Assembly: GCA_963677595.1 (NCBI GenBank)
Contig: OY782041.1
Coordinates: 3,040,001-3,104,000, forward strand
DNA length: 64,000 nucleotides
Direction: 5' to 3'
Source: Spirochaetia bacterium
GTDB taxonomy: Bacteria; Spirochaetota; Spirochaetia; CAKZLE01
Shown: piece by piece, positions 1-64,000 of the stretch
Layout: each line of letters starts with the position of its first letter
How positions within the stretch are numbered: the stretch's first letter is position 1
Notes under the pieces: generated by a model
Told to the model about the DNA's origin: nothing
Database searches by the model: none
The model's input: the letters and a program-made list of their open reading frames with translations, nothing else
Position numbers and translations under genes: made by a program

Positions 1-116
1 CCCAGGATGCTGGCTCTATAATCCTTACGAGAGTTCTCGAAGAAAAGTGATCCTTGAGCCACATTCTTGAAATTGCTGATCATGATACCGGCAATTCTCA
101 CCGAAGTCGGTCCCAT
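1..116 (-). CDS. N-terminus of a probable AAA-family ATPase (AAA_15/AAA_21-like), runs off the window
   Basis: GGAGG RBS then MGPTSVRIAGIMISNFKNVAQGSL...ILG. The 'IxNFK' strand is typical of the N-terminus of SMC/AbiEii/RloA-like ATPases. Walker A would lie beyond the edge. Confidence 0.55.
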   Translation of the reverse strand, partial: MGPTSVRIAGIMISNFKNVAQGSLFFENSRKDYRASIL

Positions 117-901
117 ACGTCTGTCCTCCAATCCATTCCTTAGGCATACACTATGGTATGGACAACTCAAAAAGTCAAGATGAGCGAAGAATAAGACACA
201 AAATGTAACGTTTATGATATTCATATGTGTTGTATCAACGTATTGACAGACGGAAACAGCCTCAAGCGGTATGCGTTGTTCACGTCTAAAAATCTCATCT
301 CGGGTAGCTCCTACGATCCCTGATACTCCTTACGTTTCCCCGGACTAGGGCAGTGAAACCGTAACTTGACTGCGATACCCAAACACATAGGTTGTGGAGA
401 GGGGTGGGGGCAGGTTCTGGTGTCCTGGAATCCAATTGGATGGGGGAGCACAGCTGGTTAGCTGCAGGTTGGTTGTCGTAACACACCAATAAGCTTCCCC
501 GTATCAGGGCCGCCCCTGTACTGGATAACCGGTACTTCAAGAATGAGCCAGTATGTTGTGGTAGTGGCACATCCACCTACCTCAGAAGCACTGATGAGAG
601 GTAACTGGTAGAAAAAGAAACTTTTCAACAAGGAAATTGTACATGCTGATAACAGCATGAAGCAAACCAACAGTAATCCTGTTTATAGATAGTATAGTCC
701 AACGGACCAAGGTCCATGTATGGAGAGGGCGTTCTTGGTGGGGATGCGTGTGATGGGATACCGGATCCAAATCTGATGAACGCTTTCTGGGATCCCATGC
801 AGTACAACAGGTGGCAGGTCAGTTGCCGTAAAAAGATGTTCCTTAAAGGAACAATATGTTGACATATTGGGACTACAGTATATACTGATGGAGTAAGATG
901 T

Positions 902-1258
902 ATGAGTTTCTACAGATTTGAGGATTTCATCAATGCTTGTGATGAGGGTGTCCATGTTATTGTTTGGGAGCCTGCGTTAGATGGGGCATGTAGGGATTTT
1001 GGTATCTTCGGAAAAGAGGATCTATTAGGCTTCATTGCGAATGGGGGTCTTGAATCAGTTGTGCCACAGAACACAAGACCCTGGGTTGGGAATCCAACTC
1101 CGGATGATCCGATATTCGTGGATTCTTACAGGTTCAAGAGTATGAACAAAATCGGGTACCTGGCATTCTTCTTTAATCACCATCTAGGGAGATGGAACCT
1201 GAAATCATTCAAGCGGTCCCAGGAATGGGATGGGGTATATAGTCTATCATTTCGATAA
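902..1258 (+). CDS. Putative MqsR-like (RelE-fold) toxin of a type II TA pair
   Basis: 118 aa, directly upstream of a Zn-finger/HTH antitoxin. C-terminal 'YLAF...LKSFK' resembles MqsR-family ends. Confidence 0.6.
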   Translation: MSFYRFEDFINACDEGVHVIVWEPALDGACRDFGIFGKEDLLGFIANGGLESVVPQNTRPWVGNPTPDDPIFVDSYRFKSMNKIGYLAFFFNHHLGRWNLKSFKRSQEWDGVYSLSFR

Positions 1259-1273
1259 AAACGGAGGATTACC

Positions 1274-1771
1274 ATGGGCGAACAGTGTCCGGCATGCGGA
1301 AGCGAGAGGCTCACAGAGACAGAAAAGGATCTTACCATCCATGAGGCATTCGCCGGCAGCAAGACCATACGGATCAAGGTCTCCACATGCGGGACCTGCG
1401 GTTTCTCAGGGGAATTCTCAGATCATAATGACAGGCTCAGGAAAGAGACAGCATCCGAACTGCAGCAAACAGCGATGCAGAACATCCTCTCATATTTCTC
1501 TGATAACCACTATAGTTTTGCAGGGATAGAACGTTCCCTGGGTCTTGCCCAGAGGACCCTCACGAAGTGGAAGTCGGGGGCAACGGTCCCGACGAAGACA
1601 GCCCTTGCGCTGTTCAGGCTCCTCCGGCTCTTCCCCTGGCTGCTCGATGTTGCCGATGAGGGTTTCGATACCGTGAGGGCCCGGAAGAAATACCTCCAGC
1701 ACAGCCTGGAGGAATTCATACAATGCATCCCGGATGAGCAGTTGGCTCAGCCAAAGGCTGATGTCTCCTGA
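1274..1771 (+). CDS. MqsA/YgiT-type zinc-finger plus XRE-HTH antitoxin
   Basis: CPAC...CGTC zinc ribbon followed by HTH 'FAGIERSLGLAQRTLTKWKSG'; GGAGG RBS. Confidence 0.75.
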   Translation: MGEQCPACGSERLTETEKDLTIHEAFAGSKTIRIKVSTCGTCGFSGEFSDHNDRLRKETASELQQTAMQNILSYFSDNHYSFAGIERSLGLAQRTLTKWKSGATVPTKTALALFRLLRLFPWLLDVADEGFDTVRARKKYLQHSLEEFIQCIPDEQLAQPKADVS

Positions 1772-1798
1772 GAGCAGGGAATGTACGCTCGAACGGAC

Positions 1799-3916
1799 TT
1801 AACTATGAATGCCTTTCATAGGGGATAAGAGCCAAGCTGTATTGAATCTGTAATACCAGTGGCTTGAAATAAGATGAAAGGTCCCATCTGGAGTTTGAGT
1901 TGCTGCCAAATAGCCTGCATGTTCAGCATGATTGCGGTCAATCCAAAAACCTTTTAAGTTCTTGGCGGAATCTCCGGTTTCAAGATACGTTGGATCTTTT
2001 CTCTCATCAGTAATCAGTTTGCAAATAGGCCAGCTTTTCCCATCATCATAACTTATTGATGCAAATAGGCCGTAGTTTACGCTCATGAGACCAACCTCAT
2101 CTGCTATCTCTATCCCCTCTCTTTCATAATCTTCCCAGCCATCTGAATCCTTGGGGAAAGTATGTGAGAATGATATCAGGAGTAAAGATCCTTCTAGAGT
2201 CCGAAGTAGGACATTTCTTTGTCCCGTGCCTATCGGTGGAAATGGAGTGGGCTTATACGTCCAGTCTTTTCCATTGTTGATGCTATAACTTATGGGTAGC
2301 TTACCAAGTATAGAGGTATCACGGCCTACACCAATAATAGTACTGCCATCAGAACTTTCTGCGACAGCCCCATGGATCCCGGCCAGAACAGGTCCAGTCG
2401 TACTTTCACAAAAATGTTCAGGAAGCTCACTAGCCTCATAGAAATACCAGGTCTTACCGTTATCTTCACTTACTAATAGCCTAGTAGCTGGCTGGTCTCC
2501 TGCATCACAGGGTTGAAACAGTACATTGCTTTTTGACGTTTGAATAGGCCCCGCTACAAGTCGGTGCCCTTTCCGATGATCTGGTGTAAGAAGACGGGAA
2601 GCACTCCAGGTAGCCCCGTTATCTCTAGATTCCCTGACAATGATAATACAATCTGACCATGTGCCGGCAGGGGTGATTGAGTTCAGGTGTAGAAGACGGC
2701 CATTCCCATCATGCCATAACGCCGAACCTGTTGGATTACGGTCCGGTATATCATAAAAAAGGGAAGCAGGTTCCCATTCATCGGTTCCAGCCCGTAAACG
2801 ACTTGAGAGAATAACCATACCTCTGCCGCGTTCATCCTCGGTGGAGAACCAGCAAGCCAGTATATCTCCGTTTTCACAGTATGTAATTGCCGGGCAGTGA
2901 TTATGGGGGAAGAAGGCTGTACTTTTGTCCAGCGGTTGTTTTACAAATGCAATTGGTGACGCAAAGTAAGGAGAAGTCATATCCTTAATCATGGGGAACC
3001 CTCTCCAGTTCCATGTATCCTGGATAATAGCTTCATTCGATTGGTTTTTCAGTTGTTTTGCTGGTGTTTTCTCATCACAAACTGCTAGTATTTTGTCTGA
3101 TGTCTTGTATTGTGCTAAAGGGTCTGCTATTACCCGGAATCCTATGAACCATGATCGTGAATCCGGATGTGCTCCCATTCGGCTTGCACTACGGAGATCA
3201 TGTGCATCTGTGTGATGAGAACCTCCTCGTGTTACTTTAGCCCAAATCTGGGAGTAGCCTGTTTCCGGACCGGAGGGGTTAATAGTGATTCCTTTATCGT
3301 CAGGGTAGGGTGCATACCAGTCACTACACCATTCTTCAACAAGACCATGCATGTCATACAGATTGAAAGCATTGGGGTGGGTCTGCCCTACAAGAAGGGA
3401 TACATTACCATAGGAAAAATCACGATTGTGGCAAAGTTGCCGCCTATGATACTCAGCAGGTAGGGTAGGTCCAGTATTAAATGGGGTTGCAGTACCCGCT
3501 CTGCATGCATATTCCCATTCAGCCTCAGTCGGTAAACGATAAAGAATCCCTTCCTTTTCCGATAGCCAATTGCAGAACTCAACAGCATCCTTCCACGTAA
3601 CCATTAATACAGCTTCATCATCCAATAGACTATACTGGATCTGTTTTCTGTTAGTCAGACCTGGATCTATAGGTCCCTCTGATGGGAATATGCCTCTTAG
3701 ATCTTTATGGGATTGCATGAACGCTTCATACTGTGTATTGGTTACAACAGTTGCAGCCATATAAAAGGGGTGACTAATCTCAACTGTGCGACAAGGTTTT
3801 TCATCAGGGTCTCCCCCTGTATCTTGACCCATGGTGAAACTCCCTGTTGGGATTGGAATCATATTCATTCCAAGTGAATTGGAAAATCCCTTGCTGGTTA
3901 TGGTATCTTTAGACAT
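1799..3916 (-). CDS. FGE/SUMF1-domain fused to a sialidase-like (BNR/Asp-box) beta-propeller
   Basis: N-terminal F.MG, RLPTEAEWEYACRAG, PNAFNLYDMHG..EWC.DWY and GFRV motifs. C-terminal Asp-boxes SRDNGATW, SEDNGKTW, SINNGKDW, SYDDGKSW. Confidence 0.85.
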   Translation of the reverse strand: MSKDTITSKGFSNSLGMNMIPIPTGSFTMGQDTGGDPDEKPCRTVEISHPFYMAATVVTNTQYEAFMQSHKDLRGIFPSEGPIDPGLTNRKQIQYSLLDDEAVLMVTWKDAVEFCNWLSEKEGILYRLPTEAEWEYACRAGTATPFNTGPTLPAEYHRRQLCHNRDFSYGNVSLLVGQTHPNAFNLYDMHGLVEEWCSDWYAPYPDDKGITINPSGPETGYSQIWAKVTRGGSHHTDAHDLRSASRMGAHPDSRSWFIGFRVIADPLAQYKTSDKILAVCDEKTPAKQLKNQSNEAIIQDTWNWRGFPMIKDMTSPYFASPIAFVKQPLDKSTAFFPHNHCPAITYCENGDILACWFSTEDERGRGMVILSSRLRAGTDEWEPASLFYDIPDRNPTGSALWHDGNGRLLHLNSITPAGTWSDCIIIVRESRDNGATWSASRLLTPDHRKGHRLVAGPIQTSKSNVLFQPCDAGDQPATRLLVSEDNGKTWYFYEASELPEHFCESTTGPVLAGIHGAVAESSDGSTIIGVGRDTSILGKLPISYSINNGKDWTYKPTPFPPIGTGQRNVLLRTLEGSLLLISFSHTFPKDSDGWEDYEREGIEIADEVGLMSVNYGLFASISYDDGKSWPICKLITDERKDPTYLETGDSAKNLKGFWIDRNHAEHAGYLAATQTPDGTFHLISSHWYYRFNTAWLLSPMKGIHS

Positions 3917-3976
3917 GATTTGTGCTCCAGATCTGTAACTATTAGTGATAACTGGCTAATTGTCCAGTTGAAATAA

Positions 3977-4720
3977 TCAGGTTCTATGTAGCAGTGATGC
4001 GGAATCCGGATCGAGGTATAGGATGCAAGAATCGTGATTCTGCAGTATTGATGCCGGACAAGAGTTGGTTACTTTACCTTCAACTGCATGCTTAACCACC
4101 AATGCCTTTCTAGAATCAGGTACAGAACAGATTATTACCTTGCTTTTCATTATCTGGCAAATACTCATCGAAATAGCTGTTTCGGGCACATCCTGTAGTG
4201 AATCAAACCAACCTTCATCTACCTGCTGATTTCTGCATGCTTCATCCAGACTAACTACAATATAAGGGTCAGTGGTTTGAAAATCTGCAGGCGGGTCATT
4301 GAAGGCTATATGGCCATTCTCGCCTATTCCAATAAAAGCTACATCAATCTGTATGCTGTTCATCATGCTGTTCAATCGCTTGCATTCCATTTGACTATCA
4401 GGGTTCTCACCTCTAATATCGATAAACGTTACTTTTGGGTCGATCTTATTCAGAAGTCTTTCATGAATATAATTCCTGAAACTGGCGCTATGATTATCAT
4501 TGATCCCGATATACTCATCAAGATGGAATATGGTTACTTGGGGCCATGGTATGTTCTCGAGACTGCCAAGATGTTTCAATGTCAGAAATTGACTGGAGCC
4601 TGTTGCAACGATGATATTGGCATGTCCTTTCTCCTCAATTGCTTTGATAATTTGTTCAGCACCATCACGAGCAGAGATCTCTCCCAGGTGTTCCTTGGAT
4701 TTATTAATGATTACATTCAT
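3977..4720 (-). CDS. nagB: Glucosamine-6-phosphate deaminase family protein
   Basis: ATGSSQ, FHLDEY, GIGENGHIAFNDP and CPASILQ motifs. Start moved to MNVII, downstream of AAGGAG. Confidence 0.8.
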   Translation of the reverse strand: MNVIINKSKEHLGEISARDGAEQIIKAIEEKGHANIIVATGSSQFLTLKHLGSLENIPWPQVTIFHLDEYIGINDNHSASFRNYIHERLLNKIDPKVTFIDIRGENPDSQMECKRLNSMMNSIQIDVAFIGIGENGHIAFNDPPADFQTTDPYIVVSLDEACRNQQVDEGWFDSLQDVPETAISMSICQIMKSKVIICSVPDSRKALVVKHAVEGKVTNSCPASILQNHDSCILYLDPDSASLLHRT

Positions 4721-4765
4721 TGGAATATGTACTCTCCTTATACGGAATATCAAACAATAAGCAGG

Positions 4766-6055
4766 CTATTTGAATTGAGGAATGAAATCAGCTTGCAGGT
4801 ATAACATATCTTCGATCAAAGCCTCTGCTTTGGGTATACTATCAACAACAGGTTCCAGGAGTAGCGTTTGCAGGAGAAGGTTCTTGGACCTCTCTTTGTA
4901 TGCTTGGACTGTCAATTTCTGTATCGACATTTGAGTTCTGCTGAGAGCGGCAACACCTTCAGGAAGGGGTGGGAGTGTAAGTGGGTGAACACCTGCTGCG
5001 TCTACTTCAACCGGGACCTCAACAATAGCATCTTGTAGGAGGTTTGGGATATATAACCCGTCATTCATGACATTTCCTGAATAGAAGTATGTCCGCTTGT
5101 TGAGATAATGGGCTACAATCATTGGGATCGTAGTTTCCCTGGATTTGATTGCTATATCGTCCAAAGGCAGTTCTCTTTTGAGATATGGAATATTCATGTC
5201 AATCTTACTTTTATGGATATCTGTTACTCTACGGCTTTCTAATCCATGTGCCCATTTTTTTCCAGTGTAATCTGAACCAAATGGAACAAACTCTCCTGAA
5301 TGAGTATTAAGAGGATATGTCAGTTTCCCATAGATCTCCAACAGTTTCTTGGCAAGAGAAAAATCAGGGGCATCACTTTCTTGCGCCAGTTCCCGTACTA
5401 ATGGATATAAATCCTCCCCTGACTCTTTATCAGTTATTTCATTGATCCAAAAAAAGTGATTGACTCCACCTCCTGAAATATGAATCGTATTTAGATCTCT
5501 ATCTAACAACTCACTGATTTTAATGAGGGCATCGTTCTGGCCATGACATATCCCTATAGCGTTTAGATCAGTCAAATCATGGATTGCCAAGAGGATCCTG
5601 CTTTCAGGGTTTGAGAAATTGAATACGAATGCTCCAGGGCAAAGTCTTTTAATATCGTCACAAATTCCCATAATCAGGTGAATATTTCTCAAAGCATGAA
5701 ACAGCGCACCTGGGCCGCCATTTTCCCCATATGCCTGATGAAAACCATAAGCAGCGGGAACACGGAAATCCTGTTCCCATAGTTCATACCGACGATTAGA
5801 AACTGAAATGAAGACATAATCGGCTCTTTCCAGCGCTGCTTTTCGATCAGACTCAGCTGAGATTGCTATTGGCGAATCCAAGTGCTCTTTGAGCATAGTT
5901 GCGAGCTTATACATAGCAGTCAGTTTTTGTTTGCTTGCATCGACAAGTACAACCTCCGTGCTTCTTAGATTGAGGAATGGTTCCAACATAATATCTACAA
6001 TCGCTCTCCTGCCGAACACCTGGCTTCCTGCCCCAATGATCACTATCTTCAACAT
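4766..6055 (-). CDS. GH4 family NAD-dependent glycoside hydrolase
   Basis: IIGAGS NAD motif, GENGGPG, NFSNPE, GICHG, GVNHF. Confidence 0.9.
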   Translation of the reverse strand: MLKIVIIGAGSQVFGRRAIVDIMLEPFLNLRSTEVVLVDASKQKLTAMYKLATMLKEHLDSPIAISAESDRKAALERADYVFISVSNRRYELWEQDFRVPAAYGFHQAYGENGGPGALFHALRNIHLIMGICDDIKRLCPGAFVFNFSNPESRILLAIHDLTDLNAIGICHGQNDALIKISELLDRDLNTIHISGGGVNHFFWINEITDKESGEDLYPLVRELAQESDAPDFSLAKKLLEIYGKLTYPLNTHSGEFVPFGSDYTGKKWAHGLESRRVTDIHKSKIDMNIPYLKRELPLDDIAIKSRETTIPMIVAHYLNKRTYFYSGNVMNDGLYIPNLLQDAIVEVPVEVDAAGVHPLTLPPLPEGVAALSRTQMSIQKLTVQAYKERSKNLLLQTLLLEPVVDSIPKAEALIEDMLYLQADFIPQFK

Positions 6056-6855
6056 TATTCCCTACCTTTTGTGTTTGAACACTGAATAATAAAACTATTG
6101 ATGGTTGTTGCTACTTCTTCTGCTGCTTCGACCCAGACGGAATGGGTAGTGTTATGAATCCATGCAATCTCAATTCCTGGTCGGTCTGGAATCCTGAGTT
6201 TATCTTTGTTGGGATGAGGTTTCCCACGATCCCCCCAAATCTCAAGAACAGGGGTTGTGGTATTCTCCAGCGCACTGTATCCATTCCAATTCCGCCAAAT
6301 AGACCCAAAATTCTTCCTTTCTTCAGAAGTCCAGGCTCCCAGCCACTCCTGTTCGCAGCGAGCGTTATCCAGCACGAGCCATTGCGCTGCTTCAGTAGTA
6401 GAGGGTGTTGAGTTGTCCTTTCCAAAGACTTCTCTCTGAACAGCATAATGGGTCCACCCTTCAATGGGGATGACACCAGTAATCCGTTCTGGACATACAT
6501 TCAGGAACTCAATTGATGTCATAGCCCCAAGACTATGTCCAGAGATAAAAAACTGGGATATTTGTAATGAATCGATAAGATGCAGTACATCCCGGGCAAG
6601 TTTGACAATTGAGTAATCGAATACAGGTGAACTGTTTATTCTTCCTGGCATATTCACAGCAACAAGAGATAACTCCGAATTCAGGAGAGTTAAGAGAGAG
6701 GCAGCTGATACACTATCACTCCAAGTACCGGGTATATACACAAAATAGGGGCCGGTGCCTTTTCTAAGATATGCACCGATACTCCTGCCATCTTCTGTGG
6801 TTGTGGAGAATGAGACCCAGTCTTTTACTTTCGGCGAAGTTGTTTGTCTTTCCAT
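6055..6855 (-). CDS. Alpha/beta-fold hydrolase
   Basis: GHSLG nucleophile elbow, C-terminal His (TTHSV). Confidence 0.8.
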   Translation of the reverse strand: MERQTTSPKVKDWVSFSTTTEDGRSIGAYLRKGTGPYFVYIPGTWSDSVSAASLLTLLNSELSLVAVNMPGRINSSPVFDYSIVKLARDVLHLIDSLQISQFFISGHSLGAMTSIEFLNVCPERITGVIPIEGWTHYAVQREVFGKDNSTPSTTEAAQWLVLDNARCEQEWLGAWTSEERKNFGSIWRNWNGYSALENTTTPVLEIWGDRGKPHPNKDKLRIPDRPGIEIAWIHNTTHSVWVEAAEEVATTINSFIIQCSNTKGRE

Positions 6856-6888
6856 GTTTATGTTTTTCCTGATTCTACTATTATTTAC

Positions 6889-7016
6889 TTAAACGATTAA
6901 TTATGTCAAGTAAAAATATACTCGAAAAATAGTCGATATAGCGCCATTTGATTGCATAAATAAATATTTTCTTGACATGTACAGAATGCTGGGGTAGTAT
7001 TTGTTTAAACGATTAA
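6889..7016. promoter_or_regulatory. Divergent promoter region with two LacI-type operators
   Basis: TTAAACGATTAA at 6889-6900 and 7005-7016. TTGACA(6972)-17 bp-TAGTAT(6995) on +. TTGACA on - at 6904-6909. Confidence 0.75.
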
Positions 7017-7028
7017 GTTGAGGGAGCA

Positions 7029-8120
7029 ATGGTAACAATAAAAGACGTAGCAAAAATGGCTGGGGTTTCAACAGCAACTGTCTCTATGGTCTTGAATAAA
7101 AAAGATTCTATAAGCCAGAGTACGGCAGCGAAGGTGATGAAGTGTGTTGAAGAGCTTGGTTATAGACCAAACCTTATTGCACGTGGATTTAAGACTGCAA
7201 ATACCAGAGTTATAGCTGTGCTTGTACCAACGATTACTAATCCAATTTATCCAGCATTTGTTAATGCCATCGAGATTGCTGCTCGAGCTGTAAATTATCA
7301 GGTAGTGTTATATAGCTACAAAGGGGATTCTACGCAAGGTAGTGGGTCCGATTTCTTAGCAGATTTTTACGATCGAATGATTGATGGCTTAATAATCTGC
7401 GGTATTCCAAATCTCCCTGATACGCCGCAGGGGATACAGGAAATGGCAAAGATGATGCAACTCTATTCAGAGCGAGGTGTCCCATTTGTGTTTTTTAGTG
7501 ATGTTGAGCAGTTTGATTTCTTCACGAAAACTCTTAAGATAGATCTCTCTAAGCATTATGATCTTTTCCACCTCCTGTCTGTAGATAGGGTAAGTGCAGT
7601 CTATAAGGTTATCTATCATTTTCTCTCCCTTGACCATAAAAGGATTGCTTTCGTTACTGAAGGAGAAAAAGACAGCTACCCACATAATATTCCTAACCTG
7701 AGAAAGCTTGAAGGTTATAAGAAAGCACTACATGAATTTGGTATTTCGTTCGACGAGGATTTGGTAGTAAATGGGTTAGATGGATTTACCGGTGGAGAAC
7801 AATGTTACAATATTCTTTCGAATCTTGAAAATCCTCCCACAGCGTATTTTTGTACTGGCGATACGATGGCTTTAGGAGTCTTGCATGGAGCTCGGGTGAG
7901 TGGAAAGCGGATCCCAGAGGAAGTAACTGTGATTGGATATGATAATATCCCCTTCGCGCAATACTGGAACCCGTCTCTTTCCACAATTTCCGTACCAGTC
8001 GCTGATATAGCCACGGAATCTTTCAGGAGACTGTATAGCCAAATAAATAAGAATGTCATCGCAACTACAAATAGGATGATTTTCAATACAGAACTCATAA
8101 TCAGAGAATCTTCAAACTAG
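7029..8120 (+). CDS. LacI family transcriptional regulator
   Basis: TIKDVAKMAGVSTATVSMVLN HTH; IPEEVTVIGYDNI sugar-binding domain. Confidence 0.95.
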   Translation: MVTIKDVAKMAGVSTATVSMVLNKKDSISQSTAAKVMKCVEELGYRPNLIARGFKTANTRVIAVLVPTITNPIYPAFVNAIEIAARAVNYQVVLYSYKGDSTQGSGSDFLADFYDRMIDGLIICGIPNLPDTPQGIQEMAKMMQLYSERGVPFVFFSDVEQFDFFTKTLKIDLSKHYDLFHLLSVDRVSAVYKVIYHFLSLDHKRIAFVTEGEKDSYPHNIPNLRKLEGYKKALHEFGISFDEDLVVNGLDGFTGGEQCYNILSNLENPPTAYFCTGDTMALGVLHGARVSGKRIPEEVTVIGYDNIPFAQYWNPSLSTISVPVADIATESFRRLYSQINKNVIATTNRMIFNTELIIRESSN

Positions 8121-8129
8121 GGATAGAAC

Positions 8130-9080
8130 ATGAATAAGAGAGCTCTTGAAACCAAAATATCTATAAGTGAACACCTGCGAATAATTATAAAGGATATGGT
8201 CAAGAATAGGTCTATTTACCTATTAGCAATACCCGGAATTATCTATTTCATTGTATTCAAGTATTTGCCGATGTATGGGATCATTATTTCATTTAAAGAT
8301 TTTTCCCCTCGTAAAGGTATCATAGATAGTGAGTGGGTAGGGTTAAAGCACTTTGTAAGAATTTTCACTAGTATGGATTTCAAGTATATCTTGAGAAATA
8401 CGGTCACTTTGAATGTCCTGAGGTTAATAACTATAACTCCAATAGTGATTGTTTTTGCGCTGATGTTAAATGAGATCCGTACTATTCGCTTCAAGAAAAT
8501 AGTACAAACTATTTCGTATTTTCCGCATTTTTTATCATGGGTAGTCGTTTCGGGAATTGTATTCCAGTTGTTTGCACCCCAATCGGGAAGTATTAATAAA
8601 ATGCTTGTTGCTGCGGGTATGCAGCCCCTGACGTTTCTCTCTGATCCTGACTCGTTTCGATGGTTGATCATAATAACCGGTGCATGGAAAGAGATTGGAT
8701 GGGATTCAATAATATATATAGCGGCAATGGCAGGTATAAACCAGGAACTATACGAAGCTGCAAAGATGGACGGTGCCGGGAAATTAAAGCAGATCTTTCA
8801 TGTGACTATCCCCGGGATCCTTCCTACTATCTTGACGTTATTGCTAATCAGGATTGGGCACATCATGTCGGTGGGATTCGAACAGATTTATGTTTTTCTC
8901 AATCCGATGTTTTATCAGGTAGGTGACGTATTTGCTACCTATATCTATCGGGTAGGACTAGGCCAGGGGCGATTCAGTTATACCACGGCAATAGGACTTT
9001 TTAATTCGCTAGTTGGGTTTGGTCTTCTCTATGTCTCAAACAGAATAAGTCGGAAAGTAGCTCAAGAGAGCTTATGGTGA
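8130..9080 (+). CDS. Carbohydrate ABC transporter permease (LplB-like)
   Basis: Transmembrane segments; EAA loop LYEAAKMDGAG. Confidence 0.9.
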   Translation: MNKRALETKISISEHLRIIIKDMVKNRSIYLLAIPGIIYFIVFKYLPMYGIIISFKDFSPRKGIIDSEWVGLKHFVRIFTSMDFKYILRNTVTLNVLRLITITPIVIVFALMLNEIRTIRFKKIVQTISYFPHFLSWVVVSGIVFQLFAPQSGSINKMLVAAGMQPLTFLSDPDSFRWLIIITGAWKEIGWDSIIYIAAMAGINQELYEAAKMDGAGKLKQIFHVTIPGILPTILTLLLIRIGHIMSVGFEQIYVFLNPMFYQVGDVFATYIYRVGLGQGRFSYTTAIGLFNSLVGFGLLYVSNRISRKVAQESLW

Positions 9081-9095
9081 GAGGGAAAACTATTT

Positions 9096-9971
9096 ATGAG
9101 TATGATACGCAGAAGCAGAGGCGAAAAAACATTCGAGGTATTTAACTATTTCGCAATGGTTATATTTTCCCTTACGATCCTGTATCCGTTTGCTCATGTG
9201 GCTGCCAGTGCTACAAGCAGCAATAATGCAGTTGTGGCGGGATTGGTTACGTTCTTTCCTGTCAATTTTACTCTTGAACCGTTAAGGCAGCTGACAATCA
9301 ACAGTGCTTACAAGACTTCAATGATCAATACAGTTTTCATAACTGTAGTAGGGACAATAATGAATATGCTTGTGACGGCAATGCTGGCATATCCACTTTC
9401 GAGGAAATCACTAAAATTATGGAAATCCTTGAACTTCTTGGTAGTTTTTACCATGTTCTTTGGAGGTGGGATGGTCCCTACATACTTGATTGTCCGAAAT
9501 CTGAACCTGTTGGATACCTACTTGGCATATATCCTCCCTGGATTGGTATCTCCGTTTTATTGCATTTTACTCCGAAATTTCTTTGCTTCAATTCCAAAGG
9601 AGCTTGAAGAGTCAGCTTTTATTGATGGAGCAAGCAGTTCTCGGATCTTATTTCAGATAATAATCCCTTTATCAACGGCTGCGATTGCTACCATAGGGTT
9701 GTTTTACGCTGTGGCTCATTGGAATGTTTTTATGACTGCAATCATGTATATCTCGAAACGAAGCCTTTGGACGCTGCAGATGTTTCTCAGGGAGATTGTA
9801 AGCCAATCGGCGTCGATCCTGGAGTCGCCAGAAGCTCCAGTGACGGAAGTTGCCTTAGAGTCCCTAAGGATGGCGGCAATAATCGTTAGTGTCATACCAA
9901 TACTGTGTGTATATCCATTCATTCAGAAATATTTTGTGAAAGGTGTGATGGTAGGTTCTGTAAAAGGGTAA
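9096..9971 (+). CDS. Carbohydrate ABC transporter permease
   Basis: ELEESAFIDGAS; C-terminal GVMVGSVKG. Confidence 0.9.
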   Translation: MSMIRRSRGEKTFEVFNYFAMVIFSLTILYPFAHVAASATSSNNAVVAGLVTFFPVNFTLEPLRQLTINSAYKTSMINTVFITVVGTIMNMLVTAMLAYPLSRKSLKLWKSLNFLVVFTMFFGGGMVPTYLIVRNLNLLDTYLAYILPGLVSPFYCILLRNFFASIPKELEESAFIDGASSSRILFQIIIPLSTAAIATIGLFYAVAHWNVFMTAIMYISKRSLWTLQMFLREIVSQSASILESPEAPVTEVALESLRMAAIIVSVIPILCVYPFIQKYFVKGVMVGSVKG

Positions 9972-10052
9972 ACATTCAGAAAAGATAACATATGCTTATA
10001 TTGGGTCGTTATGATCCAGAAAATATTTTCACTTATAAAAAAGGAGTGTAAG

Positions 10053-11624
10053 ATGAAAACAAAAAAACTGTTTCTCGTATTATTATTGGTGTTGACAGCA
10101 ACAATGATGATCTGGGCTGGCGGTGCCCAGGAGAAAGATACTGACGGAAGCAAGCTTCCGGAATTGACAATTTTCAATAACAGGCCAGCTCGTCAATCGA
10201 TACCAGAAGCTGTAGATTTTTGGGATAACCCCTACATCAATTTTATCAGGGAATCAAGCGGCATTGATCCTATTTACATCCGCCCTGAAACTTCCACATA
10301 CTATGACAAGCTCACTTTGATCATGTCATCTGGGGATATGCCTGAGCTGATTCAGGGCCGGGTCAGCGATCTGTGCAAGTATGCGGAAGAAGGTCTCCTT
10401 GTCCCGCTCGATGACCTGCTCAAAGAGAATGGTCAGGATATTCTGGATCATATACCTGCCGGGATTTGGGAACACCTGAAATATGATGGTAAGATTTATG
10501 GGCTCCCTGCAATATACTTTTATCCCATTCCGGGTAAGGATAGTATTCCCAATAGGATTCTCTGGGTACGAAGAGACTGGATGAATGCCCTTGATTTAGA
10601 AGAACCTACGACCCTGGATGAGTACGTTGAGATCCTGAGACAATTCAAAAACAATGATCCCGATGGGAATGGTGTGAATGATACAATGGGTTTGAGTGGT
10701 TATATGAAAAATGGGGATATTGGTGGACTTGATCATATTTTTGGAGCATTTGGCGTGATACAGACTACCGGAGGACAAGCTTCAGGGCCTTGGTCAGAGG
10801 TTAATGGGGAGATTGTGTACAATCCCACAAAGCCGGAGATGAAAGATGCCTTGGCGTTCCTGAACTCAATGTATGAGGAAGGTCTCTTAGATCCGGAGTT
10901 CTATCTCAATAATTCTACCCAATGGATGGAAAAAGTGTATCAAGGGAAGATTGGTACCTGGCTTGGATCCTGGTGGGAACCAGAAAATAGAACAGACAGA
11001 ATCGTTAACACTACCGGTGTCGCAAGCTTACCTGGCGGTCTTATTACACCTATTCATAGCCCTATCGGTCCGAATGGGGATAAAGGAAACAATGCAACTC
11101 TTTCGTTGAGTGAAGGGGTATATTTTGTGACTGTTGATGCAGAAGATCCTGCTTTAGCTGTGAAGTTCTATAACTGGCGTTTCAGTGATAAGGGTATAGA
11201 TTATGATTTCGGATTTGAAGGAACAAACTTCACTAAAGTTGACGGGGTTAGAGTAAAGAGTAAAGAGACCCCAGTAGATGCCTATGCGAGAGCCTACCAT
11301 ACGAGTTATGTCCCCTGGAATGAGGAAGATTTCCTTCAGTATGTTGTAGATACGACGAAGAATGATACAGATATGTTTGAAATAGCTTGGGAAGCTCTTG
11401 AAATATCAGCTGAAGATGGGGTTACCTCGGTTGTACCATATTACCAGCCGCCATCTCTCATAGAGTACGGCCCGGAACTGCAGAAATTATGGGTGGAAAC
11501 AGCTGTTCATATCATTACTGGCGAGGCTGATCTTGACAGATGGGATGAGTTTGTCACCCTGTGGTACGCAAATGGCGGAGCCGAGATCACCAAAGATATG
11601 AATAAGTATTATTACGGGAAGTAA
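10053..11624 (+). CDS. Extracellular solute-binding protein (LplA-like)
   Basis: AAGGAG RBS, signal peptide ...WAGGAQE, DPDGNGVND motif, DGKIYGLP. Confidence 0.9.
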   Translation: MKTKKLFLVLLLVLTATMMIWAGGAQEKDTDGSKLPELTIFNNRPARQSIPEAVDFWDNPYINFIRESSGIDPIYIRPETSTYYDKLTLIMSSGDMPELIQGRVSDLCKYAEEGLLVPLDDLLKENGQDILDHIPAGIWEHLKYDGKIYGLPAIYFYPIPGKDSIPNRILWVRRDWMNALDLEEPTTLDEYVEILRQFKNNDPDGNGVNDTMGLSGYMKNGDIGGLDHIFGAFGVIQTTGGQASGPWSEVNGEIVYNPTKPEMKDALAFLNSMYEEGLLDPEFYLNNSTQWMEKVYQGKIGTWLGSWWEPENRTDRIVNTTGVASLPGGLITPIHSPIGPNGDKGNNATLSLSEGVYFVTVDAEDPALAVKFYNWRFSDKGIDYDFGFEGTNFTKVDGVRVKSKETPVDAYARAYHTSYVPWNEEDFLQYVVDTTKNDTDMFEIAWEALEISAEDGVTSVVPYYQPPSLIEYGPELQKLWVETAVHIITGEADLDRWDEFVTLWYANGGAEITKDMNKYYYGK

Positions 11625-11655
11625 TTGAATTAAACATGTAACATGTTGAGAAGAA

Positions 11656-11701
11656 ACCGTTGATCAGTAACGAATCCTGGCTGATCAACGGTATTTCTTT
11701 T
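11656..11701 (+). terminator. Intrinsic terminator after the solute-binding protein gene
   Basis: ACCGTTGATCAG / CTGATCAACGGT stem followed by ATTTCTTTT. Confidence 0.7.
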
Positions 11702-11732
11702 CAAGCTGAGATAAAAAATTCAGGGGAGACTG

Positions 11733-13034
11733 ATGGAAAAGATTACATGGGCACGAGAGATACCAGTCAGGTATTCAGCTGATATCGCGGTAATTGGGGG
11801 AGGGATCGCCGGAGTGAGCGCCGCATGTGCTGCTGCAGATCTGGGAGTGAGCGTAATATTGGTTGAGAACTTCGCATCTCTTGGTGGAAACATGACAACA
11901 GGAGGAGTGACAGGTTTTTGTGGTGAGAATAAAGGACAAGGGGCGATATTTGACGAAATCAGTGCAGGAATGGAAGCGTTCAAAGCTGCATCTCCTTATG
12001 CCCCATATGGAACAAGATATGATCCAAATCGCATTCCAGGTTCGAAAGATGGACGACTGATTGATACACAACTCCTTTCTGTAGTTCTCCAGGAGATGGT
12101 ACTGAGGAGAGGCATCGAGTTGCTTCTTCACGCTAAATTCACAGACGTAATCAAGGAAGGCAGTAAAATCATTGGAGTAGTCATCGCAGGTGCCTCGGGT
12201 CCGGAATTAGTCAAAGCAACTCATTTTATTGACTGTACTGGTGATGGGTTGGTTGCATGGCAAGCAGGTTTTGAGGTCTCAAAAGGCTGCCCTTCCGGTG
12301 GGCTGCAGTTGCCGATGTCCTATAAGCTCTATGTCCATGAGGAGAAGAAAGGGTATGGGACAGCTATCCCTGATGGATGGTTTGATCAGATAGAGACCCC
12401 TGAAGATCTCCCTATGGTTAGTCCCAATAAAACGCTGTTTGATGGATATCTGGCTGTTAAAATCAAAATTCCCCTATATGATTCAACAGACACAGTTAGT
12501 TTGGCTCGGTCGGAGATATTCTCACGGCTTCGGGCAATGCAGGTAGTGGAGTATTATCAGAGAGTCGAGGATCGCCATTGGCGAATACTCTACTTCTCCC
12601 CTCGAATTGGTATTCGGGAAGGGTATCGTATTACAGGTCTGGAAACTCTCTCTATTGATGACCTGAGAGCTGGTCGAGAATTTCCTAATGCAATAGCCAG
12701 AGGAGTATACTACCTTGATGGTCATAAGCCAGATGATGATGGACGAACGTATATATTATCAGAGGAAGAAAGATATGTCCCACCTTATCAAATTCCCTTT
12801 GGGACATTGGTTGCACGAAACGGGAACAATCTGTTTATGGCAGGTCGCTGCTTCTCGGCAGACCAACTAGCCCTTTCTTCTGCACGGGTATCAACAACTT
12901 GTTCAATGACGGGGCAGGCTGCAGGTATTGGGGCTGCTTTGGCAATCAGAAGCGGATCTGATTCTCACCAAGTGGATGGATTAGACGTCCGGAGAATTGT
13001 TGAAGCAAAGGGAGCGAATCTATTGGTACACTGA
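11733..13034 (+). CDS. FAD-dependent oxidoreductase (FAD_oxidored family)
   Basis: VIGGGIAG, LGGNMT.GGV, FIDCTGDG, AGRCFS motifs. Confidence 0.85.
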   Translation: MEKITWAREIPVRYSADIAVIGGGIAGVSAACAAADLGVSVILVENFASLGGNMTTGGVTGFCGENKGQGAIFDEISAGMEAFKAASPYAPYGTRYDPNRIPGSKDGRLIDTQLLSVVLQEMVLRRGIELLLHAKFTDVIKEGSKIIGVVIAGASGPELVKATHFIDCTGDGLVAWQAGFEVSKGCPSGGLQLPMSYKLYVHEEKKGYGTAIPDGWFDQIETPEDLPMVSPNKTLFDGYLAVKIKIPLYDSTDTVSLARSEIFSRLRAMQVVEYYQRVEDRHWRILYFSPRIGIREGYRITGLETLSIDDLRAGREFPNAIARGVYYLDGHKPDDDGRTYILSEEERYVPPYQIPFGTLVARNGNNLFMAGRCFSADQLALSSARVSTTCSMTGQAAGIGAALAIRSGSDSHQVDGLDVRRIVEAKGANLLVH

Positions 13035-13199
13035 GTGCTCTTAAGGGCCACAATGGATTGGTTTGTGTAGAGAGTGATTTCCTCAGGTGATTCTGATGAA
13101 CCCTGCTGTATAGTACTTTCAGATAGTGAGTAAGCGGGTATACTGCTCCGAACCAAACGTTGAGTAAGTCTTATAACCCGATTTCCCTATGGAGCTTTT

Positions 13200-15596
13200 A
13201 TGAAATCCCATTCATCAATCAAGATCTTAACCACAATTTCTGATTCCCGTGTAGAAGCTGTCATTGAAGCGTTTGTTAACTACCTCCATTTCAAATCGAA
13301 CATACTGATTGAGAGGATCACCTCGACGAAAGGTGATGCTCATTTGGGGGAAAACTGCCTTACTATGTTCATTTCCTTGGACAAACAGTTGTCAGAAGCT
13401 TGTATGCCCACTAGTTATTCCCAAAATTGGCTACATCTATATGAAACTGCTCAGAACTTGCCGCAACCTGGTCTAGAAGGCTACCGAATTGTCTCGTCAT
13501 CTGATGCAGGGGAAGTCCTGATCCTTGCTGCTGATCAAAGGGGTGTGCTATATGGGTTGGGGCGGGTACTACGGGTTTCGAGTATCTACCCAAGTGCTAT
13601 GAGTTTCCCTGATGCCTTCTCCATATCAGCAACGCCTGCGTCAAAGATTCGTGGCATGCAATTGGGATATAGGCCAAAGACAAATGCGTATGATATGTGG
13701 AGTAAAGAACAATATCTCCGGTATATTTGGGAACTGGCCTTCTTTGGTGCAAATACAATAGAATTATTGCCGCCGCGAACTGATGATATCCTCTCAATCC
13801 CTGAAATGCTGTATGACCCATTAGAGATGCTGTGTTGGCTTTCTGCTGAGATCGATACACTTGGATTAGATGTTTCCATCTGGTATCCTAACCTGATTGA
13901 TGATATAACCGATCCAAAAGCTTTCGATGAGGCATTACGGGAGCGAGAAGAAATATTCAGTTCTTTAGCAAGGATTGATTACCTGATGGTTCCTGGAGGT
14001 GACCCGGGGGAATTACCCATAGCTGTTCTTTTTGATTGGATGGAACGAGTCCATGCACAATTGACCAGATTTCACCCCCATGCATCTATTTGGCTCTCCC
14101 CCCAATTCTCAGATTGCTCCCCTTCGAATATTGCTGCTTTTTATGCATATATATCGAAGAGACCATACTGGCTTGCCGGGATAGTTCATGGCCCTTGGGT
14201 AAAGGGAACGGTTTCAGAACTTCGGCAGTTAGTCCCCATGGAGTATCCTATCCGTCGCTACCCCGATATCTGTCACTCATTCAACTGTCAGCATCCGGTT
14301 TGGAATTGGGACCCTGCCTTTCTGATTACTCTTGGACGAGAAGGTTACAACCCTCGTCCAAGAGATTATAAACGCATCCATAACGCAGATGCTGCATATG
14401 CTGTTGGGAGCATTGCCTATTCCGAGGGGATCAATGATGATATCAATAAGTTTATCTGGCTTGATCAGGAATGGGACCCGCATACCAATGAATGGGACAC
14501 TCTAAAGGATTATGTACGCTTATTTATCAATCCTGATCTTACCTCTCAAATCGCAAAAGCCCTTATGAGATTCGAAACCCATTGGGATGGTCCCATTGCC
14601 CGCAATATGGATCGTATCCATGAGACGTTCTTAATGTGGGATACACTCTATAAATCACATGCTGTGGACCTTAACCATAATTACAGATTCATCATGCCCC
14701 TGCTGCGGGTGTATTGTGATGAGTATATTCGGTGCCGTTGGATATGGGAACATGCCCACCAGGAAGAACTGCTGACCCTGCTGCAACACTGTTCACCAAA
14801 TCGGCTCGAACAGACCCTGGAGGAAAGTAAGAGTATTCTGCAAAAGGGTGTTTCAATACCATTCAGGCAACTAAGGGAAGGTATCGACCACTTTGCCGAT
14901 AAGGCATTTGATCTGATCCGATGGCAGACTTCAGTGATCAGGCATCATGCAAAAAGTATCATGCGCGGGGCATTCGTTGATGCTGTCGATAAACCCATCT
15001 CTGATCTTGTATTCCTGCAGCGTGTCATAGACCATACTCAGGACTTTCCTGATCCACAGAGTGCTTGTGAATATGTATATCAAGCCATAGCAAGAGTGCG
15101 GCCTCGTCCGGGTTCTGTGTTCATGAATTTTCAATTCATCACAACAGTAGAACATGCTTCTCCGAACCTAATAAGTAGGAATGGAACAAGCGAGGGCATC
15201 CACCCTTATATCGGAACTATTTCCGCAGCATACAATACAACTCTTGGTGACATGCCTGAGGTACCGATGTATCCCATCATAGAGCAGACGTTCCTGACTG
15301 CTGATTTCGGACAAGCCTTCACGGTAGTTTTAAAAGATCTTGAATATGGAAAGCGATATACCCTGCAGCTTTGTTATGCTCGGAATCACAAACGTGCTGT
15401 TGGGATCAATCTTAGATCAGGTCCATATGAAATCCATTCAACCATTGAATTACCTGGAGCTACAACCATTCGAGAGTTTTCGATTCCCGTAGGCGCCATC
15501 ACCCATGAGGGCACTCTCTCACTAACCTGGCAGAACAGGGAATGCTCAATCTATGGTGGGGGTGTCGCTTGGTTGTCCCTGTCGATTGCTCATTGA
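13200..15596 (+). CDS. Large uncharacterised protein, probably glycoside-hydrolase-like
   Basis: 'EGYRI...LILAADQRGVLYGLGRVLR...PASKIRG' matches the GH20/GH67-type N-terminal module; followed by a probable TIM barrel. Confidence 0.55.
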   Translation: MKSHSSIKILTTISDSRVEAVIEAFVNYLHFKSNILIERITSTKGDAHLGENCLTMFISLDKQLSEACMPTSYSQNWLHLYETAQNLPQPGLEGYRIVSSSDAGEVLILAADQRGVLYGLGRVLRVSSIYPSAMSFPDAFSISATPASKIRGMQLGYRPKTNAYDMWSKEQYLRYIWELAFFGANTIELLPPRTDDILSIPEMLYDPLEMLCWLSAEIDTLGLDVSIWYPNLIDDITDPKAFDEALREREEIFSSLARIDYLMVPGGDPGELPIAVLFDWMERVHAQLTRFHPHASIWLSPQFSDCSPSNIAAFYAYISKRPYWLAGIVHGPWVKGTVSELRQLVPMEYPIRRYPDICHSFNCQHPVWNWDPAFLITLGREGYNPRPRDYKRIHNADAAYAVGSIAYSEGINDDINKFIWLDQEWDPHTNEWDTLKDYVRLFINPDLTSQIAKALMRFETHWDGPIARNMDRIHETFLMWDTLYKSHAVDLNHNYRFIMPLLRVYCDEYIRCRWIWEHAHQEELLTLLQHCSPNRLEQTLEESKSILQKGVSIPFRQLREGIDHFADKAFDLIRWQTSVIRHHAKSIMRGAFVDAVDKPISDLVFLQRVIDHTQDFPDPQSACEYVYQAIARVRPRPGSVFMNFQFITTVEHASPNLISRNGTSEGIHPYIGTISAAYNTTLGDMPEVPMYPIIEQTFLTADFGQAFTVVLKDLEYGKRYTLQLCYARNHKRAVGINLRSGPYEIHSTIELPGATTIREFSIPVGAITHEGTLSLTWQNRECSIYGGGVAWLSLSIAH

Positions 15597-15727
15597 GTGA
15601 GTTTGCGTTTGAGAGATTAGGGGGTTCTTAACGTACTAGTAAGAGTTTTTGAGAGCTTCCGTACATCATGTATGGCTGCCTGGTTGTTCCAACTTTAGAC
15701 AACAAGAGGATGAGGAGTATGATTATC

Positions 15728-17017
15728 ATGAATAAACCCGTAGAAACAATCATTGTTGGGGCAGGACATCGAGCTTTGCTCTATGCATCGTTAGCACTAA
15801 AAAAGCCTGAGTTGATGAGAGTGGTCGGGGTTGCCGATCCTTCAAAGGCTGCACGTGATATTGCTGTTAGAACCTTTGGGATTCCAGAAAGTATGTGCTG
15901 GGAGAGTGCTGAGGCATTGGCAGGACTGCCTCGGCAGGCAGATGCTATAATAAATGGCACTATGGACAATCAACATGTTCCAACTTCGTTACCGTTATTA
16001 GAAAGAGGATATCATATTCTTCTTGAAAAACCTTTTGCGGTAAACGAAACAGAGATGGAAGCATTTATTGAAGCGGTGGAGAAGGCAGGTGTTGTTGTCA
16101 ATATTTGTCATGTATTGAGGTATACACCATTTTATAGGAGTATTTATGATGTTGTTCGGGGTGGCAGCATTGGGGAGGTGATAACCATCCATGCTTCTGA
16201 ACATATATCGTATCATCATATGGCTGTCTCTTTTGTAAGAGGTAAGTGGGGTAATAAAGATATATCCGGTTCTTCAATGATCATGGCAAAGTGCTGCCAT
16301 GATCTTGATCTGCTCGTTTGGCTACAGAAAGGGCTTAAGCCAAAAGTGATTTCAAGTTCTGGTTCCCTGCAGTACTTTACAGAGAAGAACGCCCCTGTAG
16401 GTTCTGGAGAGAAATGCTTATTGGATTGCACCTGTGAGAGTGAATGCCTGTATTCCGCCAGGAAACATTATTTAGATCATCCCGATCGATGGAGTTTCTA
16501 TGTTTGGGATGAACTGAAGCATATTGAGAATCCCTCTATTAGAGAAAAAGAGGCTTTACTGAAGGGCGACAGTCCGTATGGCAGATGTGTTTTCAGAAGT
16601 AATAATACTGTTGTTGATCATCAACATGTCATTATCGAATTTGAAAATGGCAGTACGGGGTCTTTGGATATGGTTGGCGGTTGTGTGAAATCGGGAAGGA
16701 AGATTCACATCATTGGTAGTAAAGGGGAAATTGAAGGAATCTTTGAAGATGGATCATATGTTGTGCGCCTGATTGATCCCAGTCCTGGATGTGAGTTTGA
16801 AGAACATAGTATTGACGTAAGATTGTCTGGGGATTTTAGTGGTGTTCACGGTGGACATGGGGGCGGTGATCTGCGGTTGGTAGAGGATTTCATAAAGACC
16901 ATACGAGGGGAGGCCTCCTCAGTGTCTTCTACCAGTCTCTCTGATTCAATCGTTGGCCATAGGATAGGGTTTCTCGCGGAGAAGGCAAGATTGGCTAATC
17001 AAACAATCGTTATGTGA
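15728..17017 (+). CDS. Gfo/Idh/MocA family oxidoreductase
   Basis: IIVGAGHR, LLEKP, KCCHDLD, HGGGD. Start uncertain (15668-15728). Confidence 0.9.
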   Translation: MNKPVETIIVGAGHRALLYASLALKKPELMRVVGVADPSKAARDIAVRTFGIPESMCWESAEALAGLPRQADAIINGTMDNQHVPTSLPLLERGYHILLEKPFAVNETEMEAFIEAVEKAGVVVNICHVLRYTPFYRSIYDVVRGGSIGEVITIHASEHISYHHMAVSFVRGKWGNKDISGSSMIMAKCCHDLDLLVWLQKGLKPKVISSSGSLQYFTEKNAPVGSGEKCLLDCTCESECLYSARKHYLDHPDRWSFYVWDELKHIENPSIREKEALLKGDSPYGRCVFRSNNTVVDHQHVIIEFENGSTGSLDMVGGCVKSGRKIHIIGSKGEIEGIFEDGSYVVRLIDPSPGCEFEEHSIDVRLSGDFSGVHGGHGGGDLRLVEDFIKTIRGEASSVSSTSLSDSIVGHRIGFLAEKARLANQTIVM

Positions 17018-17054
17018 GGGGAACGTAAAACAGCGGAACTCTCTATAGGAGATC

Positions 17055-17726
17055 ATGGATATGAAAACAAGAAGGATACGAACTATTCTCTTTCAGGGAG
17101 ATTCAATCACTGATTGTGGTAGGGTAAGGGATCTGCAAGATGAGGAGAACAATCTGAAAGCGATGGGTCTTGGTTATCCGAAATTCATTGGGGCAAAACT
17201 ACTGACAGATTACCCAACTCATGAGTACTCTTTTTACAATAGAGGAATATCAGGTAATCGTGTTGTAGATTTGTATGCACGTTGGAAAGTAGATTGCCTC
17301 AATATCAAACCAGATTTGGTGAGTATCTTGGTCGGCGTTAATGATACCTGGCATGATAAAGACAGCTCTAATGGAGTTGAACCAGACCGATATGAGGTAA
17401 TGTATCGAATGCTGCTTGAATGGACACAATGGGTATTACCCGAAACTATAATTGTGTTATGTGAACCATTTGTGTTGAACTGTGGTGTCGTAAGAGAGGG
17501 TTGGATACCAGAAATGGATGCAAGACGAATGATAGTTCGGTCTTTAGCGAAAGACTTCAATTGTCCTTTCATCCCATTCCAGTCCATGTTTAACGAAGTA
17601 TCAACAACAGCTCCAGCTGAATTCTGGGCGCAGGATGGGGTCCATCCTTCATTGGCAGGGCATAATAAGATGGCAGAGTTCTGGTTGGAACATATCAAAT
17701 TAGATCAAGATGATAGCTTTATATAG
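17055..17726 (+). CDS. SGNH/GDSL esterase
   Basis: FQGDSIT, NRGISG, GVND, DGVHP catalytic blocks. Confidence 0.9.
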   Translation: MDMKTRRIRTILFQGDSITDCGRVRDLQDEENNLKAMGLGYPKFIGAKLLTDYPTHEYSFYNRGISGNRVVDLYARWKVDCLNIKPDLVSILVGVNDTWHDKDSSNGVEPDRYEVMYRMLLEWTQWVLPETIIVLCEPFVLNCGVVREGWIPEMDARRMIVRSLAKDFNCPFIPFQSMFNEVSTTAPAEFWAQDGVHPSLAGHNKMAEFWLEHIKLDQDDSFI

Positions 17727-17875
17727 CAGGAGATCTGCTATTTATTCGTTGAGCAGTGTAACCTATTCATTCTCCCCTCGGGAACTGCAAATCAAGTGAA
17801 CCCAGTCTTTAAAGCGGGAGGATCCTGTATATACACTGTGCATCCAGATGGTATTCAAAGGGGAGACGAATCCTA

Positions 17876-17918
17876 TTGACATTGGCTCGAGGTGTAGTAT
17901 TATTACTGTTATAACGGT
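17876..17918 (+). promoter_or_regulatory. Sigma70-like promoter with a palindromic operator
   Basis: TTGACA(17876)-16 bp-TATTAT; near-palindrome ACTGTTATAACGGT at 17905-17918. Confidence 0.55.
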
Positions 17919-17942
17919 TAAAACAAACTTAAGGAGTTCTAT

Positions 17943-18596
17943 ATTACTTCATTACAGTCAAGTGCGGAGAAAGCATACTCAGCCATTTTCAAGGCGATCA
18001 TGGAGAATCAACTCCCCAAAGAAGTATTCTTATCACAAAGAATGCTTGCTAACATGACAGGCACTTCTGTGATCTCTACCAGAGATGCCTTGAAGCAGTT
18101 ATCACATGAGGGATTGTTAGATTTCATTCCAAGGTGGGGCTATAGGATTCCGAAAACGACACGAACACACATTATTGAACAATATGGGTTGCGGGAAGCG
18201 CTTGAGGTGATGGTTGCTTATCTGTTGGCTGTTGGAACAACTGAAGAGCAGCAGACAAAACTTCGAGAGTATGCAGGTCTATGTGATTCCCTTCATAAAA
18301 CGACCTCAGAGGACCTCTCCCAAATATCTCAGACGCATCGTGATCTGCATCTGTTTATGGCGGAATGTACCGGGAATACCCTGTTGAGAAAGGAACTTGG
18401 TCTGTTGACCATCAGGAGTTTACGTTTTCAGGGCAGGAAGGAACTTTGGACCGGTGATATTGAACATCCCGAAACTTGGCATTCCTATCTTATTGATGAA
18501 ATACTTTCTGGAGATTCTGATCGAGCTCAGAAAGCTATGCATGAACATATCCAGCATGGGATGAATTTCGATCTTCGCATGTTCGATGATAGATAA
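17943..18596 (+). CDS. GntR/FCD family regulator, apparent ATT start
   Basis: wHTH 'SAEKAYSAIFKAIMENQLP...TRDALKQLSHEGLL' begins upstream of the first ATG (18000). AAGGAG lies 6 nt before an in-frame ATT. In-frame TAA at 17919. Confidence 0.8.
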   Translation: MTSLQSSAEKAYSAIFKAIMENQLPKEVFLSQRMLANMTGTSVISTRDALKQLSHEGLLDFIPRWGYRIPKTTRTHIIEQYGLREALEVMVAYLLAVGTTEEQQTKLREYAGLCDSLHKTTSEDLSQISQTHRDLHLFMAECTGNTLLRKELGLLTIRSLRFQGRKELWTGDIEHPETWHSYLIDEILSGDSDRAQKAMHEHIQHGMNFDLRMFDDR

Positions 18597-19665
18597 ATAT
18601 AATAATACATGGAGTAACATTGTGATAAGGCATTTTGGAATAATTGGGGTAGGTGCTATTGCAGATATTCATGCGAGAGCTATCGCAGAAATGAGCGAGG
18701 GAGAGCTAGTAGCTTGTTACGATGTCAACCCAGAGAGGGTTTCTGCATTCTGTGATAAGCACCATTGTCAAGGCTATTTGGATCTTGCCGGATTCCTGGC
18801 TGATGAAAGGGTGGAGATTGTTACCATCTGTACACCTTCCGGGCTACACCTGGATGCAGCAGTTTCAGCAGCGGCAGCGGGAAAGCACTTACTGGTTGAG
18901 AAACCGTTGGAAATAACTACCGCACGATGTGATCAAGTGATTCAAGCTGCGAAGAAAAATAATGTCTTGCTCTCGGGTATTTTCCCTTCAAGATTCAATG
19001 AAGCCTCTCAACTGATCAAACGTACCATAGATTCTGGAAGGTTAGGGCAGATTGTCTTGGCAGATGCCTATGTGAAATGGTTCAGGACCCAGGAGTATTA
19101 TGATGGAAGCGGCTGGCGTGGAACCTGGGCTTTGGACGGCGGAGGAGCCCTCATGAACCAGTCAATTCATGCTATCGATCTGCTTCAGTGGCTGATAGGA
19201 CCTGTAAGTTCTATATGCTCCTTTACTGGGACGTTGGCTCATGAACGGATTGAGGTTGAAGATACCGCTGTGGCAACCTTGAAGTTTATTAATGGTGCTT
19301 TAGGGGTTATTGAAGGTTCAACAGGAGTATATCCAGGGTTCCCAAAGAAGATATCCATATCCGGCAGTAAAGGGACCATCACCCTTGAAGAGGACAAGAT
19401 TGTAACATGGGAATTTGATTCTTCCCTACCGGAGGATACTGCTATACGTGAACAATACTTTAGTGAAACCGGCTCTGCCGGAGGATCCTCAAACCCGTCA
19501 GCAATCAGCTATTCGGGACATCAGCACCAGTTTGAGAATATGGTAGATGCCGTCAATCATGGAACAGCTTTACTGATAGATGGTTGGGAAGCCCGTAAAG
19601 CGGTAGAGATTATCGAGGCTATATATCGGAGTGCTAATAATCATGAGCCTGTATGTCTGAATTGA
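18586..19665 (+). CDS. Gfo/Idh/MocA family oxidoreductase
   Basis: GIIGVGAIA, LVEKP, WRGTWALDGGGALMNQSIH. True start may be GTG 18622. Confidence 0.92.
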   Translation: MIDKYNNTWSNIVIRHFGIIGVGAIADIHARAIAEMSEGELVACYDVNPERVSAFCDKHHCQGYLDLAGFLADERVEIVTICTPSGLHLDAAVSAAAAGKHLLVEKPLEITTARCDQVIQAAKKNNVLLSGIFPSRFNEASQLIKRTIDSGRLGQIVLADAYVKWFRTQEYYDGSGWRGTWALDGGGALMNQSIHAIDLLQWLIGPVSSICSFTGTLAHERIEVEDTAVATLKFINGALGVIEGSTGVYPGFPKKISISGSKGTITLEEDKIVTWEFDSSLPEDTAIREQYFSETGSAGGSSNPSAISYSGHQHQFENMVDAVNHGTALLIDGWEARKAVEIIEAIYRSANNHEPVCLN

Positions 19666-19748
19666 GATATTGCTTATGATTTTAACAGGAATCATGGATG
19701 AGTACTCCCCAGAAATAGAGGACCAGTTTCGTGAGGCTGTTGTACTTA

Positions 19749-21045
19749 GGAACTGTGCATAAATAACATAAGCAATATTGATTTCTTTGTCTTCTCATGA
19801 TAGAATGGTGCATGCTCGATGAGATAACGATAAAACGCATACATACCATAGTTCCTCTACTAGATGAGAGTCAGAAACGTAAATATCTTGCAGCTGAGGC
19901 TGAGAGTATTGGTCGCGGAGGGATTACCCAGATCAGTAAAGCGCTTGGTGTTTCTCGTAATACCATTGCTGCCGGGATCAAGGAGATCAGGGAACCTGTT
20001 GATCCAAGATCTTCAACCAGGATTCGGAAGGAAGGTGGTGGCCGCAAGCCAATAGAAGAGACGCAACCTGGCATCACGAAGGCGTTAGAAGCCCTGGTTG
20101 CTGACAGCAGTTTCGGTAATCCGGAATCACCACTGCTGTGGACGACAAAAAGTCTAAGGAACCTGAGTGACGCCCTCGGTAAACAGGGCTTTCAGGTCTC
20201 GTTTTCCAAGGTCAGGCAGATGCTTTCCGACTTGGGCTACAGCATGCAGCTAAACCAGAAGATGCTGCAGGTCGGGAAGCCCCATCCTGACCGGGATGAG
20301 CAATTTCAGCATATCAACGAGATGGCTAAAGGATTCATAGCAGAAGGGTTACCAGTGATCTCTATTGATTGTAAAAAGAAAGAGCTGGTGGGTAATTTCA
20401 AGAATCAGGGTGCAGAGTATGCTAAATCAGGGAATCCGGTGAAAGTCCTTGATCACGACTTTCCGCTGCCTGATCTTGGGAAGGTTGCACCGTATGGGAT
20501 CTATGATATAGCGAAGAATGAAGGATTCATCAATCTTGGGGTCAGCTCAGACACGGCAAAGTTTGCGGTGAATTCTATCCGGGAATGGTGGGATGAGATG
20601 GGCAAAAGTCGGTACCCTTCAGCATCAAAGCTCTACATCACCGCAGACGGTGGTGGGAGTAACGGGAGCAGGAACAGACTCTGGAAGACCGAACTGCAGG
20701 AACTGGCGAATGAAACGGGATTGCAGATCTATGTCTCCCATTTCCCACCGGGAACTTCAAAGTGGAATAAGATCGAACATCGAATGTTTAGCTACATCTC
20801 AAAGAATTGGAGGGGAAGACCCCTTGAAACCCTCCTTGTCATAATCAGTCTGATTGAGTCAACAACGACCGAATCAGGATTGAAGATACAATGCGAATTG
20901 GATCAGAACATCTATGAGACAGGGATAAAGGTATCAGCTGAAGAACTTGAGAGGATCAATATTACGAGGAATGAATTTCATGGAGAATGGAATTACTGCA
21001 TTGCTCCATCAGAAACATTCGCATAGATTATTTATACACAGATCC
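19749..21045 (+). mobile_element. ISAzo13-family insertion sequence (1297 bp)
   Basis: Terminal inverted repeats GGAACTGTGCATAAATAA and (reverse complement) GGATCTGTGTATAAATAA, 16/18 identical. TTA duplication at 19746-19748 and 21046-21048. Confidence 0.92.
19797..21026 (+). CDS. ISAzo13 family DDE transposase
   Basis: GGGRK, HPDRDEQF, ISIDCKKKE, ADGGGSNG, PPGTSKWNKIEHR, FHGEWNY motifs. Confidence 0.93.
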   Translation: MIEWCMLDEITIKRIHTIVPLLDESQKRKYLAAEAESIGRGGITQISKALGVSRNTIAAGIKEIREPVDPRSSTRIRKEGGGRKPIEETQPGITKALEALVADSSFGNPESPLLWTTKSLRNLSDALGKQGFQVSFSKVRQMLSDLGYSMQLNQKMLQVGKPHPDRDEQFQHINEMAKGFIAEGLPVISIDCKKKELVGNFKNQGAEYAKSGNPVKVLDHDFPLPDLGKVAPYGIYDIAKNEGFINLGVSSDTAKFAVNSIREWWDEMGKSRYPSASKLYITADGGGSNGSRNRLWKTELQELANETGLQIYVSHFPPGTSKWNKIEHRMFSYISKNWRGRPLETLLVIISLIESTTTESGLKIQCELDQNIYETGIKVSAEELERINITRNEFHGEWNYCIAPSETFA

Positions 21046-21895
21046 TTAGTTGGGAGAATATTGAATTACGCTCTATCGAAAACACACCAGTAGAATTTCT
21101 TTCAGATCAGGAAGTTGACAGGATAAAAAGGTACATGCTCGAGTCAGGGGTCTCTGTATGTGCATTGAGCTCCACAATTGCTAATTGGAGCCATTCTATT
21201 CTTGAACCCTTTGTTGATACTCTACCAATAGTAGAGAGAACAATCCATGTTATGAAAGAACTGGAAATCCCTTATGTAAGAATCATGAGCTATGCTGTTG
21301 AGTTCAACGAGAAGGGTATGATTGCAGAAAATCAATTTGTCCATGAAAGGATTAGGCGGTTAAGGGAAATCTGTGATCGGTTTCTCCAGACAGGACTGAT
21401 CCCACTCCATGAGAACTGCAGTAATTATGGAGGGCTCAGTTTCCGGAAAACACTGGAATTGGTAGAAGCAATCGAAGGACTTCAACTGCTGTTTGATACT
21501 GGGAACCCTCCAGTCATGATAGATGGATCGAGTGAATATCCATACTCACGGCAGGACTCCTGGGAATTCTATCAAGCCGTAAAGGACCATATTGCATATG
21601 TGCATCTTAAAGATGCCTATTATGATCCTGTCGCAAAGAAGTCGGTATTCACCCTCCCCGGAATGGGGGAAGCCCAGGTCTCTCGGATCCTTTCGGACCT
21701 AAAGGCTTCTGCCTTTGCTGGAATGATCAGCATAGAACCCCATATAACAGCTGTATATCATAAGAGCTCTTCAAACCTTTCTACTACGGCGATGAAAGAC
21801 TCCTTTCATGAGTATGCTAATCAGGCAGAAACTATTCTCGAGACGCTATGCTAGATGCAAAAGAACAGGGCTTTAGAAATGGTTTCTTTATCTTC

Positions 21896-21941
21896 TTGCA
21901 ATATGGTTTTTTTATGCTTATAATATAACATCATATGTTAT
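21896..21941 (+). promoter_or_regulatory. nagA promoter with adjacent palindrome (possible ROK operator)
   Basis: TTGCAA-17 bp-TATAAT(21919); ATAACAT-cat-ATGTTAT at 21925-21941. Confidence 0.6.
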
Positions 21942-21992
21942 TAAATTAGATTTTGGCAGCGCCATTGAGTGTGGCTATTTAGGAGTGGATGT

Positions 21993-23186
21993 ATGCAAGT
22001 GAATTCAAGAATCAAATTGATGGGTGGGAATGTCATAACTCCGTACCGGCAATTAACTGCAGATATATACATCGAAGATGGAATCATACAATCGATACAG
22101 GGAATCCCTGCAGACTGGGAACCTAATTCATTTGAGGTAGTGGATGTACGCGGGAAAGTGGTTTTGCCCGGACTCATCGATCTGCATACGCATGGAGCTG
22201 GCGGAGCTGATTTTATGGATGCTACTGAGGATGCATTCTATACTGCAGGAAGAATACATCTGCATTATGGTACAACTACACTATTGCCAACGACCGTTAC
22301 CACGACCCTGGACTCTCTGCTGGATGTGATTTCCACATTTCGCGAACTTCCTCTCTTTCCGGATGCAGCTGATTTCTTCGGGCTGCATATAGAAGGTCCA
22401 TACTTTTCAGAAACTCAGAAAGGTGCACAGGATGGGACATTTATCCGGAACCCGGACAGCAGTGAATACATGAAAGTCTTGGAACATGCAGACTCCATTG
22501 CCAGGTGGTCCTTTGCCCCGGAAATTGAGGGGGGCTATGAATTTGCTGACGTTCTCCGGAAGCACCACATACTGGCTTCTGCTGCACATTCCGATGCTTC
22601 ATATGAGGAGATGATGGAGGCACTTGAGCATGGAGTGGATTTCCTGACCCATTTCTATTCCGGGATGTCCACCGTGACTAGAAAAAATGCATACCGGATT
22701 GCTGGGATGATCGAGAGCGGGTATCTGATGGATGATTTCAATCTAGAAGTTATTTCTGACGGGAGCCATCTGCCTGCGTCCCTGCTCAAGTTGATTGTAA
22801 AAGTGAAAGCAAAATCTTCTATCTGTTTGATCTCTGACTCTTTACGGGCTGCCGGATTGGGAGAGGGTGTATTTGCTATGGGCAAGAAAGAGTATGGAAG
22901 GAAGATTCTAGTAGAGGATCACGTCGCAAAATTGCCGGATCGCTCAGCTTTCGCTGGAAGCGTTACATTGGGAATAGATCTGGTAAGGAACATGATGAAC
23001 CTGTCCGGCATTTCCCTTGAGGAAGCCGTCCGTATGATGACCGTCAATCCTGCAAAGGTGCTCGGGATACAGAATCAGAAAGGCTCTATAGCTCCTGGGC
23101 TGCGTGCGGATATCGTGGTTGCTGATCCTGAGCTTTCGATTGATTCAGTCTTTAAGGCTGGTGAACTCGTCTATGCAAGATCTTAG
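21993..23186 (+). CDS. nagA: N-acetylglucosamine-6-phosphate deacetylase
   Basis: PGLIDLHTHG, LHIEGPY, AHS, THFYSGM, DGSH, ISDS, AGS motifs. Confidence 0.9.
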   Translation: MQVNSRIKLMGGNVITPYRQLTADIYIEDGIIQSIQGIPADWEPNSFEVVDVRGKVVLPGLIDLHTHGAGGADFMDATEDAFYTAGRIHLHYGTTTLLPTTVTTTLDSLLDVISTFRELPLFPDAADFFGLHIEGPYFSETQKGAQDGTFIRNPDSSEYMKVLEHADSIARWSFAPEIEGGYEFADVLRKHHILASAAHSDASYEEMMEALEHGVDFLTHFYSGMSTVTRKNAYRIAGMIESGYLMDDFNLEVISDGSHLPASLLKLIVKVKAKSSICLISDSLRAAGLGEGVFAMGKKEYGRKILVEDHVAKLPDRSAFAGSVTLGIDLVRNMMNLSGISLEEAVRMMTVNPAKVLGIQNQKGSIAPGLRADIVVADPELSIDSVFKAGELVYARS

Positions 23187-23268
23187 GTCCTGTCAATAAG
23201 TTTCAAGCTGTAAATATGCATGAGAATGTGTTATTGTAGTAAAAACGGCTGCATAAGGTAACTCGAAC

Positions 23269-24462
23269 ATGATAGAATTTATTGATAGGATTCATGATGG
23301 TTCACGATTCAGAGTCAAAGATAAAGAAAAGGCAATAGTCTACCAGAAGATCTGTCAGAACCCCGGAATAACAAGAAAACAAATCATTAAACAGTTGAAG
23401 TTGCGGCCGACAAGCGTCTCAAATATCGTAACTGAACTGATTGACCAGCATTTAGTGTATGATGGCAGCCTGCAGAATCATGGGAAGAAGGGGCGCCCTG
23501 AAGTCCATGTATATGCGAATTTTGACAAGTTCGTAGTCATTTCTCTCTATGTAGTGTCCAAGCAGGTAAAAGGGGTCCTGTTCAATATTAAGCAGGAAGT
23601 CCTGGCTGAGAGTGCGGTGCGGGTAGCTTGGGACGTATCAAATGATGATCTTATGAATATTATCTCAGATATCGTCGAAGCCTTGAAAAGCCATGTGCCT
23701 GCTCTATCAGAATTACTTGGGGTTGGTATCTCATTCTTAGGCAACGTCAACCATGTGACTAAAGAATTGAGATTTTCGACCCGTTGGAGAAATATTAGGA
23801 ATTTTTCATTTGAGAAGCTGGAAAAGCGCTTGGAACAGGAAGTTGTGGTCTATACTAGTCTCGAGGCCCAAATGGAATATATGCTTATTAACCAGCCCGA
23901 TTATCGTACAGGTGGGATACTTCTGTATCATTGGGGTTATGGTGTGGGTGCAAGTTTTGCTTGTGATGGAGCAATCCTACGTTCTGCTTCCGGTGGAATT
24001 ATGGAGATCGGACATACCATGTATGATCCGAACAGTGTTAAGGAATGTGTCTGTGGGCAAGTAGGCTGTCTGGAAACAGAGTGTGCCATTTGGGCTCTGA
24101 TAGATAAACTAGATGCCCCGCCTGCCCAGATCCCTGAGGAAGAAGATGCTTTCCAGATATATTTTCAGGAGCATAACCTAAAAACAAATGATGTTATTAA
24201 AAAAGCAGCGAAGGTAGCGGCATATGGGTTGAATACTCTGTATAAGGTACTTTTTCCCAGTCATATTATCATAGAAAGTTCCTTTCTAGCAGATGAAGAG
24301 CTATATGCTTACTTTTTAGATGAATTTCGATCACGAGTCCCGACATATATTGCTGAAGATATTCAGATTGACAGGTTGGAGACAGGCTATCGCGGTGAAA
24401 TATTTGGTTGCACGTATAGCCTTTTTGTAAAAAGATTTATTAAAGAATTGACCGCCTTTTAA
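23269..24462 (+). CDS. ROK family transcriptional regulator (NagC/XylR-like)
   Basis: N-terminal HTH, GRP hinge, EIGH...CVCGQVGCLE zinc motif. Confidence 0.9.
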   Translation: MIEFIDRIHDGSRFRVKDKEKAIVYQKICQNPGITRKQIIKQLKLRPTSVSNIVTELIDQHLVYDGSLQNHGKKGRPEVHVYANFDKFVVISLYVVSKQVKGVLFNIKQEVLAESAVRVAWDVSNDDLMNIISDIVEALKSHVPALSELLGVGISFLGNVNHVTKELRFSTRWRNIRNFSFEKLEKRLEQEVVVYTSLEAQMEYMLINQPDYRTGGILLYHWGYGVGASFACDGAILRSASGGIMEIGHTMYDPNSVKECVCGQVGCLETECAIWALIDKLDAPPAQIPEEEDAFQIYFQEHNLKTNDVIKKAAKVAAYGLNTLYKVLFPSHIIIESSFLADEELYAYFLDEFRSRVPTYIAEDIQIDRLETGYRGEIFGCTYSLFVKRFIKELTAF

Positions 24463-24483
24463 TAGAGGATCTAAAAAATCTTC

Positions 24484-24513
24484 TTGACGGGAGTAAAATC
24501 GTACATATATAAT
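24484..24513 (+). promoter_or_regulatory. Sigma70-like promoter of the second ABC operon
   Basis: TTGACG-18 bp-TATAAT, overlapped by an ATAACAT half-site like the one at nagA. Confidence 0.55.
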
Positions 24514-24555
24514 AACATAGTGCAATATTAAATAAACGCATAAAGGAGGTTCACT

Positions 24556-25863
24556 ATGCGTAAAGTAATGGCCGTAGCAATTATTCTTGTTCTTGCAGCA
24601 ACGATGAGCTTGTCTGCTGGAGGTACCCAGGAAGAGGCCAAAGCTGTTGAGTTGTCAGTTTGGTCGGGATATCCGGAAATGGAAGCATTTTATAGGCATG
24701 TAGCAGATGAGTTCATTAAGATGAATCCGAATGTGACTATTGATGTTGTTACCCATCCCCTCAGGGAGTTCGAGCAGAAGCTGTCAGCTACCATCCCATC
24801 AGATACATCTGCTGATATCATCGATGTTTCGGTCTATGCTAACCAGAAATTCATAGAAGCCGGATATATCCCGGAGAATCCTTCAAATGTTGATGAATTT
24901 GTCAATGCTCCCGGAAGATACAGTGAATTTGCCAAGAACAGCAACACCTATCAGGGAACGCAGTATGGTGTTCCCAATTTCCAGGGAAGAACGGCTCTGT
25001 TCTGGAATAAGGATATGTTTGAAGAAGCTGGGCTGCCAGGACCGCCGACTACATTCGACCAGATGTTTGAGTATGCTTCCAAACTAGCAAAATATGATGC
25101 TGCCGGAAATCTGGTACGGTCAGGTCACAGCCTGCGGCTCTCAGGCCAGGGGTCAGGTGTAGCCGAGAAATTCTGGTTTGTTCTCTACCCAATGGGTGGA
25201 ACTATCATTGAAGAAGGTAAGGAAGACGGAAAATATCATAACGGGTATAATAATGAAGCCGGATTCAATGCGCTTAAGTACTATATTGATGCACTCTATA
25301 CTGCAGGATGGGACAGTCACAAGATTAAGCATGATGCTGAAGCCTTCGAGTTGGAGCAGACTGCAATGTTCTTCAGAGAGTCCTGGGTGATTGGTGATGC
25401 TGCTCAGAAAGCACCAAACCTCAATTATGGGACAGCAGTAGTGCCTTCTGCAGAGAGATGGGGAAGAATCACCAATATTCAGAACCTGTATGTAACCCGA
25501 TCTGCTGAAGATCCCGATCTTGCCTGGGAATATGTACTTTTCTGTATGACAGAAGAAAATCAGCAGTGGCTGCTCGATAATATCGGCTGGCTCCCTGCCC
25601 GACAGGATATCGACTTAAGTGCTAGCGTTGCAAAGAATCCCCAGATTGGTGCTTTCCTGGAATCTCCTGACGGGTATGGGGAGTTCGGATATATCCCTAT
25701 CGCAAGCTTTGATGAGATCTCTACGAAATTTGCCGAACGGCTCGTTGCAGCATTCCTCAATGAAGGCTTAGCAGGTAACGATGCAGCAATATGGAAAGTG
25801 TTACAGGATTCAGCCGCAGAAACAGATACGATCCTGAAAAAAGATGGACTGTACAGCGAATAG
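24556..25863 (+). CDS. Sugar ABC transporter substrate-binding protein
   Basis: AAGGAGG RBS, signal peptide ...SAGGTQE, LFWNKDMFEEAGL. Confidence 0.9.
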   Translation: MRKVMAVAIILVLAATMSLSAGGTQEEAKAVELSVWSGYPEMEAFYRHVADEFIKMNPNVTIDVVTHPLREFEQKLSATIPSDTSADIIDVSVYANQKFIEAGYIPENPSNVDEFVNAPGRYSEFAKNSNTYQGTQYGVPNFQGRTALFWNKDMFEEAGLPGPPTTFDQMFEYASKLAKYDAAGNLVRSGHSLRLSGQGSGVAEKFWFVLYPMGGTIIEEGKEDGKYHNGYNNEAGFNALKYYIDALYTAGWDSHKIKHDAEAFELEQTAMFFRESWVIGDAAQKAPNLNYGTAVVPSAERWGRITNIQNLYVTRSAEDPDLAWEYVLFCMTEENQQWLLDNIGWLPARQDIDLSASVAKNPQIGAFLESPDGYGEFGYIPIASFDEISTKFAERLVAAFLNEGLAGNDAAIWKVLQDSAAETDTILKKDGLYSE

Positions 25864-25897
25864 GTAATTCCCTTCTAAAAATGCACATCTTGTAGAT

Positions 25898-25927
25898 ATA
25901 TGGAGGAGGAGCATCTCCTCCTCCATA
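25898..25927 (+). terminator. Intercistronic stem-loop (stabiliser or attenuator) after the substrate-binding protein gene
   Basis: TATGGAGGAGGAG-cat-CTCCTCCTCCATA perfect stem with no U tract. Confidence 0.55.
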
Positions 25928-25955
25928 CACATCGTAATTAGTAAAAGGATTAAAT

Positions 25956-26921
25956 ATGGGACCACGGTTAGAAGCAGCTCAAACAGATTCGTTTAAACTG
26001 ATCCATAAAATTAAAAACATTAACCAGACGACCAGACAAAAATACCTATTTGTCTACTTATCATTATTGCCGATAATTGTGGTCTATTCGTTTCTTCGGA
26101 TTATTCCCATTCTCGAGAATTTCCTGTACAGCCTCTTTGTCTCAGGTGTCGGAAAGCCGATGAAAGAGTTTGCTGGCTTGCGGAATTATATCGATCTGTT
26201 CCAGGATGAACTGTTTGTCATATCATTACGCAATACAACGTACTTTGCGGTGTTTGTTACAGTTTTCAGTGTGGTGATCGCAGTGCTTGTGGCATTGAAG
26301 CTTTCACATATCATGCGGTTCGGCGGGCTGTTCGAGACATTGTACTTCTTGCCGGTAATCACACCAATGGTCCCTGTGGCTGTTGTCTGGAAATGGATAT
26401 ATGATCCAACATACGGTTTATTGAATTATGTATTATCGTGGTTTAATATCGGGCCGATAGCGTGGCTGGTCTATCCGAACACAGCGATGATCGCCATCAT
26501 CATTATGAGTGTGTGGAAATTGATCGGGTACAATATGATCATTTTCTTAGTAGGTATCAGAGATATCTCGATATCCTACATAGAGGCAGCTGAAATAGAC
26601 GGTGCCAGTAAATTCCAGGTGTTTAAATATATAACACTTCCTCTCTTGAGGCCGATTATGCTCTTTGTTGTGGTTATCTCAACAATCAACTCATATAATG
26701 TGTTTACTCAAGTCTTTATCATGACTGCAGGTCCTCAGGGGGCTCCGGGGAATGCTGTCAGGACTCTGGTCTTTGATATATACGAAAACGCATTCAGATA
26801 CTTTAAGACTGGCTATGCAGCCTCAGAAGCTGTTGTACTGTTCTTAATTATTCTATTTCTTACTTTTATACAATTTGGCATTGCAGGCAGAGAAAAGAAT
26901 CAGAAGAGGAGAAGTGAATAA
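25956..26921 (+). CDS. Sugar ABC transporter permease
   Basis: YIEAAEIDGAS EAA motif; transmembrane helices. Confidence 0.9.
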   Translation: MGPRLEAAQTDSFKLIHKIKNINQTTRQKYLFVYLSLLPIIVVYSFLRIIPILENFLYSLFVSGVGKPMKEFAGLRNYIDLFQDELFVISLRNTTYFAVFVTVFSVVIAVLVALKLSHIMRFGGLFETLYFLPVITPMVPVAVVWKWIYDPTYGLLNYVLSWFNIGPIAWLVYPNTAMIAIIIMSVWKLIGYNMIIFLVGIRDISISYIEAAEIDGASKFQVFKYITLPLLRPIMLFVVVISTINSYNVFTQVFIMTAGPQGAPGNAVRTLVFDIYENAFRYFKTGYAASEAVVLFLIILFLTFIQFGIAGREKNQKRRSE

Positions 26922-26923
26922 TT

Positions 26924-27757
26924 ATGAAAGTACAGAAATTTTCCGTAGGCAATTTGTTAGGGATGATCTTCCTGGTTTTTGGTGCTTTGATCATGGTACT
27001 CCCCTTTATCTGGATGTTCTCCACATCTTTGAAACCGCCAAGTGAGGTGTTGTCATGGCCTCCGCAATTGATCCCAACATCACCGACGACCAAGAATTAT
27101 GTTACTGTGTTTGAGACGGCACCGTTCTTACGGTTCTTCATGAACAGCGTCATGATGGCCTCTGTATCAACCGTGAGTATCTTGCTTACCTCTACGCTTG
27201 CAGGCTATGTCTTTGGCAAGTTCGATTTTCCCTTCAAGAATTTTTTCTTCATTCTGATCCTTGCGACTGCCATGGTGCCATTTGAGACGTATATGGTTCC
27301 CCTGTATTTGAGGATGGTCGACTTCCACTGGGTCAATAAGTTCATAGGTCTGGTTGCCCCGTATCTGGTCATGAGTTATGGGATCTTCTTTATGAGGCAG
27401 AATGTTATTGCGACAATCCCAGATGAACTGTTAGATGCCTCCAGAATCGATGGGGTATCCGAATTCGGGATCTTCTGGCGAATAGTGCTTCCACTGATGT
27501 CAGGGTCTGCAGGGGCTCTCTCTATCTTCTCTTTCATGCAGACTTGGGCAGCTTTCATCTGGCCTCTCATCATTACAAGCAGTAGAGACTTATGGACCAT
27601 GGAACTTGGTCTTGGAATGTTCCAATACCGGTTTACTGTCGATTTAGGACCTATTAATGCTGGATCCATGATCTCAATTTTGCCGGTATTAATCGTGTTC
27701 CTGTTTATGAGAAGAAAGATCATGAGTAGTATGACTCTATCCGGTCTGAAGGGGTAG
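26924..27757 (+). CDS. Sugar ABC transporter permease
   Basis: ELLDASRIDGVS; C-terminal SGLKG. Confidence 0.9.
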   Translation: MKVQKFSVGNLLGMIFLVFGALIMVLPFIWMFSTSLKPPSEVLSWPPQLIPTSPTTKNYVTVFETAPFLRFFMNSVMMASVSTVSILLTSTLAGYVFGKFDFPFKNFFFILILATAMVPFETYMVPLYLRMVDFHWVNKFIGLVAPYLVMSYGIFFMRQNVIATIPDELLDASRIDGVSEFGIFWRIVLPLMSGSAGALSIFSFMQTWAAFIWPLIITSSRDLWTMELGLGMFQYRFTVDLGPINAGSMISILPVLIVFLFMRRKIMSSMTLSGLKG

Positions 27758-27922
27758 AGGGAGAAAGGTTCCTCACAATAGAGTACTCTGCAACAAAGCT
27801 AGACCTTGATACTGCGGATGTACGTTTGTTGTCGAGAGCAAAGTGATATCAGGAATACGCTTGTGAATACTGACTGGATGAGAAAGTTATCCTACGTATG
27901 ATCAGCTGAAAAAGGTAGATAC

Positions 27923-30637
27923 ATGAATAGCATAAATCAGAATGTAGACTTGTTTTCCACTTCCAGAATCTTACACGAAATACGTCAGAATGTAGTTCCT
28001 GTTATGGAAACGGTCCTGAATAGGGCAGGGAAGGCTGGGTGCTGGATTGATATGAAGATCGACCCGGTCGATGGTTCAGATCGGCATCTTTCCTCCTGGT
28101 ACGATACTGAGAATATCTATGGCTGGATCCAGGGAAGAGGATTGGAGACGTTCACAACTTACTTGAGGTGGCTTGATACACTCCATGGCTATAGTTTCCT
28201 TGATCGGCAGTCCATCCTTCGTATGGGAGACAATCTCTATCAAGAACTCTTAAGGCTGTTAAGGGACCGAGGCCATATTCCTTTTCTTTTTGCAGACACT
28301 GTGGGATATCCGGAGGTTGCAGCTCATGGGATACCGTACGCCGGTTCCTTTTGCGATATGTTTGCAGCAAGGGGACTGCTGGAATATGCAGGGTACCGGG
28401 GATACTTTTCTGACATCCCGTTTCTTGTGGACAGACTGAGAGTTCTCACTGACCTGCACATCAAGGGGGAAGCCTTCAACGATCAGATCTCGTTTGAGAC
28501 AGGGCTCCCTACTGCAGTGAGTACCGAGAGTTTTGGGATTGAAGGCCCTATGCTCGCAATTGGGGCAGCAGAGATTCTCTTCGAGGCAACAGGTGAACAA
28601 TGTGATCTTGAAAGGGGATTCAACGCAATCCATAGGATCATGGTCAGCCATACACATGAGGTGCCCGGCAGTGGGTTGATGATTGTCGACCGGATAGACA
28701 GGGAAGGTCGGCCAGTTAAGACTGATGGTGTTCTGCTGAATAATCCAGGGCATACCCTTGAGATTATCGGGATGGGGTTACAGTTCCTTAGGAAGGTCCC
28801 TGAAAATGCCTGTAGCAGTAATCAGGTGGATCTCATCAACCAGTGGAAGAGGACCTTCAAGGATTTGGCTGATGTGCATCTTGGTATCGGATTGTCGGAG
28901 ATAGGTACCGTCTATCTGTCTGTACGTGCACATGACGGGATACCCGTCAAGACAGCATCACCATGGTGGTCTAGCTTCGAAGCGGTACGGACCGCCTGTG
29001 AGCTGTTATATATTTCTGAGACAGACTCTGAGCGTGAAAAGAGATTCTCTTTGGTGACCAATTTCATGCAAACGATACAGAAGATCTACCTTGAGCGATC
29101 AGAGACTGGTGTCCCAATCCAGACGGTTGATGAGAAAGGCGAGATACTGAACTTGATTCCAGCGACACCCGATATAGACCCTGGTTATCATACAGGGATA
29201 CCCCTGTTTGATGCATATGAGATCCTTTCCGAGTATGCCGGGTTTATGGCCGGCTTAGGTGAAGTTCGGATACCTTTGAAATTGGGGAGGAAGCTGCAGG
29301 GGCATGTCTCCAGGGTAAAACCAGCGGACGCGGTATTGGACCCCTTGTATGCCCGGGTCTGTGTGTTGGAAACTGCCTTTTCTCGGCTGGTCGTAATCGT
29401 GTGTGACCTTATAGAGTTCGGACCGGATTGGAGCAGCAACATATATCATGCGATTGAGGAACGATACGGTATCCCTTATGAACACATCATCCTTGCATCA
29501 ACCCATACGCATACAGGGCCATGTGTTATTAAGCTTGGGAACGACAGGCCAGAGGACGAGCTTCTTGAAAGGGTAATCGACAGCATCCATCAAGCATGTG
29601 CAGCTAGTCTTAACGCGATGGAACCTGTAATGATCTCTAGTTATCAGGATCGCGTTCATGGCCTTGGGATCAACCGACGCGTTGTTGATACTGAAACTCG
29701 CAGCTCACGTATGAAGCCAAATCCATCAGGACCAATTGATGACAGCGTCCTCACAATCTGCCTTCGTGATGCGGAAGAGCGAGTAAAAGGATTGCTTGTC
29801 AACGTAGCCATACACCCGACGACACTAGGGATTGGTATCTCCCAGTATTCGGCAGATTATCCGGGAAGGCTCGTTTACTCCCTGCAACAGAAATATCGTA
29901 ATGCAGTAGTGCTTGTTCTTCAGGGAGCGTGCGGCGATGTCAGGCCAGCCTTACTGAATACTGACAGGACAGGTTTCGTGGACGGCGAGGTAAAAGACAT
30001 TGAGTATATCGGGACTTCGATCGCATCTAGCATCATTTCCCAGGTGGATAGCGGATTGACTGAATCCTGTGTTCTGGGTACTGACCTGTTCATGACAAAG
30101 AGAATCGTGACACTCCCAATCGCTCCCCTCGATAACGTTTCGTTGAAAGCGGTCATAGAGAAATTGAAAACCAGTCTGGACAAGCCGGCAGTAAGTGAGC
30201 TTGCAGATGATGAGTTCCAGGCATCACATGACAATGAAGCATTGTTGGCTGAGATTGAATTGCGATGGGCAGAGAATATGCTTAGCTATCATGCAGAGCA
30301 CCCGGCTCCAACTGGTATAGAAGCGGAATTCGGACTTGCCGTAATAGGTGACCAGATTGTGATCATCTCTGTCCCAGGTGAAATCTTCAGCCAAATCGGG
30401 ATTCACGCCAAGCAGCTGGTCCAAGACAAGTCAGTACTTTTCTGCGGGTATTGTGGAAGCTCGGTAGGGTATATCCCCACAGCTGAAGCTTTACGGGAAG
30501 GTGGGTATGAGGTTGATTCTGCATATCGCCTTTATGGTTTTGCGGGACCTTTTACCAGTGATACGGAACCCCTGATCTACTCCACCATTAGAGAATTATT
30601 GGAGAACTATAATGAAAGAACGTCGGTTCCAACATAA
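27923..30637 (+). CDS. Fusion of an AGE-epimerase-like (alpha/alpha)6 domain and a neutral-ceramidase-like amidohydrolase
   Basis: N-half WIQGR, NPGHTLE, PWW...EA, DPGYH (N-acylglucosamine 2-epimerase-like). C-half DPLYARV, STHTHTGP, GINRR, HPT, SADYPG, QGACGD, GYIPT, GGYE. Confidence 0.7.
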   Translation: MNSINQNVDLFSTSRILHEIRQNVVPVMETVLNRAGKAGCWIDMKIDPVDGSDRHLSSWYDTENIYGWIQGRGLETFTTYLRWLDTLHGYSFLDRQSILRMGDNLYQELLRLLRDRGHIPFLFADTVGYPEVAAHGIPYAGSFCDMFAARGLLEYAGYRGYFSDIPFLVDRLRVLTDLHIKGEAFNDQISFETGLPTAVSTESFGIEGPMLAIGAAEILFEATGEQCDLERGFNAIHRIMVSHTHEVPGSGLMIVDRIDREGRPVKTDGVLLNNPGHTLEIIGMGLQFLRKVPENACSSNQVDLINQWKRTFKDLADVHLGIGLSEIGTVYLSVRAHDGIPVKTASPWWSSFEAVRTACELLYISETDSEREKRFSLVTNFMQTIQKIYLERSETGVPIQTVDEKGEILNLIPATPDIDPGYHTGIPLFDAYEILSEYAGFMAGLGEVRIPLKLGRKLQGHVSRVKPADAVLDPLYARVCVLETAFSRLVVIVCDLIEFGPDWSSNIYHAIEERYGIPYEHIILASTHTHTGPCVIKLGNDRPEDELLERVIDSIHQACAASLNAMEPVMISSYQDRVHGLGINRRVVDTETRSSRMKPNPSGPIDDSVLTICLRDAEERVKGLLVNVAIHPTTLGIGISQYSADYPGRLVYSLQQKYRNAVVLVLQGACGDVRPALLNTDRTGFVDGEVKDIEYIGTSIASSIISQVDSGLTESCVLGTDLFMTKRIVTLPIAPLDNVSLKAVIEKLKTSLDKPAVSELADDEFQASHDNEALLAEIELRWAENMLSYHAEHPAPTGIEAEFGLAVIGDQIVIISVPGEIFSQIGIHAKQLVQDKSVLFCGYCGSSVGYIPTAEALREGGYEVDSAYRLYGFAGPFTSDTEPLIYSTIRELLENYNERTSVPT

Positions 30638-31730
30638 CATATACGCCCCGGTCGATGTCCTGGGGTTTATGGCTGGATATTCTCTGCATGACCTATATCT
30701 GGATCCAGAAGCCTGTATTGATTCATATGAGACGGGGAAACCGCGGTTACAGGAGTTGTGTGGTTCCTTAGAGATCAGCATGCCCCTGACAACCCCAGTA
30801 ATCAAGTACGGCCATATGCATGAACTAGGGGTACCTCTGTTGTTCCCCGCAGATGGACAAGTAGCACCGGACCACCTTCATCTCTCTATAGACACGGTCT
30901 TTGACTTTCTCACAGCTTCTGAGTTCCAGCAGAAAAGTGCTTTCACCAGGGAATTATCCCAAAAGCAGATTGCTTACCTGAAGAGAGTGCGCAATCACTT
31001 TGGAGAATATGTATCATGGGGATGGCAATGGGAAGGTCCCTTGACAACGGCATGGGGTTTGCTGGGATCAGATTTCTTTACCGGGTTTTATGATTACCCT
31101 GCGGAGATGCGCATGCTTTTGGAGAAGATCGCAGAGAGCCTCTCAGTGTATATTCATTGTTACGAAGCGGTAGATGGGACCGTTCCCGCTTCACCGTTTC
31201 CGGATTATGGACGGGTGTGTGATGACCTGTCGGCAATGGTCTCCCCTGAGTTCTGGGAAGATTTCGTGAATCCTTCATGGCTCTCCTGTTTTATGAAGGC
31301 ATTGCCGGGCAAGAAAGTACACTGTGAAGGACTTACAACTTCCCATCTGCCGTATCTCAAGAGCATCGAGATCCAAGATTATGATCCTGGGATCTCACCG
31401 AAACTGAACCCTGAGCTCATTCATGATACGGTACCGGAATTGCCTTTCAATTGGCGACTGGGATCGTTTCACTATCCAGATATGAGTGATTATGACATCG
31501 AACAGTTCGTGTATCATGCAGCTGCTGCCGGAGCTAAGAGTGTTTTCACATTCTTCGAGCCTAATATGTGTGAGCAAGAGACTGTACAGAAAGTTACTGT
31601 ATTTGACTTCGCAGCACGTAGAGTAGAATCAGCTTTACAGGGTACTCATGGGAAGCAGGAAGTTAGGGAAAGGCTGCAGGCTTACATTGATGATGCTTGG
31701 AGCTGGAAAGACTGGAATGGGTTTTTCTAA
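30612..31730 (+). CDS. Uroporphyrinogen-decarboxylase/MtaA-like TIM-barrel protein
   Basis: GPLTTAWGLLG, CDDLSAMVSPEFWEDFVNP, VHCEG. Confidence 0.6.
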   Translation: MKERRFQHNIYAPVDVLGFMAGYSLHDLYLDPEACIDSYETGKPRLQELCGSLEISMPLTTPVIKYGHMHELGVPLLFPADGQVAPDHLHLSIDTVFDFLTASEFQQKSAFTRELSQKQIAYLKRVRNHFGEYVSWGWQWEGPLTTAWGLLGSDFFTGFYDYPAEMRMLLEKIAESLSVYIHCYEAVDGTVPASPFPDYGRVCDDLSAMVSPEFWEDFVNPSWLSCFMKALPGKKVHCEGLTTSHLPYLKSIEIQDYDPGISPKLNPELIHDTVPELPFNWRLGSFHYPDMSDYDIEQFVYHAAAAGAKSVFTFFEPNMCEQETVQKVTVFDFAARRVESALQGTHGKQEVRERLQAYIDDAWSWKDWNGFF

Positions 31731-31768
31731 TGATATTACAGATGTTTAACGACGGTAGGAGTGAGTAA

Positions 31769-33070
31769 ATGGAAAAATTAGCAATTCTAGGCGGTACCCC
31801 GGTACTACAGGGGGAGAATGAGGAGTTATTCAATTGGCCGATTGTCACGGAGGAGGATGAACGGGCCGTTCTGGATGTCCTCCACGGCCGATCTATGAGC
31901 GGGACTGAAATCACAAAAGAGTTCGAGAAGGATATGGCCCAGTGGTTAGGGGTTGAATATGCCCTGGGATTCTGTAATGGGACTTCCGGTATTCTCAGTG
32001 CGCTATGGTCCTGCGGTGTCGGTGCAGGAGATGAGGTCATCTGTCCAAGTATGACGTACTGGGCAAGTGCAGCTCCTGTTTTGACTCTTGGAGCCGCAGT
32101 GAACTTCGCGGATATTCTCCCGGATACACTATGCATTGATCCTGACGATATTGAACACAGGATTGGACCAAGGACGAAAGTTATCATTGTTGTTCATTAT
32201 GCGGGCTGCCCCTGTGATATGGATCGGATTATGCCCATCGCTAAGAAGCATGGTCTAAAAGTGATTGAGGATGCTTCACACGCCCAGGGTTCTTTATACC
32301 ATGGTAGGCCATGCGGTACGCTGGCTGACGCAGCTGTCATGAGCCTCATGACAGCCAAGAGTTTTGCTATTGGGGAAGCAGGTATGCTGTTCACAGACAA
32401 TCGTGAGATATTTGAACACGCTATTTCCTATGGCTTCTATGAGCGTACAGGAGCCTCCTCTGAATTCTTCAAAGCTGATAACCAGCTCAGCATACCTGAA
32501 CTGAAAAAGTTTTCAGGGATCCCCCTTGGCGGCTTCAAGCACAGGATGCACCAGATGAGCAGTGCGGTAGGAAGAGTTCAGCTGAGATCCTATGATAGTA
32601 GGATCAAGGAGATTGATGCCGCCATGAACTACTTCTGGGACGGTCTCTCTTCTATAGATTGTCTGAAGCCGCATAGAGCAGATAGCCGTGAGGGATCCAC
32701 TACCGGAGGCTGGTATTATGCCATGGGAATCTTTGACCATAAAAAGTACCCGAAAGGAACCCTGAGAAAAATCTGTCATGCGCTGCAGAAAGAAGGGGTT
32801 ACGGTAAGTGCCCCGTGCAAGAATACTGCGTTGCATCTCCATCCAGTCTTTCAGGAACTGGATCTATTCAGGCTGGGGACACCCACAATGGTGAGCTTCA
32901 CGGAACGGGATGTACGCCAGGGTCCGGGATCTTTACCTAATGCAGAGCAGGTAGGTGAATATGCTTTCTCTGTACCCTGGTTCAAACATGCAGATACAGC
33001 AGAAATTGATAAGTATGTTCATGCTTTCAAAAAAGTATTCAGTCAGCTCGATCAAATCATCAAGGATTAA
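31769..33070 (+). CDS. DegT/DnrJ/EryC1/StrS PLP-dependent sugar aminotransferase
   Basis: GVGAGDEVI, VHYAG.PCDMD, IEDASHAQG, SLMTAKSFAIGEAG (catalytic Lys). Confidence 0.92.
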   Translation: MEKLAILGGTPVLQGENEELFNWPIVTEEDERAVLDVLHGRSMSGTEITKEFEKDMAQWLGVEYALGFCNGTSGILSALWSCGVGAGDEVICPSMTYWASAAPVLTLGAAVNFADILPDTLCIDPDDIEHRIGPRTKVIIVVHYAGCPCDMDRIMPIAKKHGLKVIEDASHAQGSLYHGRPCGTLADAAVMSLMTAKSFAIGEAGMLFTDNREIFEHAISYGFYERTGASSEFFKADNQLSIPELKKFSGIPLGGFKHRMHQMSSAVGRVQLRSYDSRIKEIDAAMNYFWDGLSSIDCLKPHRADSREGSTTGGWYYAMGIFDHKKYPKGTLRKICHALQKEGVTVSAPCKNTALHLHPVFQELDLFRLGTPTMVSFTERDVRQGPGSLPNAEQVGEYAFSVPWFKHADTAEIDKYVHAFKKVFSQLDQIIKD

Positions 33071-33072
33071 TC

Positions 33073-33837
33073 ATGGAAACAGCAGTATTCGGAAGATTGG
33101 AAGTAATTAAAGAAGAGACCAGGGGCACTATGGGGAAGAGGGCAGCTGCCCTTGCTGCGGAGCTTATTCAGGAAATTGCTGAAAAGCAACCGTTTGTCCA
33201 TATGGTGTTTGCGGCAGCCCCCTCCCAGGATGAGCTTCTCTTTGAATTATGCAAAAGAACTGATATCCCCTGGGATAGAGTTATAGCGATGCACATGGAT
33301 GAATATATAGGGCTTGCAAGTGATGCTCCGCAAAGGTTCGCTCGGTACCTGAAAGATCACATATTCTCGAAAGTGGAGATGTACAACGTAGAGTATATCA
33401 ATTCAACCGCTGAGGACATCGAAGCTGAGAGGCAGAGGTACAGCCGGCTTCTTTCAGAGTACCCGGTTGATATCGTATGCCTGGGGGTGGGGGAGAATGG
33501 TCACATCGCGTTTAACGATCCCTCCTTTGCTGATTTCAATGATCCTGAAATGGTAAGGGATATCTCCCTCGATATCGAATCACGGGTCCAGCAAGTCAAC
33601 GACGGCTGTTTCCCTGAATTATCCGCAGTCCCGGAGAGGGCTATCACTCTCACCATACCCGCGTTGATGGCGGCAAAGCACATGGTGTGTGTCGTTCCTG
33701 GCGAGAGGAAGGCCAATGCCGTACATGATATGCTCTATGGACCGATCTCTACAAGCTGTCCGGCGTCAATTCTGCGGGATCATCCGAGCGCTGTCCTGTT
33801 CCTTGATGAAGACAGCTCGGCGCAGGTGTCCTTCTAA
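33073..33837 (+). CDS. nagB: Glucosamine-6-phosphate deaminase family protein (second paralogue)
   Basis: FAAAPSQ, HMDEY, GVGENGHIAFNDP, CPASILR. Confidence 0.8.
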   Translation: METAVFGRLEVIKEETRGTMGKRAAALAAELIQEIAEKQPFVHMVFAAAPSQDELLFELCKRTDIPWDRVIAMHMDEYIGLASDAPQRFARYLKDHIFSKVEMYNVEYINSTAEDIEAERQRYSRLLSEYPVDIVCLGVGENGHIAFNDPSFADFNDPEMVRDISLDIESRVQQVNDGCFPELSAVPERAITLTIPALMAAKHMVCVVPGERKANAVHDMLYGPISTSCPASILRDHPSAVLFLDEDSSAQVSF

Positions 33838-33952
33838 GAGTACCGATAGAACCCGCATAGTTTAGCCCTTTGCCCCCTGAAGTTCATGCTGAAGGGGGTT
33901 TTTTATATCCTTGAAAGATTAGCATCTCTATAGAATCACGATGAGAGGCAGC

Positions 33953-33992
33953 AAAAAAATGGGGCTGATGCAGCGTATCCTGCACCAGCCCC
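33953..33992 (-). terminator. Intrinsic terminator of the gnd operon
   Basis: GGGGCTGATGCAG / CTGCACCAGCCCC stem with an A7 tract that reads as a U tract on the - strand. Confidence 0.65.
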
Positions 33993-34015
33993 GAATTGGA
34001 GGAAATGAGAAGAAG

Positions 34016-35479
34016 TTATATATCGTAGGTCCCGGAGGTTACATCCCCCCCGGTCCCTGTCCAGTTTGTATGGTAGAACTGGCCGCGGGGCTTATCTATC
34101 CGTTCATAGGTATGTGCGCCAAAATAGTCCCGTTGAGCCTGGAGGAGGTTGGCAGGAAGTCTCTCTGACCTGAACCCGTCATAGAACGCCAAGGCAGAAG
34201 AGGTTGAGGGCATGGGAATCCCCCACTCGATAGCCTTCATCACCACGCGGCGCCAGGAATCCTGGGCTCGCTCAATTGCATCATTGAAATAGGGGTTCAG
34301 TAGGATATTCGTCAATTCCGGTTCTTGATCGAATGCTTCCTTTATCTTCTGCAGGAAGGCACTTCGTATGATGCAGCCGCCCCGCCACATGAGAGCGATA
34401 GGGCCGTATTGCAGATTCCAGGAAGATTCGTTTGAGGCTTCCCGCAGGAGCATAAAACCTTGGGCATAGGAGATGATCTTGGAAGCAAACAGAGCCTGCT
34501 TTACATCATCGACCCACGCTTGAATTTCGGATTCCTGGGGTGCTTTTGGGGCTGGCCCTGAGAGTATGGTAGAGGCATGCACCCTTTCGTCTTTCAGGGC
34601 TGAGAGGCACCGGGCAAATACAGCCTCACCTATGAGGGTTACAGGTATCCCAAGCTGCAGGGAACTGATCCCGGTCCATTTCCCTGTGCCTTTCTGGCCT
34701 GCGGTATCAAGGATCTTGTCCAAGACTGGTGTCCCGTCCGTATCTTTCTTTCCCATGATGTGCTGTGTGATCTCTATCAGGTAACTGTCAAGTTCACTTC
34801 TATTCCATGCTGCGAAGATGGATTCCATCGCATCGGTTGATAACCCGAGTCCTTCCCGTAAGAACTGATATGCTTCGCAGATGATTTGCATATCCCCATA
34901 TTCGATACCGTTATGCACCATCTTCACATAATGTCCGGCCCCGTTTGTACCGACCCAGTCACAACAGACTTCCCCATTATCAGTCTTCGCAGCTATGGAT
35001 TGAAGGATTGGTTTTACGGAATCCCAGGCTCTGACATTTCCCCCAGGCATGATCGACGGGCCGATCCTTGCCCCTTCTTCGCCACCGGATATGCCGGTAC
35101 CGATATATAGGATGCCTTGTTGCGCAAGATCGATAGAACGTCTCTCAGTATCGGCAAAGTGTGAGTTCCCTCCATCGATGATGATATCCCCCTTATGGAG
35201 CAGAGGGAGCAAAGAGGAGATAAACTGGTCAACGACATCCCCTGCTTTGACCATAAGCATTATCTTCTTGGGGGATTCCAGCAGCCCCACGAACTCCTCA
35301 AGAGAATCGGCTCCCATTATCGTGTCACGCCCTTTGGCGGGTCCTGATATGAAATCATCCTTTTTCTTCTGTGTCCTGTTGTATACTGCAACAGAATACC
35401 CATGGTCGTTCATGTTCAACACAAGGTTCTGTCCCATGACTGCCAAACCAATCAAACCGATATCAGCTTTCTTTGTCAT
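34016..35479 (-). CDS. gnd: 6-phosphogluconate dehydrogenase, decarboxylating (NADP)
   Basis: IGLAVMGQNL, IIDGGNS, VKMVHNGIEYGDMQ, QAQRDYFGAHTYER. Start at MTKK after AAGGAG. Confidence 0.97.
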   Translation of the reverse strand: MTKKADIGLIGLAVMGQNLVLNMNDHGYSVAVYNRTQKKKDDFISGPAKGRDTIMGADSLEEFVGLLESPKKIMLMVKAGDVVDQFISSLLPLLHKGDIIIDGGNSHFADTERRSIDLAQQGILYIGTGISGGEEGARIGPSIMPGGNVRAWDSVKPILQSIAAKTDNGEVCCDWVGTNGAGHYVKMVHNGIEYGDMQIICEAYQFLREGLGLSTDAMESIFAAWNRSELDSYLIEITQHIMGKKDTDGTPVLDKILDTAGQKGTGKWTGISSLQLGIPVTLIGEAVFARCLSALKDERVHASTILSGPAPKAPQESEIQAWVDDVKQALFASKIISYAQGFMLLREASNESSWNLQYGPIALMWRGGCIIRSAFLQKIKEAFDQEPELTNILLNPYFNDAIERAQDSWRRVVMKAIEWGIPMPSTSSALAFYDGFRSERLPANLLQAQRDYFGAHTYERIDKPRGQFYHTNWTGTGGDVTSGTYDI

Positions 35480-35492
35480 CTTGTTCTCCTTT

Positions 35493-36779
35493 TTAAAACT
35501 GGTCAGAATCAAGGGCCCATAACCCTAGTCCCGGATTTGAGATATAATAGATTTCTTCATCATCAACAGTGTTATACCCGTTGTGAAGGGTCTTGGGATC
35601 ATACTTCTTCAGGTATTCTTTCAGATCCCCGTATAAAAATCCTGCTTTCGTAATCTCTTCCTCAGTCAAATACCCCGGGCAGTACCTGATCTTGAAACGA
35701 CCCTCGCTTGACCCATGGATCAAGTGGGCTGCTGTCGCCAGATTGTTTCCCAGGTCCTCATGGTGTTTCATGTACTGCAGGATGGTATCTGTTCCCACAT
35801 AGCCATAGATCCTGATCAGTCCGTCTATCTCCGGGTCTTCCCCGAACTGGGAAATATTTGGGCCCAGTATGATTAGCTCGCCACCGGATGCGATTGCTTT
35901 TCTGGTGCGGTAGATGCTCTTATTTCCCAGCCAGGTACTCCTGTATTCATGCGGATCAAGGTATACCACGACTTTTCTCAGGGGTTTTTTGACTTTCGTA
36001 ATATTAAGCCTGGCTGACAGCTCTGCTGCTTGCTCGAAGCATGCTCGATCATCACCGGCAAAGACTCCGCGTATTCTGGGGGTTCCCTGACCATCAGGAG
36101 CTATCACGGTTTGTATGAATAGCATGGGTAAATCCTTAGCATAGGTCTTCCACCCGATGTCAAACAGAGCACGGACTGAAGTATCCACTCTCCCCATGAT
36201 ACTTTCTGTACCCGTGACAGCACCGAGAAAATGGGATTTGTGTATAGCTTCAGCCCCGCCGGTCCCGACGAAGATGTTCTTTGTGTGGTTTGCCATCCCC
36301 ACAACTTCATGAGGCACTACCTGGCCGATTGATAGTATCAGGTCAAATCCCCCATCCTGGATGATGTTGTTCATCTGGACGGGAAATCGATAGGACAGCT
36401 TCCCTCCAGAAAGTTCCTGAATGGTCCGAGAGCCTATATACCCCAGTGTCTTAACATCCCGTTTCCAGTTATGGGTGATGAACAACTCAGGAGGGACACC
36501 TGGGAACATCTCATCAAGTTCGCTTGGGGTCATGGGTATGTGGGTTCCTATGGCTGGAAGAATCCCTTTGATTGCCTCTTTGTAGTAGTCATAGGCAATC
36601 TTAGTGATTTTGCCGGCTTGTGAATGGATCCGGGTGATGTCTGGTGGAATGATCAGCACTCTGGATCGTGTGCTGAAGCGATTGAGCAGATCAATGATGA
36701 ATTCTGACACAATGCTTGAAGATAACCCTGAAGAATCTGCTGTAGTTCTGGAAATTGTCATAATACCATATCCTCCCAT
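35493..36779 (-). CDS. LarA (lactate racemase) superfamily protein, probable sugar-acid epimerase
   Basis: PPDITRIHS, AIGTH, VVPHEVVGMANHTKN, TWLGNK motifs of the DUF2088/LarA N-domain. Confidence 0.75.
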   Translation of the reverse strand: MGGYGIMTISRTTADSSGLSSSIVSEFIIDLLNRFSTRSRVLIIPPDITRIHSQAGKITKIAYDYYKEAIKGILPAIGTHIPMTPSELDEMFPGVPPELFITHNWKRDVKTLGYIGSRTIQELSGGKLSYRFPVQMNNIIQDGGFDLILSIGQVVPHEVVGMANHTKNIFVGTGGAEAIHKSHFLGAVTGTESIMGRVDTSVRALFDIGWKTYAKDLPMLFIQTVIAPDGQGTPRIRGVFAGDDRACFEQAAELSARLNITKVKKPLRKVVVYLDPHEYRSTWLGNKSIYRTRKAIASGGELIILGPNISQFGEDPEIDGLIRIYGYVGTDTILQYMKHHEDLGNNLATAAHLIHGSSEGRFKIRYCPGYLTEEEITKAGFLYGDLKEYLKKYDPKTLHNGYNTVDDEEIYYISNPGLGLWALDSDQF

Positions 36780-37636
36780 TGAGGTTGTTCAGGGAGTTCC
36801 TTGAGGAATTCTGCCGTCAGTTGTTCTTGGTACACGCCCCTGAACGTACCGTTTTTCAGCTTATCGATGCCTTCAGAGAACAATCTCTCCCAGGATTGTT
36901 CCTCGCTGCCTGGTGTGATGGGGAAGAATAAGGCCCCGTTTGCCTTTGCGGCATGTAAGTCACCCGGGGCATCACCGATCATGAGTATCTTGTCATCTGC
37001 ATATTTCCCGGATGCAGCAATCCTGATATGCTGCTCTTTGGTTCCCATCTCCTGTCCAGCGATTGCCTGAACTAAGGTATCGATACCGTGTTCCTCCCAT
37101 TCCCTTGCCAATGCTTCGTAGGGGGTTTGCGATACCACCAGGCAGTCGGCGAAAGATGCGAACGACTTTAGACTCTCATTGACCCAGGGGAATGGAGGGA
37201 TGTGGTGAACGACTCTCTTGATCACTGTGTTGCTGGTTGTTGAGTAGTCGTAGACCCGTTCGAGTTCTGATGAACTGTCAGATTCCAGTCTCTTTTTCAG
37301 GGCAGGATTCCCAAGCTGTGTTTCCTCGTTAACCCAGTTCTTTAGATGCTCCATCGCAGGCGGGTCGATACCCCGTTTTTTCACAGATTCCCTTTTCCTT
37401 AATAAATCCATGGTCCTGATGATTGCCTTGAACCGGTTACAGCCCCTGCTGCTTGAATAGAGATTGACGAATTCCCAAGTCTGCCGGGCATATCGCGATA
37501 TTGCCTGGAGCTCAAACTTCTCGATGAACGTTGGACAAAAGCACTCCTTCTGCTTTATCTCCATAGTGTCAAAAACACATCCGTCTGAGTCGATTCCTAT
37601 AAAAAACTCGTGCTCTTTTGTGAAATGGATCTTCAT
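36758..37636 (-). CDS. HAD family hydrolase/phosphatase
   Basis: GIDSDGCVFD motif I; MIGDAPGD motif IV. Confidence 0.88.
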   Translation of the reverse strand: MKIHFTKEHEFFIGIDSDGCVFDTMEIKQKECFCPTFIEKFELQAISRYARQTWEFVNLYSSSRGCNRFKAIIRTMDLLRKRESVKKRGIDPPAMEHLKNWVNEETQLGNPALKKRLESDSSSELERVYDYSTTSNTVIKRVVHHIPPFPWVNESLKSFASFADCLVVSQTPYEALAREWEEHGIDTLVQAIAGQEMGTKEQHIRIAASGKYADDKILMIGDAPGDLHAAKANGALFFPITPGSEEQSWERLFSEGIDKLKNGTFRGVYQEQLTAEFLKELPEQPQWEDMVL

Positions 37637-37655
37637 GCATTCCTCGTTGAAAGTA

Positions 37656-37674
37656 TTACGAAAAGTTACGAAAA
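37656..37674. promoter_or_regulatory. Tandem TTACGAAAA direct repeat, candidate DeoR operator
   Basis: Two copies with 10-bp period in the divergent intergenic region; related TAACGAAAG just before the DeoR start. Confidence 0.45.
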
Positions 37675-37866
37675 ATAAAAGCTATACAAAATTATTAGCA
37701 TAGTTTCTTGGATGAGTCAATAAATATTGTTGTATGTTATTAAATAACAAAATTATATTAATTTGATATAAAATAAAGAGTAGAGATTGCTTATGTAAAA
37801 AGTAATGCTGCTGTTGACAATTATGAAAACGGAAGATATCCTGTTCTGTAGAAAGGTAACGAAAGT

Positions 37867-38622
37867 ATGGGCTATATAGTTAGACATGAAGAGATTTTGA
37901 AAATTCTATCAGTAATGAGGTATATCACGGTACATAATCTGGCTCAGCGGCTGCAGGTATCAGAAGTCACTATACGGAAAGACCTGACAACCCTTGAGAG
38001 TATGGGGGCACTGATCAGGACCCGCGGAGGGGCCCGGAGTGCTGAGGACTATCGAATCATCAAGAATATCGATCAGCGGCAATCAGAGAACCTGAATGTG
38101 AAAAAGGCTATAGCGAGAAGAGCTGCTGAGATGGTGTCTGACGGGGCGACGATCTATATCGACGCCGGGACGACGTGCAGGCTTTTCGCCCAGGAAATCC
38201 TCGACAAGAATCTTCGTGTTGTGACATGTTCTATCGATGTGATGGTCATCCTGTCTCAATCAGATACGATTGCATTCTATGCGCTTGGAGGGTCCTACCG
38301 TAAAGAGTCAGGATCATTCATTGGGCCGTTGGCGAGTAATAACATCAGGAAGTTCCAGTTTGACACGTGTTTCATGGGAGCTACGGGATTCTCGGCAGAC
38401 GGGGTATTCTCCTCTCAGAACATCATAGAGTCCGAGCTGAAGGAGAAAGTCATTCAGGCCGCTTCCCGATGTATAGTGTTAGCTGATTCCCAGAAATTCG
38501 GTATTGAAGCATTCACGGTCTTCGCCCGTGCTGAACAGGTTGACCTCCTCATAACTGATGACCAATTTACCAGCTCTAAACAGTATGAGCAGATTGGCAT
38601 AGAAGTAATCAAGGTTTCTTAA
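37867..38622 (+). CDS. DeoR/GlpR family regulator
   Basis: VSEVTIRKDL..LE..G.LIRTRGGA, IDAGTT, LADSQKF. Confidence 0.95.
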   Translation: MGYIVRHEEILKILSVMRYITVHNLAQRLQVSEVTIRKDLTTLESMGALIRTRGGARSAEDYRIIKNIDQRQSENLNVKKAIARRAAEMVSDGATIYIDAGTTCRLFAQEILDKNLRVVTCSIDVMVILSQSDTIAFYALGGSYRKESGSFIGPLASNNIRKFQFDTCFMGATGFSADGVFSSQNIIESELKEKVIQAASRCIVLADSQKFGIEAFTVFARAEQVDLLITDDQFTSSKQYEQIGIEVIKVS

Positions 38623-38656
38623 AATAACGAATAACTTTAGTTTTAAGGAATGAAAC

Positions 38657-39886
38657 ATGAATAATTGTATTATCGCCCAGAGTGGAGGGCCAACGGCTGT
38701 AATTAATTCGAGCGCCTGCGGGGTGATCCAGGCAGCCCTTTCAAGCGTCATGATCGATCGTGTGTTTGGAGCTCATAATGGGATCCTAGGGGTGTTGAAC
38801 GAAGATCTGTTCGATCTCAGCAAGGAGGATCCTGCCGTGATTGAAGCCATGAGGACAACCCCTGCGGCAGCCTTGGGGTCCTGTAGGTATAAGATCAAGA
38901 ATGAGGAAGACTACCAGAGGATCGTTGATGTGTTCAGGAAATACGAAGTTGGGTATTTCTTCTACATCGGCGGCAATGATTCGATGGATACTGCTGATAA
39001 GGTGGAGAAACTTGCGAAGGCACAGGGATTTCCTCTTGTCTGTATCGGGGTCCCGAAGACCATCGATAATGACCTTGCGTGTACTGACCACTGTCCCGGT
39101 TATGGCTCCGTGATCAAATATCTGGCGACTGTAGTCATGGAAGCCGGACGTGACACAGAAGCCCTCTATACAACTGACACCGTAAATATCATTGAGACCA
39201 TGGGCAGGAATACCGGCTGGATAGCAGCGGGAACCGCTTTGGCAAAACGGACCGCAGAGGATGCCCCTCATATTATCCTGCTGCCGGAAGTCCCGTTTGA
39301 CGAGGAATCTTTCTGTACACGTGTGCGTTATTTCCTGGATAACCTTGGCCGATGTGTGATTGTTGTATCTGAAGGTACCCAGTATGCGGACGGGACGTAT
39401 ATCGCTGAGCAGAAGGGTGAGTTTGCAAGCGATTCTTTCGGACATGTCCAGCTGGGAGGGGCGGCAACGGTAATCAAGCATATTGTTGAGAATTCAGTCG
39501 GGGTGAAAGCCCGCTTTTCAATCCCATCTACTATACAGAGAGCAGGGGCGCATTGGGCTTCCTCAGTCGATGCGAATGAAGCCTATGCCGTCGGTAAGCA
39601 AGCTGTGAAACTGGCGGAAGCAGGGATTTCCGGGGTGATGGTCACGCTGGGAAGGACCGATACCGACCAGCCCCAGACCATATTGGGAACCGCAGCGTTG
39701 TCAGATGTGGCAAATGGGGAGAAGCTGTTTCCGAAAGAATGGATTTCTGAGGACGGCTTTTTCGTCACGAAACAATTCATAGAATATGCAAAACCGCTGA
39801 TACAGGGAGAATCCATCCCGAAGATGGAAGATGGGCTACCTGTATTCATGAGATTCAAACGTCATCCCCTGGGATTGGAGGCCTGA
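38657..39886 (+). CDS. pfp: Phosphofructokinase, probably PPi-dependent
   Basis: QSGGPTAVIN, GGNDS (Asp at the donor-specificity position), PKTIDND, MGR. Confidence 0.85.
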   Translation: MNNCIIAQSGGPTAVINSSACGVIQAALSSVMIDRVFGAHNGILGVLNEDLFDLSKEDPAVIEAMRTTPAAALGSCRYKIKNEEDYQRIVDVFRKYEVGYFFYIGGNDSMDTADKVEKLAKAQGFPLVCIGVPKTIDNDLACTDHCPGYGSVIKYLATVVMEAGRDTEALYTTDTVNIIETMGRNTGWIAAGTALAKRTAEDAPHIILLPEVPFDEESFCTRVRYFLDNLGRCVIVVSEGTQYADGTYIAEQKGEFASDSFGHVQLGGAATVIKHIVENSVGVKARFSIPSTIQRAGAHWASSVDANEAYAVGKQAVKLAEAGISGVMVTLGRTDTDQPQTILGTAALSDVANGEKLFPKEWISEDGFFVTKQFIEYAKPLIQGESIPKMEDGLPVFMRFKRHPLGLEA

Positions 39887-41440
39887 ATGATCACTTCACA
39901 AAAGAAACAATTGTTTGAAAGGACCTATAATGAACCCATCTGGGTCCATTTTGGCGCGGGTAATATATTCAGGGGATTCCCGGCTGCTTTGCAGCAGGAT
40001 CTCATCGAGCAGGGAAAGTCGGATAAGGGTATCATTGTAGGTGAAGGGTTTGATTTTGAGATCATCGATGCTGTATATGCTCCGTACGATAATGAGACGA
40101 TCCTTGCAGTTCTGAACAGTGACGGTACGATAGAGATAAAGCAGATTCAGTCCGTTACAGAAGCCTATGCGTGTGACCCAGATTTCCAGGACCAGTGGTC
40201 CCGTTTCAGGCAGGTGTTTGCTTCAGAGTCGCTCCAGATGGTCTCCTTCACGATTACCGAGAAAGGGTATAGCATACAGGATAACGATGGGAATATGACT
40301 CAAAGTATCCTGGATGATATCGCAGCAGGTCCTGAAGGACCAAGATCCATGATGGCAAAGATTACGGCATTGCTCTATGCACGGTATAGGACCTGCGGGA
40401 CACCTGTTTCCCTGGTCAGTATGGATAACTGCTCTCATAATGGAGAGAAGCTGGAATTTGCAGTAACAGCTATAGCCGAACAGTGGGTAGCCTCTGGCAG
40501 AATGGAGCAGGGATTCCTCTCTTATCTGGAAGATTCTGTTTCGTTCCCCTGGTCGATGATCGATAAGATCACTCCCAGGCCCGATACATCCGTACGAGAC
40601 TATTTACGGTCCAAGGGTTATGACCAAACTGACATAACCGTGACCGCTAAGCATAGCTGGGTTGCCCCTTTCGTAAATACGGAAAAACCCCAGTACCTTG
40701 TAATCGAGGATGGCTTCCCCAATGGGAGACCTCCCCTGGAAGAGGTGGGGGTCCTCTTTACCGACCGTGAAACGGTCAATAAGGTGGAGAGGATGAAAGT
40801 ATGCACCTGCCTGAATCCATTGCATACTGCATTGGCCGTGTTTGGCTGTCTTCTGGGGTATACTCTTATCTCCGATGAGATGAAAGACCCGCTATTGCGT
40901 CGTATGGTGGAAATGATCGGATACGATGAGGGACTGCCGGTGGTTACTGACCCTGGGGTGATACATCCTGAGGCGTTCCTTGAGGAAGTCCTGAATGTCA
41001 GGTTTCCCAATCCGTTCATGCCTGATACCCCGCAAAGGATTGTATGTGACACCTCCCAGAAACTCTCAATCAGGTTTGGTGAGACCATTAAAGCCTATAT
41101 GGAAAGTGATAGCCTCTTTCCGGAAAGCCTGAGGGCCATCCCCTTGGTCTTGGCGGGGTGGCTTCGTTACCTCATGGGAGTGAATGATGCAGGCGAAGTC
41201 TTTGAGATCAGTCCGGATCCGGGAATGAACCGTATAAGACCATATCTTGAAGGTATTACCATAGGCGGGACAAACCAATTCGCTGAAATCAAACAAGTGC
41301 TGGGAGACTCCAGTCTCTTTGGGGTAGATCTGTATGAGGCCGGTTTGGGAGATAGGGTAGTAGCACACTTCTCTGAGATGGTTGAGAAGGCAGGGGCTGT
41401 CCGTTTGGTGCTGGAGAAATACATATATTCATTAGATTGA
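39887..41440 (+). CDS. Mannitol dehydrogenase family (UxuB-like mannonate oxidoreductase)
   Basis: HFGAGNIFR, SFTITEKGY, SMDN, SMIDKITP, K...LN.LH, DTSQK. Confidence 0.85.
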   Translation: MITSQKKQLFERTYNEPIWVHFGAGNIFRGFPAALQQDLIEQGKSDKGIIVGEGFDFEIIDAVYAPYDNETILAVLNSDGTIEIKQIQSVTEAYACDPDFQDQWSRFRQVFASESLQMVSFTITEKGYSIQDNDGNMTQSILDDIAAGPEGPRSMMAKITALLYARYRTCGTPVSLVSMDNCSHNGEKLEFAVTAIAEQWVASGRMEQGFLSYLEDSVSFPWSMIDKITPRPDTSVRDYLRSKGYDQTDITVTAKHSWVAPFVNTEKPQYLVIEDGFPNGRPPLEEVGVLFTDRETVNKVERMKVCTCLNPLHTALAVFGCLLGYTLISDEMKDPLLRRMVEMIGYDEGLPVVTDPGVIHPEAFLEEVLNVRFPNPFMPDTPQRIVCDTSQKLSIRFGETIKAYMESDSLFPESLRAIPLVLAGWLRYLMGVNDAGEVFEISPDPGMNRIRPYLEGITIGGTNQFAEIKQVLGDSSLFGVDLYEAGLGDRVVAHFSEMVEKAGAVRLVLEKYIYSLD

Positions 41441-41660
41441 AAAATCTCATCTGTACTTACATCACAACTGTGCATGCGGATGGTTCTTATTTGTTGCAGG
41501 ATACACAAACGGTTTAAACAGTAGTCAGTTATACTGGTGTCATAGTAGTTTGCTTGGGCCTTGTTGAATGCTCATCCATCAGGATTTAGAAAGCTGCATC
41601 ACAAAAAGATGTAGGAAATATCCATCTTGCACAGCTGTGATACTGTGGTAGGGTTATAGG

Positions 41661-43079
41661 ATGAACAACCCAAACATAATCCTCATCCTAGCTGACCAGA
41701 TGCGGTATGACACGCTTGGCATCACCGGTAATCCGGTGATACAGACTCCACATATTGATTCTCTTGCTGATTCGGGCTGGGTCTTCACCAGACCCTATTC
41801 CTGCCTGCCCATCTGTATGCCGCAGCGGGTATCCCTGATGACTGGACAGTATCCGTCTGCACACGGGACGGTGTGCAACGGGATCCCGTATCAAGGTCGA
41901 TACCCAATGCTCCCCGAACTGCTCAGGGACCAGGGATACCAGACGTTCTCCTCGGGGAAGATGCACCTGAACCCTATCGCCGAGGGCTTCACGGAACCCC
42001 TGGAAGAACCTGGTGAAGTACAGGGACTCCCGTACATGGGGTTCGAGGGGCTGTATGATGTAGAGGGGTATACGTCTGCATATCTGAAGAGGATCAGCAA
42101 TGAGGCTCCTGAACTGCTGGAAGCAGCTAATCATCGTCCAGGGTTCACTGCAGAGGGACCATTTCAGGTGTGCCCGACCCCGATACCGCTTTCGCTGCAC
42201 AGGTCGACCGGTATTGCCGATCACGCGATCTCATTCATCCGGGGTCGGGACAGGTCACGGCCGTTCTTCCTGCATTGCTCATTCTGGGACCCGCATCACC
42301 CCTTCGATCCCCCAGATCCTTATGACAGGATGTATGAACCGGAGGACATGCCTCTGCCCATCCCGGGATGTGAGGAGGAGTTCTCTTCTCTTCCAAGCCA
42401 CTTTCAGGAGTGGTATACCCATTCATGGGGAGATGCCGGGAAGAATTTCAAGGAGCACAGCATGCAGGACTGGCAGAAGATATATTCCCAGTACTATGGG
42501 ATGATATCACTGATTGATGACAGTATCGGAAGACTGCTGCAGGTGCTGGAGGAGGAGGGTCTGCAGGAAGATACGATCATTATCTTCACTTCCGACCATG
42601 GGGAGCTCCTGGGTGACCACGGGCTGGCCTTGAAAGGCCCCTTCTTCTACGAGGGGCTGCTGAAAGTCCCGTTGATCATCCATGATCCCCGGACCCTGCA
42701 GGGATCGATGCAGACGATCGATGAGCCGGTCATGACCTATGATATCATGCCGACGATCATGGAGTGGTGTTCAGGTACCGTGCCTCCCATGACCGCGAGA
42801 TCCCTCGTCCCGTTCTTCATGGGAGATCCTCGTGAGCCGGATACGATCCTGATCGAGGGGGAGGATACCGGGATGGTCTGTCTGGTCGATGGGGACTGGA
42901 AAATCATCGTGTATCGTGACTTGGATCAGGGGCAGCTCTATAACCTCCAGGATGATCCCGAGGAGCGGGTCAACCTCTGGGACAGGGATTACCGGCAGCA
43001 AAGCAGGATGCTTCAACTAGTAGGTAGAGGGCTGCTCGAGCTACGTCCACCGGCAGGGCTGAGGAGCAGCAGATGGTAA
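41661..43079 (+). CDS. Sulfatase (Cys-type)
   Basis: NIILILADQ, CMPQR, GKMH, DPHHP, SDHG. Confidence 0.92.
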   Translation: MNNPNIILILADQMRYDTLGITGNPVIQTPHIDSLADSGWVFTRPYSCLPICMPQRVSLMTGQYPSAHGTVCNGIPYQGRYPMLPELLRDQGYQTFSSGKMHLNPIAEGFTEPLEEPGEVQGLPYMGFEGLYDVEGYTSAYLKRISNEAPELLEAANHRPGFTAEGPFQVCPTPIPLSLHRSTGIADHAISFIRGRDRSRPFFLHCSFWDPHHPFDPPDPYDRMYEPEDMPLPIPGCEEEFSSLPSHFQEWYTHSWGDAGKNFKEHSMQDWQKIYSQYYGMISLIDDSIGRLLQVLEEEGLQEDTIIIFTSDHGELLGDHGLALKGPFFYEGLLKVPLIIHDPRTLQGSMQTIDEPVMTYDIMPTIMEWCSGTVPPMTARSLVPFFMGDPREPDTILIEGEDTGMVCLVDGDWKIIVYRDLDQGQLYNLQDDPEERVNLWDRDYRQQSRMLQLVGRGLLELRPPAGLRSSRW

Positions 43080-43119
43080 TTACCAAAGCGTATCGACCGA
43101 CACACAGGGAGAAAAAGGG

Positions 43120-44556
43120 ATGAAGAAGAATATCATCATGGTGGTTGCAGACGAGATGCGGGCAGACTGTGTAGGCTTTTGGGGTTCACCTGTCGCTAAG
43201 ACACCGGTTATTGACAGGCTGGCAGGGGCAGGCACGGTATTCATGAACCATTTCTCCAATCATGGGAAATGCGTGCCTGCCAGGGCCTGCATGTATACCG
43301 GGCAGTATGCGAACACAGGCGGTCATCGGTCGCTGGGGGTGATGATCCAGCCAGGGGAAGAAAACCTGGCTTCCCACCTCAAGGCAAACGGGTACGAGAC
43401 GGCTATGTTCATGAGGAACCATACGGTTGATGAATCCTATCATGGGGTTTGTTTCGACCATTGGGGACGGGCCCCTATCGACAATGACAGGAATCACTTC
43501 AGGAGGGCAGGGGGATGCACAGTACCTGAGGAGAAGGCTTTCTATTGGGGAAAGATCGAGGATGAGGATTATGTATCCTCTGACCGCATCCATGCCGAGC
43601 TTTTCTGTGAATGGCTCTCTGCGCGGGATTCTGGGAAGCCGTTCTTTGCAAACATCAACTTCATCAACCCGCATCCTCCCTATAATGCCCCTGAGGCTAT
43701 GGCGGAGCTCTTCCCCCTCGATGAGATAACACCATTCACTTCGCGGCATGCAAGTCCCGGTGAGCCGGATTTCATGAAGAGGATCAGGCAGGAGTATGGC
43801 GGGCTTGATGAAATCCTCACACAAGATCTTAAGAAGAAGATCCTGCAGTGCTACTATGCCCAGATCCTGGAGGTCGATACCTGCCTGGGGCTGATAGAAC
43901 AGCAGGTGAAGGACCTGGGTTTATGGGATGAGACCATCGTGCTGTTCATCAGCGACCATGGTGATTATGCGGGGCAGTATGATCTCGTGGAGAAATGGGA
44001 TACGGGGTTTCATGACTGCCTGCTCCATGTCCCGTTCTTCCTGAGCGGGGGAGCCCTGCCGTTCGGCTTCAGGACTGTTTCAGCACTGACCGAACATGTG
44101 GATCTCCTCCCGACCCTCTGTGAATTGGTCGGGGTGCAGCCGCCGTACGGAATCCATGGGACTTCGCTTGTTCCCCTCATCACCGTGGAGGCAGGGCAGG
44201 TCAAGGAATCAGTCTTTGCCGAGGGAGGACATGAGGATGCCCTGCTAGAGATCCCCATACCGCCTGATAAGCATAATGCCTACATCCCCTGTTACCAGGG
44301 GAAGGCCTCGGTCAGGTACGCATACCCGGAGACACTTCGCAAGGCAAAGATGATCAGGACGGAAGACTACAAGTATGTGCACCGGGTGACCGGGCAGCAT
44401 GAACTGTATGACCTGAAGGCAGACCCGATGGAACTGACGAATCTGGCAGAAGACAGCAGTTTTGCTGAAATATGTGATAGGATGAAGGACCGGCTGCTTG
44501 AGCATCTCATCCGTTATGAGAAGCACCAGCCGTTTGATCCGCATCCCATAGCTTAG
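43120..44556 (+). CDS. Sulfatase (Cys-type)
   Basis: NIIMVVADE, CVPAR, NPHPP, SDHG, LYDL..DP.E. Confidence 0.9.
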   Translation: MKKNIIMVVADEMRADCVGFWGSPVAKTPVIDRLAGAGTVFMNHFSNHGKCVPARACMYTGQYANTGGHRSLGVMIQPGEENLASHLKANGYETAMFMRNHTVDESYHGVCFDHWGRAPIDNDRNHFRRAGGCTVPEEKAFYWGKIEDEDYVSSDRIHAELFCEWLSARDSGKPFFANINFINPHPPYNAPEAMAELFPLDEITPFTSRHASPGEPDFMKRIRQEYGGLDEILTQDLKKKILQCYYAQILEVDTCLGLIEQQVKDLGLWDETIVLFISDHGDYAGQYDLVEKWDTGFHDCLLHVPFFLSGGALPFGFRTVSALTEHVDLLPTLCELVGVQPPYGIHGTSLVPLITVEAGQVKESVFAEGGHEDALLEIPIPPDKHNAYIPCYQGKASVRYAYPETLRKAKMIRTEDYKYVHRVTGQHELYDLKADPMELTNLAEDSSFAEICDRMKDRLLEHLIRYEKHQPFDPHPIA

Positions 44557-44566
44557 GAGTGTATAG

Positions 44567-46075
44567 TTGGGAGTCTCTTTCATACTGCTGACCCTGTTCA
44601 CCATCTTCCACCTGCTGAGGACATTGAGAAAGTCAGCCTTCTCGAAGCTGCTTCTGTTCAGGATCATCGGCCTCGACATCATCCTGTTCGTCCTCATCAT
44701 CCTTGCCGGTAAGGCAGAAACAGATTTCTACCTTGCCGGGCTGTCGCTGCTGAACAAGAAGATCTTCATGCTCTTCTCATCACTGACGATATCCAACTAC
44801 ATGCTCTTCAGGATGCTCAATACAGGTGTCTTCCTCTTCAGTGTTTCCATCCCGATGATCATCCGACCCTTCCTGGTCTCTGGACGCAGGATTGTCTCAT
44901 TCAACACCTACATGATCTGGCTGATCATCGGGATCTGTTTCGTCCTTTTCATCTACTGTAACGACCCGAGGGTGCTCTACCTCGTCTACCTGCGGTACAT
45001 ACAGCAGGATCCCCTGGTCACGGATCTTGCTGTCCGGGTGATGTTCCACCTGCAGAGGATCCTCTTCATGTTCGTGCTGTTCGTCTATCCACTCGTCACA
45101 CTTACCCTCTCAAGGAGAGGGGAGAAGCTGGTGATCAAGAAGAAGCAGATCCTTGTGGTCCTCTCCAACCTGTTGATCATGAACGCGTTCGTCTTCCTGT
45201 TCCTGGACAACAACGGGTTCAGTTACTTCCAGGTGGTGTTCAATCGGGCAACAACACTTGCCCCCCTGAGTATGGCGAAACTGCCGCCCTATTACCAGAA
45301 CACGATACCGCTCCTGTTGATCCTCTCTACTGAAGTATTCCTCATCTACCTGAATTTCAGCCAGATCATGACCCCTACAGACCTGCTTGAGAAGAAGATC
45401 ATCCTGAGGAATTCGGTCAACCTCCGCAAGAATCTTGGGGGGCTGTTCCATATCTTCAAGAACAACTACTTCAACCTGTACTGCCAGACGGTTAAGATCC
45501 GGGAGGAGCTCCCCGAACAGCATGAGGCGCTGGATAAAATGATCGATGAGATAGAGCAGATGCAGCAGGATCTCAACAAGCTCATCTCCTCGGTCGTTGA
45601 CATCAAGTTGTCCATCCAGCCCCAGCAGGTTTCAACCATCCTGAAGAAGGCTGTACAGGGAGGACCTCAACACGATGGGATCCGGTTGAGCCTTGCTATC
45701 GAAGGGGAGATCTGGATCCTGGGCGATGAGATCTATCTGGTCGAGGCTCTGCGGAACCTGATCAAGAACAGCATGGAGTCGATCATCCAGGATCGGGGGG
45801 CTGCCGGCGAGATCACGATACAGGCAGCCAGAGATAAGGCCTTCGCCGTGATCACGGTCTCTGATACCGGCGGGGGCATCCCCGCGAAGATCAGGAGGAA
45901 AGTCCTGCAGCCGCAGTTTTCAACGAAGGTCCAAAGGCAGAATTGGGGGCTTGGGCTCACATTCAGCTACCGGGTGATCAAGATGCACCTCGGGTACATG
46001 GATATTGTCTCGGAGGAGGGTGTCGGCACGAAGATCGAGATCCTGCTGCCGGTGTATGATGGAGGGAAAAGATGA
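44567..46075 (+). CDS. Membrane sensor histidine kinase
   Basis: Multiple transmembrane segments, H box (FHIFKN), NLIKNS, DTGGGI, GLGL. Confidence 0.88.
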   Translation: MGVSFILLTLFTIFHLLRTLRKSAFSKLLLFRIIGLDIILFVLIILAGKAETDFYLAGLSLLNKKIFMLFSSLTISNYMLFRMLNTGVFLFSVSIPMIIRPFLVSGRRIVSFNTYMIWLIIGICFVLFIYCNDPRVLYLVYLRYIQQDPLVTDLAVRVMFHLQRILFMFVLFVYPLVTLTLSRRGEKLVIKKKQILVVLSNLLIMNAFVFLFLDNNGFSYFQVVFNRATTLAPLSMAKLPPYYQNTIPLLLILSTEVFLIYLNFSQIMTPTDLLEKKIILRNSVNLRKNLGGLFHIFKNNYFNLYCQTVKIREELPEQHEALDKMIDEIEQMQQDLNKLISSVVDIKLSIQPQQVSTILKKAVQGGPQHDGIRLSLAIEGEIWILGDEIYLVEALRNLIKNSMESIIQDRGAAGEITIQAARDKAFAVITVSDTGGGIPAKIRRKVLQPQFSTKVQRQNWGLGLTFSYRVIKMHLGYMDIVSEEGVGTKIEILLPVYDGGKR

Positions 46076-46746
46076 GTATACGGATCCTGATCGCAGATGA
46101 TATGCCTGATATCAGGGAGTACTTTCAGATGATCCTCTCGAGGGAGGCTGCCATCGATGTCGTTGCCGTGGCTGGCAGCGGTAAGGAAGCCTATGACATG
46201 GCAATCGAGCTGACACCTGATATCGTCCTCATGGATATCACCATGGAATCCCAGCTCTCCGGCATTGATGCTGCCTCAAGGATAAAGGCAGAGAATCCCC
46301 GGATAAAGATCATCATCCTCACGATGCATGACGATGATGATATCCTCTTCCAGGCATTCTCTGCCGGCGTGGATGACTACCTGATCAAGGACAGTTCTCT
46401 CTTGGAGGTGATCAAGTCGATTCAGGATGTCTATGATAACCAGCTGTCTCTGAGGCCTTCCATAAGCAAGAAGATCCAGCAGGAGTTCACCAGGCTCCGA
46501 GGGGAGAAGGAACGCCTGATCGAGACACTCAACATCATATCCAAGCTCACGAACTCTGAGTTCGAGATCATCAGGGCATGCTACATGGGCAAGAAGTACA
46601 AGCAGATCGCCAAGGACCGGTCCGTTGAGGAGGTGACTATCAGGACCCATGTGAACAACATCCTCAGGAAGTTCGAGAAGCGCAGGATGAAAGAGGTCGT
46701 GAAGCTCCTGGACGAGACCGATATCTTCAAGATCTATCTTCCCTGA
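46072..46746 (+). CDS. NarL/LuxR-family response regulator
   Basis: ILIADD, VLMDI, YLIK receiver; C-terminal TIRTHVNNILRK HTH. Confidence 0.93.
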   Translation: MSIRILIADDMPDIREYFQMILSREAAIDVVAVAGSGKEAYDMAIELTPDIVLMDITMESQLSGIDAASRIKAENPRIKIIILTMHDDDDILFQAFSAGVDDYLIKDSSLLEVIKSIQDVYDNQLSLRPSISKKIQQEFTRLRGEKERLIETLNIISKLTNSEFEIIRACYMGKKYKQIAKDRSVEEVTIRTHVNNILRKFEKRRMKEVVKLLDETDIFKIYLP

Positions 46747-48434
46747 TACCCCACGATCACCTCCGTCGAACTGGCGTCTGGACTCTCCTTGTCTTTCAAG
46801 GGGTAGAGATAGAGGTCCCCATCCTGTTCCTCCACACCAAGGAAGACATCATATGGGCTCTTCTCGATATCTGCATGCATCGTGATACGGAAACCTTCCC
46901 CATATGATGTGGTGCCTTTGATCCAATCGATGACCGGTTCCCGTGAGAGGTCGACTGACGGCGGCCTGTGGAATCGGTGGGTGAGCAGGTATGGGCCGTA
47001 GAAGAGGTTTACTTCCCGGCCTTCCGTCGGTATCGCTTCCTCTGGTGCGGTGTCCGGGCAGGCACACCAGAGCCTGAAGGGAAGGTCGATCTTCATGGTT
47101 CCGGGGGTGAGGGGGAAGCAGGTAAAATCGGCTCCCTGGCCATTCTCGACCCAATGCGGCATGTACAGCCTGATCTCAGTGATCTCATGACCTGCAGTAT
47201 CTACGAGGAGCTGATGCTGTTCATGGTCGACTGTCATAGTGAGCGATGACCCGTCAGTGAACTGCCAGGTCCCGGTCACCGGGTGGTGGATCGTGACGGT
47301 ATGTGCCTGTCTCTCCACGAAACAGGACCCCAGTCGTGCCAGGGCCCAGCTGCCGTATAAAGAACAGCACCATGGGGCTTCCTTACCGTACTGGAGGTAT
47401 GATGAACCGAGTTCACAGGACCCGAATCCCCCGTTATATGCCTGGTTGTAGTAGATGTGGTTTTCCAGCACCAATATGGCTCGATCCATCCAGCGTGTCT
47501 CCCCGGTCAGCCTTGACAGTTTCAGGCAGATCATGATCCAATCGAACAGGGAGCATCCCTCATCGTAGACCCGCTCCCCTGGCTCGGGAATCCCGAACCG
47601 TTCCGGGACCCCGGCTGACTCGAGGATGCGGGTATCCCAGACAAGTTCCATCTCCTGTGCCAGTGACGTGAGCCCTTCCTCATTGCCAGTCTCTTCATAG
47701 TACTCAAGCAGGCCCCTTCGTATCGTGAGATACATATGGGAGTGGTCTGACTGCTCAAGGGGTGTCAGGTAGGGGATGAAGTTCCCCGCGAGTGTGAGGA
47801 GGTCGTTCCTGCCGGTGAGTCGGTAGAGGTCGACGATGGCGTCCAGGGCATGGAAGTAGCAGCTCCTCGTGATCGCATAAAAGCCGGTATCACGTTCAGG
47901 CAGGTCCATCCCTGCCCAAAGGGGGAATACCCGGAGGTAGTAATCTGCCAGGTGCAGGGCGGCAGTCAGGGCGTTTTTATCAGAGAAGACCCGTGCATAC
48001 TGGGTCAGTCCCCTGAGCATCCAGCCATTACCATACAGCTTGTGCATGTTCAGGGGGTTCTGCTCATGCGTGATGCAGCCGAAGCTCCCGTCCGTGTTCT
48101 GCATCCCGATCGCGGATGCCACGACCTGTCTCAGGAAAGCAGGTGGGACCTGTGAGGCTGACCAGGCGGTCGTCTCAGCGAGGATCCAGCGGCCGGCAAT
48201 ATCCCCGTGCACGCGGGGGAAGTTGGTCCAGGTCCCACGCTCCCCGGAGATCTGCGACAGGATGTATTCCCTCGAGTAGGGGAGCTGGTTGGTGATCCGG
48301 TGCAGTGACCAACCGAACCTGAAGCCGAGTTCTCCCCCCATGTGGTAGGATAGGATCTCTGAGCTGCCAGGTTGTGAAGCGGTGTGGAGGATCCGGGGGG
48401 ACTGTCCGGTGTTCTGCTCACGTATCGATTTCAT
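46734..48434 (-). CDS. GH127/GH146-like (beta-L-arabinofuranosidase-type) hydrolase
   Basis: HSHM, DEGCS, ENHIYYNQ, PWCC, YGPYLL motifs. Confidence 0.7.
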   Translation of the reverse strand: MKSIREQNTGQSPRILHTASQPGSSEILSYHMGGELGFRFGWSLHRITNQLPYSREYILSQISGERGTWTNFPRVHGDIAGRWILAETTAWSASQVPPAFLRQVVASAIGMQNTDGSFGCITHEQNPLNMHKLYGNGWMLRGLTQYARVFSDKNALTAALHLADYYLRVFPLWAGMDLPERDTGFYAITRSCYFHALDAIVDLYRLTGRNDLLTLAGNFIPYLTPLEQSDHSHMYLTIRRGLLEYYEETGNEEGLTSLAQEMELVWDTRILESAGVPERFGIPEPGERVYDEGCSLFDWIMICLKLSRLTGETRWMDRAILVLENHIYYNQAYNGGFGSCELGSSYLQYGKEAPWCCSLYGSWALARLGSCFVERQAHTVTIHHPVTGTWQFTDGSSLTMTVDHEQHQLLVDTAGHEITEIRLYMPHWVENGQGADFTCFPLTPGTMKIDLPFRLWCACPDTAPEEAIPTEGREVNLFYGPYLLTHRFHRPPSVDLSREPVIDWIKGTTSYGEGFRITMHADIEKSPYDVFLGVEEQDGDLYLYPLKDKESPDASSTEVIVGYQGR

Positions 48435-48440
48435 GTCATG

Positions 48441-49289
48441 TCATCCTTTGACTGACCCGCCAGTCAGTCCTGCTATGAAGTACTTGTTGAAGAAGAGATA
48501 GAGGATCACGATCGGAAGGATCGAGAGGATGGCCCCCGCGACCATGAGGTTCCAGGAGCTTGCCGCAGCCCCGGTATCACGGAGTGCCAGGATCCCCACG
48601 ATGAGGGGATAGGAGTCCCTGTTCCCGAGGGTGAAGACTCTTGGGAGCAGCCAATCGTTCCAGGATGCTCGTACCGCGAGCAAACCCACGGTTGCGACGA
48701 TCGGCTTGACGACCGGCATGATGATGTTCCAGTAGATCCTGAACGCGCTGCAGCCGTCGATCATGGCTGCCTGGTCAAGCTCCCTCGGTATGGTGTTCAT
48801 ATATCCCCGTACGAGGAACAGGGCCGACACGTTCAGCCCGAGCACCCTGATGATGATGACTCCCGTCAGCCCCTCGAGGTGGAAGAGCCCGGTGATCTTC
48901 ACTAAGGGAAAGAGGTTTATCGTTCCCAAGCTGATAAACATTGTCCCGGTGAACAGGGTGAACATGAACCGTTTCCCGAAGAACTCGCCTCGAGAGAAGG
49001 CATAGCCGCCCATGGTCGTCACCAGGATGGAACCGATGGTGATGAAGAAGGTCATATAGAGGCTGTTGAACAGGTACCGGGAGAAGTTGGCCTTGTGCCA
49101 TGCTTCCACATAGTTCTCAAACGAGAAGGATTGTGGAAAGAGGGTTGCCCCGGTGAGGAGCAGCTCCTGGTTGCTCTTGAAGGAGGCTGAGAGCGTATAC
49201 AGCAGGGGGAATAGGCTGAATGCCGTGATCAGCAGCAGGAAGATGTATATCCAGACCTGGGACATGAGTGGTTTCATGATATGCGTCAT
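48441..49289 (-). CDS. Carbohydrate ABC transporter permease
   Basis: ELDQAAMIDGCS; GLTGGSVKG. Confidence 0.9.
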   Translation of the reverse strand: MTHIMKPLMSQVWIYIFLLLITAFSLFPLLYTLSASFKSNQELLLTGATLFPQSFSFENYVEAWHKANFSRYLFNSLYMTFFITIGSILVTTMGGYAFSRGEFFGKRFMFTLFTGTMFISLGTINLFPLVKITGLFHLEGLTGVIIIRVLGLNVSALFLVRGYMNTIPRELDQAAMIDGCSAFRIYWNIIMPVVKPIVATVGLLAVRASWNDWLLPRVFTLGNRDSYPLIVGILALRDTGAAASSWNLMVAGAILSILPIVILYLFFNKYFIAGLTGGSVKG

Positions 49290-49291
49290 AT

Positions 49292-50203
49292 TCAGTCCTC
49301 CAGCTTATCGGCATTTCGGGTGATCAGGAGATAGACCACGGTGAATGCTCCGATGACCACGGCGGTGACGAGTCCCATGGATGCTGCATAGCCGAATTGG
49401 GGTCGGAACCCGCCGGTCGAGAAGAACCGCTTGTAGATGTAGCTCATGACAACCTCCGTCTTGCCGCCGGGAGCCCCGTTGGTGAGCACCATGACGATAT
49501 CTGCCGCTTTCATGGTGGATATCATGGCAAGCATGAATACCACCTGGAGGATGGGAGCCAGTTTGGGGATCGTGATATACCAGAATTTCTGTATGGGACT
49601 CGCCCCGTCCATAGTAGCGCTCTCATACAGGTAGTCGGGGATACTCTGCAGCCCTGAGAGGAAGAAAATCATATTGATCCCGAATCCCTGCCAGATGGAT
49701 GCGATCGCGATGATGATGAGGCCTTTCGCCCGTGTGTCCCAGAAGTTGAGCTGTGATGATATCCATCCGAGGTCCAGCAGGAGCGAATTGATGATGCCCT
49801 TGTGGGATGCGAACATGAAGGAGAAGATGAGTCCAAGTATCGCAGGGCTGATGATCGTGGGCAGGAAGTATACGGTCCGGTAGAAGTTCCGCCCCTTCAG
49901 GAGTTTCCTGTTCAGCAGGATCGCGCACATCAGCGCCAGGGGAAGTTCGATCATGAGCTTCCCGAACGTGATGATCAGAGTGTTGCTCAGGGACATCCAG
50001 AACTCCGGGTTGCTGCCGTCGAACAACCTTGCGAAGTTCCCCAGGCCGATGAATACCGGTTCCCCGTAGCCCGGCCACCTGAACCAGGCGAGCCGGATGA
50101 TCCAGATAATCGGGTAGAGCCCGAAGAGCAGGAAACCTATGAATTGGGGCATGACCATCAGGAAGTACTGCACGGTATTGTGCCGTTCGAGTGAGTTTGT
50201 CAT
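49292..50203 (-). CDS. Carbohydrate ABC transporter permease
   Basis: LYESATMDGAS; FGYAAS. Confidence 0.9.
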   Translation of the reverse strand: MTNSLERHNTVQYFLMVMPQFIGFLLFGLYPIIWIIRLAWFRWPGYGEPVFIGLGNFARLFDGSNPEFWMSLSNTLIITFGKLMIELPLALMCAILLNRKLLKGRNFYRTVYFLPTIISPAILGLIFSFMFASHKGIINSLLLDLGWISSQLNFWDTRAKGLIIIAIASIWQGFGINMIFFLSGLQSIPDYLYESATMDGASPIQKFWYITIPKLAPILQVVFMLAMISTMKAADIVMVLTNGAPGGKTEVVMSYIYKRFFSTGGFRPQFGYAASMGLVTAVVIGAFTVVYLLITRNADKLED

Positions 50204-50220
50204 AGTAGGTCCTCGTATGG

Positions 50221-50260
50221 ACTCTATTCCCCGACAGGTAGAGCCGTCAGGGAATAGAGT
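50221..50260 (-). terminator. Intercistronic stem-loop after the solute-binding protein gene
   Basis: ACTCTATTCCC-CGAC / GTC-AGGGAATAGAGT inverted repeat. Confidence 0.55.
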
Positions 50261-50281
50261 AGGGATGAAAAGGGTAGACTG

Positions 50282-51625
50282 TTACTGCTTATAGATGCTC
50301 ATGTCAACGAGACCGTCATCGACCGCTCGCTGCAGTGCCTTGTTGTACCTGGCATCGAGGTCAGCAAGCGCTGCCTTGATATTAACGGAATCATCGCTCC
50401 AGATGGTCATGAACACTTCCGCCCAGGTCTTCCCGTCAACGGCGATCTTGCTGTCAGGCCTTGGTGTCTCCGATGCATCGTTGCGGGTAGGGGCAAGCCC
50501 GATCCACTGCGGAGTGAGCGACCCTTCGGCTCCTTCGGTAACAGAGGGGAGTATCGGCAGGTAGAGGCCTTCCGCATATGCTTCCCGCAGGAGTTCATCG
50601 TCGTAGACGAAATCCGTCATGACGGTGATCAGCTTGTCCACAGGGACATCTGAGTCCTTGTTGATTGCATCGACAAGCCTGAATCCCGGGCTCATCGGCG
50701 TTGAGTATGCCATGCTGCCGGGGAATTCCATGACGGTCCACTCGAACCGGTCACCGATCGGGAACTGCTGAGTATAGACGCCATAGTCCCAGCTGGCTGC
50801 ATAGATGAAGGCGATATTACCGGAGGAGAACTCGGCTCGTGCCGTGTCGTTATCGAGGCCTTCAGCGCCCGGGAGGTATGATTTGTCCTGCTTGATATCA
50901 CGCATATAGGAGAGTACCGGTTCCAATGCACCGAAATCGTATGTACCTTCTTTCAGGTTGTACCATGCCTCAAATCCGTATTCGTTGGCCATACTGTAGA
51001 TCGCGTCGATCCTCCAGAAGTGCTCACCGTTCGATCCCCACTTCAAAGGCAGGGCGAAACCGAACTTCTTGCTGTTGTTGTCTTCTGTGACCTTCTTTGC
51101 CATCATCCGTACTTCATCCCAGTCCTTTGGGAGTTCATCGAAGCCGGAAGCTTTCAGGAGGTCCGTATTGACGATGAGCCGGAAGGTGTTCGCCACGACC
51201 GGGATATCATAGGTCTTGCCGTCGAAGACATGGATACCCTCGACGAGGTAGTCCTGGTATTTCTCCACAAGGGCCGCCCCGGCAGGGGTGCTGTCTATCG
51301 GCAGCACCTTGCCCGTCTCGACCCAGCTCGGCATCTGGTTACGGGTAGTGAACAGATCAGGGAGCTTCCCTGATTCCCTTGCGACAGCGATCACCTCATC
51401 GTAGTCACCGCCGAAGAACTCGGGCATAATCTTGACCCCGACTTCTTTCCCTCGTGTCTCATTCCACTCATCGATTTTCGCGATCTCGAAATCCCGTGAA
51501 TGTCCAACTCTTGCCCATAGCTTCACTTCAGTGATCTCATCCCCAGCCGGTTCCTGCTGCCCTGCAGCGAATACCATGGATGAGCATACGAGAAGCATCA
51601 TCAAGAGTGTCAGCAAACGTTTCAT
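50282..51625 (-). CDS. Sugar ABC transporter substrate-binding protein
   Basis: AGGAG RBS, signal peptide ...FAAGQQE, DGKTYDIP. Confidence 0.9.
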   Translation of the reverse strand: MKRLLTLLMMLLVCSSMVFAAGQQEPAGDEITEVKLWARVGHSRDFEIAKIDEWNETRGKEVGVKIMPEFFGGDYDEVIAVARESGKLPDLFTTRNQMPSWVETGKVLPIDSTPAGAALVEKYQDYLVEGIHVFDGKTYDIPVVANTFRLIVNTDLLKASGFDELPKDWDEVRMMAKKVTEDNNSKKFGFALPLKWGSNGEHFWRIDAIYSMANEYGFEAWYNLKEGTYDFGALEPVLSYMRDIKQDKSYLPGAEGLDNDTARAEFSSGNIAFIYAASWDYGVYTQQFPIGDRFEWTVMEFPGSMAYSTPMSPGFRLVDAINKDSDVPVDKLITVMTDFVYDDELLREAYAEGLYLPILPSVTEGAEGSLTPQWIGLAPTRNDASETPRPDSKIAVDGKTWAEVFMTIWSDDSVNIKAALADLDARYNKALQRAVDDGLVDMSIYKQ

Positions 51626-51904
51626 TTGATTCTCCTTTTATTGGTGTTGCCCCAATGGTAGCACCTCAATGAGAATTGGGAAGGTCCAACTTTTCTCAAC
51701 ATTACGGGCCGGTTTCCTCCACAGGATAGCAGGTTTGAGGGAATATTTCTCCTACTATTTCGCAGGATTCCGCAAAGGGTGGAGAATATCCCAACGTATC
51801 GGGATGTACGTGCCACGGGCATGCGTCAAATGTGGATATTCTCTCTAATTGACGGCAGGGTGCAGCGGTTATAGGATTTTCACAGAAGTAAGAAAGGAGG
51901 TCCT

Positions 51905-53467
51905 ATGCGCCCGAATATCCTGCACCTGTTCACTGATATGCAGCGCTTTGATACGATTCATGCACTCGGAAATCCGGTGATCAGGACACCGAACCTTGAT
52001 CGTCTCTGCTCGGAGGGTGTCGCGTTCACCCAGGCTTTCTCTCCCTCGCCTGTCTGCATCTCTGCCAGGTGCAGCATGATCACGGGGCAGTATCCAATGC
52101 ACACGGGCTGTTATGAGAACACACTCATGCCGGTAGACGGCAGGACGACCTTCATGGGCGAACTGCATGACCATGGGTATGATACCCACGGGATCGGCAA
52201 GTGCCATTTCACCCCTGATAGGTTCGCCCTGCGGGGGTTTGATGCACGGGAGGTCCAGGAAGAAGGTGCGGAGAGCATCGAGAACCTGGACAGGCATCAT
52301 TACCTGCAGTACCTGCGAGACAGGTCCTATACCCATATATCCGAACCTCATGGGATCCGGGGGGAGATGTACTATATCCCGCAGCCCAGCCAGCTGCCCC
52401 AGGAGGACCACCCGACAACCTGGGTTGGGGACAGAACGATAGAGTTCCTTGGTCAGGAGCATGTGCAGCCCTGGTACCTCTTTTCCAGTTTCATTCATCC
52501 GCATCCCCCGTTCACACCCCCAGTCCCCTGGCACAAGCTGTACCGTTCGGCGCAGATGCCCGATCCTGATACCCCTGAAGACTCTGAAGAACTGCTGACC
52601 TTCGTCAACAGGATCCAGAACAGGTATAAGTATGGGGACCAGGGAGCCAACCGTTACCTGATCAGGTCCATGAAAGCGTATTACTATGCCTGCATCTCCT
52701 ATGTGGATTACCAGATCGGCAGGATACTTCAGACGCTCGAGTCTTCCGGTCAGCTCGACTCCACGCTCATCCTCTTCTCCTCCGACCATGGAGAACTCCT
52801 CGGTGACTATCATTCATTCGGGAAACGCAGTATGCATGATGCAAGCTCCCGGATCCCGATGATCCTTCAGTATCCCGGACGGTTCGAAGGAGGGAGAACC
52901 TGCGATACCCCGGTCTCCCTGGTTGATATCGCCCCTACCTTCCTCGCTGCAGCTGGGTGTGATGAAAGAAGCGTTTCAACACACCCGCTCGATGGGAAGG
53001 ATATGTACAAGATCCTTACAGGAGAAGAAACCCGTGAGACAGTGTTCTCCCAACTCTCCTATGAATGTGTCATGGCAGAACGGGGGATTAATCCAGCCCA
53101 GAGACATGTGCTGCAAGCCCCGGATGCCCATGCTCACCTCTCTACCTATATGGCAGTCACGAGGGAATGGAAATACATCTATAGTGCTGCAGATGACAAA
53201 GAGTTCCTGTTTGACAGGCGTAAGGACCCGAAGGAACATCGGAACCTCGCAGAGGTGGAGCTCTGTCAGGATGTGAAGCATACCATGAAGCGCAGACTGA
53301 CAGCACACCTGACAGAAGGCGGGGAGACATACGGGCTGACGGGCACAGGGGAGTGGAAGTCCTTCCCTAAACTGGAAATCAACAGCGATCCGTATGCTGG
53401 TCTCCTTATACAGGACGACTATACCCCATGGGCAGACATGAGCCTTCCCAAAGAGTATGGTGATTGA
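51905..53467 (+). CDS. Sulfatase (Cys-type)
   Basis: RPNILHLFTD, CISAR, GKCH, HPHPP, SDHG. Confidence 0.92.
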   Translation: MRPNILHLFTDMQRFDTIHALGNPVIRTPNLDRLCSEGVAFTQAFSPSPVCISARCSMITGQYPMHTGCYENTLMPVDGRTTFMGELHDHGYDTHGIGKCHFTPDRFALRGFDAREVQEEGAESIENLDRHHYLQYLRDRSYTHISEPHGIRGEMYYIPQPSQLPQEDHPTTWVGDRTIEFLGQEHVQPWYLFSSFIHPHPPFTPPVPWHKLYRSAQMPDPDTPEDSEELLTFVNRIQNRYKYGDQGANRYLIRSMKAYYYACISYVDYQIGRILQTLESSGQLDSTLILFSSDHGELLGDYHSFGKRSMHDASSRIPMILQYPGRFEGGRTCDTPVSLVDIAPTFLAAAGCDERSVSTHPLDGKDMYKILTGEETRETVFSQLSYECVMAERGINPAQRHVLQAPDAHAHLSTYMAVTREWKYIYSAADDKEFLFDRRKDPKEHRNLAEVELCQDVKHTMKRRLTAHLTEGGETYGLTGTGEWKSFPKLEINSDPYAGLLIQDDYTPWADMSLPKEYGD

Positions 53468-53580
53468 ATGAGAACGCACAAGCGATCAAGATGCCTCCTG
53501 ACCAGTACACACCCATAGCCCATTGATACGGGGAGCACGGCCTGTTCTGTTATATGTATCCAATAACTTATTGAATCCGT

Positions 53581-53975
53581 ATAACAGGACAATATGCTTT
53601 CATCCGGATATCTCTGATTATCCATGAACCACACCAAGATCCCAATACCCAGAAGAACATAACCATCACTTTATCATACAAGACCCATACACACAGAAGA
53701 GGTTTGGGAAGAGGGGGATCCCCTCCTTCCCCGGGGAGACCACATCAGCAGCTGTCTAGGATGAGTCCAGGAGATGGATGGGGGGGCTTTCAATATAGCT
53801 GGAGGTGACGGGGTGGTTGGTGGTGCGACTCATAAATCAACTGGAGGTGATGGGTAAGCTGGAAGTAAACCAGGGTGGCTGGAAGTAACGGGTAGGCTGG
53901 AAGTGATGGAACGGCAGGAAGTGATGGAACAGCAGGAAGTGATGGAACAGCAGGTATTGACGGATCAGCTGGAAG
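53581..53975 (+). repeat. Copy 1 of a diverged ~300-400 bp non-coding repeat, with an internal 18-bp tandem repeat
   Basis: Blocks TCCATGAA..CATAACC.TCAC..AAGACC.ATACACACAGAAGAG..CCACATC.GCAG.TGTC..GGTGGTGCG recur at 56251-56520. GC(A/T)GGAAGTGATGGAAC units at about 53840-53975. Confidence 0.75.
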
Positions 53976-54364
53976 TCTTCGGGTGGGAGTTCTTCCCAAT
54001 GAAGCAGTCTCGTCGTGTCGGGGAAAGGAGAGTCGGTGGTAATGATGCCCAATGGCGTGGGATATGGTGGTAATAGATGGGCCTGGGGTGGGAATTGATG
54101 GTAATTGATGCGAACGGGGTGGGGAAGATACCCAGGGAATCCTGGAAGGTGTGGGAATGTGTGCAGCAACCAGGATTCCCACACTCCCCGCATGAACATT
54201 CTTCGGTATACCGGAACCAGCGATATGAACATGTTCCGGACGATTTTGATTGTGAAATTTAAATATATGCCCGTATAATTACACAGGATCTGATCCTTAG
54301 CTTCTTACCGTATATATCCGTACCCACCTGTTCTTGAAATACATAGGGTTCTCATGTAAAGGGA

Positions 54365-56125
54365 GTGACACAGATGCATAACAAAAAGTTAGTCGTAGTC
54401 CCGGTAGTGTTGATAGTCTTGATGATGCTGCTCTCCTGCAGCATGGGAGATCCGGTCGACCCGGTCGACCCAGTGCGGGCAGCATTGGAAGAAATGATAG
54501 CGAACGGAGAGGATGTCACCACATTCGACACATCAGCGATCACTGATATGTCGTACCTGTTTAACAACAAGAGCACCTTTAACCAGGACATCTCAGGCTG
54601 GGATGTCAGCAATGTCACCGACATGACTGGGATGTTCTTTGGGGCTTCCTCCTTCGATCAGGATATATCATCCTGGGATGTGGGCAATGTCACCGATATG
54701 ACCTATATGTTCTATAACGCAAGAGCCTTCAACCAGGACCTGACAGGCTGGGATGTAGGCAGTGTCACTACGATGAACAATATGTTCGGCTATGCGACCG
54801 CCTTCAATGGCGATATATCAGGATGGAATGTAAGCAGCGTGACCGATATGACTGCCATGTTCTATGGAGCTTCAGCCTTCAACGGGGATATATCATCCTG
54901 GGATGTGAGTAATGTCACTACGATGAGCAGTATGTTCGTCAATGCTGATAGCTTCAACCAGGACCTGCATACCTGGGATGTGAGCCATGTCACCGATATG
55001 AACGCCATGTTCTATTTGGCAGATACCTTCAACGGCGATATAACAGGCTGGGATGTCAGCAGTGTCGGGGACATGGGGTATATGTTCAGCAGTGCACCAG
55101 CCTTTGACCAGGATATATCATCCTGGGATGTAAGCAGTGTCACCAGCATGACTGCCATGTTTAAGCAGGCAACTGCCTTCAACCAGGGCTTACATACCTG
55201 GGATGTCGGCAGTGTCCAGACCATGGCAGGCATGTTCGAAGGGGCAGCTGCCTTCAATGGGAATATATCCACCTGGGATGTGGCACAGGTCACCGACATG
55301 AGCAGGATATTCTCTGGTGCTTCTGTGTTCAATGGCGATATCTCAGCCTGGGACGTCAGCCAGGTCACGAACATGACAACTATGTTCTGTAATGCAGCTG
55401 CCTTCAACCAGGACTTGAATGGCTGGAACGTAGGCAGTGTTACCAACATGAGTTCCATGTTCAGCGGTGCCGCTGTGTTCAACGGCAATATATCCAGCTG
55501 GAATACAGGCAGTGTAACTGCCATGAATACCATGTTCGATTCTGCTGTTGTATTCGACCAGGATATCTCAGGCTGGGATGTCAGTACGGTCACGAACATG
55601 AGTAGTATGTTCAAGGAAGCCAGAGCCTTCAACCAGGATATCTCAGATTGGAATGTCAGTAACGTCACGAACATAAGCGGCATGTTCAATGCGGCCACGT
55701 CCTTCAGCCAGGACCTGAATACCTGGGATGTGAGCCATGTCACCGACATGTCTTCCATGTTTGCAGGAGCATATGCCTTCAACGGGAACATCACCACCTG
55801 GGATATCAGCTGGGTCGGGAATATGAGCAAGATGTTCTCAGGAGCTACCACCTTCAACCAGGACATCTCAGTCTGGACTATTACCCGTGTCACGAATATG
55901 AGCGAGATGTTCCGGAATGCTACATCCTTCAACCAGGATGTATCAGTATGGCAGATCGGCAGTGTCAACGATGTGACCAGAATGTTCTCAGGTGCTACAT
56001 CCTTCAGCCAGGACCTCACCCCCTGGGCCGACTGTGTATTTGAGTATATCAGTCATTACGCCTTCGGTGAGAACAGTGGATTATCCACCGACCAATTCCC
56101 GTACTCAAGCTGGGCACAAACCTGA
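54365..56125 (+). CDS. DUF285/BspA-type repeat surface lipoprotein
   Basis: Lipobox LLSC; about 20 tandem 25-aa repeats FN[QG]DISxWDVSxVTxMxxMFxxA. Confidence 0.92.
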   Translation: MTQMHNKKLVVVPVVLIVLMMLLSCSMGDPVDPVDPVRAALEEMIANGEDVTTFDTSAITDMSYLFNNKSTFNQDISGWDVSNVTDMTGMFFGASSFDQDISSWDVGNVTDMTYMFYNARAFNQDLTGWDVGSVTTMNNMFGYATAFNGDISGWNVSSVTDMTAMFYGASAFNGDISSWDVSNVTTMSSMFVNADSFNQDLHTWDVSHVTDMNAMFYLADTFNGDITGWDVSSVGDMGYMFSSAPAFDQDISSWDVSSVTSMTAMFKQATAFNQGLHTWDVGSVQTMAGMFEGAAAFNGNISTWDVAQVTDMSRIFSGASVFNGDISAWDVSQVTNMTTMFCNAAAFNQDLNGWNVGSVTNMSSMFSGAAVFNGNISSWNTGSVTAMNTMFDSAVVFDQDISGWDVSTVTNMSSMFKEARAFNQDISDWNVSNVTNISGMFNAATSFSQDLNTWDVSHVTDMSSMFAGAYAFNGNITTWDISWVGNMSKMFSGATTFNQDISVWTITRVTNMSEMFRNATSFNQDVSVWQIGSVNDVTRMFSGATSFSQDLTPWADCVFEYISHYAFGENSGLSTDQFPYSSWAQT

Positions 56126-56250
56126 CCCATAAGTGACAGGATCCCAAGACAGTCCAGAGAGGCAGAAAGATACCCGCCCACCACACAAACCGAGAAGATG
56201 CATGCACCGCATCTCCTCGGCAGTAAAACCCTCACATAAGGGATAAGGGG

Positions 56251-56520
56251 ATAACAGACGATCCTCACCGGGTATCTCCTTAGATCCATGAAACTGCCCA
56301 AGCTCCCCATAACTATGAACATCATAACCGTCACGTTACAAAATAAGACCAATACACACAGAAGAGAGGTTGGGGAAGGGGGGAGAGCATAGTCTGCCGA
56401 CCCGGGAAGGCCACATCTGCAGATGTCGGGGGTTGACCACGGGGTGGTGGTGCGTCCAGAGCATAGCAGCTGGAAGTGAGGGGAAAGCTGGAAGGAAACC
56501 GGACCGCTGGAAGTGATGGG
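56251..56520 (+). repeat. Copy 2 of the diverged non-coding repeat
   Basis: Colinear similarity to 53581-53900, including GCTGGAAG units. Confidence 0.75.
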
Positions 56521-57034
56521 CCAGTAGTTCATTCAGGAAAGATTCAGACTTCATGCAGTGGCTTTCCCCCACTCCCTGGAACCGCATACCCGGAACGTGA
56601 TAACCCACAGAAGGGTAAAAAGCTTTTCTAAAACCGTTGAAGCAATACGAATTAATGCTAGTGAGGTTGTGGAAAGGTGCTTATCCCAGGGCACCGAGCT
56701 TGGTTGAAATCGACATGCTTCATTTGGTATTAGGATTGGTATACCCACATTATATATGTCCCACTACCCGATGATGGTATGTTTGGAGTAAAGATTTACC
56801 TTATCACGCAGTTAATTTTTACAAAACAGTAAGATCTGTCAAAATCGAGGAAATTTTTTTATGATTTTTGAGATTATGCTTGTAATGTGGGAGATGATGC
56901 GTTATGGTTGATTATAGTACTTGTACAACTTCAGGATGAACTAGAAAAGAGATCAACTGCATATCACCTGCTGGATCAACAGTAGGGATTAAAGGCTGAT
57001 TTTCTAACATGAATGCACCAAAAAGGAGTTGCGT

Positions 57035-57753
57035 ATGAGTGCTATAGGTCTTATCGGTGGTCTGAACATGGACCACGACATTTGGTTCTACCAAAACCTG
57101 ATCCACACAATCGAAGAAATAAGTGAGAACAGCCCTGCTATCTACCTGTTCGGGGGTGAGAACGGTATCTTCAGCAGTGCCAGGCACAGGACAACTATGC
57201 AAGTCTCGAAGATCATTATTCGAAGACTGTGATAACGGCTTTTCATACAGGTGTCGATCGCCTGATCATCATCAATGATCTCATGCACAGTAAGCTCCAT
57301 AAGATTACCGTAGGTGTTGGCGTCCCTGTAATATCCTTGACAGATGCCATCCAGGCATTCGCCCGTAAGGAGCAGATAGAGAGGATGGCAGTACTCTGCC
57401 ATTACTCTCCTGATCTGTATTCCCATTACCAGGGTGTCAAGGGCTGCCATATGGAGCTTTGCAACAGGGAAGAGGCTGCAGAGCTGAACACCCAGTTCTC
57501 AGGTTCCCCGAACCTCTTTGACGAATCACATACCAGCGTACAAATCATGCATGATATTCTCAGTCGCTGCAGGCAGGATGGGGTGAAGCATGTCCTGCTC
57601 ACCAGCCCTGAACTCGTCTACCTGCTACCCGAAGATACTGATGATCTGGCTATATACTGCAGTGACGAGATTCATATGCAGTACGCTGCAGAAGCCTGCC
57701 TGGCCTGCATGCAGCAGGACGTAAACACCAGTCACAACGTAAGGGCGCAGTAA
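57035..57753 (+). pseudogene. Frameshifted aspartate/glutamate-racemase-fold gene
   Basis: AAGGAG RBS; MSAIGLIGGL... in one frame continues as ...TGVDRLIIINDLMH...VPVISLTDA...GVKHVLLTSPEL in the -1 frame (open from 57160). Confidence 0.7.
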
Positions 57754-59620
57754 ATAGAGGTTTGGGATAACATAGGATGGAAAAGAACAACAGGAACATG
57801 ATGCAACAAGTCCTCAATACCCAGACAGTGGTGGTGTGTAGCCTAAACGTAGTAACCAACCTCGTAGAGGTTGAGGTGGGGAAAATCCACCGCGAATAGA
57901 TTTCTTTTTTTGTCCCTCCGGGCCCGCCCGGCGTATGACTACAACAAAAATAACATAAGTTCTGCTTGTTGGGCGGGTCCGTTATTTACCAGAGGGATGA
58001 GAGAGAAGAAGAGAAGGATATCAGCGATATCAATAACGAACGATACCGCTGATAATAGACCAGGAGATACAGCCTTGTTAAGGTTGTCGTGGCTTAGTAA
58101 TAGGTCACATATAGTATCCTCCATGTGTTTTCAAGGGCCTGCCCTGGCTTAACATAATCCTGATAAGAGTACTTACAGGGCGGGTCCGGTTCTTTCCGGA
58201 GAATGAAAACAGGAGGTCGAAGGTATGCTGCCGGAGGTCAGGGTACTGAGTTCTTAAGGCAGCAGGGATCGTAGCGGAAACGCTATGCCTCTGTTGTGGG
58301 AGTTAGCGTGAATCAGCCTTTTCAAGGCTGTTGTGATTCTTTGTAGATCACACATAGTTTACTCCATTTTTTCCGGACCCGCCCTGATTTTACACATTCT
58401 GAAGTTAGGGTACGTACGGGGTGGGTCCGGTTTCTTTCTCTCGAATATGTGATGCTGAGGAGGTATGAGAACAGGCTCTCTGGCAGACAGGGCGATGAAT
58501 AAATGAGGGCATTGGCCTTTTGTCAGGTGAAGAAGAGCTGTTGATATACAGGTGGTTCTTGTCTACAGGGGACCATCGGAATGGATGCTACAGATGAATT
58601 GCAGTATCCATTCTTGAGTCCGTCCCACTTCCATTGAGACGAGCGCATGTTTTACCAATGGGACGGGCTCTTCTTTCTTCATGTAATTCGTGATGTAAGC
58701 ATGATGCAGCTGTAGGGCTGGGATGTGTCATGTGTAAGATGATCAGCCTGAAAACAGGAGAGTTCCCGTTACGATCTTATATGATCACATACGGGATAAG
58801 GAGTGTAAGGTACATATGCATGCATACAGCAGGGGAGGACGATATCCCCGGAATATGTGTCTGAAGAGGATGCCGGAGAAATTCAGTTACCACTGATGAG
58901 TATCCTGAATATTGGAGTCGACCTCGTTGAGGCCGAGGTGGGAGATACCCACCACGTATAGATTTCTTTTTTGTCCCTCCGGGTCCGCCCGGCGTATATC
59001 AGAAACCAAAAACAAACGTTCTGCTAGTTGGGTGGACCCGTTATTTACTGGAGGGAAGAGAAAGAAAAGAAGGGAAGGGATATCAGCAGTACCTGTTGAG
59101 GATACTGCTGATGCATGAACAGGAGCTTACAGCTTTGGTAAGGCTGTAGTGACTTGTAGGTCACACATAGTTACTCTCCATTTTTCGAGCCCGCCCGATA
59201 TTGATCAACCTGCATTCGTGATACTTGCAGGGCGGGCTCGTTTTCTTACCGGAGCATACACTATGAAGGCAGGAGAACAGGCTCTTTGGCAATCAGGGCG
59301 ATGAATAGAATGAGGGCATTGGCCTTTTTGCCAGGTGAGGGAAGAGTCATATGAATATATAAGGTGGTCCGGCGATACCATATCGTGGGACCATCGGGGG
59401 TAGATCCAGGCGGGTATCCTCCTATGATGAAGCCTGCGAAATATCCTTTTGGGCCCGTCCCGTCCCCCTATTGAGACTAGCATATGCTTAACCCTCGGGA
59501 CGGGCCCATCTTCTTTTTCTACTGCATGCATACCATAGCTGCAGGGGTAGGGAGCAGATGGTAAAAACCTGCAGCATGGAAATGAGGAGTGATGAGGAAA
59601 GGCATAGATGGAGATAACAA

Positions 59621-59956
59621 ATGGTGAAGATAACCAGTGAACTTATGACATCTCTGTCAGGGTGCTCACGGGAAGAACTGAGCACCCTGGTAGAACAGGA
59701 CGGATATGATTACCTGAACTGCATGAAGGACTATATTCCCTCCTTCGAGCATATGAAGGAGAAGTTCTCCATCCTCGCATACCTGATCCTAGAAGACCGG
59801 ATGTATGCCTATAACCCGGATGTGCAGGAGCTGTACAGAAGACTGCTTGCGATCCAGGATGCGGCACAGGAGATCACCGATGCCCTGAAGGGCATTATCA
59901 CCCATGCCGACGTACTCACTGAAGCCCGGCTTCAGGAGCTGTCGGTGCATGAATAG
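59621..59956 (+). CDS. Small acidic helical hypothetical protein (array paralogue 1)
   Basis: GGAG RBS, 111 aa, amphipathic pattern, weak similarity to 60199 and 60930 ORFs. Confidence 0.7.
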   Translation: MVKITSELMTSLSGCSREELSTLVEQDGYDYLNCMKDYIPSFEHMKEKFSILAYLILEDRMYAYNPDVQELYRRLLAIQDAAQEITDALKGIITHADVLTEARLQELSVHE

Positions 59957-60198
59957 TTGAATACAGCCCTGTTAGGGCTGGGTAATACAATGTTTCCAAC
60001 CTTTGTTTCGGGCCTGCCCGAGAAAGCAAGTACCTGGAGTTATTGATCATCCGGGCAGGCTCGTTTCTTTAACAAGAGAGGAACGTGGAAACAATGAATG
60101 TAGAGTTGGTTAGATCGCAGGTGTCTGCGATCTAGAGGAACAGAGATGCCGTTGATACTCACACGATGCGTATCAGCGGATAGGGAAGAGTTGTGTGT

Positions 60199-60531
60199 AT
60201 GAAATTGGAATTGAGGACTGACTTTCAGTTACTGCAGGTAATGCAGTTGGAGGAACCCGAAAAGAATCTACAGGAAGAATTGGATCATGCAATGGAAGAT
60301 CTTAAAGATATGAGTGAGATCTATGACATGATGGTAGAGATGGTCACGAGTCTTGCGGTCCCGCAGAACGAAGAACAATCTTACGAATTCGATGAGGATA
60401 TGGATTATATATTCGAAAGCCTTGATGCCGTCTCACAGTTGACTTTGAAAGTCCGGTATGAGCTTGTAGACATCATACATGCAGCTTATAGGTTCAGTGC
60501 GTCTATGGCTAATAGAAATAGGTGCCAATAA
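60199..60531 (+). CDS. Small acidic helical hypothetical protein (array paralogue 2)
   Basis: Purine-rich RBS, 110 aa from ATG 60199, followed directly by an array hairpin. Confidence 0.7.
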   Translation: MKLELRTDFQLLQVMQLEEPEKNLQEELDHAMEDLKDMSEIYDMMVEMVTSLAVPQNEEQSYEFDEDMDYIFESLDAVSQLTLKVRYELVDIIHAAYRFSASMANRNRCQ

Positions 60532-60929
60532 ATATATGTGTAGTAACGGGTTCACCCGATCGTATGCCCGATTCTAAGAAAGTACAAGTATGTTGTTCAT
60601 ATCGGGTGAACCCGTTCTTCTTCTTGTGAAGGAATGGAAGGTAAAGGCTGAAGATATTATTTTTATGAATGAATGGAGGTGTATGTATAGAAGAACTGAA
60701 TCCTGTCGATGGATGGACCTGGGAACATATAGTCGGTCTGTCATTATGGAGAGGAATCACTTAGGGCCCGTTTCCGTCTAAACCTATTAAAAGTTGTACA
60801 AGGACACATAATGGGGACGGGCCTGTTTTTTAAGATTGCCTGGTCCTCTGTACCCTTGCTGCCGATACGGATCAACAGCGGTACATGGAGAGAGCAAATA
60901 GAGAAGAATATTAGTAGGAGTTAGGAAAT

Positions 60930-61250
60930 ATGAAGATCGATGCATTGATGTTGGCAAAATTACGTATTGAGCAAGCGAACGCTGTCGGTGGGAAGGTTAG
61001 TATCAAGGCAGGAAATACCCTTCAAAGTATGATATTTCTCCTGCCGCGCTGCGGCCGGGTAAATCAGTACGTAGGAGTACTCTCGGATTTGGTGTTCTCG
61101 AACCCTGAATTCGAGTGTGATACAGAAGCCCTGCAGCAGGAGCTGAATAAGAGCTTTGATGTTCTGCAGGTCGCAACCGATATGATGGATAATGCGCTGA
61201 CGAAGATTGAGACCCTGGCTGAACGTTATTTCGATCCTGAGCTGTTATAA
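60930..61250 (+). CDS. Small helical hypothetical protein (array paralogue 3)
   Basis: AGGAG/AGGA RBS, 106 aa, followed by an array hairpin. Confidence 0.7.
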   Translation: MKIDALMLAKLRIEQANAVGGKVSIKAGNTLQSMIFLLPRCGRVNQYVGVLSDLVFSNPEFECDTEALQQELNKSFDVLQVATDMMDNALTKIETLAERYFDPELL

Positions 61251-62806
61251 ACGATACCTCTATGAGGTTATCGTGTCCCTTCGGGTTTATCCGGTGAGAA
61301 CACCGTAGGACAGTCCGGTATGGAATCCGGATGAACCCGTTCTTTAGCGAACTACCAGCTTTGTTAAAGCTGAAGGAAACAAAAGAAGGAGAAAGGAGGT
61401 TCGAGCTGCTTTTAACCCTTCCCGGCAGATAGATCGAAGCTGTATATGAATCAGTCATCCTGCCGGGAGAGCGGATCCGATATATTCTATATAAGATGGC
61501 CCCTAACACCAAAATCGGGCCATCGGGAACAGATCAGGGATCGGGTATCTCCTTCCTCGACTCCTGGTCACTTTCTCCGGGCTCGTCCCACCCACCTTTA
61601 GTAAGTCTACCTTGCACACACCATATCCGGGACGAGCCCGTTCTTATTTTTTCATATTCCAGCCTTGTCAAGGCTGTTGATCATAACGTCTATGTGTAAG
61701 AAGGAGGGCATTGACTCACCCGGTAGGAAATATAAAACACAACATAAATGCAAAAATAAAATCCAAAGCATGACAATCGAAACGGGTGAGTTCCTACTGT
61801 TCCTGATGATCACCATATGCTGTATCAACACTGCTGATATCATCAGGAGCGCTACCTTTGTTCAAGAGGTTGAGAGACCTCTTGGAACAACATGATTGTT
61901 CTATGCTTGGGCCCGCCCCTGTTACCCCCCCCCATTCAAGGTAACGAATTTCCTTTCACGCTGGGGCGGGCCCTTCTTCTTCCCTGTGAACAATGATCTT
62001 TGTCCGAAACCAGATTGCACACTGATTGCCTGCATTGGTGTTCCTGATTGTTGCGGTATGATGCCCATGATTGCTGCCCTATACCGGCAGATCCTTATCT
62101 CGGTGTACTATAACAATACAGGGTGTAAGGTTTTTCTCAAAAATAAATAAATGATAAATTAAAACACAGTGAATGCTTATATGAAAGATAGCATACTACA
62201 TAATTCGTGAGTAATGGGTTGATAAGTGACCAAAATTCCTGTACTATGCTTGCAAGATATTCAAGAAAGTGGTGTGGGACTAAAAGTATTGAATGCTCGC
62301 TCATATCGTGTATCTTGGTATCGCGTTTAAGGGCTGCTGTGATAGTTGGTGTATGTTGCAGCGATTAGACTGATATAAGGGTGGGGGTGTGCAGTCGGGC
62401 GTTTCTTCGAAGTGTAACTTTAAGCTCGTTCATGAGTTTAACTTTATAAGGCTAGGGGAGAATCCATGCTTGGTGTGATGCATAACATAGTCAGGTATAA
62501 TACTGGTGGCTTGTATATAGTAGGGAACGTGTTACAAAACTCAAGTAGAGAAGTGCCAGGTACTTCTGTTCTTGTGTAGCCACGTCATAGCCGCAGATAT
62601 CATACCCGATCCTTATCCGGCAACAGTTTAACTAGAACCCCCTTGAATGAAACACGAGATGTGTGTCGAGTAAGTTTCGGCGACCGGCATGCATAGTAGT
62701 GCCTCAACAAGTGGAGCAGTTGCCTGGTTTTTCATCAAAAATGGGGTTCTGCACTAGCGAAGCTTTGCGGTAATATGGGGTCTGCTGCTCTCGCTTAAGT
62801 AGTATG

Positions 62807-62815
62807 TGCTATAAT
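62807..62815 (+). promoter_or_regulatory. Extended -10 promoter element for the polysaccharide gene
   Basis: TGCTATAAT about 60 nt upstream of ATG 62876. Confidence 0.5.
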
Positions 62816-62875
62816 GTAGCAACACGGCTGCGAAGCGAGAATGAGTAATGCAACAAAAAGTGTAAAGGGTTAAGT

Positions 62876-64000
62876 ATGAAATTCAAGCTGAGAAGATTGC
62901 GTAAGTACCTGCTTCTTGTCCTTGCTGATATCATCCTGCTGCTTGCATCCTGGGAGCTGGCCTACTATATTCGCGACCAGCATCTCTGGAACATACACTC
63001 CGGAGCCCCGGCTCTCTGGGCAGTCCTTGTCTGTGTTGCCGTACAGATCGCGGCTTTCTCCTTCACTAAGTTATATAGAATATCCTTACGGCAGGTTTCC
63101 CTGGAACTCATCTACCAGGCGGGTATCCCACTGGTTATCGGGGCATTCTGCTCGTTAGTACTTATGACCACCAAGTCCGGTGACGGGTTCAATGCCCTCC
63201 AGCTGCTTATCCCGTACTGGGCCTTCAGTATCCTTACCATTATCGCCTACCGGGTCATCTTCCGGATCACCGGCGGTTATACCTTCCTTGATACCAACCA
63301 CATACATTGTCCAAGAACTCTTCTCTACGGCGCAGGCGAGGTTGCTGACCAGCTCATGCGTCTCTACCGCAAGGACATGCTCGAGTACAAGATCATGGGC
63401 CTCATCGATGATGACCGTAACAAGCATCACATGATGTTCCACGGCAAGGAAGTCTTCGGTGGTATCGAGGAACTCGCTGAGGCCATCATCAGGCATGACA
63501 TCAAGATGATCATCATCGCCTCGATCAAGATCGGCAAGGACAAGATCAACGAGATCGTCGACATCGCGCACCAGCACGATGTCGAGGTGAAGATCGTCCC
63601 TTCGCTCTTCGAGATCACTGAGGACAAGCGTTCGGTAGCTGACATTCGGGACGTCAATATCGACGATCTTCTCGGACGTGACCAGGTAGAGGTCGACAAG
63701 GCCCCGATCATCGAGATGATCGAGGGTAAGACGGTGATGATCACAGGTGCCGGCGGCTCGATCGGCTCGGAGCTTGCCAAGCAGGCTACCGGGTTCAACC
63801 CCGAAAAGCTCATCATCCTTGATATCGACGAGACCGAGATCCATAACCTGTCATTGTCCTTGAACAACTATTCCACGGGCTTCAGCAATGATATCATTCC
63901 GGTCGTTTGTGATGTCCGGGACAAAGATAAACTCGATTCCATTATAGAGAAGTATAAACCGCAGATCATCTACCATGCTGCAGCCTACAAGCATGTTCCC
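62876..64000 (+). CDS. CapD/WbpM/PglF-type membrane-anchored NDP-sugar 4,6-dehydratase (partial; absent from the ORF track because it has no stop in the window)
   Basis: MKFKLRRLRKYLLLVLAD..., N-terminal transmembrane helices, LYGAGE, IDDD, IDDLLGR, ITGAGGSIGSEL, HAAAYKHVP. Confidence 0.95.
   Translation, partial: MKFKLRRLRKYLLLVLADIILLLASWELAYYIRDQHLWNIHSGAPALWAVLVCVAVQIAAFSFTKLYRISLRQVSLELIYQAGIPLVIGAFCSLVLMTTKSGDGFNALQLLIPYWAFSILTIIAYRVIFRITGGYTFLDTNHIHCPRTLLYGAGEVADQLMRLYRKDMLEYKIMGLIDDDRNKHHMMFHGKEVFGGIEELAEAIIRHDIKMIIIASIKIGKDKINEIVDIAHQHDVEVKIVPSLFEITEDKRSVADIRDVNIDDLLGRDQVEVDKAPIIEMIEGKTVMITGAGGSIGSELAKQATGFNPEKLIILDIDETEIHNLSLSLNNYSTGFSNDIIPVVCDVRDKDKLDSIIEKYKPQIIYHAAAYKHVP

What the first reader, a model, noticed from the sequence alone, without database searches (positions are those of the whole stretch)
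57859..61985. Array of about 14 conserved-stem, variable-loop RNA hairpins: candidate undescribed ncRNA or guide array
Seen: across 4.1 kb of mostly non-coding DNA, a GC stem (5' arm like cGGGYYYGYCC, 10-16 bp) recurs roughly every 135-560 nt, always in the same orientation and followed by a pyrimidine tail (often GTTCTT). Loops are unusually long and mostly similar in size (35, 29, 30, 31, 33, 33, 33, 31, 40, 33, 32, 39, 60, 43 nt) but unrelated in sequence except between duplicated units. Known: intrinsic terminators typically have loops under about 10 nt, and CRISPR spacers lie between repeats, not inside the stem. Inference: each stem displays a ~30-40 nt single-stranded sequence, as expected for a bank of antisense/guide RNAs or protein decoys. 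I recognise no described family with this layout.
Basis: partly seen in the sequence, partly recalled or inferred. Interest (0 to 1): 0.9.

Follow-up and report, generated by a model that had tools for sequence, protein, structure and literature searches.

The report
Long-loop RNA hairpin cassette array
A 4-kb island holds 13 related GC-rich hairpins with open 29-43-base loops, found nowhere else in this genome or in the collections searched, and likely yields a family of folded small RNAs and three short mRNAs whose loops are likely inherited by duplication, not captured as guides.

Summary
Thirteen related stems (11-16 bp, loops 29-43 nt, broken U tails) and one unlike hairpin lie on the + strand at 57919-61973. 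They are 9 of the genome's 13 strong long-loop T-tailed hairpins; ordinary terminators here have short loops. Stems covary and show G-U but no A-C pairs. Eight of 14 spacer segments are themselves structured, and sequence before each stem tends to pair with sequence beyond its tail, which suggests read-through RNA. Three units carry orphan acidic ORFs. Related strains keep the hairpins but swap the segments between them.

The guide-bank reading is unsupported: loops of duplicated units are mostly homologous, change by point mutation between strains, and match nothing beyond chance in the host genome, phages or plasmids. It fails the stem-loop TIGR, CRISPR and integron tests; Rfam has no match. 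No homologous array was found in 400 same-class genomes, GTDB, JGI metagenomes or IMG/VR.

Best reading (0.5): a duplication-and-exchange array of sibling structured RNAs and short mRNAs, punctuated by leaky terminator or processing stems. Expression is untested. The scan noted a similar layout on other DNA before (e1-6041697, unchecked).

The parts
57919..57981 (+). h1: 15-bp stem, 33-nt loop; type A unit (57754-57989); duplicate of h5
58135..58187 (+). h2: 12-bp stem, 29-nt loop; type B unit (57990-58195)
58373..58430 (+). h3: 14-bp stem, 30-nt loop; type B unit (58196-58438)
58616..58670 (+). h4: 12-bp stem, 31-nt loop; type C unit (58439-58678)
58980..59040 (+). h5: 14-bp stem, 33-nt loop; type A unit
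59186..59240 (+). h6: 11-bp stem, 33-nt loop; type B unit (59049-59248)
59450..59508 (+). h7: 13-bp stem, 33-nt loop; type C unit (59249-59516)
59621..59956 (+). Orphan ORF, 111 aa, pI 4.6, predicted all-helical; its 3' end and trailer align with the ORF-less B units
   Evidence: 9 of 15 strain substitutions at third codon positions and a 24-nt in-frame deletion
60009..60063 (+). h8: 12-bp stem, 31-nt loop
60199..60531 (+). Orphan ORF, 110 aa, pI 4.2; its unit is replaced by other sequence in one related strain
60545..60616 (+). h9: 16-bp stem, 40-nt loop
60764..60824 (+). h10: 14-bp stem, 33-nt loop
60930..61250 (+). Orphan ORF, 106 aa, pI 4.6; mostly replaced or diverged in the strain of runs X2/X3
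61282..61339 (+). h11: 13-bp stem, 32-nt loop; the only unit with a symmetric box-9 nt-box layout
61419..61469 (+).
61578..61640 (+). h12: 12-bp stem, 39-nt loop; type C-like unit
61713..61792 (+). h13: 10-bp stem, 60-nt loop, weak tail; not of the stem family
61909..61973 (+). h14: 11-bp all-GC stem, 43-nt loop; last unit
58070..61676 (+). Second repeated motif: 7-bp triloop hairpin (CAGCYYU-NNN-ARRGYUG) at 58070, 58314, 59130, 59964, 61356, 61660; three further sites in the rest of the genome
57859..59516 (+). Block duplication: 57859-58204 is like 58921-59257, and 58324-58537 is like 59140-59346, each 73% identical

Best explanation
This is a tandem array of 13 related hairpin-ended units that grew by duplication and differs between strains, and it likely is transcribed on the + strand as a read-through RNA that is partly terminated or cut at each stem, releasing predicted 150-560-nt RNAs: about ten folded non-coding siblings and three mRNAs for small acidic proteins. 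Shown: the hairpin family, its covariation and strand bias, structured spacer segments, duplications, ORF-bearing and ORF-less versions of one unit type, and strain-level replacement of segments between kept hairpins. Inferred: (1) transcription, from an upstream promoter, since none lies in register inside the units; (2) each GC stem with its short broken U tail acts as a leaky terminator and 3'-protecting or processing mark, and the helix across the tail would form only in read-through RNA and could present a cleavage site; (3) the open loops are exposed contact surfaces, most likely short pairing seeds as in RepG, that are inherited with the unit and then diverge; (4) units are exchanged by homologous recombination at the conserved hairpins.
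For: Covariation: 96.8% of 156 cells paired, 9 of 12 pairs with two-sided changes, 24 such cells against 8.3 in shuffles. 11 G-U and 0 A-C among 130 core pairs; 45 transitions and 0 transversions. Spacer segments: z at or below -2.5 in 8 of 14; + strand folds better in 9 of 11 non-coding stretches; inner hairpins of the three B units keep pairing through changes. Cognate pairing across the tail: permutation p 1e-4 to 9e-3, 0.001-0.013 with one unit per duplicate family, stronger than all 25 random-position controls for the one window size compared. Tails are weak: longest U run 2-6, none of 14 fits GS(N7)RY (motif from bioRxiv 10.64898/2026.05.29.728758, passages). Descent: loop identity 72, 60, 56 and 50% in four duplicate pairs against a 34% median. 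Strains: 5 changes in loop 8 while its stem gains a G-C for a G-U; joints at 60091-60593, 60622-61089 and 61136-61275 end at or near hairpins. RNase III is encoded in the genome.
Against: No expression data. No target or partner found for any loop, so step 3 is the weakest. The stems were chosen because they pair and the copies are related, which inflates covariation counts. Several segments fold as well on the - strand by z-score, and the + strand is G-rich. Six of 14 segments are not notably structured. Cross-tail pairing fades when h1, h5 and h2 are dropped (p 0.015-0.31) and is absent at h9, h11 and h12. Three other duplicate pairs show loop identity no better than chance (35, 44, 31%). 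Two strain changes break a terminal pair (60559 in h9, 59980 in a triloop hairpin). The strain joints come from metagenome contigs laid at 80% likeness, some at depth 2-5, and could simply mark where divergent alleles lose alignment.
Confidence: 0.5

Rival explanations
1. Decayed gene-cassette island: each hairpin is just a lineage-specific terminator behind a small gene, and the ORF-less units are remains of cassettes that lost their ORF.
For: Three ORFs end 14-53 nt before a hairpin. The 3' end and trailer of the 111-aa ORF align with ORF-less B units, with an 8-nt identity at the matching place. SD-like purine tracts follow most tails.
Against: ORF-less segments are the most structured and keep pairing through changes. 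No conserved reading frame among duplicates was evident. Tails are weak. 128 of 199 downstream T-tailed hairpins in this genome have 3-8-nt loops.
Confidence: 0.18
2. Bank of guide RNAs for an RNA-guided protein encoded elsewhere, like stem-loop TIGR arrays but with diverged boxes, aimed at foreign DNA or RNA that is not in the databases.
For: The enclosed length of 29-43 nt fits the 28-43 nt implied by the stem-loop TIGR grammar. CUU lies at the 3' stem base in 10 of 14. h11 reads CGG-9 nt-CG twice. Phages of this host are probably missing from the collections.
Against: 6 of 14 pass my version of the grammar against 4.9 in shuffles, none with perfect boxes; 20% of shuffles match h11 as well. 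No Nop-domain hit in the genome. Split 8+8 target sites 43 against 38. CUU is expected in U/C-rich tails. Loops descend with their units.
Confidence: 0.12
3. Protein-binding RNA repeats acting as antitoxin or decoy for the small acidic proteins or another protein, as in type III toxin-antitoxin pseudo-repeats or CsrB.
For: Repeated stem and triloop motifs next to orphan ORFs. AGGAG occurs 19 times against 9.8 at the genome rate.
Against: ORFs match no Pfam or PADLOC family and PHROGs only weakly, best E 0.007. They are acidic and so unlikely RNA binders (inference). GGA is close to the genome rate (109 against 95) and does not sit in hairpin loops. No conserved short hydrophobic toxin ORF was seen on either strand.
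Confidence: 0.12
4. Single-stranded DNA recombination sites of an integron-like cassette array, or targets of a hairpin-seeking mobile element.
For: Strain joints end near hairpins; ORFs lie in one orientation, each followed by a hairpin; the 3' base often reads GTT.
Against: No integron integrase over the cut-off; the six tyrosine recombinase genes lie more than 600 kb away. The recalled attC cores are not met: tails are GTT plus pyrimidines and AAC opens only h9. The better-folding strand is the coding strand. No dispersed copies.
Confidence: 0.08

Closest known systems
Stem-loop TIGR arrays (PMC12045711, passages; bioRxiv 10.64898/2026.09.09.750476, parts 1-3 of 7 and passages)
   Same: Tandem same-strand stems each enclosing about 30-40 variable nt; CUU at the stem base in 10 of 14 units here; about 13 units in the published example.
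   Different: No conserved box C/D pair, no 9+9 dual spacers, no Tas (Nop) gene found; here the stem is conserved along its length, whereas TIGR stems diverge away from the boxes; units carry 60-500 nt of further structured or coding sequence.
Tandem sibling sRNA clusters: CcsR1-4 with DUF1127/CcaF1 (PMC8034643, abstract start and passages); LhrC (recalled; listing only)
   Same: Homologous structured RNAs in tandem beside small-protein genes; one-promoter co-transcription is known for CcsR and only inferred here.
   Different: Those siblings share a conserved loop seed (recalled); here loops diverge while stems are kept, every unit has its own stem and tail, and units are longer and swapped between strains.
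RepG sRNA of Helicobacter pylori (PMC8295292, passages)
   Same: A terminator-type hairpin whose loop is an exposed pairing surface.
   Different: RepG is a single conserved RNA with a C/U-rich loop and a known target; here there are 13 divergent, mostly A/U-rich loops and no target was found.
PeSL cassettes of T4-type phages (PMC2839356, abstract and section 13)
   Same: Repeated GC-rich stem-loops between orphan ORFs in a hypervariable region, with modules exchanged at the repeats.
   Different: No sigma-70 promoter in register; chromosomal, no phage genes seen beside it; most units lack an ORF; loops are long.
Intrinsic terminators (bioRxiv 10.64898/2026.05.29.728758, passages)
   Same: GC stem followed by a U-rich tail, on the coding strand, three of them just behind stop codons.
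   Different: Loops 29-43 nt against the 3-10 nt used to define terminators there; broken tails; pairing across the tail; one sequence family confined to 4 kb.

Membership tests
Stem-loop TIGR-Tas | Two box C-spacer-box D intervals inside each stem, boxes conserved across the array | tested here: not met
   My re-implementation of the published grammar: 6 of 14 pass relaxed phases against 4.9 in loop shuffles, 0 with perfect boxes, no shared box pair
Stem-loop TIGR-Tas | Adjacent Tas (Nop-domain) gene | tested here: not met
   PF01798: 0 hits in the 95% complete genome; neighbouring ORFs are 106-111 aa orphans; the IS110-type hits lie over 400 kb away. A divergent Tas could be missed by this profile.
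Stem-loop TIGR-Tas | Two spacers pairing with opposite strands of one DNA target | tested here: inconclusive
   Own genome only, 13 of 14 loops: 43 split 8+8 sites against 38 in shuffles; foreign targets not testable
Stem-loop TIGR-Tas | CUU at the stem base | tested here: inconclusive
   Present 3' of the stem in 10 of 14, but expected in U/C-rich tails; no control run
CRISPR array | Near-identical repeats separated by unrelated, acquired spacers; cas genes nearby | tested here: not met
   Variable part lies inside the stem; four duplicate loop pairs 50-72% identical; cas1 about 2.7 Mb away; no protospacer
Integron attC array | IntI integrase; RYYYAAC and GTTRRRY cores; bottom-strand folding (features recalled) | tested here: not met
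   TIGR02249 below cut-off; cores absent in the sequence; the coding strand folds better
Intrinsic terminator | GC stem followed by a U-rich tract | tested here: met
   5-6 T in the 8 nt after the stem in 13 of 14
Intrinsic terminator | Short loop (3-10 nt) and GS(N7)RY edge motif of strong terminators | tested here: not met
   Loops 29-60 nt; 0 of 14 with the motif; longest U run 2-6
Intrinsic terminator | Transcript release at the tail | not testable with these tools
   Needs Term-seq or in vitro transcription
PeSL cassette | Sigma-70 promoter joined to each stem-loop | tested here: not met
   8 promoter-like sites against 11.5 in shuffles; none in common register
PeSL cassette | Module exchange at the repeats | tested here: inconclusive
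   Strain joints near hairpins, sequence between them not seen
Sibling sRNA cluster (CcsR/LhrC kind) | Homologous structured units in tandem | tested here: met
Sibling sRNA cluster (CcsR/LhrC kind) | Shared conserved loop seed | tested here: not met
   Median loop identity 34% against 32% shuffled; no invariant loop column
Sibling sRNA cluster (CcsR/LhrC kind) | Expression and processing into discrete RNAs | not testable with these tools
   Needs RNA data for this organism
Any Rfam 15 family | Covariance-model match | tested here: not met
   0 at gathering score in the window; best E = 4 in 56100-62900

The most novel reading that the evidence does not exclude
The array is the guide bank of an undescribed RNA-guided system: each conserved stem is a handle for an effector encoded elsewhere, each 30-40-nt loop is a guide that diversifies by duplication and mutation and aims at mobile elements not yet sequenced, and the small acidic proteins are its regulators.
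Probability: 0.12. Interest if true: 0.92.

Novelty: new variant of a known kind. Interest (0 to 1): 0.55.

Why it matters
If the RNAs are made, this is a compact, fast-evolving family of structured RNAs in which stems are conserved and loops diverge, the reverse of known sibling sRNA clusters. It would show small RNAs and short orphan genes interconverting inside one cassette type, and give 13 natural constructs for testing whether stems with 30-40-nt loops terminate or mark processing. If the loops prove to be guides, it would be a new RNA-guided system. The limits are that it was found in one species only and that no expression or target is known.

Tried and rejected
Homologous arrays elsewhere, none found: blastn in 40 relatives (only a leader near 62669-62778 and the next gene's start matched, in G001); model R2 in 5 family genomes (one weak single hit in G002, by my reading inside a coding sequence) and 149 class genomes (3 weak single hits; at most 29 candidates scored per genome); pattern in 400 class genomes (40 with 1-3 scattered matches); GTDB scan, 22 single matches; JGI metagenomes, 12 single matches; IMG/VR, 0, 7 and 8 single matches for three patterns. 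These patterns fit only part of the family (5 of 13 hairpins for the main one), so arrays with other stem sequences would be missed. Syntenic regions of G001 and G005 lack the array; the neighbour gene was not found in G002-G004. Targets: longest exact loop match in the genome 11-15 nt against shuffle means of 12.5-13.9; phages and plasmids, best E 1 and 0.03; translation-start regions of 3640 roughly predicted genes, 2 of 14 loops beat all 8 shuffles, as chance predicts; no loop-to-own-unit or loop-loop pattern. Promoters in loops: none in register. tRNA/tmRNA: none. Proteins: only a strain variant of the 111-aa ORF; none for the 106-aa ORF; two short low-complexity-like hits for the 110-aa ORF; the 111-aa model (pLDDT 73, single sequence) had no fold match at E 0.001; the 106-aa ORF was not folded. 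A suspected likeness to a 93-aa ORF at the same site in G001 was not confirmed. A short peptide in type A units was considered and dropped: no start in the second copy. Model R1 and one search used a wrong register and were discarded; stem identities had shifted anchors and were redone. No RNA holder listed among public runs. Literature: searches listed no paper whose title or abstract start describes such an array; the library lacks most subscription journals, and the bioRxiv supplements (TIGR array tables) could not be seen.
Full report
OBSERVATION. Thirteen align into one stem family. In the right register 96.8% of 156 cells pair and 9 of 12 pairs show two-sided changes. The hairpins were picked because they pair and are related, so these counts are inflated. 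Less circular: among 130 core pairs 11 are G-U and none is A-C, and all 45 departures from consensus are transitions, which points to a single strand reading as the + strand. The 60-nt hairpin h13 has another stem and a weak tail and was left out of the family.

NOT THE ORDINARY TERMINATOR. Of 396 strong hairpins in the 4.33-Mb genome, 13 have a 25-65-nt loop and a T-rich tail, and 9 of these lie in this 4 kb. Behind 3640 roughly predicted genes I found 199 T-tailed hairpins: 128 with loops of 3-8 nt and 13 with loops of 25 nt or more, of other sequence. A covariance model of the family hits only its own 13 training copies in the genome, and blastn finds no second copy. Rfam gives nothing.

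ANATOMY BEYOND THE FINDING. The segments between the hairpins are repeated and folded. Two blocks are 73% identical duplicates, giving unit types A (h1, h5), B (h2, h3, h6) and C (h4, h7, more distantly h12). Eight of 14 segments have z-scores of -2.5 or lower on the + strand and six do not; several score as well on the - strand. In the three B units two inner hairpins keep their pairing through one- and two-sided changes. A 7-bp triloop hairpin occurs six times here and three times in the rest of the genome, by a pattern that required pairing. Three units carry ORFs of 111, 110 and 106 aa with pI 4.2-4.6 and no relative beyond one strain variant. The end and trailer of the 111-aa ORF align with the ORF-less B units, so ORF-bearing and ORF-less forms of one unit exist; the direction of change cannot be told. 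Upstream lies a split racemase-like gene, downstream a polysaccharide-biosynthesis gene. The same site in G001 and G005 has other genes and no array.

READ-THROUGH. Sequence just 5' of each stem pairs better with sequence beyond its own tail than with that beyond other tails (permutation p 1e-4 to 9e-3 over three window sizes). This holds with one unit per duplicate family (p 0.001-0.013) and exceeds all 25 random-position controls for the one window size compared, but fades when h1, h5 and h2 are removed (p 0.015-0.31) and is absent at h9, h11 and h12. Such a helix can form only in RNA that has passed the tail. The tails are weak: longest U run 2-6, and none of 14 fits the GS(N7)RY motif of strong terminators (motif from passages of bioRxiv 10.64898/2026.05.29.728758, derived from E. 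coli and B. subtilis terminators). No promoter lies in register within the units; two candidates lie at 56818-56865. I infer one upstream promoter, leaky termination and processing. RNase III is present, but its role is a guess.

STRAINS. Three public runs from two studies hold the stretch in whole or part; X1 may be the source of this assembly and X2 and X3 are one sample. Laid on 56500-62100 at 80% likeness (40 of 300 substitutions and 12 of 45 indels shown), they show a second strain in X1 and another in X2/X3, whose listed pieces at roughly 88-99% identity cover most hairpins, so the array is not an assembly artefact. On one X2 contig (37 of 41 substitutions shown) loop 8 has four substitutions and a 1-nt deletion in 31 nt and loop 9 two in 40 nt. 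The h8 stem gains G-C for G-U; one inner pair of h9 and a terminal pair of a triloop hairpin break. The 111-aa ORF has 15 substitutions, 9 at third positions, and a 24-nt in-frame deletion in the X1 strain, so it likely is a real gene. Joints at 60091-60593 (X1, depth 30), 60622-61089 and 61136-61275 (X2/X3, depth 4) show segments replaced by unseen sequence of similar length, ending at or near hairpins. The tool warns that such joints can come from other organisms or repeats.

ARE THE LOOPS GUIDES? Loops of four duplicate pairs are 72, 60, 56 and 50% identical against a median of 34% for all pairs and 32% (maximum 51%) for shuffles; three other duplicate pairs are at chance level (the intervals include a few inner stem bases). 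With the strain data this fits descent with drift and not spacer capture. No loop matches the rest of the genome better than shuffles, nor phages or plasmids, nor translation-start regions (2 of 14 beat 8 shuffles), nor other parts of the array in any pattern. Short seed pairing and unsequenced foreign targets are not excluded.

CLOSEST DESCRIBED LAYOUT. Stem-loop TIGR arrays (PMC12045711, passages; bioRxiv 10.64898/2026.09.09.750476, parts 1-3 of 7 and passages) enclose two box C-spacer-box D intervals, 28-43 nt in all, and are processed at a CUU at the stem base. The size fits and CUU follows 10 of 14 stems. But my re-implementation of the grammar passes 6 of 14 hairpins against 4.9 in shuffles, none with perfect boxes; only h11 is symmetric and 20% of its shuffles do as well. 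No Nop domain was found, the IS110-type genes lie far away, and split targets number 43 against 38. It is not a member. CRISPR, integron and PeSL fail on defining features. It works most like a sibling sRNA cluster co-transcribed with small-protein genes (CcsR, PMC8034643, passages), with RepG-like open terminator loops (PMC8295292, passages) and PeSL-like module exchange (PMC2839356, abstract and one section), but differs from each.

DISTRIBUTION. No homologous array was found in 5 family genomes, 149-400 class genomes, GTDB, JGI metagenomes or IMG/VR; all matches were isolated singles. These searches depend on stem sequence. An unchecked note of this scan (e1-6041697) reports five GC stems with 24-64-nt loops and U runs in a prophage of another genome, so the layout may recur without shared sequence. 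Literature searches listed no paper on such an array.

VERDICT. The feature is real, under RNA-level selection and without described relatives. The best reading is an array of sibling structured RNAs and short mRNAs punctuated by leaky terminator or processing stems (0.5). Rivals are a decayed gene-cassette island (0.18), a guide bank (0.12), antitoxin or decoy repeats (0.12) and DNA recombination sites (0.08). Novelty: new variant of a known kind. Interest 0.55: strange and testable, but seen in one species and with no expression or target evidence.

Noticed in passing
window 62665-62780; L005 16240-16350; L088 10370-10480: A conserved non-coding stretch of about 110 nt upstream of the polysaccharide-biosynthesis gene in G000, G001 and G005, with no Rfam match; a candidate leader or antitermination element.
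   Followed up: partly
window 57035-57753: Asp/Glu racemase-like gene split into two overlapping frames, weak Pfam hit on the second part; a pseudogene or sequencing error directly upstream of the array.
   Followed up: no
G000:C1:57582-57638, - strand (outside the window): Terminator-like hairpin behind a gene with a 37-nt loop holding two CCUCCCUU anti-SD-like motifs; looks like a RepG- or cuckoo-type seed loop.
   Followed up: no
G000 genome-wide: Seven of 10 strong hairpins with a 16-nt loop have a T-rich tail, a peak that may be one repeated element.
   Followed up: no
window 54365-56125: DUF285 repeat lipoprotein with 75-nt repeats.
   Followed up: no
G000:C1 146095, 227180, 1663834, 2378092, 2594609, 2616260: Six IS110-family transposase genes; two of the three I translated are near-identical.
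   Followed up: partly
L005 15200-15481 (G001): An orphan 93-aa acidic ORF sits where G000 has the array; no detectable homology to the array ORFs.
   Followed up: partly
run X1 laid on window 56500-62100: Two strains of similar depth (about 36 and 30) are present in the run; the protein variant P0002 carries the same 8-residue deletion as the second strain.
   Followed up: partly
window 19797-21026: A 409-aa ORF that looks like a transposase (ISAzo13-like; label recalled, not tested).
   Followed up: no
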